Shown in pieces: positions 1 to 64,000 of a stretch of DNA of 64,000 nt. The notes beneath the pieces are model-generated. The model was not told where the DNA came from. It searched no databases and saw nothing but the letters and a program-made list of their open reading frames with translations. Every line of letters starts with the position of its first letter. Positions within the stretch are counted from its first letter, which is position 1. The translations under genes were made by a program, and so were the position numbers. Origin of the DNA: Chara braunii (Eukaryota > Plantae > Charophyceae); NCBI GenBank assembly GCA_003427395.1, contig BFEA01000013.1, positions 4,168,168 through 4,232,167 of the forward strand. The letters run 5' to 3'.

Positions 1-2472
1 TGGTTAGATAGGTCCGTCGTAGTCTATGTAGACGATATCCTTGTGTTCAGCAAGATTCTCGAAGAGCATGAGGGCCATCTGCGGCAGATTTTAGGCAAGG
101 TAAGAGAGTCTAACTTCAAGATTAACCCGAAGAAGTGTGAGTGGGGCAAGACAAAGGTCTTTTACCTAGGCCATGTACTAGACGGAGACGGCATTCGCCC
201 TGAGGACAGTAAGATAGCATCTATTAGAGATTGGCCAACTCCTAAGACGCTGACAGAGTTACGCTCGTTCCTTAAATTGGCTAACTATTACAGGAAGTTC
301 GTAAGGAACTTCTCCACGATTGTTGCTCTCCTTCGTAGGTTACTGAAGAAAGAGACAATTTGGAAGTGGGACCAAGATTGCACGTTAGCCTTCAAGAAAT
401 TAAAGAAGGCCTTAATAGAGTACCCTGTCCTCAAAGTTGATGATCCATCACTGCTATTTGTCGTCACCACAAATGTTAGTCAGTATGGCATATGCGTCGT
501 TTTGCAGCAAGATGACGACAATGGTTATAGACCCGTAGAGTTCATGTAAGCCAGGCTGCCCTCAAAAAAGATAGCAGCATCAACATACGAGAGGGAACTC
601 TACGCTCTCAGGCAGGCTTTAGATCACTGGAAGCACTACCTGCTTGGGCGGCACTTCAAGGTTTACTCAGATCACGAGACTCTTAGATGGTTAAAGACGC
701 AAGCCAAGATGACGCCCAAGTTAACTAAATGGGCTGTTGAGATAAACCAATATGACTTTCAGCTAAAAACCGTTAAAGGCAAGTATAACATGGTAGCCAA
801 CGCTCTGAGCAGGAGGGCAGATTATTTCGGCACGATAGTGCACTATCTAGACATAGGGGCCGATCTACAACAGAAAGTGAGAGATGCTTATGCATAGGAC
901 CCAATCTATAGTGAGCCGATGAAAAGAGTGAAGGAAGCCCCAGATAGTGAACCACATTACCAAACCACGAACGGGTTGTTATTCAAGAAGACCAATGTTG
1001 CTGACAAATTATGTGTCCCCAATAGTGAAGAGATCCGTAGCCTGATCTTAGGGGAATGCCACGATTCAGAAGGACACTTCTAATGGAAGAACACCTTAGC
1101 TAACCTGATGATGTCATACACGTGGCCAGGAATGAAAGCAGACTGCATAGAGTATGTGCACATCTGCAAGGTTTGTCAGCACAATAAGACCACAACAAGA
1201 GCCCCGATAGGTTTTCTCAGACCCCTGCCTATTCCATCAGGACCCGAAGAGTCAGTTTCCAGCGACTTTATGGATACTGGGGTCAAAAGTAGGCATGGCA
1301 AAGGTCAAGTTATGGTCATAGTAGATCGATTTAGTAAGTACAGTTTTTGTTTCGCTACCTGCCGAAGCGGGGACAAATTTAGTAATAGGAAAGTTCTTTG
1401 ATTTCTGGGTAAGCGAGCATGGCATGCCGCTGTCCATAGTTAATGATAGAGATACGCGGTTTACTAGCCAGAATTGACTCGAGGATGATCGACCCATTCT
1501 GCACCGTTATGCACTTAGGAAATGGTTTGTGGATACTCCTTCCCCTCGCCCGAGGTAGAAGACCCAGATCTCATAGGCTGACCCGTTACCACCGAATTGG
1601 CAGGATCTTATGAAAGTCTATGGGTCTAAGTTGTTGATGTCATCAGACTGACACCCAAAGACGAATGGCCAAACAGAACAGATAAATAAGATCTTTCAAC
1701 AACTAGTCAAATGTATATTAGACCAGATCAAGTGAACTGGGATGAGAAGCTTCCCAAAGTGGCAAGTGCCTATAATAACAGCGTTCATCCAGCTACCTGC
1801 AGGACTCCTAAAAAGCGACAAAATTCCTTCAGACCTCGGCGACCCTTCGAAGGATTAAACCGGGACCAGATACAAAGACTACCACCTGGCACCCGAGATT
1901 TTGAGTTACAGCACAAGCAAGAAGTCGCGAAGGTCGTTGACAATCTTAGGAAGGCTCAACATAGGATGATAGAGCAAGCTAACAAGCACCGCCGACCTTC
2001 ACAGTTCTAGGTAGGCGATCTAGTCTAGGTCAAGTCAAAGGAGTTTGCACCTGAGGAAAGCATCTCGCAGAAGCTCTTACCTGTGTATAGAGAACCATGG
2101 CCTGTCCTAGAAGTCAAAGGAGGAGAGGACAGCCCGTCATATACAATAGAGATTCCACCACACCTCCACACGTACCCAGTCTTCCATGCATTCAAGTTGT
2201 TGCCTTGCACCATGTCCGACAGATTCCCTTCCAGGAGATCGATGATTCCGCCAGACATGGATGGTGCATACGATATAGATCGCATAGTGGAAGAAGATCT
2301 GTTTAGGACAGGAGGTCGAGGTCGTCCCCAGAAACAGTATAAGGTTAGGTTCGCATACCAGGAACCCGAGGAGGACCGATGGTTTATCAAAACAGAGCTC
2401 TTAGAAACCTCTCCCTACGTAGTACACGCTTATCAGAGAGAAAGAAAGAGTAAAGGTCCTATCTTGAGTTAG
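1..2472 (+). pseudogene. Degenerate Ty3/gypsy (chromovirus-type) pol: RT, RNase H, integrase, chromodomain
   Basis: Motifs VYVDDIL, FLKLANYYRKF, RNase H (VVTT..SQYGI), zinc finger CKVCQHNK, DFMD/VDRFSKY integrase core and C-terminal chromodomain (YDIDRIV...QYKVRF...EEDRWF). Several stops and frameshifts. Confidence 0.93.
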
Positions 2473-2510
2473 AGTGTTCTCGGAGGACCTCAAATTTAGG
2501 ATGGCGGGAG

Positions 2511-3572
2511 TGGAACGGTTTCACCCAATTAACCCGACATTTGCAGACACAGAGATTTGATCCCTAGACCTGAGCCCGAGCCCTGTATATTGACCCTGTG
2601 CGTTGAGTGAGATTCGATCCCTAGACCTGTGCCCGAGCCCTGTACATTGACCATGTGTGTTGAGTGAGATTCAATCCCTAGACCTACCCTGTACCCTGTA
2701 CATAGACCCAGTGATCTGTGTGGGACTGGATCTCGTGACCTGTCCTACCCCCTAGGCTAGTCTATAGGTCGGATAGGAGGATTCAATCCCTAGGTCTGTA
2801 GATTAGGAAACAGGCCTGTTACCGTTAGGCTTAGGGAGGTATGTTCTAGAAGTCTCTATCTGAGTCTATTGAGGCCTAGAGTCTGTTTGTAAGTCTGTAG
2901 GCTCTAGAAGGTCGTAGGTCCCTGTAGGCCAGTCCAGCCAGCAAGTACCAGGGGTAGGGGCTGCACGTGGGGAAGGTTTTGGACCACACGGTGGGTTCCA
3001 CGCGTTTTGGCCCAGAAGGCCAAATGTATGGAAGTTTCCCTGGGCCAAACGTTTTGGCCCAGACCCACGCATTTTGAGTCAGGCCCGGAAACCTCCGCAG
3101 ACGTATAAACACAGGGGCAACGTCCATCCATTCATTCATTCGCCTCTGAGCCATGCGGAAGAGTTGCCTTGGTATCTTGTGCATGGAGGTCTGCAGGTGC
3201 CGGGAGACGAAGTGGGCAGTGAGGAAGACAACGGCCTTAACTGGCCAGTGAGGAAGATGACGACAACCATAGCTAGGAGGAGAAGACGACGGCGGCCATA
3301 GCCGCCCAGCTATTGTCACAAACAGGGTGTACAAAGTGTGTGTAGTTGTATAGCGTGGACATTCAAAGTAGATCCTCGTACATGCGTGCAAGAGGGAGAG
3401 TGAGGTTGGTGGTGGAAACAGTGTTTGGCGACCATAACCGCAAGTTGTACACATGACTTGAACTGAGTTTAAATACAAGTTCATTGTCGACTCTGAGTTG
3501 AAAGAGTTTGGTTTTGTCATCAGTTCGTCTGCATGCATGTTGTAAGCAAACCTGAAGTCGAATCTGATTGCA
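2511..3572 (+). repeat. 3' LTR of the first gypsy element; right end uncertain
   Basis: Starts TGGAA directly after a purine tract (AGGATGGCGGGAG, 2498-2510). This junction matches that of the related element at 21063-21076. No matching TTCCA end was found. Confidence 0.7.
2552..2720 (+). repeat. 57-bp tandem repeat (3 copies) inside LTR U3
   Basis: GAGATTYRATCCCTAGACC units start at 2552, 2609 and 2666. Confidence 0.85.
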
Positions 3573-3698
3573 CTACCCCCCATGGGGTCAAAAATGTGTC
3601 AAGAGGAAGGAGAGACCAAGATAAGCACACTAAGGTTCAAAGGGCCGCAAATTATAAATTTCAGAAAACATAAATTAAAAAATAAAGAAATAGATAAA

Positions 3699-4705
3699 TG
3701 CAAGGAAAATGAGCAACAGCGAGATGACAATTCCAGATTACACCATCACATTGAAAGCCAGATAGTCACACCGTGTCCAGAGAGCAGCATTGCACCAATA
3801 ATACACCAATGGAGGTTCGTAGTACTGAAAACCAATGTCAAGGAGAGCTTTCTCTCTCCGCCAACAACACAAGAGTCCAGTCCCTTCACACTCCTACTTG
3901 GCGCTCAGCGCCCAGCCTACTCCTACACAACTACAATCAGCCTACTAATTGACAATGCAACTGTTGACATCAGCGGCAACCCGAAGTACTTGAAGATGTT
4001 GCCCAAATGCAGACCATCACCAATACAAGGTATGTTCCCTCACATCATCATCATCATCATCATCATCCTTCACCCTTCCCTGACTTTACACCCACGTCTT
4101 CCTTCCTTACACCCGAAGACCACTCATGCGCCTCACTGTAGTCCAAGCCCACCAGCTATGGTGGCTGGGCTATGGCGCTGCCCTCAGCANCGCCCTTCTT
4201 CCCTGCACGACCGCACGTGCTGCACCTCGCCTCTCAGCGCCAGCAGCAGCCCACGAGCCTTTGCTCCAGCAGCGCTGCCGCTAGCATGCGAGTGCCTGAA
4301 TGAGGCTCTGAGCGGCGAGCTCTTTCCTATATGGAAAGAGCCTGCCTGCTTCGCAGCCTGGTTGGACTTGGCCTGGGCCCAGACGCTTCCGGTAGGCCCC
4401 AGGATGCTGCGTGCGACTTTGCAGCTACTGGGCCTCTGTTGGTTGGGCCTCCCAACTGTCAGTGTATGAGGCTGCGTTTCTCGTCCAGGGCCTGCGTGCT
4501 TCAGAAAGGCCCAGAAGGCCGTTGAAATGTCTTGGTTGCTCGGCCTGTGCTTCGCTCAACTAACTGGCGCGTCGCAACTGCCTGGACCCCAAATATGAAA
4601 TTGACAATCAAAGGCCTCTTGTGATAAGTTAGGCCCGCCTTCACTTAGGGCGGGCACCACTGCAACCGGGGCCCCTTAGGCCTGTCGAGGACCCAGATCC
4701 TCGCA
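3699..4705 (-). repeat. 3' LTR
   Basis: TGCAAGG...CCTCGCA, near-identical to 11599-12695. Confidence 0.95.
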
Positions 4706-4745
4706 TTCCCTCCTCCTTTCCTTCGTTAGTGCTATGAGAAGTCTC

Positions 4746-7700
4746 TTAATCTGCAGGCATCTTCCCTTTCAGTTCTCTTTCATAGCCCGCAATCACTTGA
4801 GGTGCTGTTCTCAGAAGTTCTTCTCGTGTGAACCAGCGATCTTCCTTGGGATCCAGATGATGTTTGAAGCTCACACGATACTGCTTTCTCGGTTTAGGAG
4901 GGCGCCCTCTGCCTGATGGTCGAGGAACAGACATCATTCGATGCTCCACGATCTGGTCGACGTTCACCTCGCCATCCATGGTTGGGGGAAACATTGATCT
5001 CCTTGAGGGAAACTGGTCAGTAGCAGCGAAAGGTGCCAACTTAGAGGGATGGAACACAGGGTAAGTGCGTAAGTGCGCTGGAATATGAATCACGTATGAA
5101 GGCCCATCGGGTTGATCCCCTACAATGTCCAAGATCTCCCAGGGCCCAAAGTACTGTGGCATCAGTTTTCGTGAAATCCCCATCTCCTGACCCAGTTCAG
5201 ATGACTTTACCCAGACTCCATCACCTACCTGAAAGTTAGAAGGCCGTTTGTGCTTATTCTCGGATGCGATCATAGCCTCCTGAGACTTCCTAATGTGTTC
5301 ACCGGCCTGCTGCAACATCTGCTCATAATTAACAGCAAATTCTATGCTGCCAGGTGCTGCAGTGGGTTGTCTTTCTGGTAGCAGAAAGTCAAGTGCAGTT
5401 TTGGGCTTCCAACCAAGGTGCAACTGGTTGGGGGTCATCCTAGTAGTACTGTGCACAGCATTGTTGTACAGGCTGGCGACGAGAGGTAACTTCTCGTCCC
5501 AGTCATCCTGACTTGGCTTAATATAATGCCGAAGCAGGTGCTGTACTACCCGGTTCATCTGTTTTGCTTGGCCATTTGACTCAGGGTGGTTCCTTAACGT
5601 CATCTGGAGCTTGGTACCCATCTGTTCAGCTGTCGACTGCCACAATTCGCTAGTAAACCTTACATCCCTGTCACTTACTATTGACGTAGGTAGTCTGAAA
5701 TCTCTGACTCAGTTATCCAGAAACAGTTTGATGACATAGTCCGTTGTAGCAGTTTCTGGCATAGCGATTAGTCTTGCATACTTAGTAAAGCGGTCCACTA
5801 TTACGAAGATGTGCCTTTTGCCAGACTTACTGGTCACAAGAGTATCCATGAAGTCCATGGACACACTCTGACCAGGTCCTTCAGGAATCGGCAAGGGCTT
5901 GATAAGCCCAAGCGGAGCCTGAGTCCTAGGTGTGTCCCTTTGACAAACCTGGCATGTTTCAACATACCTTTTTGCATCTTGCATCATAGTGGGCCACCAA
6001 AACTTCTGCACTAGATTAGCTGAAGTCTTTTTGTAGCCAAAATGACCGTTTGCATCATGACATTCCCCTAAAAATAAACTACGCAAAGACTCACTACAGG
6101 GAACACACAATCTTTTATTCCCTGCCTTCACAAGAAACAGCAAGCCATCTACCATCATCCAAAGTCTTTTTGTCCTTGGTTTGAAATCTACGAATGATCT
6201 CATACATAACTGGATCTTGCTGATAGGCATCCACCAATGATCGAGTTATGTCGCTGGATATGCGAAATTCAGTCACTAGTGCGCCTAGATAATCCACCCG
6301 ACGAGATAATGCATCAACCACTTTGTTGTACTCTCCCTTGATGGGATCAAGTTGATAGTCATACATGTCTATCACTTGTATCCATCTCTTGAGTGCATCA
6401 GAGAGCACTGGCTGTGTCTTGATCCAGCGCAAGGTTTCATGGTCAAATCTCACATAGAAGAATCTGGCTAGTAGATAATGTCTCGAATGAACCAACGCTC
6501 TATATAGGGCATAGAGCTCACGCTCGTACGTGGACTTTGCTAGTTTTTGGGATGGCATCTTCTTACTCATATACTCGATCGGTCTCAACTTTTTCCCGTC
6601 CTTTTGCGCAAGGACCGCGCCTATGCCATATTGGTTGGCGTCTGTGGTTACGACAAAGGGTTGTTCAGGATCCGGGAGCTTGAGGACTTCGTAGTGTGTT
6701 AGAGCATACTTCAATTTCTTGAAGGCTGCCTCACACTCTTCTGTCCATTCGCAAGGGGTGTCAAGTCGAGTTAGATCTATTAGTGGGGAAGCTATAGTAC
6801 TATAGTTCTTCACAAACGGAGGATAATAGCCCGTCACCCCCCAAAACGATCTGACCTCAGTAACAGTCTGAGGTATAGGCCAGTCACGTCTGCTGGCCAC
6901 CTTGGCATCATCCGGCCTCAGTCCATTCGCTGAGATTTCATGACCCAAGTACAAGATCTTGGTGCGACCAAACTCGCATTTGTCCCAGTTAACCTTGTAC
7001 TGGTGCTGTCTTAGGAGACGTAGCACTATTTTCAAGTGCTCAGCATGCTCCTCTATAGTCTTACTAAAGATAAGAATATCGTCGAGGTACACGATGATAA
7101 ACTTGTCTAAATAAACATGAAAAATCATGTTCATCGCGTGCTGGAACGTACCAGGTGCATTGCATAGGCCAAAGGGCATCACCACAAACTCGTACAGACC
7201 GTACCTGGTCTTAAATGCGGTTTTGTGCTGGTCCTCAGGTCTAATGGCAATTTGATGGTATCCGGACTCCAAATCTATCTTGGTGAAGTACCGGCATCCC
7301 TGCACTCTATCCAAGTGGTCGTCGAAGAGGGGTAGGGGCTCCGCGTTCTTAACGGTGATGACATTGAGGCCCGTATAGTCAATGCACATCCTCAAGGTAC
7401 CTCCCTTCTTCGGTACGGATAGGACTGGAGCGTCGTAAGGGGAGGTACTAGGACGAATCCATCCCTTCTATGTGAGTTCCTTGAGCTGGTGACGGCGCTC
7501 ATCTAACTCCGGAGGAGACATCCTATAGATTCGTCCTCTAGGCACCTTACTACCTGGGACAACCTCTATTGCATGGACAACCTCCCTCTCTACCATGCCT
7601 GTGGGCTCCTAAAAAAGGTCTGAATACTGAGCGACGACTGATTCTATCTCTGGGGGTGTTTTTACGGCCTCCCCTTTCTTAGAAACAAATACTAGATACA

Positions 7701-8508
7701 TGCCCTCCTCGCGATTCTGCTTATGACAGTTATAAAAAGATGATGCACACATGCACCCGTAGTTTTCTATCAGACTGCTAGCTTTAAACTTCTGCAATCT
7801 AACATATCTACCGCTGGGCAATTTGTGAATCAACACCTTTCTATCCCAGTCAAATTGCGGTTGCGCGACCTCGAGGTAGTGCATACCTAGGAGCATGTCA
7901 AAGGGCAGTTCGTCACTAACCAGGAGGGAGATTCTACGGCTCACTTCCCCTCCTTAGGAGAAGGTATAGACTACATCCTTGACATAGTCTTTTACCAACA
8001 TTTGGTGCTTGTTGGCCAGCGTAGAAGCTACAATTCTGCTAAGCCGCTGCACTTGGTCCCCTAAGCACAGTCTATCCACACAAGCACAATTGATGAAGTT
8101 TCGTGTAGAGCCTATGTCTGCGAAGGCGCCAACCTTGTGGCCACCTACATCAACCTCTACCACGAAATGTTCACCCTTTGGACCTCTACTGATCATCGCC
8201 GAAGAGTCCCTGGGGTCCTTCCCTAACCACTCAGTCTCTAACTCTTCTAGAGCCTCAGACACATCTCTCGAACAGAGCATCGGTGGGTCTGAATGTGTCT
8301 GCGGGGCGATACGTGGGTCACTAGCCTTAGCCAACGCCTGAAGTGGGAAAGCCAACGTTACCACTTCAGCGCGGGTAAGAGCGGCTAAAACTCCTACTGG
8401 CCCGAGGTGTTTCCCTGCGAAGTGCTCGCAGAAGCACTGCCAGAGTTCGAAAATAGCCCCACCACCGTTGGTGAGGCTACCCTCGTCAGGACCTTTTTGC
8501 CTCGGCAC
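4746..8508 (-). pseudogene. pol fragments: aspartic protease, RT, RNase H, integrase, chromodomain
   Basis: FADIGSTRNF, MPFGLCNAP, YLDDIL, TTDANQYGIG, CHD...GHFG...CQVCQ, DFMD, YFGPW and a chromodomain. Broken by stops and frameshifts. Confidence 0.95.
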
Positions 8509-8510
8509 GT

Positions 8511-10317
8511 TCAGGACGTCTGGCCATAATTGCCATAGTTCATGCAGGTGCCCCTAGCGACTCGGTCCCTCCACACCTCATACTCTAAACCAAGTTTTAC
8601 CCATGCGGGTGTTTCTTGGTCGCCCTGACCCGTGGACCGTACTACCTTCTTCTTCCCTGTCCCCCTAGCCTTTTCCTTGATAGGTGCCACGACTCCCCCA
8701 TCCGAAGTCTCACCGGTCCCATCATGCTCTGTCTCTTCCCCAAGGTGTGGGAAGTCGTCAATTTTTGTCGTCTGACCATCGTGGTCGACAAACATTAGTT
8801 GACCTTTCTTTTCCAGTCCTGGGGTAGTCTCTTCTTCCTACCATCCCCCTGACTCTGATGCGCAGATCCCAACTTTGCCTCTATGTCTAAGGCCTCCTTG
8901 CTGAAAGAAGCGAAGTTGTGCTGACCGACATAGGCCTCGTGTACCAGCTTTGTCCTTACCTGTGAGGGTAGACATCTAAGGTAATCCGTGAGGAGTACCT
9001 GCTGGTCATAGCGCACACCAGGTACCACGAGCAGACGTTCTACGGTGTTCGTTAGCTCACGAACATTCTTGTACCTTCTGGCACAGAGACTGTTGATTGC
9101 ATCGATAGCCTTTTGAGCCCCTTGAGGGTCATGCCACCTGTTGTATACGAACCGTACAAACTCGTCCAATGTCTGGGCCTGGGCCCAGGCATCGAAGTTT
9201 TGACCGTAGCCCTGCTGCTGCACTAGGCCATTCAACCAACGGGCTGCTGACCCCTCTAAAAAGGAGGCGGCCACAACAACTTTTTGCTCTGGCCTGGTAA
9301 GTTTGTGCCTTACATAGGTAGGCACCGTCCTTACCCAGGTATCCATATCACCGTCCATCTTCCTGTCGCCGGAGAAGGGCTTAGGACTCAGCAGGGGTAT
9401 TTTGGGCATCCACTGCAAAGGCTGCATGGGCCCAGGGGCTTGCTGCAGTGGCTGCATAGCCACCGAAACAGGTTGCTGCACACTAACCTGGGCTTGACTT
9501 GACAGTGGGACTGTAGTAACCACTGTCGTCGATGGTACGGTTGAGACTCTATGAATCGGACCACTAGTTGCTACAAAACCACCTGGAGGGGGCATGCCAT
9601 ACATAGGCGAGAAAGAAGGCCCTACCAGGCCCCTGATGGACCCGCACCCGAAGGGGGAGCTACAGCAAACTGAGGGTGCCTCATCAATGGATGAGGAGCC
9701 TACAGTGCAACCAGAATTCGTTTCTGGCCTGCCACTAGTTCAGCCAACACCTCCTGCTGAACCGCTTGCGTCTCCGCCACACACAGGAGCGAGTTACACA
9801 GTGCTCGCATCGCAGGATCAAGTGTTGACTCATCTAGTTCTTCCAGCTTGCCTAGCTCCTGCAATCTACTACCTAGCCTAACTTTCCTCATGATAGCTCT
9901 CCTTCTCCTCTCTGCTGCCTCATCCAATTGCCGCTGCAACTCATCCTGAAGTTCTTCTGCTTTGAGGATTTCATAATCCTCCGGCGTGAGTTGGCTGACT
10001 CGCAAGCCAGCACTCTGGCTAATGGACCCCTGAGAACCACTCTGACTAACTCCTGACGAAGTGGATTGTGAACAGGTTTGCGACATGGTAGATGAAGTAG
10101 CCATGGCTGTACCAGTGCTAGCTGAAATTCTAGACCTGGCACTATCCTCAGCTGCCCTCGCTCTCCTTGTCGTTGCTCTCTCTCTAGCCTCTTTCCGAAA
10201 TCTCCTCTTGTCTCCTGGACCTAACTCTAGGAAAGTCAAAGGTCGACTGCGAGCAGTTCCACGAGTAGTCCTACAGTCGTCCACTAACAACTCCTCACTA
10301 GTGCTTGCATCACTCAT
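8511..10317 (-). pseudogene. gag fragments: coiled-coil N-terminus, capsid, degenerate zinc knuckle
   Basis: PKPFSGD...SFLEGSAARW capsid motif and CMNYGNYGQ knuckle remnant, in three frames. Confidence 0.88.
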
Positions 10318-11583
10318 GAGCTACAATGTGTGTGATCTAAACTAGAATCCACACTGAATCCTACCTTAGCCTGAAACACAACCGATTACAAATCACAACT
10401 AACTTCGGTCGGCCTGAACAGAAATAGTTAGGTGATGTAGTGACAACTAATGTCAGATCCTACAGGAAATATCACATCTATTTTTAGATTACCCTAGAAC
10501 AGATTGCAATGCGGCAAAGAACTAATCTATCAGCAGCTGTCTGTCAGTTGTTAGTCAAGTCTGTAACAACTAGATAATCAAAAATAAACAATATCTCCTG
10601 TTGGAGATGTATACTGGATGGCAGATTGTCTAATGATTGCCACTGTGAACAGTTATCGGAATCCCCCCTCCCCCGGTATCCTTCTTGAGTTGTCACTTTG
10701 TGTCAACGTCCTGAGCATCTGGTTGAGCAGCGTGTCTGAAGGTGTGCGATCCGGCCCACCCCTGTGCCCCAAGGCAACGCCGAACCTGCCAGCCCCTGCA
10801 CATTATTTACCCTTGCATGCAACGAGCCTTACACCCGGTTTGATCTGGCTGATCAGGAGGCATTTAAGGAGATCCCCTGTAACTCCTCAGGAATTATTTA
10901 ACGTCGCAGACAGGACGACTTTCACAGCCAGAGTCAACACCGAGTCCCCGCCAGAAATATTTAAAGACGGTCTGGTAAGTGTCTGTTCAAAGGGCTGGCA
11001 TGCCCTGCATGACCTCTATTGCGCAAGCAGCAGAACCAAGGGCTTGCGGCAAAGCATGCGTGTACTGGTCCCAGCGGGTTGGCATGGTGACCGTGACCTG
11101 AGTGCTTCGTCCAGGGCCCTTTAGAGGCTTCGCCCGTCTCCCACCAGCTTGCTGCCCAGGAAGAATGTCGACTCTCAAGGTTGAGCGCTCGCGACACCTC
11201 ACATCGAGAGGACTCTCAAGACAAGACTCGCTTCCTCACGGTAAGAAGTAATGAAGAGGGTAGACAAGGATGAGAGCAACATACCTCATAATGCTGCCCC
11301 CAACCACAGATTTCTCACCGGCAACCTGATGTGCATTTATGATGACCGGTCTTTGCCTCGGCACAACCAACAACAGAATGCAGTTCCACCTCGGCTTAAT
11401 ATGCCACATCAGCGAGCTCTCATCATCCAGCATACACCGTGTATGTCACCACATAGCTTCCTGGCGCGCCCACACAACCCTGGGCCGCCTTATGTTCAAC
11501 GCCCAAGCCTTATCATTGCCCCACACCTCATGCGAAGCACCGAACAGCTATTGCGAAGAACCAATGATGCGCAATATGAACCA

Positions 11584-11595
11584 GCTCCGATACCA
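11584..11595 (-). promoter_or_regulatory. Primer-binding site (tRNA-iMet)
   Basis: TGGTATCGGAGC on the - strand, 3 nt from the 5' LTR. Confidence 0.9.
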
Positions 11596-11598
11596 AAT

Positions 11599-12695
11599 TG
11601 CAAGGAAAATGAGCAACAGCGAGATGACAATTCCAAATTACATCATCACATTGAAAGCCAGATAGTCACACCGTGTCCAGAGAGCAGCATTGCACCAATA
11701 ATACACCAATGGAGGTTCGTAGTACTGAAAACCAATNATCATCACATTGAAAGCCAGATAGTCACACCGTGTCCAGAGAGCAGCATTGCACCAATAATAC
11801 ACCAATGGAGGTTCGTAGTACTGAAAACCAATATCAAGGAGAGCTTTCTCTCTCCGCCAACAACACAAGAGTCCAGCTCTTCACACTCCTATTTGGCGCT
11901 CAGCGCCCAGCCTACTCCTGCACAGCTACGATCAGCCTACTAATTGACAATGCAACTGTTGACATCAGCGGCAACCCGAAGTACTTGAAGATGTCGCCCA
12001 AATGCAGACCATCGCCAATACAAGGTATGTTCCCTCACATCATCATCATCATCATCCTTCACCCTTCCCTGACTTTACACCCACGTCGTCCTTCCTTACA
12101 CCCGAAGACCACTCATGCGCCTCACTGTAGTCCAAGCCCACCAGCCATGGTGGCTGGGCTATGGCGCTGCCCTCAGCAGCGCCCTTCTTCCCTGCACGAC
12201 CGCACATGATGCACCTCGCCTCTCAGCGCCAGCAGCAGCCCACGAGCCTTTGCTCCTGCAGCACTGCCGATAGCATGCGAGTGTCTGAAAATGAGGCTCC
12301 GAGTGGCGAGCTCTTTCCTATATGGAAAGAGCCTGCCTGCTTCGCAGCCTGGCTGGACTTGGCCTGGGCCCAGAAGCTTCCGGTAGGCCCCAGGATGCTG
12401 CGTGCTACTTTGCAGCTACTGGGCCTCTGTTGGTTAGGCCTCCCAAATGTCAGTGTATGAGGCTGCGTTTCTCGTTTAGGGCCTGCTTGCTTCAGAAAGG
12501 CCCAGAAGGCCGGGGAAATGTCTTGGTTGCTCGGCCTGTGTTTCGCTCAACTAACTGGCGCGTCGCAACTGCCTGGACCCCAAATATGAAATTGACAATA
12601 AAATGCCTCTTGTGATAAGTTAGGCCCGCCTTCACTTAGGGCGGGCACCACTGCAACCGGGGCCCTTAGGCCTGCTGAGGACCCACATCCTCGCA
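11599..12695 (-). repeat. 5' LTR, containing a ~97-bp duplication around a single N
   Basis: Matches 3699-4705. Confidence 0.95.
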
Positions 12696-12699
12696 TAAA

Positions 12700-14420
12700 T
12701 AAATAAATAAATAAATGAGGAGGTGGAGGAGAGTGAAGAGAAACTAAGTGTTGGATTTTTCAAAGTTTTCGGCAGCGTTTCGTTACCATCATGGTTTCGA
12801 AGTGTGTTGGCAAAAGATATGACTAAGTAAGATGGGAGAAAGTAGGGAGAAAAAAGAAAATTTAGGTAGTACTTCGTTACCCCCACGGTGTCAAAATGTG
12901 TGCCGAGAGCTGAAATAACTAAGTCCTAAACAAATATAGAGGTGCCGAAGGAAAAAAATGAATTTTCAGAATAAATAAAAATAAAAATAAAATAAATCAG
13001 AAAAATGAGGCCGAAGTAGGGGGATAAGATAATGCAAACTTTTAGAGAAAAGGGAAAATTTAAATCAAAGGAAAAGACAAAATAAGAAAAAAACCAGAAA
13101 AATTTGAAGTTGGGGGTGAGGGGTAATGAAAAAGTGATGGAGAAAGAGAGAAATAGGCGAGAAAGAGAAAAAAATTGGAGTGGGAGGCGGGGGGATTGTT
13201 GAGTTGTAGTCGGGGGAGGGAAGGGGGAGAGTAGGGGTGGGAGAATGGGAGAGAAAGTGATGAGAAAAGTGGGGAGGAGTAGAAGAGATTAGTAGAAGAC
13301 GGTGAGTGGGGAGGGGAAGTAGTGGTAGAGGTAGAGGAGGTGATGAAATGGTGCAAGCGAGAGAGAGAGGGGGGGTGGGAGAGTAGGTTAGTGGGGAGAG
13401 ATGATACCAAGCTCTTGGTTGGCCAAAGCAACAAGGTCACCAAGATCCCTAGGATCTTGGCCTCCAAGGTGCTGGCAGCATGCTGCTGCAGCAGAGGAAA
13501 AAAAAAAAAATTGAAATAATCAAGGGTTGGCTGACATGTTGATCATCCACCCTGATTGCACTGACGCGAAGCCCCCTAGTTAGGGGGATCTTCACTGCTG
13601 CCAAAGTGTTGCTGCAGCAATAGGAGAGATCATCATCATCATCATCATCTGGGTGGGCTGAGATCTTGATCAGCCACCTAGATCTCCTTGTACTGCAGCC
13701 CCCTAACCAGGGGGTCTTCACGGTCCTCAGCAAGCTGCCACGTGGCACTGATGATGGCTACGGGCACAGGCAGCAGCAGCCACGATGCCTGAGGGGGGGG
13801 CAAATAGCTCGTGTGGAACTGTTCAACATGAACGTTCCGCACACCAGAGCCGTAGACATAGTTTGGCCAGTGTGTTACAGCACTGGCTACACATGCGCAT
13901 GGCCAGCAACGGCTCGGGTTCAAACCCTGGCGACAGCATGCATCCCGGATATTGGGAGCGGGGTAGGGCGGGTCAGCGGGTCAGCGTGGGCACGTGGCGC
14001 ATGCGGCGGCCTGATGGCACTGTCTCTTTTCGTGCCACCTGTCGCAACCCTGCCGCGGCACTTTTTCCCGCAGATCTGCAGTGAAAACAGCCAAAAACGG
14101 GCCAAAATCCTGCTGTCAGGATTACACCGCTTTTGCACACTGACGGGCTGTGGTGGGTGGGAGCGGGGAGCGTTCCCGCTCTGATACCAGTGTGTCAGAC
14201 CCTCCGGGATGGCGGTCCATCAGGGTGAGGATGAAGGGTTGACGGAGGAAGAGATGGAGATGCAGCTGGAAGGGACAGCCCAGCTCTGACGCGGACTCAA
14301 CACGCAGGTACTCCAAAATAACAGACAACAGCTGGGGTATACCCCCAGCGGACTGACTGGACTGGACTGGAACAGCACACGGCCTGTGGCGTCAGGCCAC
14401 GGCCTGGTCCCACAGGCGGA
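12700..14420 (-). mobile_element. Leader, PBS and LTR start of an older LTR element into which the 3699-12695 element inserted; right boundary uncertain
   Basis: Perfect tRNA-iMet PBS (TGGTATCAGAGC on - strand, 14178-14189) next to TG at 14191. The motif ACCCCCAYGG-GTCAAAATGTG is shared with 3575-3600 on the other side of the insertion. Confidence 0.55.
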
Positions 14421-15201
14421 ACAGGCAAAAAGCCTGATATGCCCTGGCTGCAGGCCAGGGCAGATAGAGGCTCGCTGCACCAATTCTCCATTTGCCTGTC
14501 CAAAAGTATACCCCTTGCAACGACCATTGACCCGAATACGATCATGCCCTTTGTCCATTAAAAAAAATATAAGATCCAATCTACAGCCTTTTTAATAGAA
14601 TCGTGAGGTAGTTTGGGAAACGTATCCTTTATATCATGTGACGCTCCTTTGATTGCAGGTATTTGAAATTTCGGAACAGAAGAGTTGATCTTTGAGACAT
14701 TGTCCTTATTCTAAGACGTAGTCCTCATAGGAAAGTGGGACAAAAGGGTAAGTTTCCGAAGAAGAGGAGTGTTAATTGATTTACCAATGATAATTGAATG
14801 ATTCTATCCGAAACATTTGCCGGTCCGGAAAAGGAGGCGCAGATGGGCCGCCATCGTTGTGTATCCTGTGTTTGGGAATGCAATAGAATTTGCCGAGTGC
14901 CATTGCTTTCGATTGACACAAGAAAGCTCATTGCAAAACATGATGGTATCATTATGATTTTGATTATTATATTATATTTTGCTAATTTCTGTTTTTAACA
15001 GGGAACCATTGATGTCGCTGGAAGGTCTGAAAAGCGGCCGGAGACAATCCGTGCGCACTTTGGCTTTGACAAATAATGACCCATCTGGTCCATCTAAAGT
15101 GGAGGAAATTTCAGGTCAGCTAGTGTGGCAAGCGAGCCACAAAGGTTCCCTTGACAAAGAGTATAATACTCTATTACTTCAAAAAATTCTCCTCAGTTTG
15201 G

Positions 15202-16530
15202 ATTATTATTTTTTTTTTTTATTTTTTTTTTTTTGTTGGAACCCCCGCCGGTAGTGCTAGCGGTGCTGATAAGAGCATACACCCCTAGCACCCTGGGAGG
15301 GGCTCCATCTATTGGTGGGGAGCGTCACCTGCTGCAAAACAGGTTCAGCGTCCCATATACAGAATGAATCAGGAAGATAACAAAACAGCTGAGGAAAAAC
15401 TGCCAGCGTTGGTTGCTCTGGCATCCAGAGAATCCAGAGGATTAGCTGTGCAGGATATTGAGGAAAGGAGGGGGGAAACTCTCCTGCTGAAGATGATCAC
15501 AAAATATACCATCGGAGGCTCGGGGCCGGGGCCGCACGGGGTCCCTGGGGGGAACCAGTTAACCCTTCCTTCCCCGGCCCGCCCCTGTCTACCCCTATAC
15601 TCCTTTACTGGGAAACGGGCCCAGTGTCCCCTCTGTGGACATAAAACCTGAGGAACAGCACAGTGAAAAAAAACTTCCTTTCTCTATCCTCCTGGGAAGC
15701 GGGCCCAGTGTCCCTTACCCCGGAGTTACCACATGCCCAGTTGGCATCACCTGCTGAAAACCATGAAATGCATTCTCCCTTACTTATCAAGCGAGGTTCA
15801 GTTGGGCTCAGTTGCTCTTCAGTGCTTTTCAGTGATCTTCTTGCAGGAATTCGACCATCGATAAAGGATGTGGGGAAAGGGATCTGAGAAATTCGACGGG
15901 GGTCACAGGGGGATACCGGGGTCCACCACTGTCCAGTCATGAAAGATCAGCCTATAGTCTCTGGCAAAATCTTCTCTTGACGGGTGGTCCCTGGCCGGGG
16001 CCTCCCAAATTACATCTTTTGTCCAAGACACTTCTGCCATCCACCCCCCCCGCCTACTACCTAACCAGTTGTCACAGAACCGAGCAATGGTGGCCTCCAG
16101 GTCCTTTTTTGTATGAAACATGTCCAACTTTTCCTTGACTGCCTGCCATTGGTTACTGATCTCTTTTATTTTTTTTGTCTTTCTTTTCCTTTTTTTAAAA
16201 AGGGGCGACAGCCTTAACTTGTCATCATTGAACTTATCGGTTTCAAACTCAGATTTGTTTGTCAGCAGTTCATGTGCGAACTCGCCAGCTAGATGCATCT
16301 TTAAGCAAAGTAAGAAGCACGAGCAAGAGCGGTCAGTAGAGACTCCATAGCTGGCCAGAGAGCAGGCAAAGTAGGGGTGAGACGTAAGGTACACCAGGGA
16401 AGGAAGCCTAGGAGATCCCCCAAATCCGGTGGTAGTTATACTCGAACCTTGCGGCACACAACGAGGAATATGTCTAAGTATTGAGGGCAATCCTTCATAC
16501 TGGGGGGCACAACGTCCTATTTGCGTCATT
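15202..16530 (-). mobile_element. Possible 5'-truncated non-LTR retroelement 3' end
   Basis: Poly(A)-like tail on the - strand (15202-15234), a ~670-nt UTR-like segment and a Trp-rich ORF end at 15903. No RT motif seen. Confidence 0.35.
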
Positions 16531-16559
16531 AAAGAATTCCTGGGGTATTTGCTGGTTGA

Positions 16560-19500
16560 CCTTAAACTGCTGGTTGCCCACCAGTTGCTAGGAGAGCTTT
16601 ATTGACAAAAGTGGGAAGGGAATTAGACTGTTAGACCCTAATTTAGGTTAAGGCTAGTGTAAGTGGCGAGGACCGTTAAGTATTGCGGTGTAGGTCTAAG
16701 TGGTGAGGTGGCGGAGTCAACTTACGTGTGCTGACTCTCGTCATGGACGACTAACCCATGTTCGGTTTCTTGGCCCTGTCTGTGATATGGGGGCCCCTAC
16801 TCCGCTTCTTCTTCCCTCTTAGGTTCTTTCGGACCGCTAGGATGTGCACCATGGCTACATCCGAAAGAACAACTCAGCCTTAAACCATTGAACAACAGGC
16901 TGAGATCGTCAGGAGGCTGGAGGAGGAGAGCAGGGAGGAGGAAAAAAAGAAGAAGAAGGCGGAGGAATTAAGAAAGAAAATGAAGGAAGAAAAAAGAAAG
17001 AAAGAGGAAGAGATGAACAGCTGGAGGAGGAGATGAAGAATAAGATGGAAGAAGAAGCAAAGGTCAGTGACGAAGAGGAAGTAGAAAAGGAGAAAAAGGA
17101 GGCTGAGGTAGAGGAGGTCGAGGAAGATGTGGAGGCAGAGGACGTGGCACCCAAGGGAGTAGTAGTGAAGGTAGCTATTGCACGGGAGGTAGGGCTAACG
17201 GTTCCCCGCAAAGTGGACGCGGTTCTCCCTCCACAAGTGGAAGAGGTAGAGGGTGTAGACCATGGCCAACATATCCAGGAATTGTTGAAGGTGAACCTTG
17301 GAAGGAAATGGGCATTGAACACTCAGTGTGGAAACAACGACTTAACGCCAACCAGTGTTTGAAGTGTTGTGACCCCAACTACATTGTCTGTTTTTGCCCT
17401 AACTACTGCTACCCGAAAGTGAACAGCAAGTAGGAGTCACAATTGGTCCTGGGCCTTCGGACACATATAGACAGATGGAAGCGCGCGGTGAGCAGGCACC
17501 CTTCTCTCTAAAGGCCCCCATGGCAGAGACTCATGTAGGCCCCCACCCAATTAGCTGTCTAGAGACCGCTTGTGCTAGGGTCTCTCTGGGTGGTTCCCTC
17601 GCTGACATCGGTGATGAGCTGATCACTCGTCGCCAAGCTTGGGCTGAAATGAAGAAGCGGAGCAAAGGGCAGCTAATAATAGCCGATGTAGAGATTAGTA
17701 GAGGGCGAATAGGCGCGTTAGTTGATAGTGGATCCACATGTAGCTTCATTAGCCAAAGAGGGTTGCAGAACATGCACCTCGACATGAAGGTGAGGAAGTT
17801 AGACGAGTCGGTAGTTAGTAAACTAGCCGACAATCGAGAGATGGTTGTAAGTGAATACGTCAAGGGGGTAAGGGAACACTTCCGCTTGGAGGGGGGGCAA
17901 AGGTGGAGAAAGTTTTGCATTCCCTGACCCTCTTAGTGAAAGATAGCCTCCCCTTCGACTTAATTCTAGGGATGGATTAGGGAGAGGCCGCGAAGGCCGA
18001 TGCGAAGATGGGCAAGCAAGAGTGTTGGTTGCCTAGCCCCGGAGGTGGCAAAAGAAAATGCGGTTGTTTCATGAGTTTGGAGTAGAGTTCAATTTGTCCC
18101 TTTGCTGTATGAGTGCCCCTGTGTTCGCCAAACACGTTTGGTTGGCCAAGTCTTCGAAGCGTATGTTAGAATGGTTAGTGAGAGAAAAAGGGAGGAGGGA
18201 ACACCACCACCCGCGGTCGAGAGATTGTTGAAAGAGTTCGCTGATGAGGGATAGGCCTCAATAGGCGTAGTGGAGAGAGAGATCAAGCACCGGATAGAGA
18301 TCGAACCCGACAGCAAGGCGCCCAAGGGGCCCATCTATCAAATGTCTCCCAAGGAACCCGATGAGTTGTGCACGCAGCTTGATGAACTAATAGAGAAGGG
18401 GTAGATTAAGCCCAACTCATCGTCGTATGACGCACCGGTCCGATTCGTGCCTAAGAAGGAAGGCGAACTGCATATGTGTATTGATTATAGGGGACTCAAC
18501 ACAATGACCATTAAGAATGTTGAATCGTTGCCTAGGATAGACGACATGTTGGATAGGGTGCAGGGCTGCAGATATTTTTCCAAGATTAACTTGAAATCGG
18601 GCTACCATCAGTTAGAAGTTCAGCCTGGAGATCAGCACAAGATCGCTTTTAGAACTCGCTATGGCCACTACGAGTTTGTGGTCATGCTGTTCGGTCACAC
18701 AAATGCCCCAGATAAATGACCTCTTTCATGAGTGTTTAGATAAATTCGTAGTCATCTATTTAGATGATATTTTGATTTTTAGTAAGACTTCAAAAGAGCA
18801 CCAACAACATTTGTGTTTGATCTTAGGCAAGTTGCGCACTGCGAAATTCAACCTGAACCCGAAGAAATGAGAATGGGCAAAGCGTTAAGTGCTATACGTA
18901 GGCCATATGTGATGGAGATGGTGTTCGACAGGAAAATACAAAAATAGCATCAATCAGGGATCGGCCAACACTGCGCACGTTGACCGACTTGCGGTGTTCC
19001 CTGGGCTTAGTCAATCACTACAGGAAGTTTGTGCGAAACTTCACCTCGATAGTTGTGCCACTGTGTAAACTGTCGGAATTGGGACAAAGACTGCATCTCG
19101 GCCTTCAAGAAATTGAAGAAGTCGCTAATTGAATACCTGGTCCTAAAGATCGTAGACCCATCACTTCCATTTATAGTCACCACTGGCGCGGGCCAATACG
19201 GAAGTGGCGCTGTACTTCAGCAAGATGATGGAAAGGGATATAGACCGACAGAGTTCATGTCGTGTAGATTACCTAGTGAGAAGGTCGCTGCCTCGATGTA
19301 TCAGTGACAGTTATTTGCTCTAAGAGAGGCTTTGAGCCGTTGGCGGCATTACCTCCTAGGAAGGCACTTTAAAGTCTGATCACGAGACCCTACGCTGGTT
19401 GAAAACCCAGGCCCAAATGACACCTAAGTTGACTACGTGGGCTGGGGAGATAGACCAATTTTGCTTTGAGTTGAAACCAGTCAAAGGCAAATACAATGTC

Positions 19501-22036
19501 GTCGTTCATGTGCTGAGTTACACGCAGACTTTTTTGGTGCTACAGTGACTTACCTAGATGCAAGTACTAAACTGCAGCAACATATCAAAGTTGCGTACAC
19601 TAACGATCCCGTTTACAGTGAGCCAATTAAGAGGGTATAAACTGACCACATGAAGTCCTAGACTACAGAATGACTGGCAGACTGCTGTTCGAAACGACTG
19701 ACAGGTTTGACATGCTCTGTGTCTCGAATTACGAGACTGTCAAAAGTCTAATGTTAGGGGAATGCCACGACACTGAGGGCATTTCGGTTGGTGGAAGACC
19801 TAATATGCTAATCTCCTCCAGCGGCATGAAGCATGATTGCATCGGCCACACTCAGGGTTGCCAAGTATGCTAGCGGAACAAGAGTTCCACGAAGGCCCCC
19901 CTTGGATTGTTGAGACCGCTACCTGTCCCATTCAGTCCTGGTGACTCCGTGTCCATTAACTTTATCGATACGGAAGTCAAAAGCAGAAACGAGAAGAGTC
20001 GAGTAATGGTGGTAGTAGATAGATTTAGTAAATTTGTTGTTTTTATTCCGCTGCCCGTTGAGGCGAAGACCGATTTAGTGATCCGCGAGTTCTTTAATAA
20101 TTGGGTCAAGGATTACGGCCACTCACTGATGATAGCTAGTGACCGTGATAGTAGGTTCACCAGCGAGCACTGGCAACAACTAATGAAAGTTTATGGATCA
20201 AAATTGACGATGTCATCTGGTAGACACCCGGAAACTAATGGCCAGATGGAGCAAACGATAAGTTGCTCCAGCAAGTGCTTCCCATGTATATTAGACCCGA
20301 CCAGATTGATTGGGACCAACATCTTCCCAAAGTGCAGTCTGCTAACAATTTGGTGCACATGTCTACTGCACGTACCCCGAATGAACTGCACAAGGGTTGG
20401 CAGCCCCGACATCCGATTGAATGCCTGAATCCATATCAGATTCAGAGACTCCCGCTCGATACAAGGGAATTTGCTACCCGGTACGAGAAAAACTTGGAGC
20501 AGGTGAAAACGAACATCCTTCAGGCCCATAATCAGATGGTAGATAAATCCAACAAGCACCAGCGACCTTTGCAATTCGCTGTAGGTGATTTGGTCTGGGT
20601 AAACGTTCCAGAAGAAGAGATTTGGCAGAAACTACTACCTGCTTATAGGGGACCGTGGGAAGTCTTATATGTCAAGGAAGAGGCAGAGGGTCCGTCCTAC
20701 ACTATCGAGATTCCACCCCACTTGCGCACATCTCTATATTCCACTCGTCTAAGTTACTTCCCTGCGTAACAAACGATCAGTTTCCCTCTCGTCGCTCTAT
20801 GATCCCGCCAGATATGGTTGGAGGTTATGATGTAGTTACAATAGTGGCCAAACACGTCTTCCACACAGGCTGCAGAGGGAGACCACAGAGGCAGTACAAA
20901 GTTAGATTTGCCTATCAAGAACCCAGCGAAGATCGCTGGTTCCCTAACGAGGAATTAATACACACCAGCCCCTCACGTTGTTTCCTTTTATGAGAGGGTG
21001 CGGAGGGGAATGAATGTGTACGACAGATAAAACTGAGATTTTTCTCGGAGGACCTCAAAATTAGGCCGGTGGGAGTGAAAGGATTCACGTTGTAAACACC
21101 CCTGTGGCCCGGTACCAGGGTCCCAAACCGTCCCAGGCAGCCCAGGTTCCAGGCTGTCCCAGTAGGGTAGGTCGTATAGTCCCTAGGCTGAAGCGTCGTA
21201 GGTTGGTAGGTGTCAGTACCGAAACGTCACAGGTCGGTGAAAGTTAGTGGTACCCGACAAGAAAAGTCCAGTCCCAAGTTCAATTTTGCAGCATGTCCCA
21301 GGAAAGTCCGGAAGGTACCGGATCGACAAAATGTTTGCAGCAGACAGGCCGCGGCCGACCGGTACTGGTCTGAAGCAGGCCAAACCAAGTCGAGTCCTAT
21401 ATTTAGCTGCTACAGTGCAGCGGCTCATCACTTGTTCAAATTGCAAGATGCGGAAGCGCTGCTGCTGCTTGTGCGTTAAGGCAACTTGGGCACTTCGTGC
21501 CTGGAGGAGGAAGTGGGCACTTGACAGTTACTCCATAGCCAGGGTAGAGGGAGGTAGGAGGTAGGGTGGCCATAGCCGCCGAGTGTGATAGCTCACCTGA
21601 GTGGGTGTATCCAGGGTGATGATCTAGGATATAGGGAGCAAAGTGAGAGAGAGAGAGAGAGGGGGAGAGAGAATCCATAGCCGCCAACCAGTTGAGATCA
21701 AGTCTAAGTGCGTGTGTGCAGTAGAGCAGCTGGTGACATANNNNNNNNNNNNNNNNNNNNNNNNNNNNNNNNNNNNNNNNNNNNNNNNNNNNNNNNNNNN
21801 NNNNNNNNNNGAGATCAAGTCTAAGTGCGTGTGTGTGCAGTAGAGCAGCTGGTGACATAAACATTTCTTGTATAAAAATAATCAATTTATTATTATTGAG
21901 AATTATTGTTAATTTGGTGATGGCTCCCACATGTGTTGATTGTATGTCGGCTTTGGTTTCTCACGTGTGTACTCTCATGTGAATGTTCATGGCATGTTTG
22001 CAAGGTGGGATGCTGATGAGGACTTGGGCCATTTCA
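16560..22036 (+). mobile_element. Heavily decayed Ty3/gypsy chromovirus; 5' LTR missing
   Basis: Gag remnant with CLKC knuckle, LVDSGST protease, YLDDIL RT, RNase H, integrase (SDRDSRFTS) and chromodomain. PPT at 21063-21075 is followed by the LTR. Same family as 1-3572. Confidence 0.9.
21076..22036 (+). repeat. 3' LTR (TGAAA...TTTCA)
   Basis: Has terminal inverted repeats and follows the PPT. Homologous in reverse to 59952-60630, which lies next to a PBS. Confidence 0.88.
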
Positions 22037-22963
22037 CAGAGCACCCATTTCATTGCCTCAGTTTCTGAAAACATTTTTTATCGAAAGACAACCGGTCTTG
22101 GGGGAGGTGGAATCCAGTGACACGAATGAAGAAGTCTGGGAACATTTTGCTGGTACCTGTCTGCCAGAGAAGTCTTGATGCCTCCACAGTTTCTTGGTGT
22201 TTGGGCGGGCTAAAAGACAGTGCTCCAGGTTTCCTATTTTGCCTCCCTCACAGATGGTACAAAGCTCCTTTAAACCTACCACTACCTCTGAGCCTCTTTT
22301 TGCCAAGACAGATCCCCACTGCGCACCAAGGCTCGCCGAAGCACCAGCGCAGTATTTCTTTCTGTTTTTGGTGGCTGGCGTCGCCAGCCATTGGGGTCTG
22401 GTAGCCCCAAGCCTCCGAAGAACCCGGAATCATACTTTTCCAATTCTCGACGTCGTAGTGGTGGTTTAATCTGCTTATTTGCTCTCTGCTTCTTCGCTCT
22501 CTGCTTCTCCACTCGTTCAGCCATTCATTGACCAGCGGCGCTAGGTAGAGGATCAACCACTGCATGCTCCTTCGTCCTGGCTCCATTTCCATTCTGGGGA
22601 GCATCAGTCCGGTTCCTATTCCACCGGCAAGTCAGAATAACAGGATACATCATAAGTATTCACCCACGCTTCCTTCCGTCTGGCCGAAGGACCCCTGACC
22701 AGCATTGATTGCTCCAACATCGTGGAGGATTGACTGTCAGCTTGCCCTGCTTCATCCTTTCCTCACAGGTCTACTGCAAAAACCTGTCGTATAAAACATG
22801 ACTAGCGAGAAAGGTCCTAGAAGCTGCCAAATCTGCCAATTTTGTCTATACTGTAAGACCCCCTTATGAGCTACATGAGAACTCTGCTATTCTGAACCCT
22901 GTTTGCCCTAATTCTGTCCAAACCATAAACCCTAAGCCCTCAACTTTTTTTTTTCTTTTTTTT

Positions 22964-23050
22964 ATGTGGTCCGATGGACCACGGATCATATATTAAACTG
23001 ATCAGAACAGATACTACACTTGATCTTAGCCAAAAGGCCAAAAAAGGTAT
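22964..23050 (-). ncRNA. U2: U2 snRNA 5' fragment (nt 1-87), polyadenylated pseudogene
   Basis: - strand reads ATACCTTTTTTGGCCTTTTGGCTAAGATCAAGTGTAGTATCTGTTCTGATCAGTTTAATATATGATCCGTGGTCCATCGGACCACAT then an A-tract. It has the plant-type 5' end, branch-recognition GTAGTA and stems IIa/IIb, but no Sm site. Confidence 0.95.
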
Positions 23051-23381
23051 TCTGAATTTTTTTTATTATTATTATTTTTTTTTCCAGTTCGTATCTTACT
23101 ATCCGTATCCTATTTCCTTGAACCCTACAATTCCCTTCACTTATCCTTCCTTGCCTTGCCTCACTTTAATTCTTATGGNTGGCTGGGAGGCCCGAGTGGA
23201 CCGCATTGAATACTTCCGTGAGGAAGGTTTTACCACCCCTCACCCCTGCCTAAGTTAACCTGTACTATCTCCGTTTGCCAAAACATATAAACCCAGTTCG
23301 AATCTTACTATCCGTATCCTATTTCCTTGAACCCTACAATTCCCTTCACTTATCCTTCCTTGCCTTGCCTCACTTTAATTC

Positions 23382-26300
23382 TTATGGCATCCTAAGTTCC
23401 TGTGTCAACAGATGATCATCCGCAGTGTCCTCCTGTCGCTCATCTTTAAACCAATTGAAAATAAGTCTCTCTCCTTCTACGGTCGCTACTTTGCCTTGGG
23501 GTAGTACCCTTTTCTGGAATTTGGTTAGAATATCCCTTGCCTTTTCTGAGTTAAAAGCCACTTGCTTCTTTGTCCTAATCCATAACGCCCTAATCTCTAT
23601 CTCCAACAGGCTATAGAGAGTTGCCTTGGCTTCCACATCAGAATCTTGCCCACCACCTGCTGACATCTTCGTTTCCATATTGTCCATAAAGTGTATTGTC
23701 TCAGTAGACGAATGATATATTTATGGCCATCCCACCATTCCTTGGGCACCTCGCTTCCTATCAATATTAATTTCCTGTTTCGCGGGAAGGGGAAGTCCGT
23801 AGTATGTGTCCACAATGAACGAGCTATGGACCAGAGATAATCTGCTTCAGGGCAATGGAGCAAACAATGGATCAGAGTTTCCTGAACGCTCGTCATACAC
23901 ATAACACAGTCTTGATCTGACTCATTCCTATTGAGCCTGCTTCGCTTATCGAACAACCAGACATTGAATGGGAGTGCTACATGACAGATATGCCCCTGAC
24001 CTTGGCCAATCTAATATTGTGCAAAGATGACCATGGTAACCTTTCTACTTGTTCCCTTGGTATATCCAGTTTCTTTTCCCATCTTATCAACAAAGTCTGA
24101 TCCTGATGGCAAGATCTCACCCTCAAACGGTAGCCCAATTTAGTGGTGTAATGAAGTATATTGATTCTCCTGCTTACTTTGGATGAACTTCCCCTGATGT
24201 TCCATGCCCACTCTGCTGGATCAATTTTGAGATCCCAAATAGATGTCAGTGGCTCAAATATCGTAAAATCGTCATTCTCAACCACTCTTACCTTTCTTGA
24301 AATGGTTTTCTTAATGACTATCAGAACCCTGGAATCCTTATCCAGCATACTGACCGTGACTCCTGGAGATAGTATTGTGAACATATCTGCTTCCAACCAC
24401 TGTTTAGAAGGTCCAACCTCCTGTCTTATGCGAAAGGCTACCTCTGGCTCATTAGTAGGGACCATTGTTGCCCAATCCCCCCATCCCCATTTGTCTAGTT
24501 CCTTCAATGTCCTTATCCACTCATCCGGAATGGAGAGAAGAATGTCATTCAGATTTTCAATTAGTCTATGACAGCCCTTCATTTCCTCCCTCAGTTCCCT
24601 ACCTATTTTCCATCGCCCCCTGCTGACTGACCAGAGATGTTTGACCTGCCGTACTCCATGTTCTAACCACTTCCCCCACTTGGCGTCCTTCGTTGTTAGT
24701 GTTCTAGGTCTTCCTTGAGAGTCTTCCTTGAGAGTCTTTTAACCATGGATTACAAAATAACGGTTGTCTAAGCACTTCATCCTTCGTCTTAGGTTGTCTA
24801 ACTCTTGCTGGGAAGACCTCTGCCCAGATTTTGAGCAATTGAGCCCAGTATGTACCTCTAGTTGCATCATCCTCTGCTAATTGTTCCCTCGTTCTATCCT
24901 TCTTGGTCCAACCCTTGCAGAATAGCCAAAATGTACCCTTCATATTGGAAGGCGTTTTATATCTGGCCATCTGTCGTATGTGGTCAAGTACCAATGGAAC
25001 CCACCGTAAGTGAGGTTGTGTTAACAACTTAATGATCCACTTAGTTTGTAGTGATCTTATCTGCTGTCCCGGATCCAAGACTCCCATCCCTCCCCTGTCT
25101 TTTGGTTGAATAACTTGGTTCCATGATACCTTTGATATAAAGTTGGCTCTTGTTGGATTTGCTGTCCACAAATATGCTGCCGCCACCTTCCTCAGTTTTT
25201 GTAGTGCATATGCAGGTGGAGACCATATTGTTCCAACATACCATAACATAAAGAAAATTGAAGCATTTATGACTAGTACCCTCCCGAACAGTGAGATATT
25301 TATTTCCGACCACGCCGCCATCTTCAATAGCATTTTTGTCATATGATCAGGTGCCATGGAGTGATGGGGACCCGTGTCCGCCATTCTGATCCCCAAGTAT
25401 CTCATTGTTTGATCTGGCGGTAACCAAGTCATCCTCCCATAATTCTGTGGCTGATACTGTGGCTGTTGGTCATCATATGATAGCCACCACCCCAACGTCT
25501 TCGGCCAATTGATTCTCATCTCCAATGCCAATTGGAATGCCGCCATTGCTCTCATAAGGGCTTGAAATGAAGAGTCTGTTGCTCTGATTAGTACCGTCAG
25601 ATCATCCGCAAATAATATTGTTGTTGGCAAATGTGTGACACGTCCCTGCTGATCCGTTTCAATAATCAGATGGTCTATTAAAGGGTCTTTTCTAAGGAAC
25701 GAAGCAATAGCTTCCATTATAAACAAGAAAATGGGAGCCGCTAAAGGGTCTCCTTGCCTGACCGACCTCGTCATTTTATACCTATCTGACAGGTGGCCAT
25801 TAACTTGGACCTTTCCGTGTGCATCATTATACAATACACGAATCCATTTTTGAAAGTTAGAGCCCACTCCCATCTTCTCCATACATTGCTGTAAAAAGTT
25901 CCAGTTGACTTGATCGTACGCTTTTTCAAAGTCGAAGAAGTTGATCGCTGCGTTTATCCTCCTATTCGTAATGTACCTTACTGATTCTGATAAAGTCATG
26001 ACATTATCTAATATAAATCTTCCCGGAATGAAACCTGTTTGATCTAGGTGGAAACATCCTTCTGTAACCTTCCTGAGGTGGTTAGCCAGTGCCTTAGCCA
26101 CTATCTTGTGAGTGAGGGTCAACAGTGTAATTGGTCTGTAATTTTTGATATCCCTAAGGTCTCCCTTCTTATATTGCAGAATAACGATGCCAGTCGCCAA
26201 CTCTACCCCCAAGCCCTCTCTCTGCCAGGCTTGATGGAGAAAAGATTCGTATTCTTCTCCTAAGATAGGTCAATACTCCACCCAAAATTCCTTAGTCAAT

Positions 26301-27800
26301 CCATCCTTACCCAACGTCTTGTTAGGAGGCATAGAGTGAAGGGCTTCCCTTAATTCCTCCTCAGAAAAAGGAGCGTCCAATTTTTTCAGTTGCTCCCTCT
26401 TGACCGTACGATCTAAGTATGATAGAAACTTATTCCTGACTTCCTTCAGCTGATGAGACGTATGTTCACCTTCCCTTGAAGTGTATAATGCACTGTAGAA
26501 GTCATATGCCACCGAAAGCATCCCTTTCGGATTCGAAACCAGTCCTTGCGGGCCTTCCAACTGTTCTATTAATTTGTTTCTTCCTCTTGCTTTAATCTTT
26601 TGAAAGAAGTACTTTGTCATTCTTTCTCCCTCCTCCCATTCTTTCACTCTCGCCCTCATCTGTAGACCCCTAGCCCTCCATCTCTCAGAGTCACCCAATT
26701 CGTTTCTTGCTACCTCTATTATTCTCTCATACAATTCCGATTCTGGGTTATTAATTAAATTTCTTTCTACTATACGTAATGCCCTGTTCAGTTTCGATTT
26801 CCCTTGCCATCCGTCTTGCTGCCAATTGTCTAGATACTACTGCCGTTGTTGTTGACAAGGCTTCTAAAAGGTCCACAAATGATTTTGTATCCGGATTGTG
26901 TGTTAGGCACACTTGCAGAATAGCTTCTCTCAACTCCTTAGTTCTTAATAACGAATTATTAACCTTATAGAAACTCCTTCCTATGTGAACATGTTTGTCC
27001 ATAATGAAGTTAAGAAAAATGGGTTTATGATCTAGGCACGAACAGTATGGTAAGTCTCCTACTCCCACCGAGTGTATTGTTCCCACTATGTCTTGTGATA
27101 TGCGGAAGTAGTCTATCCTTGATGCTGAGATATGTTGACTACGATTCCTTTCGTAATATGTGAATTGTTTTATTTGCGGCTGTTGAAGTCTAAATGGGTC
27201 TACTAGATCTCCAGATGTCATAAGGCTGTGAATAGGTAAGGCTTCGTCCCACATCAATCCTTCCCCTACCCCTGACCTTCCACCTAGCAGCCTGTCCCTA
27301 CTAGGATCTAAAGTAGCATTCCAATGCGCTGCCAATATGAGATGTCTTGACGGGTCTATGTTGTTTTGTAACGTATCTATCATCTCCGACCGCTGATGTC
27401 CTCCGTTAGGACAATAGACTGTAATGAGCGTGAACTGCTCATTCTGATAGGTAAAATTGAGCTTTATACATCTGCCTTCGTCTTCATCTAGAATGACATC
27501 TTGTACTATTATTCTATCTGCAGCCTGCGATTTTTTATTGAGTAAAACTACTACTCCCGCTGAATGTGACCTGCCCGCTACCGCCCAAAAGCTTGTCTTA
27601 ACCCACCTTAGTTGTCTTATTATGCGATGTCGAATGTTCTGATGCTCTAATGAATCCGTAAGGTGAGTTTCCTGCAGACATAAGAATTCTGGAGGTGTCT
27701 TCCCAATCCAGTTTGAGTACCTCATTACGTTGTCCCACTTGTCTTTGTTTTCCAAAATTTATACCATCCCATTGATGTTCCAAGACATGATCCTAAGGTT
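23382..27800 (-). pseudogene. LINE ORF2: APE endonuclease, reverse transcriptase, C-terminal CCHC zinc finger
   Basis: MSWNING, CLQETH, SRIDY, LDHKPI; NYRPITLL, DFEKAYD, VRQGDPL, LFADDL, YLGI; CVMC...ETLIHCLLHC. Confidence 0.95.
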
Positions 27801-27840
27801 CAGCTCCCTACGTTTTGAAGTATCCCTCGTCTTTCTACGT

Positions 27841-30800
27841 TTATACACTCCCTCTCTCAATCCCGCCTCCATGATCTATGATGTCCTTTTTGACCCTTTT
27901 CAAATTTCCTACTCGGGATCCTACCCGGGTCCAGTCTACTATTGTAGCCAGGATCTCCATCTTTCCATCGATGTAGTCCGGCTGCCATGCAAACACATCA
28001 CTTTGGTGACTATGGCCGCTCCCCTTGCCGCCCATTCTGCCGCCTCTGAACCCCCCAACAGTCCATACGGAACCGTCTCCACCACTTGCCATGGCATCCA
28101 AATCAATCCCTCAGCCAATACTGCCTTTTCCTGCAGCTTGATCATGACTGACCTGTAGTCCACTATGTGTGTTGTACCCGCTGCATCTTCCCATTCTTCC
28201 TTATCATGCTTGAGATCCCCAATGGCGTGCGCCTACGAGGGTAGATCTTTTGTGATACGTTCCTTCAATACATCCTGCTCGCAGTGACTACCCTTCGTTG
28301 TGATTAATGCCAGAGACCTGTGAATGGTCACCTCCCAATCCGCATTGCCGTTGTTCCATCTGTAGGGCAAAATGATTATCCTACCTGGGTCTTGTCTTGC
28401 ATACAATTTGGCCGCTGCATTGATGTCTGCATGTGGAGTATAGGCTATTTTCTGAAGGTTTATAGTGTCTGCCTCCAATTCCCTGTTCTGATCCCTGAGA
28501 ACCTCGACTTGTGCCTCCAAAATCGCTGCCTGCCTCTTTTCCTCTTCCATCTGTTCATCCACAGCTAACCCCTGAGAGGAATCTGACAAATCCTGGTTAC
28601 TGCTTCCCAATTGCTCCACTTCTTGCTGTTTGGCCGTTTGTTTCTGTTCAGATCTCTTCAGCCCTTGTGGCTGGTAAGACTTCGGCCAAATGAACTGCTT
28701 GGCGTACCCCGCATTGTTCACTGTGATGTCATTCTTGTCCAACCTAGCCTTCCATCCATATTGCATAGCGTAAAACTTATTAACCTTCATTTCATTCTTC
28801 AGTCTTTCAAATTTGTTTGTTGTTGTGATGTCATCCCCCGCTGCTGTGGCTTGTTTCAAATTGTGCAAATGCTTGTGGTGTGCCAGACGAATCTCACATT
28901 CAATGTGTCTCTCCCACTTCAGCTTGTGAACGTGCTTAATCCACTGTGCTAGTGTTTTCGGATCCTCCTCTCATTCCTCCTCCCTCCTGTTGCTGTCCCC
29001 ATCCAAATCTGTATCCGAATCCTGTGATGTTTTCCTTGCTCCTTCATCCTCCTCCCCCCCCGAGTCCTCTGCTGTGTTTTCCATATCACCAAAAGGTGAT
29101 CTGTTTGTAGAGCTAGTTCGGTCTGCTGAGGGCCCATGTTCTGTTTGGTGATTCGTTGAAGCTGATGCTGGCGTGTTATCTAGAGAGGCTGTAATATCCA
29201 TTTCTTCCCCTTGAGATACTTGCTCACCCTTGCCTTCTTCCTCCATATCTTCCTTGTACTCCTGTTCCCCTTGTGTAGAAGCTTCATTTGATCCCTTCCT
29301 TGAATGTCCCCGCTTAGGTCCTTGGTATGAGCTATCCCCTTTCACTGATTCCTTGTCACTGATTTTCCTCTTAAGAGAAGCTGATGATTCTCCCCCCTTC
29401 CCTTCCCCTTCAGTGCCCCTGTCTTCATCATCTTCTTTCGTTTCTTCCTCTGTCGTTCCCTTACTCTTTGAACCATTCTTACTTCCCTGCACACCATAGT
29501 CCCCCCTTTCCTCCAAACTTCCCTCCACTTCTGACTTTTGTGCCTCTTCTCTTGCTCTTTTATTTTCCAAGAAGGCCAGTTCCGCTGCTTGGCCCACCTT
29601 GTGTAGCTCTGCCATGGTCTAGTCTCTGCCTGTCATCTAGCATTGAGGCGTCATCTATCTTAGGCTTATTGATAAAACCCACGTCTCTGTCCACCATCCT
29701 CTTTGCACCCATTTGCCTCCATCTACTGTCATATGCAGGATAAATGTCCGGTTTCACCGATGGTGCTCTGCGAAGAACCCACACCCATCGTGGAATGTCC
29801 AGGTTGTCATCGAAGATCCAGCCCCTGTATTGCGCTGAATTGATGAACCATACTCTTGGTTTGTTGTCTGATTCAACAAGCATTGATTGTTTTAATTGTG
29901 GCAGATTACCTTCTGACCCCGACCCAGACTGTGGACAGTGCATCCCCAAGTGTCCCCTGCCTCTGCAAGGCAAAAAGGATTAGTTTTTGTGGATATAAAG
30001 ACAGTAATTCTTTTTGTCCGTCTGCGAAAAATCCAGACCTCTGGGAACTTTGGTGGAGCTCCCGACTTAACCTCCAAACATACCACCCTTGAATCATAAT
30101 TCGGAGCTAAAAAGTCTGGATGAGCAGGAAGTCACTCTATGATTGGATTATTTGGGAATTCCTCCGTCAGACGTTGCTGTACAAAGCTATGCATACCCTC
30201 TGACAGGTTGTCAAATAGTACCCAAAAATGATCTCTAAGCATAGACTGCCCGCATCTCGATGCTTCCGCCGGTGGTGGCTGCGAAGGCTTCCATGCTTGA
30301 ATAGTTACCACAGGCCCATGACATTTGAAAGAACCGAGGGATAATAAAAATTGCGCGTACGCTGAATCAACGCAAACTATCATTACCGTAAATCTTCCCC
30401 TTTTGTGATATGACACCTCTGGTTCCATGCTTGGGATGTGCTCAAGTCCTCTTAGTCTCTCCATCACCCACTTTCTTTTTTCATTGAGAGAAAGTTCCGT
30501 GTTTTTCCTGAGAAATTAAATAACACAGCATGACGTGCATAGAGGTCGTGAAGTGACTGCAGATCCTGTTTTGGGTACTCCCATACGTCCACTTCCTCCT
30601 TTTTTCCATCTTGTCCCTTGACCACCTCTTTTGTGACTTTGACCGGCGCCGTGATTTTTGTTTTTTCCATCAGGAAATCAAGAGCTTTTTGTCCCAAAGC
30701 TCTAGATTGGCTGACCCTGACGCCTGTGCTTGACATGCTATGTGATGCTGATTGTAGCTCTACTCGCCTTCCCCCCTCCCCTTGTGCCTTCAGTTGTTCG

Positions 30801-30850
30801 CTCTCCCTTCTGTCCTTTTCAGTCATAGCCCTATGAGCTGCCATTACGTA
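27841..30850 (-). pseudogene. LINE ORF1 fragments with zinc knuckle and acidic/coiled-coil region
   Basis: C-x2-C-x4-H-x4-C (CLPCRGRGHLGMHC, with a frameshift) near 29940-29980, upstream of ORF2 on the same strand. Confidence 0.75.
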
Positions 30851-31199
30851 TGTGAACGACATTTCACCCTGTGATAGCCCGTAAACCAAAGTCCAACTAA
30901 CCACCGTCCAATACAACCAGCCTCTTACTCCCTGTGTCTTACCTTGTATGTAAATCCCAACTCCGTCTATCCCCTCTTCCCTCCCAAGCAGCGTCCACTC
31001 CCCTGAACCAGAGTGTAGCCAACCCCCTTCCACTACGGTTAGCCCCTTACTCTCTGAATCAACTCCTCTTGCCTCCAAAGCTGTATCCACCCCTTATGTT
31101 GCTAGTTTCGCCCCGTTTTTTTTTTTTTTTTTCCCCCCAATTGATTACTCCTAGTTGTAGTCTATGCTACTTGCCACTTTCCCCTTTTCACTCTCTTCT

Positions 31200-32035
31200 T
31201 ATGCCCTATGACCTTCCCTTCTTTTCTACTCCTCTCTCCCTTCCAATTGCCCTTCCTCCTTATGGCCCGTGACTTCCTCTTTCTATACCCCCTCTTTCTC
31301 TTCCACGTGGACCTATGCCACGTCACCTCCTCGCCACTCTCCCTCCCCCTTCTCTTTCCTTATGACTCTTCACTTCCCTTTCCTTTGCCACGTCATCTCC
31401 TCCGTTTGTAACATGTCACCCTCTCGCCCACTTCTCTTTCCTTATGACCCGTCGCTTCTTTCCTTTGCCACGTTGCCCATCACCTTCCCTTCTTTTCTAC
31501 TCCTCTCTCCCTTCCACTTGCCCTTCCTCCTTATGGCTCATGACTTCCTCTTTCTATACCCCCTCTTCTTCTCCTCACGGACCTATGCCACGTCCCTCCT
31601 CGCCACTCACCCTCCCACTTCTCTTTCCTTATGACCCTTCACTTCCCTTTCCTTTGCCACGCCATTCCTCCGTTTGTGACACGTCACCCTCCCACCCACT
31701 TCTCTTTCCTTATGACCGTCGCTTCTTTCCTTTGCGACGTTGCCCGTCACTTCACTTTTGTTTGCCCTGTCAGCCCCCCCGAGTTAGAATAGCAATGTTT
31801 TCACTTCTTTCCTTTGCCACGTTGCCCGTCACTTCACTTTTGTTTGCCACGTTCACTTCTTTCCTTTGCCACGTTGCCCGTCTCTTCACTTTTGTTTGCC
31901 ACGTCAGCCCCCCCCGAGTTAGAATCTTCTCTTCTACTCGGACCTATGCCACGCCACCTCCTTGCCACTCTCCCTCCCACTTCTCTTTCCTTATGATCCT
32001 TCACTTGCCTTTCCTTTGCCACGTCGTCTTCACTT
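31200..32035. repeat. Degenerate pyrimidine-rich tandem repeats upstream of the LINE
   Basis: Recurring CTTCTCTTTCCTTATGAC and TTTCCTTTGCCACGT units, with ~270-bp higher-order copies. Confidence 0.85.
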
Positions 32036-33669
32036 GACCCCCTCATCCAAGTTATTTCCTCCCCCCTTCTCTTTCACTTTAATGCATCTCAAGGCCCTCA
32101 GATGCACGTCATTGACAGTGCGAAAATCAATTGAGTGTTGAGTTCACCCTTATNNNNNNNNNNNNNNNNNNNNNNNNNNNNNNNNNNNNNNNNNNNNNNN
32201 NNNNNNNNNNNNNNNNNNNNNNNNNNNNNNNNNNNNNNNNNNNNNNNNNNNNNNNNNNNNNNNNNNNNNNNNNNNNNNNNNNNNNNNNNNNNNNNNNNNN
32301 NNNNNNNNNNNNNNNNNNNNNNNNNNNNNNNNNNNNNNNNNNNNNNNNNNNNNNNNNNNNNNNNNNNNNNNNNNNNNNNNNNNNNNNNNNNNNNNNNNNN
32401 NNNNNNNNNNNNNNNNNNNNNNNNNNNNNNNNNNNNNNNNNNNNNNNNNNNNNNNNNNNNNNNNNNNNNNNNNNNNNNNNNNNNNNNNNNNNNNNNNNNN
32501 NNNNNNNNNNNNNNNNNNNNNNNNNNNNNNNNNNNNNNNNNNNNNNNNNNNNNNNNNNNNNNNNNNNNNNNNNNNNNNNNNNNNNNNNNNNNNNNNNNNN
32601 NNNNNNNNNNNNNNNNNNNNNNNNNNNNNNNNNNNNNNNNNNNNNNNNNNNNNNNNNNNNNNNNNNNNNNNNNNNNNNNNNNNNNNNNNNNNNNNNNNTC
32701 CAGAAACCAAGCAGCATCATACACATGAAACCAGATAGTCCTGACCTCGAACCAAAAGCAGAATTGCAACTCGAGTTCCACCAAATAAGAGCACAGCAAA
32801 AGCTCACAAGTGACAATGTTGGAATAGTCTCATCATCATTAACAATGAACCAATGTCGAATCCCTATCTGGCGCTCAGCGCCCAGACTACGAATGACAGA
32901 TCTTATCTAGCCTATCTACAATGCCGCTGGTGACGCCAACAGCTTTCCGAAGTACGAGCAGATCTCGGCCAGTGCCGTTCGCATCAAGCACCAGGTATGT
33001 CCCTCGCTTCACTCACAACCTCGATCCTCCACACAGATGCCACATGCACCCAAGGATCACCATGTGCCCCATCCAGCAACGCGCAGGCCAGCCCGGCTAT
33101 GGCTGCCTGCTTCCTCCCTGCTCGCCCGTGAGCGAGTAGGCACTCGCTCCAGCAGCTGGCGCAGCAGCACTTGCGGATAAGCAGCGAGTGCCCGAATGCC
33201 AAATGCGAAGGCAGGCACTTTCCTTTATGGAAGTGGCCTGCCTGCTGCGTGCTGCCTGGCTGCGCTGGGCCCCTGCCCAGAAGCTTCCGATAGGCCCCAA
33301 GTGGCTGAGGCCAGAGTATTCCGCAGGGCCCCGGGTGGTTACGCGTATCTAACTGCCGTGTGTGCTGCATGCAGATTGTGCCTCGTGTCTGTCCCAGGGC
33401 CTGTGCCCAAAAAAATAGGAAGGGCCTAGAAGCCCTTGACCAGATACTGTTGCCCACGGCCTGGGTCCATTCAACCAACTGACACAGCATAACTGTCTGA
33501 GCCCCTCTTTGCGAAAAAGGACAAAATACTAAAATAGGCCTCATGTGATGTTACAGGACCGCCTTCACTTAGGGCGGCCATCCTTGCTGAAAGGCCCAGG
33601 ATGCTAAGGGCGGGCTGTGGCCTCACATTCTCTCCTCCATACTTTGACAGTCCTCTGAGAAGTTCAATC

Positions 33670-35684
33670 ACTCAATCTGGCGCTTTCCCTCCTGCAATGA
33701 CTTCTCATAATAAGTGACAATCTGAGGGGCTGTCTGCATCAGTTCCTCTCTTGTAAACCACCTGTCCTCCTTCAGATCCGTGTGATGTCTGAAGCGCACA
33801 CGGTACTGCAACTTTGGCTTAGGAGGTCATCCCCTGCCAGTTGGTTTCGGCATCGGCAATTCCCTGTGGTCTACGATGCTGTCGATGTCGTCTTCTCCAT
33901 CCATGGTTGGGGGCAGCATAGACCGAAGAGAGGGAAACTGATAGATTTCCTTGAAAGGTGCAAGTTTGGAGGTGTGAAAGACAGGGTAGGTGCGAAGGTG
34001 ACCAGGGATCTGTATCACATAGGAAGGCCCATCGGGGTCATCTCCGACAATGTCTAGAACCTCCCATGGTCCGAAGTACTGTGGCATGAGCTTTCAGGAA
34101 ATGTCGTGCTCTTGGCCGTGCTTGGAAGCCTTGACCCAGACTATATTCCCAACCTGAAACTCAGAAGGGCGGCAGTGTTTGTTTTCTGACTCTATCATTG
34201 CCGCTTGTGCTCTATGCATGCTGTCCACTGCTTGCTGCATAAGACTCTCATAGCGATAGGCAAATTCCAAAGTACTAGGCGCAGCAGTGGGCTGGTTCCC
34301 AGGTAGTAGGAAATCTAGAGGCAATCGGGGTTTGAAAGTTGGTAGCAGGCTGTTGGGGCTCACCCCTGTTGCGCTGTGCACTGTGTTGTTGTACAGACTG
34401 GCAATGAGAGCGAGCTTCTCATCCCAGTCCACCTGATAAGGCTTGATATAGTGCCTCAGCAGGTGTTGTACAGCGCAGTTCAGCTGCTCTGCTTGTCCGT
34501 TTGCCTCTGGGTGGTTCTCGGAGGTCATCTGCAGTTGTGTCCCTTGTTCAGCAGCTGCAGCCTTCCATAACTCACTCGTGAATCGCACATCCTGGTCACT
34601 GACAATAGACTTGGGCGAACCAAAGTCTCTGACCCAGTTTTCTTTAGCCAATTTAATAGTGTACTCGGTCTTTGCTTTTCAGGCATCATGACTAACCTAG
34701 CGTACTTACTAAACCTATCCACAATGACAAAAACATATCTCATTCCACTCTTGCTAGAGACCAGCGTATCCATGAAATCCATGGACAGGCTCTCACCGGG
34801 CCCTTCCGGAATCGGAAGGGGCTTGAGAAGCCCAAGAGGGGCCTGTGTGCGTGGCTTGTCTCTCTGGCACACTCGACAAGTTTCCACGTACAGCTTGGCA
34901 TCTTTCATCATTGTGGGCCACCAGAACTGCTGCAACAAGTTTGCTGCAGTTTTCTTCTAGCCACAATGTCTGGTGGCATCATGACACTCGCCTAAAAATA
35001 AACTACACAAAGACTCCAGGTTCACCACACACAAACGTTTATTCCCGACCTTCTCGAGGAACAACAGGCCATTGACCAACACAAACTCATCAGAAGTCAC
35101 CTTGCCCTTCGCCTCGAGCCTGCATATGATCTCTTCCATGAACGGATCCTCGTGATAGGCTTCCACCAAGGACTGAGTCACCTTGTCCGCAAGCCCAAAC
35201 TCGATGACCAGTGCACCAAGGAAGTCTGGTCTACGCGACAGCACATCAGCAACCTTGTTGTACTCCCCTTTGATGTACCGAGGTTCGAAATCATATTGTT
35301 CTATGACTTCAATCCAGCGTTTCAAAGCATCGGAGAGTATAGGCTGTGTCCTCATCCACCTCAGGGTCTGATGATCAGTCCTGACGTAGAAGAATCTCCC
35401 AAGGAGATAGTGCCTCTAATGGGTCAGCGCTTTATAGATTGCATAGAGTTCCTTTTCATAGGTGGACTTAGCCAACTTTTGAGAGTGCATCTTTTTGGAT
35501 ATGTACTCTACGGGCCTCAACTTTTTCCCCTCCTGCTGCGCAAGCACGACACCAATGCCATATTGGCTGGCATCCGTGGTCATAACGAAAGGTTTGTCAG
35601 GATCAGGAAGTTTCAAGACCTCATGGTGTGTCAGAGAACGCTTCAGATATCTGAAGGCAGCCTCACACCTCTGTCCACTCCCAC
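33670..35684 (-). pseudogene. RNase H, integrase and chromodomain fragments
   Basis: TTDASQYGIG, CRVCQRDK, SMDFMD, YFGPW motifs. Confidence 0.92.
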
Positions 35685-36461
35685 GGGGTAAGTCGACACG
35701 TGGAGGAGAGAAAGGGAGGAAGGAGGGAGGAAGGAGGGAGGAGGACCGAGTAAGTCGACACGTGGAGGAGAGAAAGGGAGGAAAGAGGGAGGAAGGAGGG
35801 AGGAGGACCGAGTAAGTCGACACGTGGAGGAGAGAGAAAGGGAGGAAGGAGGGAGGAAGGAGGGAGGAAGGAGGGAGGAGGACCGAGNGGAGGAAGGAGG
35901 GAGGAGGACCGAGTAAGTCGACACGTGGAGAACAGAGAAAGGGAGGAAGGAGGAGAGAGAGATGGATGAAGAAGAACGGAGACTCAGAGAAAGGAGGCGG
36001 CGGAGTGAATGGCCCTGTCGCTAACCTAACAAGGAAAAAAAAAAAAAAAGTTGATTGGAAGGTGGGTATTTGAAAGAGAGAGAGGAGGAGGAGGGAAGAG
36101 CGAAGAGAGAGAGAGAGAGAGAGAGGAGGGAGAAAGGAGCGAGGAAGGAAGAGGGCAGAGGACCGAGTAGGCCGACACGTGGAGGAGAGAGAAAGGGAGG
36201 AAGGAGGAGCGAGAAAGGGATGGAGAAGAAGGGAGAGAGGAGGAGGGAGGAAGGTTGTAGCAAAGAGGGAGTAGCGAGTCGAGTAAGTCGCCACGTGGAG
36301 GAAGGAGGGGTTGAGGCATCATGCGGAGTGAATGGCCTTGTCGCTAACGTAACAAGTACTAACAACAGAAAAAAGAAAAGAAAAGAAAAGAAAAAAAAGT
36401 TCGTTGGATGGTGGAGTATTTGAACGAGGGAGAGAGGAGGAAGAGGGAAGAGCGAAAAGAG

Positions 36462-36549
<88 letters not shown>
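35685..36549. repeat. Purine-rich tandem repeat with GAGTAAGTCGACACGTGG core, followed by (GATA)n/(GA)n
   Basis: Core at about 35688, 35750, 35810, 35911, 36165 and 36281. Confidence 0.85.
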
Positions 36550-37529
36550 NNNNNNNNNNNNNNNNNNNNNNNNNNNNNNNNNNNNNNNNNNNNNNNNNNN
36601 NNNNNNNNNNNNNNNNNNNNNNNNNNNNNNNNNNNNNNNNNNNNNNNNNNNNNNNNNNNNNNNNNNNNNNNNNNNNNNNNNNNNNNNNNNNNNNNNNNNN
36701 NNNNNNNNNNNNNNNNNNNNNNNNNNNNNNNNNNNNNNNNNNNNNNNNNNNNNNNNNNNNNNNNNNNNNNNNNNNNNNNNNNNNNNNNNNNNNNNNNNNN
36801 GGTGGCAACCCACCTGAACCGGCTGTTCGATGCCTCCTGCTCCCACTGGGTGCTCGAGCTGCCTCCTTCTGCCTGCTGCTGCCTCCTGCTGCCTGGCCGA
36901 GCTGCCTCCTGTGTCGTCCTCGGGTTATGGCTGAAGCTGCTGTGGAAGGGCCGGTTCAACGACGGCGATGGCGGCAACGACAGAAACGACGGCGGGCAGA
37001 CCAACTACCGGGGTGCCGAACGTTGAGGAGGTCGGAACCACGTTGGGGAGATTTGAGTAGTTCAAAAACGAACTACTCAGATCTCCCCCCAAAACATTTT
37101 TCGGGCCCGCGCGCGGCCCGAAACAAAATTTTGCACGCCCCCACGTCGAATTTCCCCTGGTAGTCCACCACGGCTATTACCCCCCCCCCCAAACTTTTTT
37201 TTTTTTTGGTGACCCCCTATTTTTTCGATGTGGCGCATGCCGTGCGCGCGACAGCTGCGCGGTGCGCTCTGCGCCGCACATGCCGCGACGCTGCGCACGG
37301 GATGCGCCGCAAGTATGGTCCGAATGTGTTTGCGGGACGATGACAAAGTCAATAGCTTGGGCCATCTCTCGAGATGGTGAGGGTGTGTCCACCACCTCGA
37401 CCCTAGCAGGAGCAACTATAATTCCTACTGGCCCGAAGTTTTTTCCGAAGCAGTGCCAGAACTGCTAGCAACGTTGTTACCCTGGGAAGCGGAGGAGACC
37501 GGCGCCTGCCCCATTGTAGTCGGAATCTT

Positions 37530-39409
37530 TTATGTTACTTTACAATTCCGGCATTTGAACTGCGTGTGACCGTACCGGCCACAGCGAATACAAGCTGCAC
37601 GGGAGTAACGATCTCTCCACACGTCCTTAGTAAACCCCGCTTTCTCCCATGGAGGAGCATTGGGGTCTACTTGACTCTTTGATCGGGAACCTCCATGAAG
37701 TCTACCGGTCGCCTTACTTTTTTGAACTGATGCAGCGACTGCTCCACCCCTTGAAGCTTCTGCGCTACCCGACTCTGACCCTACTCCCATCTGAAAGTCG
37801 TCGTCTAACTCTATGGTGGTACCATCGTTATCGACGAACATTATGTGCCCCTTGGCCTTCCAATTAGGAGGCTGTGCCTTTTTTCGACCATCCGTAGTGG
37901 TTTGGTACCCATGCCTGATCCTTGCCACTAGATCTAGGGCCTTCTTGCTGAACGAGGGGAAATTGTTGACCGTGATCATGGCCTCACTGGCCAACTGATT
38001 CCTAATCTCCATAGGGAGACACCTCAGGTAAGTGGTAAGTAAGACTCGGGGTTCATAGTGCACTCCAGGAACAGAGATCAGACGCTCTACTGTGTCTGTG
38101 GCATCCCTTACTGACCTGAACTTTCTTGAGCTCAGGGTCAATATCCTGTCGGTGGCCTTTTGAGCCTCCTATGGGTCATGCCACCTTTCCTCCACCAGCT
38201 TGATGAAATCATCTAGTTTCTAGGTGTCTGCCCAAGCGAGGAAGCCATGACAGTACCTGTAACTGCACGTACTCACTTAACCACCTTGCTGCACTCCCTT
38301 CCAGGTAGGAGGCAGCCACAAGCACTTCCTCGTGAGGCAAGGTTAACTTGCACTTCACATAGACTAGAACTGTCCTCAACCATGTGGAGGTCCTCACCCT
38401 TCTTATCTCCTGAGAAGGGTTTCGGTGATGCAATGGCAGTCTTTGGAACCCACTGTCCTTGTCCCGGTACCTACACAACTCCAGGCTGTGGGGCCTGGGG
38501 TGCAGGCTGTTGCACTTGCTGCTGTTGGGGTTGTGTGCTCTGGGACTATGTTGGCTGCGAGACGACAGGCTGCCCAGCTACGGCAGTCTGCAACGAAGGT
38601 TGGGAGTACAATGTCTGAATATGAATTTGTACACTAGGACCTGCTGAGAAACCGCCTGTCAAAGGCATAACCAAATGGGAAGCGGTCTGTACCATAGCTG
38701 GAGAAAATGTGTATGGTACTACTCGAGTTACCAGTGGGACAAAAGGAGGAGGTTGTACAACGGGCCAGACACTTGGCCCAGATGGTGATGATGTCACCTG
38801 AACTCGCCCGACCAGCGCGGCCAGGCTCCTCTGAATGTCTTGCAAGAGTGTCATATGGTAATCCTGCATCTCCACAACATCTAGCAGGGCCGTCCTAACA
38901 GTCCTTATGTCGGCATCCATGTTTGTCAGATCCATCTCCTCTAACTCCCTGATGTCCACTTGTCTCCACTGCATCCTAGATCTGCGTCTGATCATTCTCT
39001 CTTTCGCTGCCTGTATCTCACCCAATGCTTGTTGTAGTTGTGCCTCATGAGCGCTTGCTCGCTGGATGGCGACCTCCTCGGGAGTTAACACTGGCTGCTG
39101 GCTTGCCATTACACCAGTGGGCTGACTCTGGGGTTGTGCGACCGTGGCCCCAACAGTCCCTGGACTACTGACCTGGGAAATTTGTTGCGCAGAGGTGGCC
39201 ATGGTGGTTGCTAAGGTAGTTGCCTCACTTGCAAAAGCTCTGCTTGCCTCTGCGTCCCTCGCCAACCTCTGTTGTCGCTGCCTCTCCCTAGCCTGGCGGA
39301 ACAAAAGATGGTCTCCCTCGGCTCCTAACGCTATGTGGACCAGCGGGAGTCTACGGCTTGACGAACACAAGATCCGATCGTCCGGATCAGGGTCCTCCCT
39401 ATCGCTCAT
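37530..39409 (-). pseudogene. gag fragments
   Basis: SYLEGSAARW capsid motif and an intact CCHC knuckle. Confidence 0.9.
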
Positions 39410-40076
39410 ATGCTACAGCACTGTACACTGTCTACACTAGGACACACTCGGTTGCCTACCTCAACGTAGTGCTCAGACCGATGTAAAGTAATAAAAATAA
39501 ATAAACGGTGACACTGTCAGATGGTACACAGTTAGGTTCAACAGGTAAGTCCAAATTCCTACAAACGAAACTATTTTACTTGACTAGTCCGCAAACAGAA
39601 AGAAAATAAGAAGAAACAGATAGTTCTACCTATGTTGTTTGTCGGATGTGTTAATGGCTGTAACATCTAATCAAAAAATAAAAATAGAATGATTTGTATG
39701 GTTGTTTGCAGTGTGGAATTGTTCCCGAACTTATCACCTGAAATCTACCCCTCCCTCAATTCTTCTTGATGTCACTTGACGTCAGTGTCCCTGTGCCCCA
39801 AGTCAATGCTGAGCTGGCCAGCCTTGCACCATGTTTACCCTCGCGTGCAGCGAGCCTTACACCGACCGATTGGCTGATGAAGAGGCAGTTTAAGGACGGC
39901 CCCCGAGGTCCTCAGGAATTATTTTACGTCGCAAACAGGACGACGATCATAGCCAATGGAAGGTAACCCGCCGGTATTTATTTATAGACGTTCGGTTATC
40001 GTCTCCCCAGTAGGGCTGGTCTGCCCCTCATGACACATCTATAGCGCAACTGGCAGACAAAGGACAAAGCAGCAAA

Positions 40077-40657
40077 GCATGCGTGCTCTACTCCTGGTTG
40101 GTCGGCATGGTGACCGTGACCCAGTGCTTCGTCCAGGGCCCCTTCAAATAGCAACACCCTCTCCTTCCAGATGCTCCACGTGAACAATGCCGACTCTCAA
40201 GGTTGAGCGCACTCGACTCCTCACATGAGAGGACTCTCAAGACAAAACACACATCCTCACGTAAGAAGTGTCAAAGAGGGTAGATAATGTTAAGAGCAAC
40301 GTACCTCAAGATAGCTGCCTCCAACCACTAATATTCTCACTAGATGACCTGACGCCGATTGTGATGGCATGCGTGCTCTACTCCCGGTGGGTTGACATGG
40401 TGACCGTGACCAAGTGCTTCGTCTAGGGTCCCTTCAGATGGCAACGCCCTCGCCTTCCAGATGCTCCACGTGAACAACGCCGACTCTGAAGGTTGAGCAC
40501 ACTCGACTCCTCACATGAGAGGACTCTCAAGACAGAACACACATCCTCGCGGTAAGAAGTGTTGAAGAGGGTAGATAAGGTTAAGAGCAACGTACTTCAA
40601 AATAGCTGCCCCCAACCACATATATTCTCACTAGATGACCTTACGTCAATTGTGATG
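40077..40657. repeat. ~290-bp diverged tandem duplication in the retroelement leader
   Basis: Units start at 40077 and 40367. The related element has a single copy (~11053-11345). Confidence 0.9.
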
Positions 40658-42422
40658 ATCAATCATTGCCTCGGCACAACCAGCATTATAGCGCCGTTCC
40701 ACCTCACCATCAATCGCACATCAGATAGTTCTCATCACACTGCGAAACACCCAATATCACCACGCAGCCTTCCAGGTGATACCCCTCTCCACCTGGGTCG
40801 CCTACTTGCCTTCCCCCTCCTCACTGCACGCTACCCACCGTCGCTCACCCAGCTAACCGCGTGCATGCACCGCATAAGCAGAAGACAAGTGCAATGTACC
40901 ACAACTCCGATACCAAAATGTAAGGAAAATGAGCGATAGAAAAATCCAGAAACCAAGCAGCATCATACACATGAAACCAGATAGTCTTGACCTCGAAACA
41001 AAAGTAGAATTGCAACTCGAGTTCCACCAAATAAGAGCACAGCAAAAGCTCACAAGTGACAATGTTGGAATAGTCAATGTCGAATCCCTATCTGGCGCTC
41101 AACACCCAGACTACGAAGGGCAGATCCTATCTAGCCTATCTACAATGCCACTGGTGACGTCAACAGCTTCTCGAAGTCCGAGCACATCTCGGCCAATGTC
41201 GTTCGCATCAAGCACCAGGTATGTCCCTCGCTTCACTCACAACCTTGATCCTCCACACAGATGCCACATGCACCGATGCCACATGCACCCAAGGACCACC
41301 ATGTGCCCCATCCAGCAACGCGCAGGCCAGCCCGGCTATGGCTGCCTGCTTCTTCCCTGCTCGCCTGTGAGCGCGTAGGCACTCGCTCCAGCAGCTGGCG
41401 CAGCAGCGCTTGCGCATAAGCAGCGAGTGCCCGAATGCCAAATGTGGAGGCAGGCACTTTCCTTTGTGGAAGTGGCCTGCCTGCTGCGTGCTACCTGGCT
41501 GCGCTGGGGCCCTGCCCAGAAGCTTCCGATAGGCCCCAAGTGGCTGAGGCCAGAGTATTCCGCAGGGCCCCGGGTGGTTACACGTGTCTAACTGCCGTGC
41601 GTGCTGCATGCAGTTTGTGCCTCGTGTCTGTCCCAGGGCCTGTGCCCAAAAACATAGGAAGGGCCTAGAAGCCCTTGACCGGATACTGTTGCCCACGGCC
41701 TGGGTCCATTCAACCAACTGACGCAGCATAGCTGTCTGAGCCCCTCTTTGCGAAAAAGGACAAAATAGGCCTCATGTGAGTTTACAGGGCTGCCTTCACT
41801 TAGGGCAGCCACCCTTGATGAAAGGCCCAGGATGCTCAGGGCGGGCTGTGGCCGACCTACAGCACACACTAAACTTTCACTCTCGCAGGATTAGGGTCCC
41901 ACTGGGTACCTATGCCCCTAGGTAGGCCGGCAAGCCTTACCACTTCCCCGCTAGGGGGAGGAGCCTTTCCTCCAGGAGAGATCGGTCTCTGACTCATCAA
42001 TCAACAGACAGATCAAATTGACGACAGTAAGTGCGACTACTGACTCAAACGACGAGATGATATCAACAAAAATCGACTTGCAGCAGAGGTATCCAGGGAA
42101 ATTCGTGCGAAGATACCATTCACAACAAAATCACGATCCAGAATTGGCAAGGCCAGGGCAAGAAGCACTTCACTAATCTTGGTTGCGCTCCATCGAAGAT
42201 GCTCCATGGTCGTTTCTCAACTCCTGCCCCTTCTACTTCTGCCCTCAACTCCAATCAGAACCCGATATATTTATATAATATATATATACTGTTTGATGAT
42301 ATATATATATGTATACCGTCAAACGGAGCTACCCGATAATATAGGTAAATATATTGCCAAACAGAGTTGCCCGGTAAACCGTAGGTAGAGAGGGAGAAGA
42401 GGACAACAAACGAGGGGTTGTG

Positions 42423-42482
42423 ACAAACTGTTTCATCGGAGTTTCACCGACTCATCAGGAGGCTAAACCCTTAACAGTCTGC
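42423..42482 (-). ncRNA. Type III hammerhead ribozyme, decayed copy
   Basis: - strand: GCAGACTGT T AAGG GTTTAG CCTC CTGATGA GTCGG TGAAACT CCGAT GAA ACAGTTTGT. One stem I mismatch. Confidence 0.8.
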
Positions 42483-42898
42483 AGAATGCCCTAACTGATT
42501 ACATTGTAAGTGATATTTGTGGTTAAGCATCAACAACTGACCGACAACTGATACCTTGAGGTGGGCACCAACCACTGCCCTCAAGGTACCTGTGATGAAA
42601 ATCAAAGTAGACTATCACTCACCCACACTAGATAGAAAACTCTACAAACTACCATTTCACACCTCATCACAAACCAGCAAAACATCCACGAAACAAAGAA
42701 AGGTCTATCACAACCAAAAAATACACTCTAGACACGCCGCGAGCACTAGAGGCACAGCATGGTCGTGTAGTGACGGCCCTGACCACTGCCGCTCAACCTG
42801 ACCGGAGAAAACCGTAGCAGCGTGCTTGCGAAGTCATGGTATATATCATCAAACAAAGCTGCCCGATAAACCGTATATATGTTTGACGATTGTTATTA

Positions 42899-43290
42899 TC
42901 CTATCCCTTAAGGAGCATTGGTCGCGGGGGGAGGTTGATGGTTCGCTGCACGTCGGATTCGGGGTCGAAGTTTTGACGAGGGGCGGTGGATGAAGGCGAC
43001 CCAAGGCGAGGGAGTGCGCAGAGGGGCACGCGTACCAACATGTTCGTTGCGCTCCACTAAACAAGAGAGCACGCCCATGGGGTCGGGCGGCGGCAGGCAT
43101 AGATGCGAGGGAATATCTTGAAGCACACGGCGTCGTGCATTTTTTTTTTTTCGTTTTTGTTTTTTGTTCGTCACTTAGCGTGGCACAATTTCTTTTTTTT
43201 CTTTCTCTTTGTCGCTCGTCGTTTTCACGCCGCGGATTTTTTTTTCCTTTCTCTTTTTCATTCGTTGTTTCGTGTGGCACGTTTCTTTGT
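42899..43290 (+). mobile_element. Probable Helitron 5' terminal segment
   Basis: Begins A|TCCTATCCCTTAAG. Homologous in reverse to 59474-59871, and the similarity stops exactly at the TC. Confidence 0.55.
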
Positions 43291-43358
43291 TTGCTGCCCT
43301 ATAAACCGTATATATGTTTGACAATATATATGTATATACAATATTATACATATATATA

Positions 43359-43384
43359 CTAGCTAAGCGCCTGCGGTGCAGGCG
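43359..43384 (-). mobile_element. Helitron 3' terminus
   Basis: - strand hairpin CGCCTGC-ACC-GCAGGCG, then CTTAG CTAG|T. This is the canonical hairpin + CTRR + target T. Confidence 0.7.
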
Positions 43385-43911
43385 GTGTGGGCCATGCCCG
43401 CAAAAATAAGAAATATTGTAGGCAACCTGACACGGACCATTCGCATAAACTGAGATAAACTTGAAGAAAAAAAAAACGAATCACAGGATAAAAAAGAATT
43501 GCCTAAAACTGACTACAAAGTCTGAGTTTAATTCATGAATTAAAAAGTGAAAAAAAAAAACAAAAAAAACGGAGAAAATGCGAGGAGAGACATAGACAGA
43601 CAAAGAGAGAGAGAAAGAAAGAAAAAGATGGAGATAGAGATAGAGAGAGAGAGAGAGATAGAGAGAGAGAGGGAGAGAGAGAGAACTGGAGAAACATATA
43701 AAGAGAGAGAGAGAGAGACGGGAGCAACAAAAGAGCAAAGGATAAAGGAAGACGAACACGAGTATACAAAGAAAAAAAAATTCATATGAAGATTTTTCGT
43801 TCCGTTACAGTAAGCAAGTGGCCGCAGTATGATCAAGGCACAATTATCGCGTAGTGGAATCAACGTCGACTTAAAAAAATGCAATAATATTACGTCAAAA
43901 TTATTTAAGTC

Positions 43912-43998
<87 letters not shown>

Positions 43999-46703
43999 CA
44001 TTTGGTTCTCTCTCCTCCCATATCTCTGGTAGGGGCAATCACGTAATTGAAACCGAAGATAACTATCTAAAAATTTGTCATTAAGGCAAGCGCTGGACGA
44101 CCACCCAATGAACATCCCTCTCTTCCTATATCTCTCATAAGAAAAATCAACTTCCTTCGCTGGAACGATACTCTTGCAGCACCTCACGAACAAAAACTCG
44201 TTGCAACACTTTGCGACGATACTCCTCGAAAGTTTCGAATCGACCATGTCCTTGCTGATTGTAATCGAGATGAATTACAACATCCACAAACCTCCAAGCG
44301 TTCATGCTCATATTCAATTCCTCTTCTGCTTCCACAATATCTTGAATCCTATAAGCATTGTCAAGATGAGACAGGTGTAGAAGTATCTTTTTGGGACCAA
44401 TAGATTTAAGAGAGTCATATATCGCAATGTTAAAATTAGAAGAACTCGGTTGTCCTAAGGGTCCTGTATGGACATGTATATGTTCCGTTGATGGTGTAAC
44501 AGCGGGCACCACACATCTGGTAGGAGACGGAGTAGTCGTAGCAGCCGGCAAAGCAGACACAACAACAAAGGTAGTGACAATCAGCGTTGACATATTGGAC
44601 GGTAGAGCAAAATTCGCAAGACGTTGAAAATTTGGAGGAGATGCTGCTTGAAGGGGGAGTCTACGGACTGGAGCGGAATGAGGAGTAGAAGAAGCAACCA
44701 CGGGAGGAATCCTTTTGATAAGGTTCTGTATCCGCGCATATCTGTGAAAGGGATGAGGAATTGTTCCTTCGGTCGGACAATGTTGCAAATGAATTGTCAT
44801 TTTGGTAATCTCCTCATTAGAGAGAATAATGAACTCATCGTTCAAAAGCGATTGCAACATAGAAGAAGCCTCCAAATCCGAAACATTCAACGGGCGTGAA
44901 GGAAGAAAGGATCGTCATTCCAACGACATATCAATGAGTTTTTTTCATTTCCAGTCAAAAAAGTTTTCTCATATTCGTCCATCTTTGACGATTGTGGCAC
45001 TTTTGACAAACATTTCAAAAAGCACCTCAGTCAAGATATTTTGCATGTCAACTTTCCTCGCATCGTCAAACCATCTAGCAAGGTAAGCACACGGATTTGG
45101 AGTGCGGACTCTGGTGCATCGTTGTCGAGCGCATCGGTGCGGCACCGCACAAGGCAGCGAGGGACCCTCCCGGCCGCGTCACGCAGGAGTTGGTCTATAT
45201 CCTCGTCGGGAATATACGTGGAGCTTCCGCAAGCCGCTCCGGCCGAGTGCACCAGCCATACCTCCCGCGAGCCCCTACGACAGGATAGGGCCTACGTGAG
45301 GCACGACTTACCTCCACCTTACAAGAGCTATCACCTCCCTTCGGTGGGCGTATCCCCGCCGAGCTACCAGTCCACAGTACGAAAGTTGATCAGTTGCAAT
45401 CGCAGAGGTGGACCAGCCGAGGGCGTTTCTCGCTCGTTGTAGCATAGGGGGTACGCGCGGTATTACGCCTCTATCGGACCCGCATGCGAACCGACGCCTT
45501 GGGGGGGTTGAGGTCCCAAGCGCGGTTTGTCGTCGGTCGACTAGGATGCGTCCCACTCACCACGCATACACCGCACTACGAACACAAAAATAACCACACA
45601 CACACACACACATCAAACAACGCTACAACACTCCTAGTCCCTTCAGTAGCTATCCCATAACCTTCTGTCGCGAAAATTTGATAGGCGTCGCGCGCGAGAT
45701 TTAGTATAAAACCGCGTGGGCGCAGGGCTACTCATATCGACTAGCAATGCAATCATTCGCAAGCAGTCGCAATGATAGCGCACTATGTAGTGCCCATAAT
45801 CAAGCGGTCCCTCGTGGATCCGAGTATCGCTTATGACACTCATGTGTCAGACTCGAAGTATCGTGAGGGTCTACTCCCTCAGGACATTGCACGACTTAAG
45901 GAATAGCCGTGCGACCGCCGCGAGACCTCCGACCTTTGGCCTGAGTGTCCCGGTAGGCAAGGCAAATAGGCTCTACCCGAGAGGTAATCCCTTCTCTGCA
46001 AAGTCTAGGGCCTGGGATGTCCTGGATAAGGACCTTGAACCCGGGCCCAAGACCAACGTCCGACTAAGAAATCCTTAAGAAGTATTCGACAATAAAGCGG
46101 GGCTTTCATCACAACCCTTATTTAATCCTTAAGCGTAGACCCCTCAGGCCACGCGAACACCCAACATAGATACACGTATATATATGTATATATATATATA
46201 TATATGTGACGATATATATATATATATATATGAGTCGGTGAAACTCCGACGAAACAGTTTGTCACAGCCCCTCGTTTGTTGTCCTCTTCTCCCTCTCTNN
46301 NNNNNNNNNNNNNNNNNNNNNNNNNNNNNNNNNNNNNNNNNNNNNNNNNNNNNNNNNNNNNNNNNNNNNNNNNNNNNNNNNNNNNNNNNNNNNNNNNNNN
46401 NNNNNNNNNNNNNNNNNNNNNNNNNNNNNNNNNNNNNNNNNNNNNNNNNNNNNNNNNNNNNNNNNNNNNNNNNNNNNNNNNNNNNNNNNNNNNNNNNNNN
46501 NNNNNNNNNNNNNNNNNNNNNNNNNNNNNNNNNNNNNNNNNNNNNNNNNNNNNNNNNNNNNNNNNNNNNNNNNNNNNNNNNNNNNNNNNNNNNNNNNNNN
46601 NNNCAGTCTGTAGAGTTTTCCATCTGGTGTGGGTGAGTGATAGTCTACTTTGATTTTGGTTAAGGTAGATTATCATTTACAGTGTAATCAGTGAGGGGAT
46701 TCT

Positions 46704-46763
46704 GCAGACTGTTGAGGGTTCAGCCTCCTGATGAGTCGGTGAAACTCTGACGAAACAGTTTGT
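46704..46763 (+). ncRNA. Type III hammerhead ribozyme
   Basis: Stem III GCAGACTGT/ACAGTTTGT, cleavage triplet GTT (after 46713), stem I GAGG/CCTC, CTGATGA core, stem II GTCGG/CTGAC, GAAA. Confidence 0.88.
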
Positions 46764-47644
46764 CACAGCCCCTCGTTTGTTGTCCTCTTCTCCCTCTCTG
46801 CCTACGGTTTACCGGGCAGTTCTATTTGACGATATATATATATGTGACGATATATATATGAGTCGGTGAAACTCTGACGAAACGGTTTGTCACAGCCCCT
46901 CGTTTGTTGTCCTCTTCTCTCTCTCTGCCTACGGTTTACCGGGCAGTTCTGTTTGTGACGATATATATATAATAAAATATGTGACGATCACTTCTCACAA
47001 TCACAGTGGGACTCCTCACAGCCATATATATGTTTGTGATCGCAGGCAGTCAAATCCAAATCCGAGTCATGGTACATACCAACAATCACATCAAAGAGTC
47101 AAACAAAAATCCATGCACTACACGGAGTCAATTGCGACCAATCTCTATACTCATACCCCTCGCTTTAGCCATGCAAGCCCCAGCCTTTGTCCAACCAACC
47201 ATAATTAAATACTCAGTACCTTTGTTAAATGGCCATTCAATAAAAGTTTGGGTGAAACCTTAATAAAACAATAAAATCACTAAGGCTAAAGCCTTTCAGG
47301 TTGGGTATTGAAGGTGAATTGGAGTTGAGTCGTAAACCAACGAATCGGCAACCGACCTGTTATCAGTGATAACAAAAGGCGATCCTTATAGGATCAAGTT
47401 GAATCTAGTCCTGATCTCAAGTCAAACGTCCAGAAAGACATGTAACGTAAGACAGACCAATCCCAAGCTCGAACTACAAGTCCGTGGAGACTAATCTCCA
47501 CACCATAATCCCACCAAATTTCGTTCTACTTACCCAAGTCTGAGCCTACCTCTAAGCAAGTGCCCAAAGAAAAGGTAGACTTTTGGCAGGATTTTCCCTA
47601 TTCAGGGTGGATTGCCAGTGTCGTCACCTGTCAAAATATAATCT

Positions 47645-47955
47645 AACTCCTTTAACTAAGAAAATTTCGGCAGCGCTTCCCGTAGGAGAAATGTCTTTTT
47701 AGAATTTATATCACCCCGAATATGAAAACAAAAATAGTCTTTAACTTTCCAAAGTCAAATTTTGTCTAACTCCCTGAATTAGCAGAAATTTGGGCAGCAT
47801 TCCCTTTAGAAAGGGAGACTTTCCAGATTTTTACTATGCCATATATGAACTCTAGACAAATTGAACTTTGAAAGGCCAAAATTTGATGAACTCCCTAGAT
47901 TTGCAGAAATTTCAGCAGCGCTCCCTGTAGGGAAAGTGACTTACCAAGATTTATA
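47645..47955. repeat. Three diverged ~122-bp repeats
   Basis: AACTCC...AAATTTSRGCAGC..TCCC...GG units at 47645, 47768 and 47889. Confidence 0.7.
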
Positions 47956-48246
47956 CAAGTCCAAGTATAATAAACGACCCAGAAAATGCGGAAACTGACC
48001 TAAATAAAATAAAGTCAACTAAAAAAATGCAGAAATTGAACTAACTCCTATCGCTCTAGCACGTGGTGAGCCTCTAAAGCAACTACCTGTCAAGATGAAA
48101 CTCAGACTAAGTAGTCATCTCACTCAGTCACATGCAGGCCAAACCACAAAGGTAAGTACTCTCACCAACCCAAATTACCTTTGGCAAACAATAGTTCATA
48201 GTCCCTTAATGATTTATCCCTTTATCCCCGACTTACATAGGGCATC

Positions 48247-49064
48247 GAGTTAGGTCATTCATCTTAGAAACAATGCCAACTTTTTGCCTTAGTTATACAC
48301 GAACAGGTTGCACAACTACTTTTCTCTTCCTTGGGCATATAACTAAGCCATTCGTCTTAGAAACAATGTTTAGTCGCCCTGATCTGTTTAAATAGCCAAG
48401 TTATATATACTTCTCTGAACTTAATCTTCAAAAGTGGGCGTAGGACTGAGTCATTCATCCTAGAAACAATGCTCAGCCGGCCCAAGTTACCTTCAATTAT
48501 AGCTCTTAGTTATACTCTCTTGATTAGTGATAAGGCTATAATCAGACCATTTATCTTAGAAACAATGTCTGGCTAGCCTTGTTCTTATACACATATAGAT
48601 ATAGTAATATAGAAAGTCATATTCCTTTGTTCATATTATAATCTTGTGGCCTCAGACTTAGACCATTCATCTTAGAAACAATGTCCAGTCTTTGGCCTGA
48701 ACCTCCCCTCAGAATAAAACAACCAAAAGAGTTGGACCATTTGTCTTAGAAACAATGCTCAACCCTTTTTTCTCAGCACAAAAAAAGAAGAGTACCCTGG
48801 GTCAAGACCCAGAGACTATTCAGAAACCACCCAAAATAAACAGCGACCAGACCATTCATCTCAGAAACAATGTCTGGTCCTCAAAGTTTGCTCAGTCAAT
48901 ATCCCAAAGAAACAATAACCAGGCCATTCATCTTAGAAACAATGCATGGTTAAATTAAATAAACACAGCGACCAAGCCATTCATCTTAGAAACAATGCTT
49001 GGCTCTTCAGAAAACAGAACAAAATACAACAGTCAGACCATTCATCTTAGAAACAATGCCTGAC
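48247..49064. repeat. Array of ten stem-loops with a conserved 20-nt core CATTCATCTTAGAAACAATG and unique spacers
   Basis: Cores start at 48256, 48349, 48452, 48548, 48664, 48738, 48853, 48925, 48978 and 49039. Each is flanked by its own short inverted repeat. Confidence 0.93.
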
Positions 49065-52000
49065 CCTATAAAACTCATTCAAACACAAGCAAAATTGCCT
49101 TCCTCTCAGCCTTCCCCCTGATGCAACCCCTTTTCCACAATCTGCTTTCCAGACAAACAACAAAAGCTGAAACTGAAAAATTATGTACACATTATTTTAC
49201 TTAGTCTGGGTTAGGTCCTGAAAGTCAAACTGAAAGTCAAAGTAGGGGTGCACTCAACACACTCAGTCAGATACATAAAAAAAATGTATAACTAGGGGTT
49301 ATAACTGGGTTTATAAGGGAAAGCAATGGTTACCTCTGAGTTCCCTGCCTCCAGAACTCCTCCTGAGTCCCGGAAGAGCTCCCGCAATCGGTGGGCTGAC
49401 TCCCCACAGAGTCTTGCTACAGTCCTAGGGGTTGCAATCCCGCCTGCCGCCTTCCTCTCAGAACCAATAGACTAGACTTAGAGTAAGAAGGGCAGAAGAA
49501 GATAGATTTGAGACTCTCAGATCCAAGAATGGTGCGCTCAGACTCGCGAGAGAGGACCTTTGAATCTTCAGCGCCTAAGGGCCCCGCAATGATGGCCAAA
49601 ATCAGCAGCAGCCCGGTCAAATCTAAGCCAAACTGCCAAAGCTAGCTCCCTGACGACTTCCCAAGTCGCAGCAACAACTCCCTTCGCAAGCTTGATTACG
49701 CCTCCTTTCCCCGTGGTTCCACTGCAGTCCCCCGATGCTAAACAAATGCACTCCCAGCACCGCAACAGTCCGTAGTAGGCTCTCACAGTTTGCCCTGCAG
49801 CTCCTCTGTTCGACAACAGTGACCCCTTCTCCAAAAGACTTAGTCACTCCCTTAAGCTCACGGCCCCAAACACTTTAGCTTTGGGTGAGTTCGCAACCTC
49901 ACAACATGTCTCTAATTAACTCCGCCGGTAAGATGAACAACATCCCAGCTAGCCGGTGGGTTCGTCGTCCCATAGTCGTCTTTGACCGTCCGTATAACAG
50001 GTTGAGTAATACTCAAGCCCGTAGGCAAATACACAACCTTATGGTTGATTCGTAACTATTCCTCCTCCGACCGGCTTAAAAGCACTCCAGCCAGCTGCCT
50101 AGGTCTGCACCTCACAGTTGGTCCTTGCAACTGCTTCGCATGGTAAGTCAGGCAACACTCCAGTCAACAGGTAAGTCTCCGGGCCCTGCCTCTATTCTCT
50201 CCCTTTTCCTGTCTGCAGGGTGCGCAGCACACTGGAGAACAGGAGCTCTGTAATCCCGTTGGTCTCCTTGGTAAGTAGGCCGCTGGAACGGGCAACACAT
50301 TGGCCAACAAGAAGGGGCTCCTCCCTCTGTAGATTGCCTCTTGCTCCACAGGTAAGCTTCCACCCTCTCATCTCGTCTGCAGCTTCTTCGCTTAACAGGC
50401 TGAATAGCACACTGGCTCACCGGTAAGCCACCATCTCGCTATTCACTCGCAGCCACCTTCGTTCGACGCAGTGAGCAGCTCACCAGCCCACAGGCAAGCC
50501 CCCAAGCCTGCGGTTGGCTCCTCACTTCACCACCTTGACGAGGTGAGTAGCGCACAGTTAGTGAATGAGTCCCCGGTCTATAGCCCGTCACTCCTGTCTA
50601 GTGGAATGCGCACCCCAGGCTGTGGCTCGCTTGTGGCTGCCTCTGATTCTCAACACTCCTGGTCGCCTGCTTCTGTCGCATCTGCTTGAAGCTTGAGGAA
50701 TTAAGATCACGAACGGGAAGAAACCCATGGAGAGGAACGATCTGTAATCAACGAAAAGAAGATCGTCGTCCCGACGAGCAACCACCGATTGGCAATAAAA
50801 CTGCGATTTTCCCAACTAGCTTCATAGGATGAGTATGAATCTTTCACTAAAAGTCATGGCCGATGTGCTGCTATCCAGCCATGAACGCAAAGGGATAAAC
50901 GACCTTCGATAGGATATAAGCTAGATCAGAATGAATCTTCCGCTAGAGTATGGGACTATACACTGCCATCCGTATGCGTACATGTGTGTGAGAGGGAGGG
51001 AGAAAGAGAGAGAGAGAGCTTTCTTGTACAACGAGCGACGTGCTGGCTATCAGGTAAGCCCCCAACTCCACTGCCGCCTCATGCTACTCCGCCGATAGGA
51101 TAAGCAAAATTGAATGTACCTTCCGCTAGAACACGGAAAGATACATTGCCAATTCCAAGTCCGCTTCTCCCGCGCGCGGCTCCAGCCTGTCGGACTGCAA
51201 AACACGTTCACTCTTCCGCAGATCTGAGTTTACCATCAGATGCGTGACGCCTGAAAACCCCCGAGCCTCATCTTCACTTGCCCGTTTCCTACTAACTAGC
51301 GATCGAGGTCACCAAATTTTGACCTCACCATCGCTTCTTTACTCCCAAAAAGACTCACATGACTCGACTTTTATCCCACGCCGTTCCGCAGGAGTAAAAC
51401 CCTCCTAGGCGGCCACACCCTTTAAGTCTTTACTCCCTTGGTCAGACGTGGGCCCTCGGCCAGGTTGCGCCGACGTCAAACTATCCCTAGGGGTTATGCC
51501 CTAGTGGTGCTAAAACTTTACCGTTTAGCTTGGTCTTCCTTGTATGCCTCAAGATTAGCACACGTGGCTGGACGGTGTGTCGCATCAATACCTGTCTATC
51601 GCTGGACTACTCATAGGCCTGTCACACATAAAAGGTATTTACCAGCCCTCCGTGGGACAACACAGAGAAAACATGGCAACCTCTCTACATTCACAAAACA
51701 GAATCACTGCCAGATTCACAAGGCCGTGACTTCCCTAACTTAATCGGAGTCAGGAAGTCACACATCTTAATGACACCTCTCAAAAGTGAACCATTGCGAC
51801 ATTGAAATTTCCACCAATGGCCAAACAAAAGCCTGGTCCTCCTCGTCAGTCTTTATCTTTCAAAATCAGTTTTCCATGCCATTAAATCTATTAACCACCT
51901 TTCATGCGAAAGATGTCTCACTCAATAGGTCTCCCAACCATCCCTCTCTTTTTAGGATGAGCTCTCACATGACCTTCCTTTTAAAACATCTTCCTTCTCT

Positions 52001-52778
52001 GAAGATGGGCCTTCCAAAATATAGGACTACCTTTCCACTCAAAAGATGTCTCAACCATAAAACAACTCAAACTGAGAGGCTAGCTTATGGGTCCTCATCA
52101 CAACTCAAACAATAAACATTTGGCATGGTAAGCATTCGAGTCTCAAGGACTCACGAATCCCTTAGGATTCCTACACTTCTTCACAAAAACAAACTGCACT
52201 TCCCCTTCTTATACCCGGCCCTTTTACCCACCCAATAGCAGATCGCACGCGTATACCGAAGAGTAGACAGTTCATACCCATCCACACTTCACAAACATAT
52301 AAGCCACACATGATATTTTTCATAGGCCTTTCACACCAAACCACCATACATCAGGATAAAACCATACATGTGAGCGTGAGAGTGACCGTCATATACAAGG
52401 AAATAGTCCCAAAATCTTCACTCAATATACACTTAGGAATAAAATGTCTCTCAAAACCCAATATCGGTACTCAACTGCCTGCCCCTCTCATGCCAAGTAG
52501 GCTCATGTCTCAAGTGTTTTAACTCTCAAAACACTCTTAAAGGTACAAGTAAAATCCGAATCATGAAAATGTAAACCAAATATCTCCGGATATCCCACAA
52601 CTGAGTCCTATCTCTTGAATCGTAACAAAAAAAAATCCTAAAACTCTACTGTACACTACCCTCTATTTATGTACAAGAAAACAAGACACATGTATCCGAC
52701 TTATGGTATATACATCTCTAACTCACTCTTTATGTACAAAGGCATCCTACTCTTACTGACGTATAGACAAACCAGCCC

Positions 52779-55651
52779 CTACTCACTCATCTCCTCTTGG
52801 TTTTGCCTATATAACTGAGCTCTACCCCCATCTGGAGCTCTCTCCACCACTCGACCTTGCCTATCGTACATCCTCCTGTCCCTCTCAGTAACTCGCCCTG
52901 CGGCCTTATCTTCAAGGAACTTTGGACATTTTAGGGCCCTCTGCATACCATCCAGAAAATAAAAGCACATAGTCTCTGACTTTCTCTGAAACTTCCTCTT
53001 CTTCTTCTGGGATCCTGACGGTGGGAGTATCTCTCATATCTCTCTACCCACCTCGTGACTCCGAGGCAGGTGCCACGACCCCTCGGCCCTCTCCCCAAAT
53101 CCCTGAGCACTAGGCTCCCCTCGCGCCTCACTTCTCTCGGACCTGTACTCGGGAGTATCCAACCTCAGTGGCCTACCCTCGTGGGTCCCCTCTATCACGA
53201 CCACTTCCTCACTCTCGTGAAGCTCCAAAGTCTGAGGGGCAGCTGCCATCGCAGGCTGGCTCGTGACCTCCTACTGCTGCCGCTCAGTGGCCTGCCCTCC
53301 TGAATCAGTCCCTGTGGCCAGGAGCCCAACTGTGTCCTCAACTCCCCCATTTCCGGCATATGCTCCATGGTCTCCAGTCTCTGAGGCCTCTTTGACGACA
53401 TATCTACTTCCATGGCGGCCACCAACTCGTCCAGACGCGACGGCTCTCTCCCTTGTGCCTCAGCCCCAATAAGGGTCCCTTCCTGCACTTCCAAAAGGAT
53501 CGTAAGTGACTCCCCTGCATCTTCTTCCTCAACCGGTGCAGGTTGAGGTTCCTGAGTTGGCATTTCCCTAGGGGCCTCAGCTGAAATAGGGGCCTCTTAC
53601 TGTGAGGCTAACTCAGTGGGAGCCTTGAACTTAAAGCTTCCCTGCCTAGCCTTCTTCTTCGCCTCTACTTCAGCCGGATCCAGAAACACCTTCCCTAGCT
53701 TTCCTTGCTGAGATGTCTTTGTCGCCTCTCTCTAGCCAAATAGTCTTTGCATCCCTTCGCCTTGAATGCCATACCTGCTCTGCTCAGTTCAATCGACCAC
53801 CTTAGTGGCCGAAAATCTCTCTACTGCAGCTGATGTCTCCTTAAGCTTTTTCTCCCACTCAGCTTCCTTGGCTTCCAGGCGAGTCCTTCAGGCCTTGTTT
53901 TCAGCCCTTTCTTCTGCGAGCTGAGCAGTCAGCTGTTCCACCTCTCCCTTCCTGATTGCCAGCTCATCACTAGTCAGGGTATACCTGCGGAAGGATGTGG
54001 TTGCTGCTTGTCGTATCCTCCTGTCCACCCGCTCAATGGCCATCCTGGCGGCAGAAAATCCCAATCCCCCAATCTATATTGCCTCATCTGCCCTCTCGTC
54101 CACCTGCCCCGCCTCTTGTGACCTCTGGCGAGCCTCCTCCCTTCGGCTCTCATATCTGGCCCACAACTCATAAATCCTCTGCTCGCTCATCCTGGGGTCA
54201 ACTGGTGGGGTTGGCTCATATATTTCGGCAAGGCGGGCCTGTACCCTGGCAGATTTTGCCTCGGCAGTCTCCTCTGACGGCCTTTCCATCCTCACTCCAC
54301 GGACCTCTCTAACTGGAGCCTGCGCGCCCATCTCTGGCTCGATGCGTGATGGTCCTGATGATGGCCCTACTGAGATAGGCATCTCAATATCAGGGTGCTC
54401 AAATGCATGTGCGGCTAAGCGCGAATCAATGACCATGCGGGTCTCAGCCCTCCATCCTTCCTCTGGCCTTCCAACCTCTGTCTCTTGTCTGGGTGACATA
54501 ATGGCCCCTGGTGGGGATGCTGGAATCTCCTCGCTATCTGGCTTGGGGATTCCCTCTGGCCAAGGCTGCCGCACCTGCTTCGGACCTGGGGTATGAGGAG
54601 GAGTATCACCCTCTATTGTAATGATTTCCCCCGCGTGCAACTCCCCCTGCCTGCGTGGCTCAGCCTCAGGCTCAGGGCGCAACGACTCCTCCATTAGTGG
54701 GTCCGCTGGGCCCACCCCCATTAGTGGGGCTTCCCATTGGGAAGTGTCAAGATGAGCCTCCAGACTCCTAAACGGTGCCTCTGATGGCCCACTCTCCCCC
54801 TACTCTGACGGTCGCAGCGAAGGCTTTTGTAAGTCATTACCAGTGACTTGATGAAACTCCACCTGCCTAAGCCCACAAGCAGGGAAAGACTCTATTGCCT
54901 GAGCAGGTCCTGCTCGCCCCCCTTTCTGCTGCGCCAAAGCCTTCCGGCCTCCCCTAGTCGCGATGACTTCTCTCGTCTCTAGATCCCTCAGCCTCTTACT
55001 CCTTCGTCTCCTATCAACCCTAGGCTCAAGCCTTTCTGGTTCTGGCCGCCGAAACGCCTCTCTCAACTGAGCCTGGCAATCCTCCCAGTTGCGCGCCCTA
55101 TCCCTGATCTGCCTTGCCAGTGGCCTTTCCGCCCTTATGGTCCATAGGAGTACGGTCTGCATCCACTCATCCCTTTGAACTCCCTGATCGATAATATACT
55201 GCTCATATGCTGGGATGAACTCCTCCGCATTTCCCTCCTCCAAACGGATAGGCAACCCATCACATCCCACAGGTGAAGCCCTCAATCTCTGCATCCTTGC
55301 TTCCACCTTCGGCCAAGTCAACGCTTCCTCCCTGATATGTGCAATAGGCTCTTTAAACCGCCCCATTCCCCTCAAATGCCGTATCATCTCAGGTACAGCC
55401 CACCCTCTCTGAATCACATGATCTTGGTAGACGTCTAGGAAGAGCTCGATGTTGTCATCATCAAAGATAGGTGTAGGCTCTCGCCTGAAGGGCCCATGTT
55501 GCTCTCCCCCTCCGGATGCCCCGAGAGGTCTCTGTCGTGGCCGTGTGTCCCTCCCGCCCTTCTGCATGGCCGCCTTCGAAAAGTCAGGCCTGCACATCAG
55601 GCGAGAGAAAGCAAACAGGCACACAGCAGGATCAACATACAGGCTCATCAA
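52779..55651 (-). pseudogene. Decayed extra ORF downstream of pol, with Gag-capsid-like N-terminus and Glu/Pro/Arg-rich remainder
   Basis: Consecutive - strand ORF fragments of similar composition, including PIFDDDNIELFLDVY and EEGNAEEFIPAYE...NWEDCQAQLREAF. Confidence 0.55.
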
Positions 55652-55796
55652 GTCTCAGAGCAAACATACACCCAATTCCAAACACATCTAACCCTTCCCT
55701 CTTTCTATCTATCCTAATCATGACATACGACATTTAGAATGGGAGTTTATCTTAGGGTTTTTTTTACTTTTACCTATTCCCTGGCCACGAACTTCT

Positions 55797-58425
55797 TCAA
55801 TCTTGTCCCGGACATCCAATCTTTCCATTCCGTCCCATCCAGTTCCTCAATCTGGTAGGCCCCGAATTCGCCATATCACACAATTTTGTAAGGCCCCAAC
55901 CACCTTTTATCGAGCTTCCTCGACCACTGCTTCTCCAGAGAAGAATCATATAGCAGCACAATATCTCCAACTGCCAATGGCTCATTTCGCACTCGTGCCA
56001 TCTGATCCCATTGCATCTTATCCTCCATGCGTCTCCTTTCCACCTGATTGGAGGCCTCCCGTATCCTTTCCTCAGCAACACCCACTTGTCGTGCCCGAAT
56101 ATCGAGCAATTCCTCGAACGACAGGTTGGTCGCCAAGTCTTGGCGCCTCCAGGTCTTCAAGAATCTTTCTATGGGAAAGGTGGCATGTCTTCCATACCAC
56201 AAAGTGGCAGGCACGCACTTGGTAGTCCTCTTTACCGTGACATTTTCAACGAAGAGGGCTGCTCGTAGGAACTTCGGCCACTAACCGGGGCTACCTTCCG
56301 TCCATTTAGCTAGAAGATTCGTGATAGTACTATGCCCCCTTTCCACTGGTGCGTTTGCTTGGGGATGTGCAGCGGTAGTGTAATTTGCCACTACTCCATA
56401 CCCTGCAAGTAACGTTAGTACCTCTCTGCAAGTAAACTCCGATCCTCGATCCATCACGAACTCCTTGATGAAAGGATACCGTAGGTAATAATCCTCGATG
56501 CAGCTTGCCAAACTGGGTCGGTCTTCGTGCGAATGGCCCGACCGTCCACAAACCTAGTAAGGTTGTCTTGCACATCGAAGATATAGTTATATCCATTCTC
56601 CACAACTGGCATGAAGAGCAGATTCAGATGTACGACCGCGCCTACCTCTCTCTCTAACCTTGGGTGTAAGGGTTCTCCTGGCCTTTGTGCCGATCGCTCT
56701 TGGCAAGGTACACAGGTTTGGCAGTAATTGATGACCATGTCCAACATTCCACTCCAGTAGTATAACTCGCTTATCTTAGCGTATGTGGCATTTACTCCCT
56801 TGTGCCCCCCTGCTATACTGTCGTGCAATACTGCGATAATGTCGATCTGTCGGTTCCTCCCGCATACAATTCGCTTGGGATTCCCGACTTGTCACTTTAT
56901 GAACAGATGGCCATCCCTCACCACATAGAGATGCCTCATCTTCTGGGCCCTAGCACTCGCATCCCTGTTCCTCATCTCACAGGATAGGAGTAGACCCAAC
57001 TCAAGGTAGGTCCCATCATACTCCTCTGCCCGAAACACCTCTTTAATCTCCCCTTCCTCGAACTCATCATCCTGACTCTCAGACGCAAAATCCTCGCCTT
57101 CAGTCGGATTCAATGAGCCTCTTCGGTCGAAATCACTTTGCAAAAGCGTATTCGTAAGGAGGTACATCCCTCCCATCAGCTGCTCATGCTCCTCGACATG
57201 AGTAGGGCCTTCCTCTATCGTCCTTACTCCCTCCGCCAAACTATGTGTACCTGCCAACGCCAATTTCATCATCCAGTGAACGTCCTTGCCTCCCCATGGG
57301 TCCTCCTCCTGAAACGGCTTGAGAACTAATTCTGCCTTTTGCTCATACCCTCTAGGCACTATCCACATGGGGTGGCTGACACAGTTGGGCACTCGCAAGG
57401 ACCACTTGTTTATATGGAGCCAAGCGTCCTCTTCCTGGTCCAAGAACCCATCAACTGGTGGAGTATCTTCAGTCGACTCCTGAATCCAACTTGTCCCAGT
57501 TAATGCGGCTCAAACCATCTGCCTTGTTCTTGTTTCCCGGAATCCTCTCCAATTCGAAGTTAAACATCCAAATGTACGTCAACCATCGTGCGACGGTTGG
57601 GTCAGATGGAGTATAATTCTTCAGGGAACAGGCGAACGCAGTGGGATCCACCCTCAATATGAACCTCCTGCCGAAAACATAGTTCCGGAAGATCCTCAGG
57701 CAATGGAGCACCGCAAGCGTCTCCTTTCTGAACTGAGAGTAGTTCCTCTCAGTCGCATTAAGAGTCCGACTTTCAAATCTAAGCGGTCTCTCCTTTCCTT
57801 CAGCATCCGCCTGAATTAGGACTCCTCCCAAAGCAGTCGGCCCAGTGTCTGTCTCGATGATGAAAGGCTTTTCCTCAGTCATTTCATAATTCGGCGCCCC
57901 CAATACTAACCCTCCTTCCTTGAATTCCCCCTTCATCCGTGTTACCGCCTCTTCCTGATCTTCACCCCAAAACCACTCCTGATCCTGACACACCAGTTTC
58001 CTTAAATGCTCGGTCTTGGCGGCAAAGTCCTTTACAAAGCTCCTCCAAAATCCACAGGTGCCAAGAAAGTTTCTCACATCCGTTATGGAGTGAAAAGGTA
58101 CTGGCCATTCTACGATCTTGTTCGTCTTTTTCACATCCGGTCTCCGACCATTCTCATTGCAGACAAAACGCAGGATGGTAGCTTCCTTCATGCAGTGCTT
58201 GGATTTCGGACCGCTCGCAGTAAGGTTGTATTCCTCCAACAGGCTCAAGATCTGATCAAGGTCTTGAATATGCCTCCAGACGAAACGCCTTACTCCGGGC
58301 AACACTTCGTCCTCCTCTCTCTCCTTCGGGCCTTTGACCGCCAAGTCATCGATACAAGGTTGAGTGATGTGTGGACTGGCCGTCTGCATGGCCCTGATCA
58401 GATGTCCCTGCACCATTGCCAATGC
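55797..58425 (-). pseudogene. Gypsy pol: RT C-terminal half, RNase H, integrase with GPY/F
   Basis: PCIDDLAVKGP, FLGTCGFWRSF, RPLRFESR, ADGLSR, HDS..GHKG..CQTCVPCQ, MDRGSEF, PVERGH, WLGPYKI. Confidence 0.92.
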
Positions 58426-59317
58426 AATGGTTGTCGCCCCAATTCCATGCATTTTTTGCCAGTCTTCGACGTGTGGGCCAATGGAAAACGTACCCTAACT
58501 CCTGTGTTTTTTTACAGTCAGAAGAATGCATTAAAAATCGTGAAACTCGAGGGCCTGTAGATTAAGTCGTGATCTTTCCAAGAAAAATAGTTAAAAAAAT
58601 AAAATAAAAAAAATTCGACTGTCAAGTAGAGAGATGTTTAACGGGGCACCAAATATTCGCCGTTTTCACCAGCAATTTCGGTGCGAAATTCATCCAAAAA
58701 TTCAAAAACAAACGATACGGGCCAATAGTGCAAACATCAAAAAAAGAAACAGGCCAAAGAAACTGGAAAAGAAAAACATAAAATCACTTTAGAACTCTAA
58801 CGCAAAATTACTATCCAAGTTAAAATGAAGCGCCCAACTAACTTAACAAAATGCCAACTTTTTCATTATCGATCCAAACATCTCAATATTGGACACATGA
58901 TGTACCCTGAAGCACATATTTTCCATTTCTGCCATTCGGTCGGTTTTCCAGTCTGCAAGGTTAGGGTTTGGACACACAGACACATCCTGCTGTGCCAGCT
59001 GTCTGACACTGTATACACTTAAAAAAAAAACGGTTCCACACAGGGACCCAATCTGCCTCAACCGATATCTCATCAGGCAGTTGGGTCTCTCAAATCTGTG
59101 GGTGGGTTCAAACCCCAACTACAATAGTCAGCAGCGAACTTTAAAACATTAATATAAATGTGTGTGTGGTGGGGGATGGGCAGATGCGTAACTGTCTGTG
59201 TGTGTCAAGTGCGTGCCGCACACAAGAAAAACTTATCTTCGTCCTTTTGGTGGGCAGGTGTGTAACTCTCCTAATATAAATGTGTGTAAGGGGGGGGGGG
59301 GGGCAGGGGGTCTACAC

Positions 59318-59355
59318 CTGTCTCTTATACACATCTAGATGTGTATAAGAGACAG
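59318..59355. other. Nextera mate-pair junction adapter (two inverted Tn5 mosaic ends); assembly contamination
   Basis: Exact CTGTCTCTTATACACATCT+AGATGTGTATAAGAGACAG. Confidence 0.98.
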
Positions 59356-59473
59356 ATATATGAGTCGGTGAAACTCTGACGAAACGGTTTGTCACAGCCC
59401 CTCGTTTGTTGTCCTCTTCTCTCTCTCTGCCTACGGTTTACCGGGCAGTTCTGTTTGTGACGATATATATATN

Positions 59474-59871
59474 CTTTCGGTGACCGAGACTGGTACGAAA
59501 ACGACAGCGGCGCGCGAAAGAAAAACACATGCAAGAAAATGAAAAAAACAACAACCGCAGAACGACACCCGACAAACGAAAACTAAAGCGAAAAAAGGGC
59601 AGAAACAAAAACAAAAGCAAAAAAAAGGTCGCCTGCTCTGGCTCACCTCCCAGATGTTCATCCGCATCAAAGCCGCCCGTGTGCCCCGCCCCTGGGGCGC
59701 GCACCCACGTTTGGTGGTGCGCTGTGAACATTTCGGTACGCGCACCCCTCTACACACTCCCCCGCCCTCGATCCCCTTCATCCGCCGCCCCTCATCAAAA
59801 CCTTAACCCAAATCTGGCGCGCAGCGCATCATGGACTTTCCTCCGCGGCAAATGCTGCTTAAGGGATAGGA
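59474..59871 (-). mobile_element. Probable Helitron 5' terminal segment, second copy
   Basis: - strand starts A|TCCTATCCCTTAAG; homologous to 42899-43290. Confidence 0.55.
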
Positions 59872-59938
59872 TTATTTTTCTGCCTACCGGCCTTTCTCTT
59901 GCCAGTGCCTCAACTCCTACTAGGTGTAGCGGGAACCA

Positions 59939-60160
59939 GCTCTGATACCACTGAAATGGTCCAAGTCCTCACCAGCATCCCACCTTGCAAACATGCCATG
60001 AACATCCACATGAGAGTTCACACGTGAGAAACCAAGTTGAGATACAATCAACACATGTGGGGAACCGTCACCAAATTATTATCATTATACAAGAAATGCT
60101 TATGTCGCCAACGGTGCATACACGCACTTAGACTTGATCTCAATTGGTTGGCGGTCATGG

Positions 60161-60246
<86 letters not shown>

Positions 60247-60630
60247 TGTGTGTGTCTGCTCCCTATATCCTAGATCGTCACCCTGGATACACCCACTCAA
60301 GTAAGCTATGTCACTCGGTGGCTATGACCGCCCTACCTCCTACCTCCCTTCACCCTGGCTATGGAGTAACTGTCGAGCACCCACTTCCTCCTCCAGGTGC
60401 GACGTGCCCAAGTTGCCTTAACGCACAAGCAGCAGCAGCGCTATCTCATCTTGCAATTTGAACAAGTCATGAGCCGCTGCACTGTAGCAGCTAAATATAG
60501 GACTTGACTTGGCTTGGCCTGCTTCAGACCGGTATCGGGCGGCCGCAGCCTGTCTGCTGCAAACATTTTGTCAGTCCAGTACCTTCCGGACTGTCCTGAG
60601 ACATGCTGCAAAATTGGACTTGGGACTGGA
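59939..60630 (-). mobile_element. PBS (59939-59950) plus partial 5' LTR (59952-60630) of the 21076-22036 family
   Basis: TGGTATCAGAGC on the - strand, 1 nt from the LTR end. Clear reverse similarity to ~21258-22036. Confidence 0.88.
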
Positions 60631-61799
60631 AACAGAGTATCCTATCCAAGTTTGTCAAAGTTTGGCTGGTGGGAAGGAAAATCGCAGAGTTGACAGACTT
60701 CAACATACGGTGGAAAGAATGGCATAACTCGGAAACGAGGTGGAGAAGTTCAGGACTCCACCCTTCGGACGGTCGGCAGGGTCAACAGACCACATAAGGA
60801 TGATAAAAAATCCTCAAAGCTACCCAAGAGCAACCTTTCTGTCGTTTCTCGGTTTTCCTTGTTTTTTCAAAGCTTTAGGTGACAGATTTTCAGAAAGGAA
60901 ATCTGAGAGGGAATTCAGGGAATGGCACGCTGACAGTCAATCCTCCTATCAGGAGTAATCAATGCTGGTCAGGGTTCCTTCGGCCATACGGAAGGAAACG
61001 TGAGGGTGTACCATGTTGTATTCAATTTTGACTTGCCGGGGGAATAGGAACCGGATTGACTCTCCCCAGAAAAAAAAAGGACCTTCCTGAGGAAAAAAAA
61101 AAAAAAAAAAAAGGAGCCACGGCAGAGAAAATGCACCACGGTTCTAAGGCTGCCCTAAGGTCGCCATAACTATGGTCTTGTATGGACAGTAGGGCACACA
61201 CCCTTTGGCCTGTATTTGCTATGAGACACAGACTTATATGTCGATTTTAGGTCTTTTTTTCATGTCCTGAGTTTTGTAAGCTAATTATAACTTGTTCAGT
61301 AGGTCGGTAGACTAAGCTGGTCAGCCCAGTGCTGTCTAAACACAAATTCAATATTCTATTCCACGAGAAGAAGAAGAAGAACCAGGTGGTCCGACTTTCC
61401 CTGTTTTGGTGCCTTTACGGTGATGGCAGGTGTTGGAAGGTGCTTGGCTCCTTGTGGACTGCATGTATTTCAACCTCCATTATTTGGTGTGACCATGCTA
61501 GGGTCATCTCATGGCTTTGACCCTAATGGGATTACAACAGGTAGGAGGAATTCTCTCCCTGTCTTCACACAAACCCAAAGATTGGATATTGTTATTCTGT
61601 TCTTTATCAAGAGGTATCGTTTGTTGCAGAGGAACAAAGGAATACAGTGGGGACAACGAACACTTGAAGATCTGTTGCTGCATCACACATAAGAAAACAG
61701 ACAAAAGAGAGCAGAATCAGCAGATGTTTTTGAAAACAATAAAGATGTGCATAGAAAAATAAGGAAACTAACAAAAAAAACACAAACATGTCTCTCTTT

Positions 61800-62259
<460 letters not shown>

Positions 62260-62934
62260 ATCAGAGATTTTTTTTTTTAAAGGGGGGAGGTAAGTTGACC
62301 TTGGACACCGGACCCCTCTGGAAGGATTGGGACTGTGATGGAAAAGTCTAGAAGGCCAGCCTTTCTTCTCAGGAGGAGCCTAACCAGGGGACCCGAAAAA
62401 ATGCATACCTGTAGACCCCTCTGGCCGGAATAGACCAATAACAGAAAACAGGCTAGGTCAGCGGATTTGGAAGGGAGAGAGTGTTGGGCCTGACCAAGAA
62501 GCCGCGAGAACCGGAATCGACGTGTCTACCGACCAAAAATAGAAATAAATACGTGAGTGTTAGTATAACCCGGCCTCTTAGTTCCATTCTACCCTCGGGA
62601 GGAAAAGCATGAGAATCGCTGACTTGGCGCGACTCTGCTTTTCCCCTGAAGGAAGGATTTCAATCTTCCAAACACCAACAGTTATCGGGACAGTTGTTCT
62701 TCAACGTTAGTGGCTACTCAGAGACCTGTCGACCTGGATGGACCAATGTCACTGGAGGAGATGCTGTCCGTTCAGGATACGGTCTTCGGAGAAAATGAGG
62801 GCAGTGTGCCCGCGCAGGTGAAAGACTCGTTACCCATGGTATGTCGTATGTATTGAACTGGTTATATGAGACTGGCAAACTACGTTTCTTTAAAAAAAAG
62901 CATGTGATGAAAGATGTTTATGCTTATTGATCTA

Positions 62935-62995
62935 TCCCTCTGATGAGTTAACCTGTGGCTGGTTAATGAAAAACGCGTTTTAGGGAGGTTGCCAC
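62935..62995 (+). ncRNA. Type I hammerhead ribozyme with loop II pseudoknot
   Basis: TCCCT CTGATGA GTTAACC TGTGGCT GGTTAAT GAA AAACGCGTTT T AGGGA GGTT GCCAC. Confidence 0.82.
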
Positions 62996-63949
62996 GATCC
63001 CCAGCTAAGCATCTTGAGTTTTTTCCTGTCTACCCGGTCTTGAGGTGAAATGACAGGATATACGCTTGCTTGAAACATATAGCTTAAATTAGCCTTTTTT
63101 GTTGCTGCTCACAAATTCTTCGATTAATCGCGTAATTGTCATTTCGTAACTGGATTTTTTGTGGCTTTTATGAATGTATACTGTTCTTCGGACGTGCAAG
63201 GCAATTTTTCGCCGAAATACGTAGGGAGCATGTTTTGAAGATACTCAAGCCTATGCGCTGCAAGTGAATCAGGTCCACGCGGAGGGGAACAGCGTGGTAG
63301 CTGCGCGGAAACTGATGATGCTGACATAGGAAGCTGTTGGTCCTGGGATAGGAGGGCGTTTCTGAATACGGATGGGGATGTTTTTTTTAGCACATATGAA
63401 TACGATAGTTGGTTGCAGAGTAATGTAAAAGATAGAGAAGGAAACATTGGTCTAGATACCACCATAGCATGACATGTCTCATTTGCATGAGTGAGGGTAT
63501 TGGTAAAAATGATCTTTGAAGGTCATTCTGGGTGAGATAGGCAGACTAGCGAATGGAGAGTTATTGTAGTCAATGGCCGGAACGTGATACGAGAATCCTT
63601 GGGAAGATCGACTGTGAGAAGGGTGTACGGTAAAGTACCTGGGTCGTTACATTTGTTATTCTCGTGTGTAGTCCAGTCATGTGAACGGTTGAATTCAGAT
63701 CTACCGTCTACGTCTATTTTAATCTGCATACCTTGTTGCCATTGGATCTGCTCTGAATAACTTGTTGGCTTTCAAATTTGGCTGAAGGTGATTTCTGTCA
63801 GTTTGCTGGTCGACGAAATCGGAGAAATGAGTGATAATTAGTTCTTACATACTGGATTGTTTGATGCGGAAATCGCAACCGTCTCCCTGGGAGTCCACGA
63901 TTCGGAGTGCCTTATGGCACTGAAGGGCAGCGTTCGCTCTTATTTATAC

Positions 63950-64000
<51 letters not shown>

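Follow-up and report, generated by a model that had tools for sequence, protein, structure and literature searches.

A U2 snRNA fragment behind the 3' tail of a LINE in Chara braunii: most likely a variant of LINE-made snRNA retrocopies and chimeras

In the window, the stretch of 64,000 nucleotides of Chara braunii DNA analysed here, the minus strand carries a LINE 3' UTR, which is followed by a 27-nt A-rich tail, the 6-nt spacer TTCAGA, nucleotides 1 to 87 of the U2 snRNA and a 19-nt A tract. This order, which had been reported by the first-pass annotation, proved accurate both by sequence and by comparison with Rfam. The locus is most likely a variant of the LINE-made snRNA retrocopies and chimeras, namely a compound insertion in reverse order, and it likely has no function. 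We give about even chances to an origin in one compound, LINE-driven insertion, in which an adenylated U2 fragment would have been copied first, then 6 nt of target DNA and finally the LINE RNA. The probabilities attached to this and to the competing readings are judgements rather than computed values. The locus comprises the following features:

22888..22944, minus strand: 3' flank with GTTGA, a 43-nt G-rich block (22939-22897), TTCAGA and ATA (sequence and G4Hunter-style score)
22945..22963, minus strand: A tract of the U2 fragment, A8-G-A10, 19 nt (sequence read)
22964..23050, minus strand: U2 snRNA nt 1-87 (Rfam RF00004, 90.3 bits)
23051..23056, minus strand: 6-nt spacer TTCAGA, which recurs together with U2 nt 1-3 at 22896-22888
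23057..23083, minus strand: A-rich LINE tail, A9-TAATAATAAT-A8 (sequence read)
23084..23178, minus strand: repeated 95-nt segment of the LINE 3' UTR (corresponding to 23293-23387), 94/95 identical, without the terminal motif of the family
23179..23179, no strand: single-N scaffold join, at which the contig ends overlap by 3 nt
23180..23267, minus strand: LINE 3' motif of 88 nt, common to very many elements with unlike upstream sequence (contig depth)
23180..31052, minus strand: decayed L1/Tx1-type LINE, apparently full length, ~7.9 kb (Pfam domains and layout)
31053..31064, minus strand: putative 5' junction AGTTGA+TTCAGA, the only occurrence of this 12-mer in the window

The U2 fragment spans 87 nt, from nt 1 at position 23050 to 22964, where stem IIb ends, and its score of 90.3 bits (gathering score 46, E 1.3e-16) makes it the sole gathering-level Rfam match across the 64 kb. 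It has a plant-type 5' end and no Sm site, and the 3' half of U2, around 94 positions of the Rfam model, is absent. All pairs of stem IIb are intact and an outer pair of stem IIa is kept via a double change, which suggests that the fragment likely derives from a functional U2. The fragment itself is dead, and in agreement with this its stem IIa has lost the innermost pair. The junction between LINE tail and U2 is known from the assembly; the tail is a repeat and was skipped in the mapping of contigs and reads.

The adjoining LINE has a 5' UTR of approximately 190 nt, an ORF1 region starting at 30862 and an ORF2 at around 27788-23382, in which an AP endonuclease is located N-terminal to the reverse transcriptase (RT) and which also contains a zf-RVT domain. 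The Pfam match to RVT_1 is strong (E 2.9e-29), the one to Exo_endo_phos lies just under the cut-off (E 8.9e-5, 22.8 bits), and zf-RVT is likewise under it (E 8e-4). ORF2 is damaged by two premature stops and four frame changes; in a simulated decay of 1%, 2.1 stops are expected. The search for homologs covered proteins of 913-2605 residues. Among the 120 matches listed, the nearest is a protein of Chara braunii with 79% identity over 32% of the RT frame, the others share 23-32% identity, with one exception, and none is a named Keno protein. In a protein search with the 5' frame of the LINE, sister 5' ends were found in 0 of 158 candidates. The 5' end of the element probably lies at 31052, as judged from the junction match described below. 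Around 50 nt upstream of this putative junction, purine-rich imperfect repeats occupy 31116-32150 on the minus strand and end in A17; this block may be the 3' end of another retroelement.

Two short matches at the outer junctions link the LINE to U2. The 12-mer at 31064-31053, located 190-200 nt upstream of ORF1, consists of AGTTGA, which equals the last A of the U2 A tract and the next five bases, and of TTCAGA, the sequence of the spacer; that is, it reads like the 3' flank from which the 43-nt block has been removed. A single 6-mer is expected by chance within the 278 nt upstream of ORF1 in 8.7% of cases, and a joined pair of 5 and 6 bases in the same interval in 1.0e-4 under a strict rule (200,000 trials) and in 1.35e-3 under a looser one (40,000 trials). 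On the other side, the spacer together with U2 nt 1-3 (TTCAGA+ATA) recurs at 22896-22888, 48 nt beyond the A tract. The chance of this recurrence is 3e-4 per 100 nt in a Markov model and 242/38,042 by empirical counts, or 76/34,424 when tandem blocks are removed. As the two matches are short and were identified post hoc, the chance values are optimistic. The intervening 43-nt block has GGG at both ends and four G3 runs, and its G4Hunter-style score of 0.95 is reached by 1.9% of the minus-strand 43-mers; our guess is that it folded and was skipped.

Judged from the sequence, 22888-22944 is likely the original target, and a damaged target-site duplication likely has its 5' copy at 31053-31064, with 5-6 bp in contiguity followed by 6 bp after the 43-nt gap. 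The recurrence of the spacer and U2 nt 1-3 in the local flank points to copied target DNA, and the spacer thus likely stems from the target rather than from the flank of a U2 gene. The outer repeat encloses both LINE and U2, which argues that U2 came first or that both came together, and that the N at 23179 is unlikely to connect unrelated loci. Within one short, damaged duplication, the full-length LINE and U2 therefore likely form one block. The caveat raised earlier, by which the U2-linked 3' end and the full-length LINE might be parts of two different copies, is probably incorrect, as the 12 bases at 31064-31053 tie the 5' end of the element to the flank on the U2 side. The putative nick site is unlike the L1 consensus TTTT/A. 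A long canonical duplication around U2 alone was considered and rejected: the flank after the A tract matches just 5 bases in 32150-30860. Elsewhere in the window, a second A tract of 15 nt is followed by GTTGA at 36049 (36035-36054, plus strand), which may be chance or a hint of target preference.

The first-pass annotation had also noticed two LINE 3' ends around the N at 23179, and both are real in the assembly, with 94/95 identity between the repeated segments. Two DNA runs (X1 and X4) and two RNA runs, four of the 24 runs listed, were mapped to 23048-24700. The summed contig depth in the peak bin of 23180-23267 is 35,285 (X1) and 55,187 (X4), compared to 248-1,157 (X1) and 220-2,235 (X4) in 26 bins of the LINE body, although depth does not equal copy number. 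Diverse loose ends are found in contigs at 23257-23267, and the 88-nt segment is present in RNA reads, too. This segment appears to be a 3' motif common to many LINE or SINE-like families and may mark stringent 3'-end recognition. Among the 24 of 356 loose ends listed, 37 and 31 contigs share a common loose end at which the family sequence continues beyond 23180, as do 7 of 106 and 28 of 143 RNA reads. As the family normally continues past this position, the U2-adjacent LINE end is atypical. Only 6 of 1,214 and 6 of 1,253 contigs of the two DNA runs fit both 95-nt copies, and most of the second copy has a depth of 0 in X1 and of 28.5 in X4; holes of this kind are no proof of absence.

The family continuation starts with TAA, and the join at the N would hence read GCCATAA, the same 7-mer that opens the repeated segment at 23388. 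This shared 7-mer suggests that the 95-nt repeat likely is a real switch at short homology, which would have replaced the last bases of the family. Its one difference is the value predicted at ~1% decay; dating by the repeat did not separate the models. Folding of the LINE 3' UTR end was no better than that of shuffled sequences (z -0.62).

Downstream of U2, the flank at 22795-22582 aligns to 60874-61081, and the alignment stops short of the U2 junction. Both the flank and this paralog adjoin related LTR-like repeats (21267-22036 and 59952-60630). A weak zinc-finger-like motif at 22264-22184 on the minus strand, within the flank at 22040-22944, gave E 0.28, which is not significant, against a profile of 91 homolog C-termini; we guess that this flank is the end of an older LINE ORF2. 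Protein searches with one of the three frames of the downstream flank (0 of 603 candidates and 0 in 1.84 billion) yielded neither sister 5' ends nor an empty site, and metagenome scans for sister loci found nothing. Further away, hammerhead-like (type III) matches were observed at 46706-46761 (plus strand, 42.6 bits, E 4e-6) and 42425-42480 (minus strand, 35.4 bits, E 4e-4), neither of which reaches the gathering score of 48.5. They sit in a dispersed repeat with further copies at 46849-46970 and 59351-59472, which is possibly a retrozyme- or Penelope-type element. Nine dispersed units of ~40 nt with a conserved core are irregularly spaced (53-187 nt) over 48247-49069 (repeat family D12). An inverted pair of 19+19 nt at 59318-59355, ~120 nt from the N at 59473, is likely an assembly artefact; it resembles a Tn5 mate-pair junction adapter. 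Single Ns at 11737 and 35888 are adjacent to overlaps of 95 and 25 nt, respectively, which are typical of unmerged contig ends.

How could LINE and U2 have arrived in one compound insertion? The steps given here, like the empty site, are a reconstruction built on the anatomy of the locus, the two matches with their null rates and the usual end of the family. At the nick in the target, the LINE reverse transcriptase would prime on a U2 RNA that had been cut at the 3' side and adenylated, and copy this RNA up to nt 1. The end of the U2 cDNA could then pair via three bases with target DNA around 50 nt away, from which the 6-nt spacer would be copied. A jump to the tail of the LINE RNA, or re-priming there before the junction was sealed, would allow the whole element to be copied, and its 5' end would finally be joined to the same target end. 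Of the two copies of the duplication, the 5' one would have lost the 43-nt G-rich block, or the 3' one would have acquired it later, and the 95-nt repeat would require one more switch at the 7-nt homology, at insertion or later. As the same target end would be used, no second coincidence would be needed to account for the presence of TTCAGA on either side of the LINE. The ages of LINE and U2 agree, as both the two ORF2 stops and the single difference in the 95-nt repeat fit ~1% decay. Precedents for single steps have been described: 3'-truncated snRNA copies with poly(A) are documented in print (PMC4476161), RT jumping onto the end of target DNA is described for L1, and extra 5' nucleotides are found in 12-15% of truncated L1 and Alu insertions (both PMC2912911); double template jumps are known for a fungal LINE (PMC2104539). 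However, the model requires several rare steps, 0% of the human U2 copies analysed in PMC4476161 carry poly(A), and the human U2/L1 chimeras of the same source are inverted, with U2 on the 5' side.

A possible but rather doubtful alternative is serial insertion, in which the adenylated U2 fragment was retroposed first, its 5' junction was rearranged, and a later LINE insertion at this 5' border duplicated 6-7 bp, (A)TTCAGA. TTCAGA is indeed present on both LINE flanks (31058 and 23056), the nesting leaves only U2 first or a single event as options, the window is rich in nested retroelements, and no jump from DNA to RNA is required. However, the cut of the later LINE would have to fall precisely on U2 nt 1 and the duplication to comprise precisely the six extra bases, which would be unlikely without a hot spot, given the few LINE insertions per 64 kb, and there is no clear age gap between LINE and U2. 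The earlier proposal of serial insertion into a U2 retrocopy is still live with regard to the retrocopy, with TTCAGA on both sides in its favour and the exact cut at nt 1 as its cost. Its variant, a U2-derived SINE, fares worse, as there is no SINE body at the locus. It appears very improbable that a SINE, or a U2-first chimera that includes the following sequence, begins with U2 here and that the LINE merely landed in front of it. SINEU elements have U2 heads (PMC4494074), and the downstream flank is itself repeated; but nothing except an A tract follows U2, the alignment of the paralogs ends before the U2 junction, and the first bases of the flank recur at the LINE 5' junction, which marks the flank as target rather than body.

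The first-pass annotation had further suggested a LINE that inserts just upstream of U2 start sites, and this idea has been weakened by the spacer and U2 nt 1-3 in the local flank and by the atypical LINE end. We consider it improbable that there is a LINE lineage whose target site lies 6 nt in front of U2 starts, and that a source copy was read into U2, polyadenylated at nt 87 and moved here with a 5-6 bp duplication, taking the first part of U2 with it by 3' transduction. U2 does begin exactly at nt 1, read-through would account for a cut and adenylated U2, and the lack of the terminal family bases in this copy could favour read-through. Target specificity is frequent in Tx1-clade elements (PMC4494074), and full-length L1 elements can have extra 5' bases owing to transcription that starts further upstream (PMC2912911). 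Under such targeting, however, the new target would contain the spacer and ATA again by mere coincidence (probability 3e-4 to 6e-3), and the common end of the family differs, with just the few contigs mentioned above fitting both 95-nt copies. Moreover, no plant snRNA promoter-like motif is found upstream of 31052, where the best match agrees with the motif in 5 of 10 positions; this absence excludes only insertion into a U2 gene at exactly that place. A small probability likewise falls to an assembly artefact, in which the N would connect ends that belong to different LINE copies, and the DNA itself would lack the 95-nt repeat or the link between LINE and U2. The junction lies only 95-130 nt from a contig end, none of the mapped contigs crosses the N at 23179, sequences overlap at other single Ns, too (95 nt at 11737, 25 nt at 35888), and adapter-like sequence near the N at 59473 speaks for unclean contig ends. 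Against this, the 5' junction match links the two contigs independently of scaffolding, the join falls at a 7-nt homology as predicted from the family continuation, and three DNA runs, which may themselves be the source of the assembly, contain 50-56% of 46 sampled words from 22700-23178. For this interval no RNA run was listed, a result without weight in either direction.

How does the locus compare with known associations of LINEs and snRNAs? It had been stated earlier that the order fits neither Keno and Utopia nor L1 chimeras in which the snRNA comes first, and this is correct: U2 is present from nt 1 and the LINE lies 5' of it. Keno, a member of the Tx1 clade, and Utopia, which uses a restriction-like endonuclease, share with our locus a LINE 3' end followed by U2 sequence, and Keno also shares the AP endonuclease (Exo_endo_phos being just under the cut-off here). 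According to PMC4640811, however, the 3' flank of both elements starts at U2 nt 39 and runs downstream through the gene, whereas here U2 starts at nt 1 after a 6-nt spacer and is cut at nt 87. Membership in Keno was rejected because of this position, and membership in Utopia, which has a single ORF, because of the ORF1 region, the APE-RT-zf-RVT layout and again U2 from nt 1. In SINEU (Kojima 2015), U1- or U2-derived heads form the 5' part of retroposed, multi-copy elements (PMC4494074), a likeness that ends with the U2-derived 5' part; a U2-headed SINE was rejected, since no body or LINE-derived tail follows U2 and the flank behaves as target. Template-switch chimeras such as U6/L1 also combine an snRNA and a LINE in the same orientation, likely in one insertion. 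In these, a truncated LINE is preceded by the snRNA on its 5' side, and the case with U2 is an inverted one (PMC4476161; bioRxiv 10.1101/2025.02.02.635956). In contrast, the LINE comes first here, apparently full length and with a tail of its own, and U2 stands on its 3' side; the order LINE, tail, spacer, U2 excludes membership in the U6/L1 type. The 2025 preprint screened LINE 5' ends and is therefore silent on the order LINE-then-snRNA.

The nearest class for the U2 part is formed by the polyadenylated, 3'-truncated snRNA retropseudogenes of Doucet et al. 2015, which are LINE-made and share with it the intact 5' end, the 3' cut, the A tract and probably the short flanking repeats. The U2 fragment has exactly this combination of an intact 5' end, a truncated 3' end and an A tract. 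That study describes five human cases with poly(A) and duplications, which derive from U1, U5 and U6 and none from U2 (PMC4476161). Compared to these, the snRNA is U2 here and the apparent duplication also encloses a full-length LINE. The tripartite LINE chimeras of Gogvadze et al. 2007 (PMC2104539) likewise involve at least two template jumps per insertion; those consist of three RNAs, whereas the middle template here would be 6 nt of target DNA. The tailless retropseudogenes of Noll et al. 2015, with eight U2 cases in maize (PMC5322556), are similar in having a 5'-intact, 3'-truncated U2; however, the 19-nt A tract argues against this class, which is defined as lacking an A tail, and no A tract is found in the putative 5' copy of the target. 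No LINE-then-U2 case and no targeting upstream of U2 was found in the literature consulted, and the supplements of PMC4476161 and of the 2025 preprint could hold one.

As a single dead locus, this case carries modest weight. If targeting upstream of U2 were nevertheless true, it would be a new target-site strategy and, for a green-algal L1/Tx1-type lineage, a third independent mode of U2 targeting, one that leaves the transcribed gene uncut. If the compound reading is true, the locus would be a fossil of a LINE reverse transcriptase that moved from a cellular RNA to target DNA and on to the LINE RNA, the reverse of the order in known snRNA/L1 chimeras. For plant L1 elements, both stringent and relaxed 3' recognition have been described, and the retroposition of U2 would bear on the stringent RNA recognition proposed for L1s of early green plants (PMC3472496). 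Under the compound reading, the LINE system would have retroposed an adenylated U2 decay product, even though many elements share a conserved 3' motif.

Follow-up and report, generated by a model that had tools for sequence, protein, structure and literature searches.

A type I hammerhead motif in a dispersed Chara braunii repeat lies within a spliced sense-strand intron

Close to the end of a 64,000-nt stretch of Chara braunii DNA (contig BFEA01000013.1; hereafter the window), a short plus-strand sequence resembles a hammerhead ribozyme. Is this a genuine ribozyme motif, what kind of element carries it, and what becomes of it in RNA? We consider it probable that the site is a type I hammerhead and that it forms the block best conserved among the copies of a Chara repeat, which is dispersed, flanked by (CA)n tracts, and likely the 3′ end of a Penelope-like element (PLE). 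The single copy found here sits in a sense-strand intron that is spliced out, and slow cleavage, or none, is what we predict for it. The motif is of a known kind, as hammerheads have been reported from Chara PLEs (PMC8557442), and it defines no new class of RNA or element. What the locus adds is an apparently uncatalogued Chara family, a covarying pseudoknot, and a splice into the repeat.

Layout, chance expectation, and predicted folding of the motif

The motif spans positions 62935 to 62986 on the plus strand. Read 5′ to 3′, it consists of the first stem I strand, TCCCT (62935–62939); the core CTGATGA (CUGAUGA in RNA, 62940–62946); a 7-bp stem II formed by GTTAACC (62947–62953) and GGTTAAT (62961–62967) around loop II, TGTGGCT (62954–62960); GAA (62968–62970); a 10-nt palindromic stem III, AAACGCGTTT (62971–62980); U17 (T62981); and the second stem I strand, AGGGA (62982–62986), which completes 5 bp. 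Stem I is followed by GGTT and then GCCAC (62991–62995). The first-pass annotation had called a type I hammerhead here, and each element that it named is present letter for letter. All conserved core positions are canonical (CUGANGA, GAA, the A15.1–U16.1 pair, a NUH triplet, and type I order), while the 10.1–11.1 pair in this copy is G–U (T at 62967) rather than the canonical G10.1–C11.1. Cutting is predicted after 62981, where the triplet is UUU, which is allowed but ranks lowest among NUH triplets (PMC8879150). An alternative register, in which UUA is the triplet and an additional U precedes C3, was dropped, as the palindrome is broken by it.

A strict type I descriptor (stem II of at least 7 bp, stem I of at least 5 bp, and stem III of at least 2 bp) matched the window solely at 62935 and gave 0 matches in 300 dinucleotide shuffles. 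Because these thresholds were taken from the motif itself, the fairer figure is that of a relaxed descriptor (4/4 pairs), which recovered the same sole site in the window and gave 3 matches in 300 dinucleotide shuffles; the motif thus stands beyond chance. An Rfam search (4227 families), the check proposed in the first-pass annotation, returned no hammerhead match at the motif, either for the whole window at E ≤ 1 or for 62800–63100 at E ≤ 10. Weak snoRNA matches (E 2–2.7) were dismissed as chance. The motif pattern was also absent from the metagenome and viral contigs searched. On the descriptor and on conservation among other copies, rather than on a library match, we judge from sequence that the site is a genuine hammerhead-ribozyme motif of type I. 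We regard it as extremely improbable that the likeness to a hammerhead arose by chance, with no catalytic history. Such a reading could draw on the missing Rfam match and on a fold no better than that of shuffled sequences, but it has against it the shuffle counts, the way in which other copies selectively conserve the motif and change it without loss of pairing (see below), and a layout like that of the published Chara motifs (PMC8557442).

The active fold is not the minimum-energy one for 62929–62995, and the latter does not surpass the folds of shuffles (z −0.34). Pair probabilities are 0.73–0.86 for stem I and 0.26–0.97 for stem II. For stem III, the hairpin form has probability 0 and would cost +4.2 kcal/mol; the 10 bp of this stem form solely between two copies, and the two-strand homoduplex of the palindrome is worth −11.1 kcal/mol. 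With the pseudoknot uncounted, the active fold of a monomer lies at −7.4 kcal/mol compared with −14.7 kcal/mol for the best fold, a gap of 7.3 kcal/mol, and the two-copy active fold lies at −34.3 kcal/mol compared with −29.4 kcal/mol for two best monomers. The best two-copy fold, at −39.1 kcal/mol, is not the fully active one. The model energetics support the proposition, already put forward with the annotation, that the palindromic stem III would favor a dimer, in line with the dimer model put forward for palindromic helix III (PMC4209133).

Loop II nucleotides GUGGC (62955–62959) are complementary to the GCCAC tail (62991–62995), as had been remarked when the motif was annotated, and we predict that the two form a pseudoknot (62955–62995, plus strand). 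The bare duplex has an energy of −9.8 kcal/mol, a possible U–G wobble (62954/62996) would extend it, and a 5-bp complement is expected by chance in ∼2.4% of 12-nt tails. In three of three canonical Chara PLE hammerheads, 5–6 nt of loop II exactly complement the tail after stem I (PMC8557442 File S2); the Chlamys-3 hammerhead was excluded from this comparison as noncanonical (PMC8557442). The letters of the pairing partners differ in each Chara family while the pairing is retained, and this agreement with three published motifs supports the predicted pseudoknot. Counting the present one, four Chara hammerhead families retain the pairing with letters that differ; the families are related and do not amount to four independent draws. 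The pseudoknot goes unmentioned in the main text and File S2 of PMC8557442 and in the titles and abstract openings of the further literature searched.

The dispersed repeat and its affinity to Penelope-like elements

The motif is contained in a copy of a dispersed repeat of ∼1.7 kb (62257–63952, plus strand), the 5′ boundary of which is uncertain, related contigs beginning at ∼62346. The copy is flanked by (CA)35 at its 5′ end (62186–62255) and by at least (CA)24 at its 3′ end (63953–64000), the latter reaching the end of the window. The window contains five CA tracts, so that (CA)n flanking carries little weight as evidence. In run X4, two contigs have a loose end at 63943 and continue into CA repeats, marking the 3′ end of other copies. 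Contigs aligning to 62290–63945 number 56, 53, and 51 in three DNA runs, of which 33, 32, and 27, respectively, are less than 90% alike; the runs belong to one study with two samples, possibly the source of the window, and are not independent. Homologues with a conserved core, on which the earlier reading depended, are present among these contigs.

The summed depth of contigs is highest at the hammerhead, with values of 217/182/392 across 62962–63017 compared with 25/20/47 across 62850–62905, a measure that is not copy number, and contig loose ends bracket the motif at 62936 and 63005–63015. Co-linear joints connect 62775–62788 to 62936, 63017 to 63885–63897, 63092 to 63472, 63280 to 63482, and 63557 to 63710. 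The conserved blocks are, in order, 62735–62790, the hammerhead, ∼63200–63280, 63470–63560, and 63885–63945. The block at 62735–62790 (plus strand), which is marked by contig depth and loose ends, is also covered by three raw RNA reads, less than 90% alike, in run X18. This block has no significant fold (z −0.74) and no protein match, and the other conserved blocks of the repeat likewise lack a significant fold.

Among the best-supported 40 of 286 substitutions in other copies, two fall within 62935–62996, both in stem II and both with pairing retained. The first, 62967 T>C, occurs in 17/15/19 contigs with about nine tenths of the depth and yields the canonical G10.1–C11.1 pair; the second, 62953 C>T, occurs in 17/15/10 contigs and yields a U–G wobble. 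A 2-nt deletion at 62974, found in one contig each in runs X1 and X3, leaves a shorter palindrome. Position 62981 is absent from the best 40 of the 286 differences, which suggests that U17 is common within the repeat family, and U17 is also frequent in published PLE hammerheads (PMC8557442). The earlier suggestion that UUU reflects decay of this copy is thus doubtful, and the T at 62967 is its clearer private change. C>T and G>A changes predominate in the comparison of copies (51 and 53 places in X1), the pattern of ordinary decay of methylated repeats, and the conservation described here is measured among paralogues, not orthologues.

From its hammerhead layout, host, position, and (CA)n target, the repeat is likely a 5′-truncated or nonautonomous 3′ end of a Penelope-like retroelement. 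The first-pass annotation had offered a PLE or non-LTR retrozyme relic. The PLE half of this proposal is favored by the Penelope-like layout, but no PLE protein was found in Pfam, homologue, or Atlas searches. Searches for RT and GIY-YIG remnants, which the annotation had also recommended, returned 0 Pfam families in six of six read-through frames of the repeat. The two plus-strand frames most protein-like in look were taken for homologue searches, and both the word-based searches (two frames) and HMMER against 1.84 billion representatives (one frame) were empty; an Atlas search gave a best value of 0.87 with low recognition. The lack of RT in a 1.7-kb copy is expected if the copy is 5′-truncated. 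Furthermore, the GIY-YIG endonuclease is absent in PLE-X, and in Chlamys it is N-terminal and hence the first part lost upon truncation.

The non-LTR retrozyme half of the proposal fared less well, as the tandem form of 150- to 450-bp units is absent from the window: 62257–63952 contains 0 direct repeats, and self-BLAST detected no second copy of the motif or the repeat. A partial tandem or pLTR partner was likewise not found within the window, which ends 48 nt past the repeat. A plant LTR retrozyme, which carries type III hammerheads in its LTRs, was ruled out, as the motif is of type I and, as first asserted in the annotation and borne out by self-BLAST, unrelated in sequence to the type III motifs of the window.

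The repeat might instead be a stand-alone, nonautonomous retrozyme-like element, or a mobile element of unknown kind, that borrowed a hammerhead, rather than a truncated protein-coding PLE. This would account for 1.7 kb without a coding remnant and for several short conserved blocks separated by variable spacers, and the published Chara PLE consensus sequences are unmatched in an exact-match search (PMC8557442). We nevertheless consider it unlikely. Tandem units are absent here, as opposed to the 150- to 450-bp tandems of non-LTR retrozymes (PMC7229834); PLE-X1_cBra, inspected by eye, has considerably more than 1 kb of apparently noncoding sequence before its hammerhead, such that a 1.7-kb 3′ piece need hold no RT; and a 2026 preprint (10.64898/2026.07.22.740005) derives such retrozymes from PLE pLTRs. 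Returning to a PLE 3′ end as the preferred identity, none of six window motifs matched the published Chara consensus families, and the palindrome gave 0 matches (exact matching in the PMC8557442 supplement, in which line breaks may hide matches). The repeat therefore appears, on present sequence comparisons, to represent an uncatalogued Chara family.

The remainder of the window is repeat-rich eukaryotic DNA. A Ty3 RT at 57469–58491 has homologues of which 31 of 31 are named Chara braunii, the best at 84% identity, as befits a host that is Chara or closely related to it, and a broken non-LTR element (L1-like by eye) with endonuclease and RT frames occupies 23977–29618 on the minus strand. The 5′ part of a U2 snRNA (22942–23050, minus strand; Rfam 90 bits) lacks its 3′ half and is likely a truncated copy. 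Two type III hammerheads lie in opposite orientations at 42425–42480 (minus) and 46706–46761 (plus), with Rfam Hammerhead_3 E values of 6.6e-4 and 6.2e-6, below gathering. A third type III piece (59360–59457, plus) has neither stem I nor the beginning of the core, and is directly preceded by a perfect 38-nt palindrome (59318–59355), which we take to be two copies of the Tn5/Nextera mosaic end. The palindrome is likely an adapter retained in the assembly, and the third type III piece may be an assembly artefact.

Splicing across the hammerhead

A used 3′ splice site (AG, 63199–63200, plus strand) lies inside the repeat, in multicopy sequence, with the acceptor AG at 63200 located 219 nt downstream of the predicted cut. 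Contigs identical to the window (0 differences) cover 63199–63296 and 63526–63748 in run X5 and 63199–63322 and 63354–63544 in run X6. In the loose end of the X5 contig, 30 letters match 61509–61538, giving a join of 61540 to 63201; in that of the X6 contig, 30 letters match 15083–15112, giving a join of 15114 to 63201 across ∼48 kb. The exon joined in X5 (61502–61540, plus strand; donor GT 61541) is 39 nt long if its acceptor is the AG at 61500–61501, and the far upstream exon joined in X6 (donor GT 15115) would span 15002–15114 on the same strand, the start being putative in both cases. Each join is carried by one low-depth contig (3.3 in X5, 2.5 in X6), from two studies whose runs are only guessed to be RNA. 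Because these two contigs connect upstream donors (15114 and 61540) to the acceptor at 63200, the hammerhead sits in a sense-strand intron that is spliced, a location missed by the first-pass annotation.

The transcribed exon of repeat sequence (plus strand) runs from 63201 to at least 63748. The frame continuing from the upstream exons reaches a stop after 11 codons, and thus this exon of the repeat is likely a terminal one. Five raw reads in run X18 all have their first mate on the minus strand, which in a usual stranded library denotes plus-strand RNA; from the splice sites and mate direction, the RNA over the repeat is plus strand. In oligo-dT raw RNA, sampled at 6–13% of three runs, 0, 5, and 0 reads fell on the repeat and none on the motif, with no peaks of read starts or ends, a result that is neutral on cleavage. 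For the 34-aa frame of the upstream exon, the sole matches were Atlas clusters without names and a lead to fn3 at 18%.

Several further features of the transcribed strand deserve mention. The ∼48-kb intron is packed with retroelements, and 61502–61540 resembles a 39-nt cassette exon. The segment 14661–14748 has good splice sites and, by eye, stops in every frame. Positions 62288–62295, at the 5′ margin of the repeat, form a perfect donor, AGGTAAGT, a motif that occurs five times on the same strand of the window. Paired with the acceptor at 63200, the donor at 62288 would give a 910-nt element-internal intron containing the hammerhead, a join not found among those listed. In PLE-X1_cBra (PMC8557442 File S6), a strong pyrimidine tract and AG are seen by eye ∼185 nt past the site at which its hammerhead would cut, comparable to the distance between cut and acceptor in the present repeat.

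In the mechanism that we propose for the family, stems I and II of the RNA would form and be docked by the pseudoknot between loop II and the 3′ tail, and two copies would then pair to complete the weak palindromic stem III. Cutting after U62981 would trim tandem element transcripts and so might serve transposition. Hammerhead cleavage leaves a 2′,3′-cyclic phosphate and a 5′-OH. At this locus, cleavage is predicted to be slow or nil, since the lone copy has no cis partner, carries the weakest NUH triplet, UUU, and has G–U at 10.1–11.1. Slow ribozyme activity is compatible with, though not proven by, a spliced product that spans the motif, because cut introns may still undergo splicing. In an Anolis element, hammerhead cleavage needed protein and was dispensable for insertion in vitro (PMC11167929).

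Might the hammerhead instead be active here, and kept or co-opted to tune splicing, such that a cut made in the nascent intron, 219 nt short of the acceptor, would compete with use of the repeat-derived exon? The sense orientation, the intronic position near a used acceptor, the intact core and predicted pseudoknot, and the precedent of the CPEB3 intronic ribozyme (PMC10919898) are all in line with this. Yet this copy deviates from the family majority at 10.1–11.1, its triplet is UUU and its stem III has no partner, the differences among copies are mostly the C>T and G>A of ordinary methylated-repeat decay, and the conservation is among paralogues rather than orthologues, such that we hold splice tuning to be quite improbable. 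A broader idea, which we put forward as a speculation with rather poor odds, is that the 3′ module of this Chara PLE family acts as an exon trap gated by its ribozyme. The hammerhead, with its pseudoknot, would lie ∼220 nt before the element's own acceptor; upon insertion into a host intron, the host transcript would be cut or else spliced into the element, and a copy whose ribozyme had weakened would give a host gene a new terminal exon. The locus provides a naturally occurring example of a splice that spans a hammerhead and uses an acceptor of the same repeat, one that permits a simple minigene test.

Comparison with known hammerheads and elements

The closest relatives are the Chara PLE hammerheads of Craig et al. 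2021 (PMC8557442), in which canonical 3′ hammerheads are described for Chlamys-2, Chlamys-5, and PLE-X1 and a deviant one for Chlamys-3. The three canonical ones and the motif here share a CCCT(C) stem I, a CG-centered palindromic stem III, a stem II of 5–7 bp with a loop of 6–8 nt, sense orientation near the 3′ end, and complementarity between loop II and the tail (PMC8557442). PLE-X1_cBra in addition shares the (CA)n preference and U16.2, and its hammerhead lies ∼900 nt from the 3′ end compared with ∼1020 nt to the 3′ (CA)n tract here (PMC8557442). In contrast to the published Chara motifs, the present one has a different stem II and flanks, U17 rather than C17, a longer palindrome, and no RT seen (PMC8557442).

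Perreault et al. 2011 (PMC3088659) likewise described tertiary base pairing that connects the side of stem I with that of stem II. Such pseudoknots were predicted in ∼40% of hammerheads, across all three types, and the pseudoknot was required for fast cleavage in the construct that they tested (PMC3088659). The passages of PMC3088659 consulted do not describe such pseudoknots for algal PLEs, and the Chara pseudoknot is a predicted one.

The PLE hammerheads of Cervera and de la Peña 2014 (PMC4209133) resemble the motif here in their short helix I, long helix II, and palindromic helix III, and those with a short palindromic helix III act as dimers (PMC4209133). Most of them occur singly and dispersed, are regarded as truncated PLEs, and have low activity (PMC4209133), to which we liken the present copy, predicted to be slow if it cleaves at all. 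The motif here differs from them in having no unpaired base preceding stem II and in its predicted pseudoknot between loop II and the tail. Non-LTR retrozymes (PMC7229834; 10.64898/2026.07.22.740005) also combine a type I hammerhead with a protein-less repeat, but they are tandem units of 150–450 bp in animals, whereas the repeat here is a single unit of ∼1.7 kb. Finally, the HDV-like ribozyme of CPEB3 (PMC10919898) resembles the motif here in being a ribozyme motif in an intron before an exon; it belongs to another ribozyme class and has a conserved orthologous locus and demonstrated activity, in contrast to the repeat copy described here, for which cleavage is predicted to be slow or nil.
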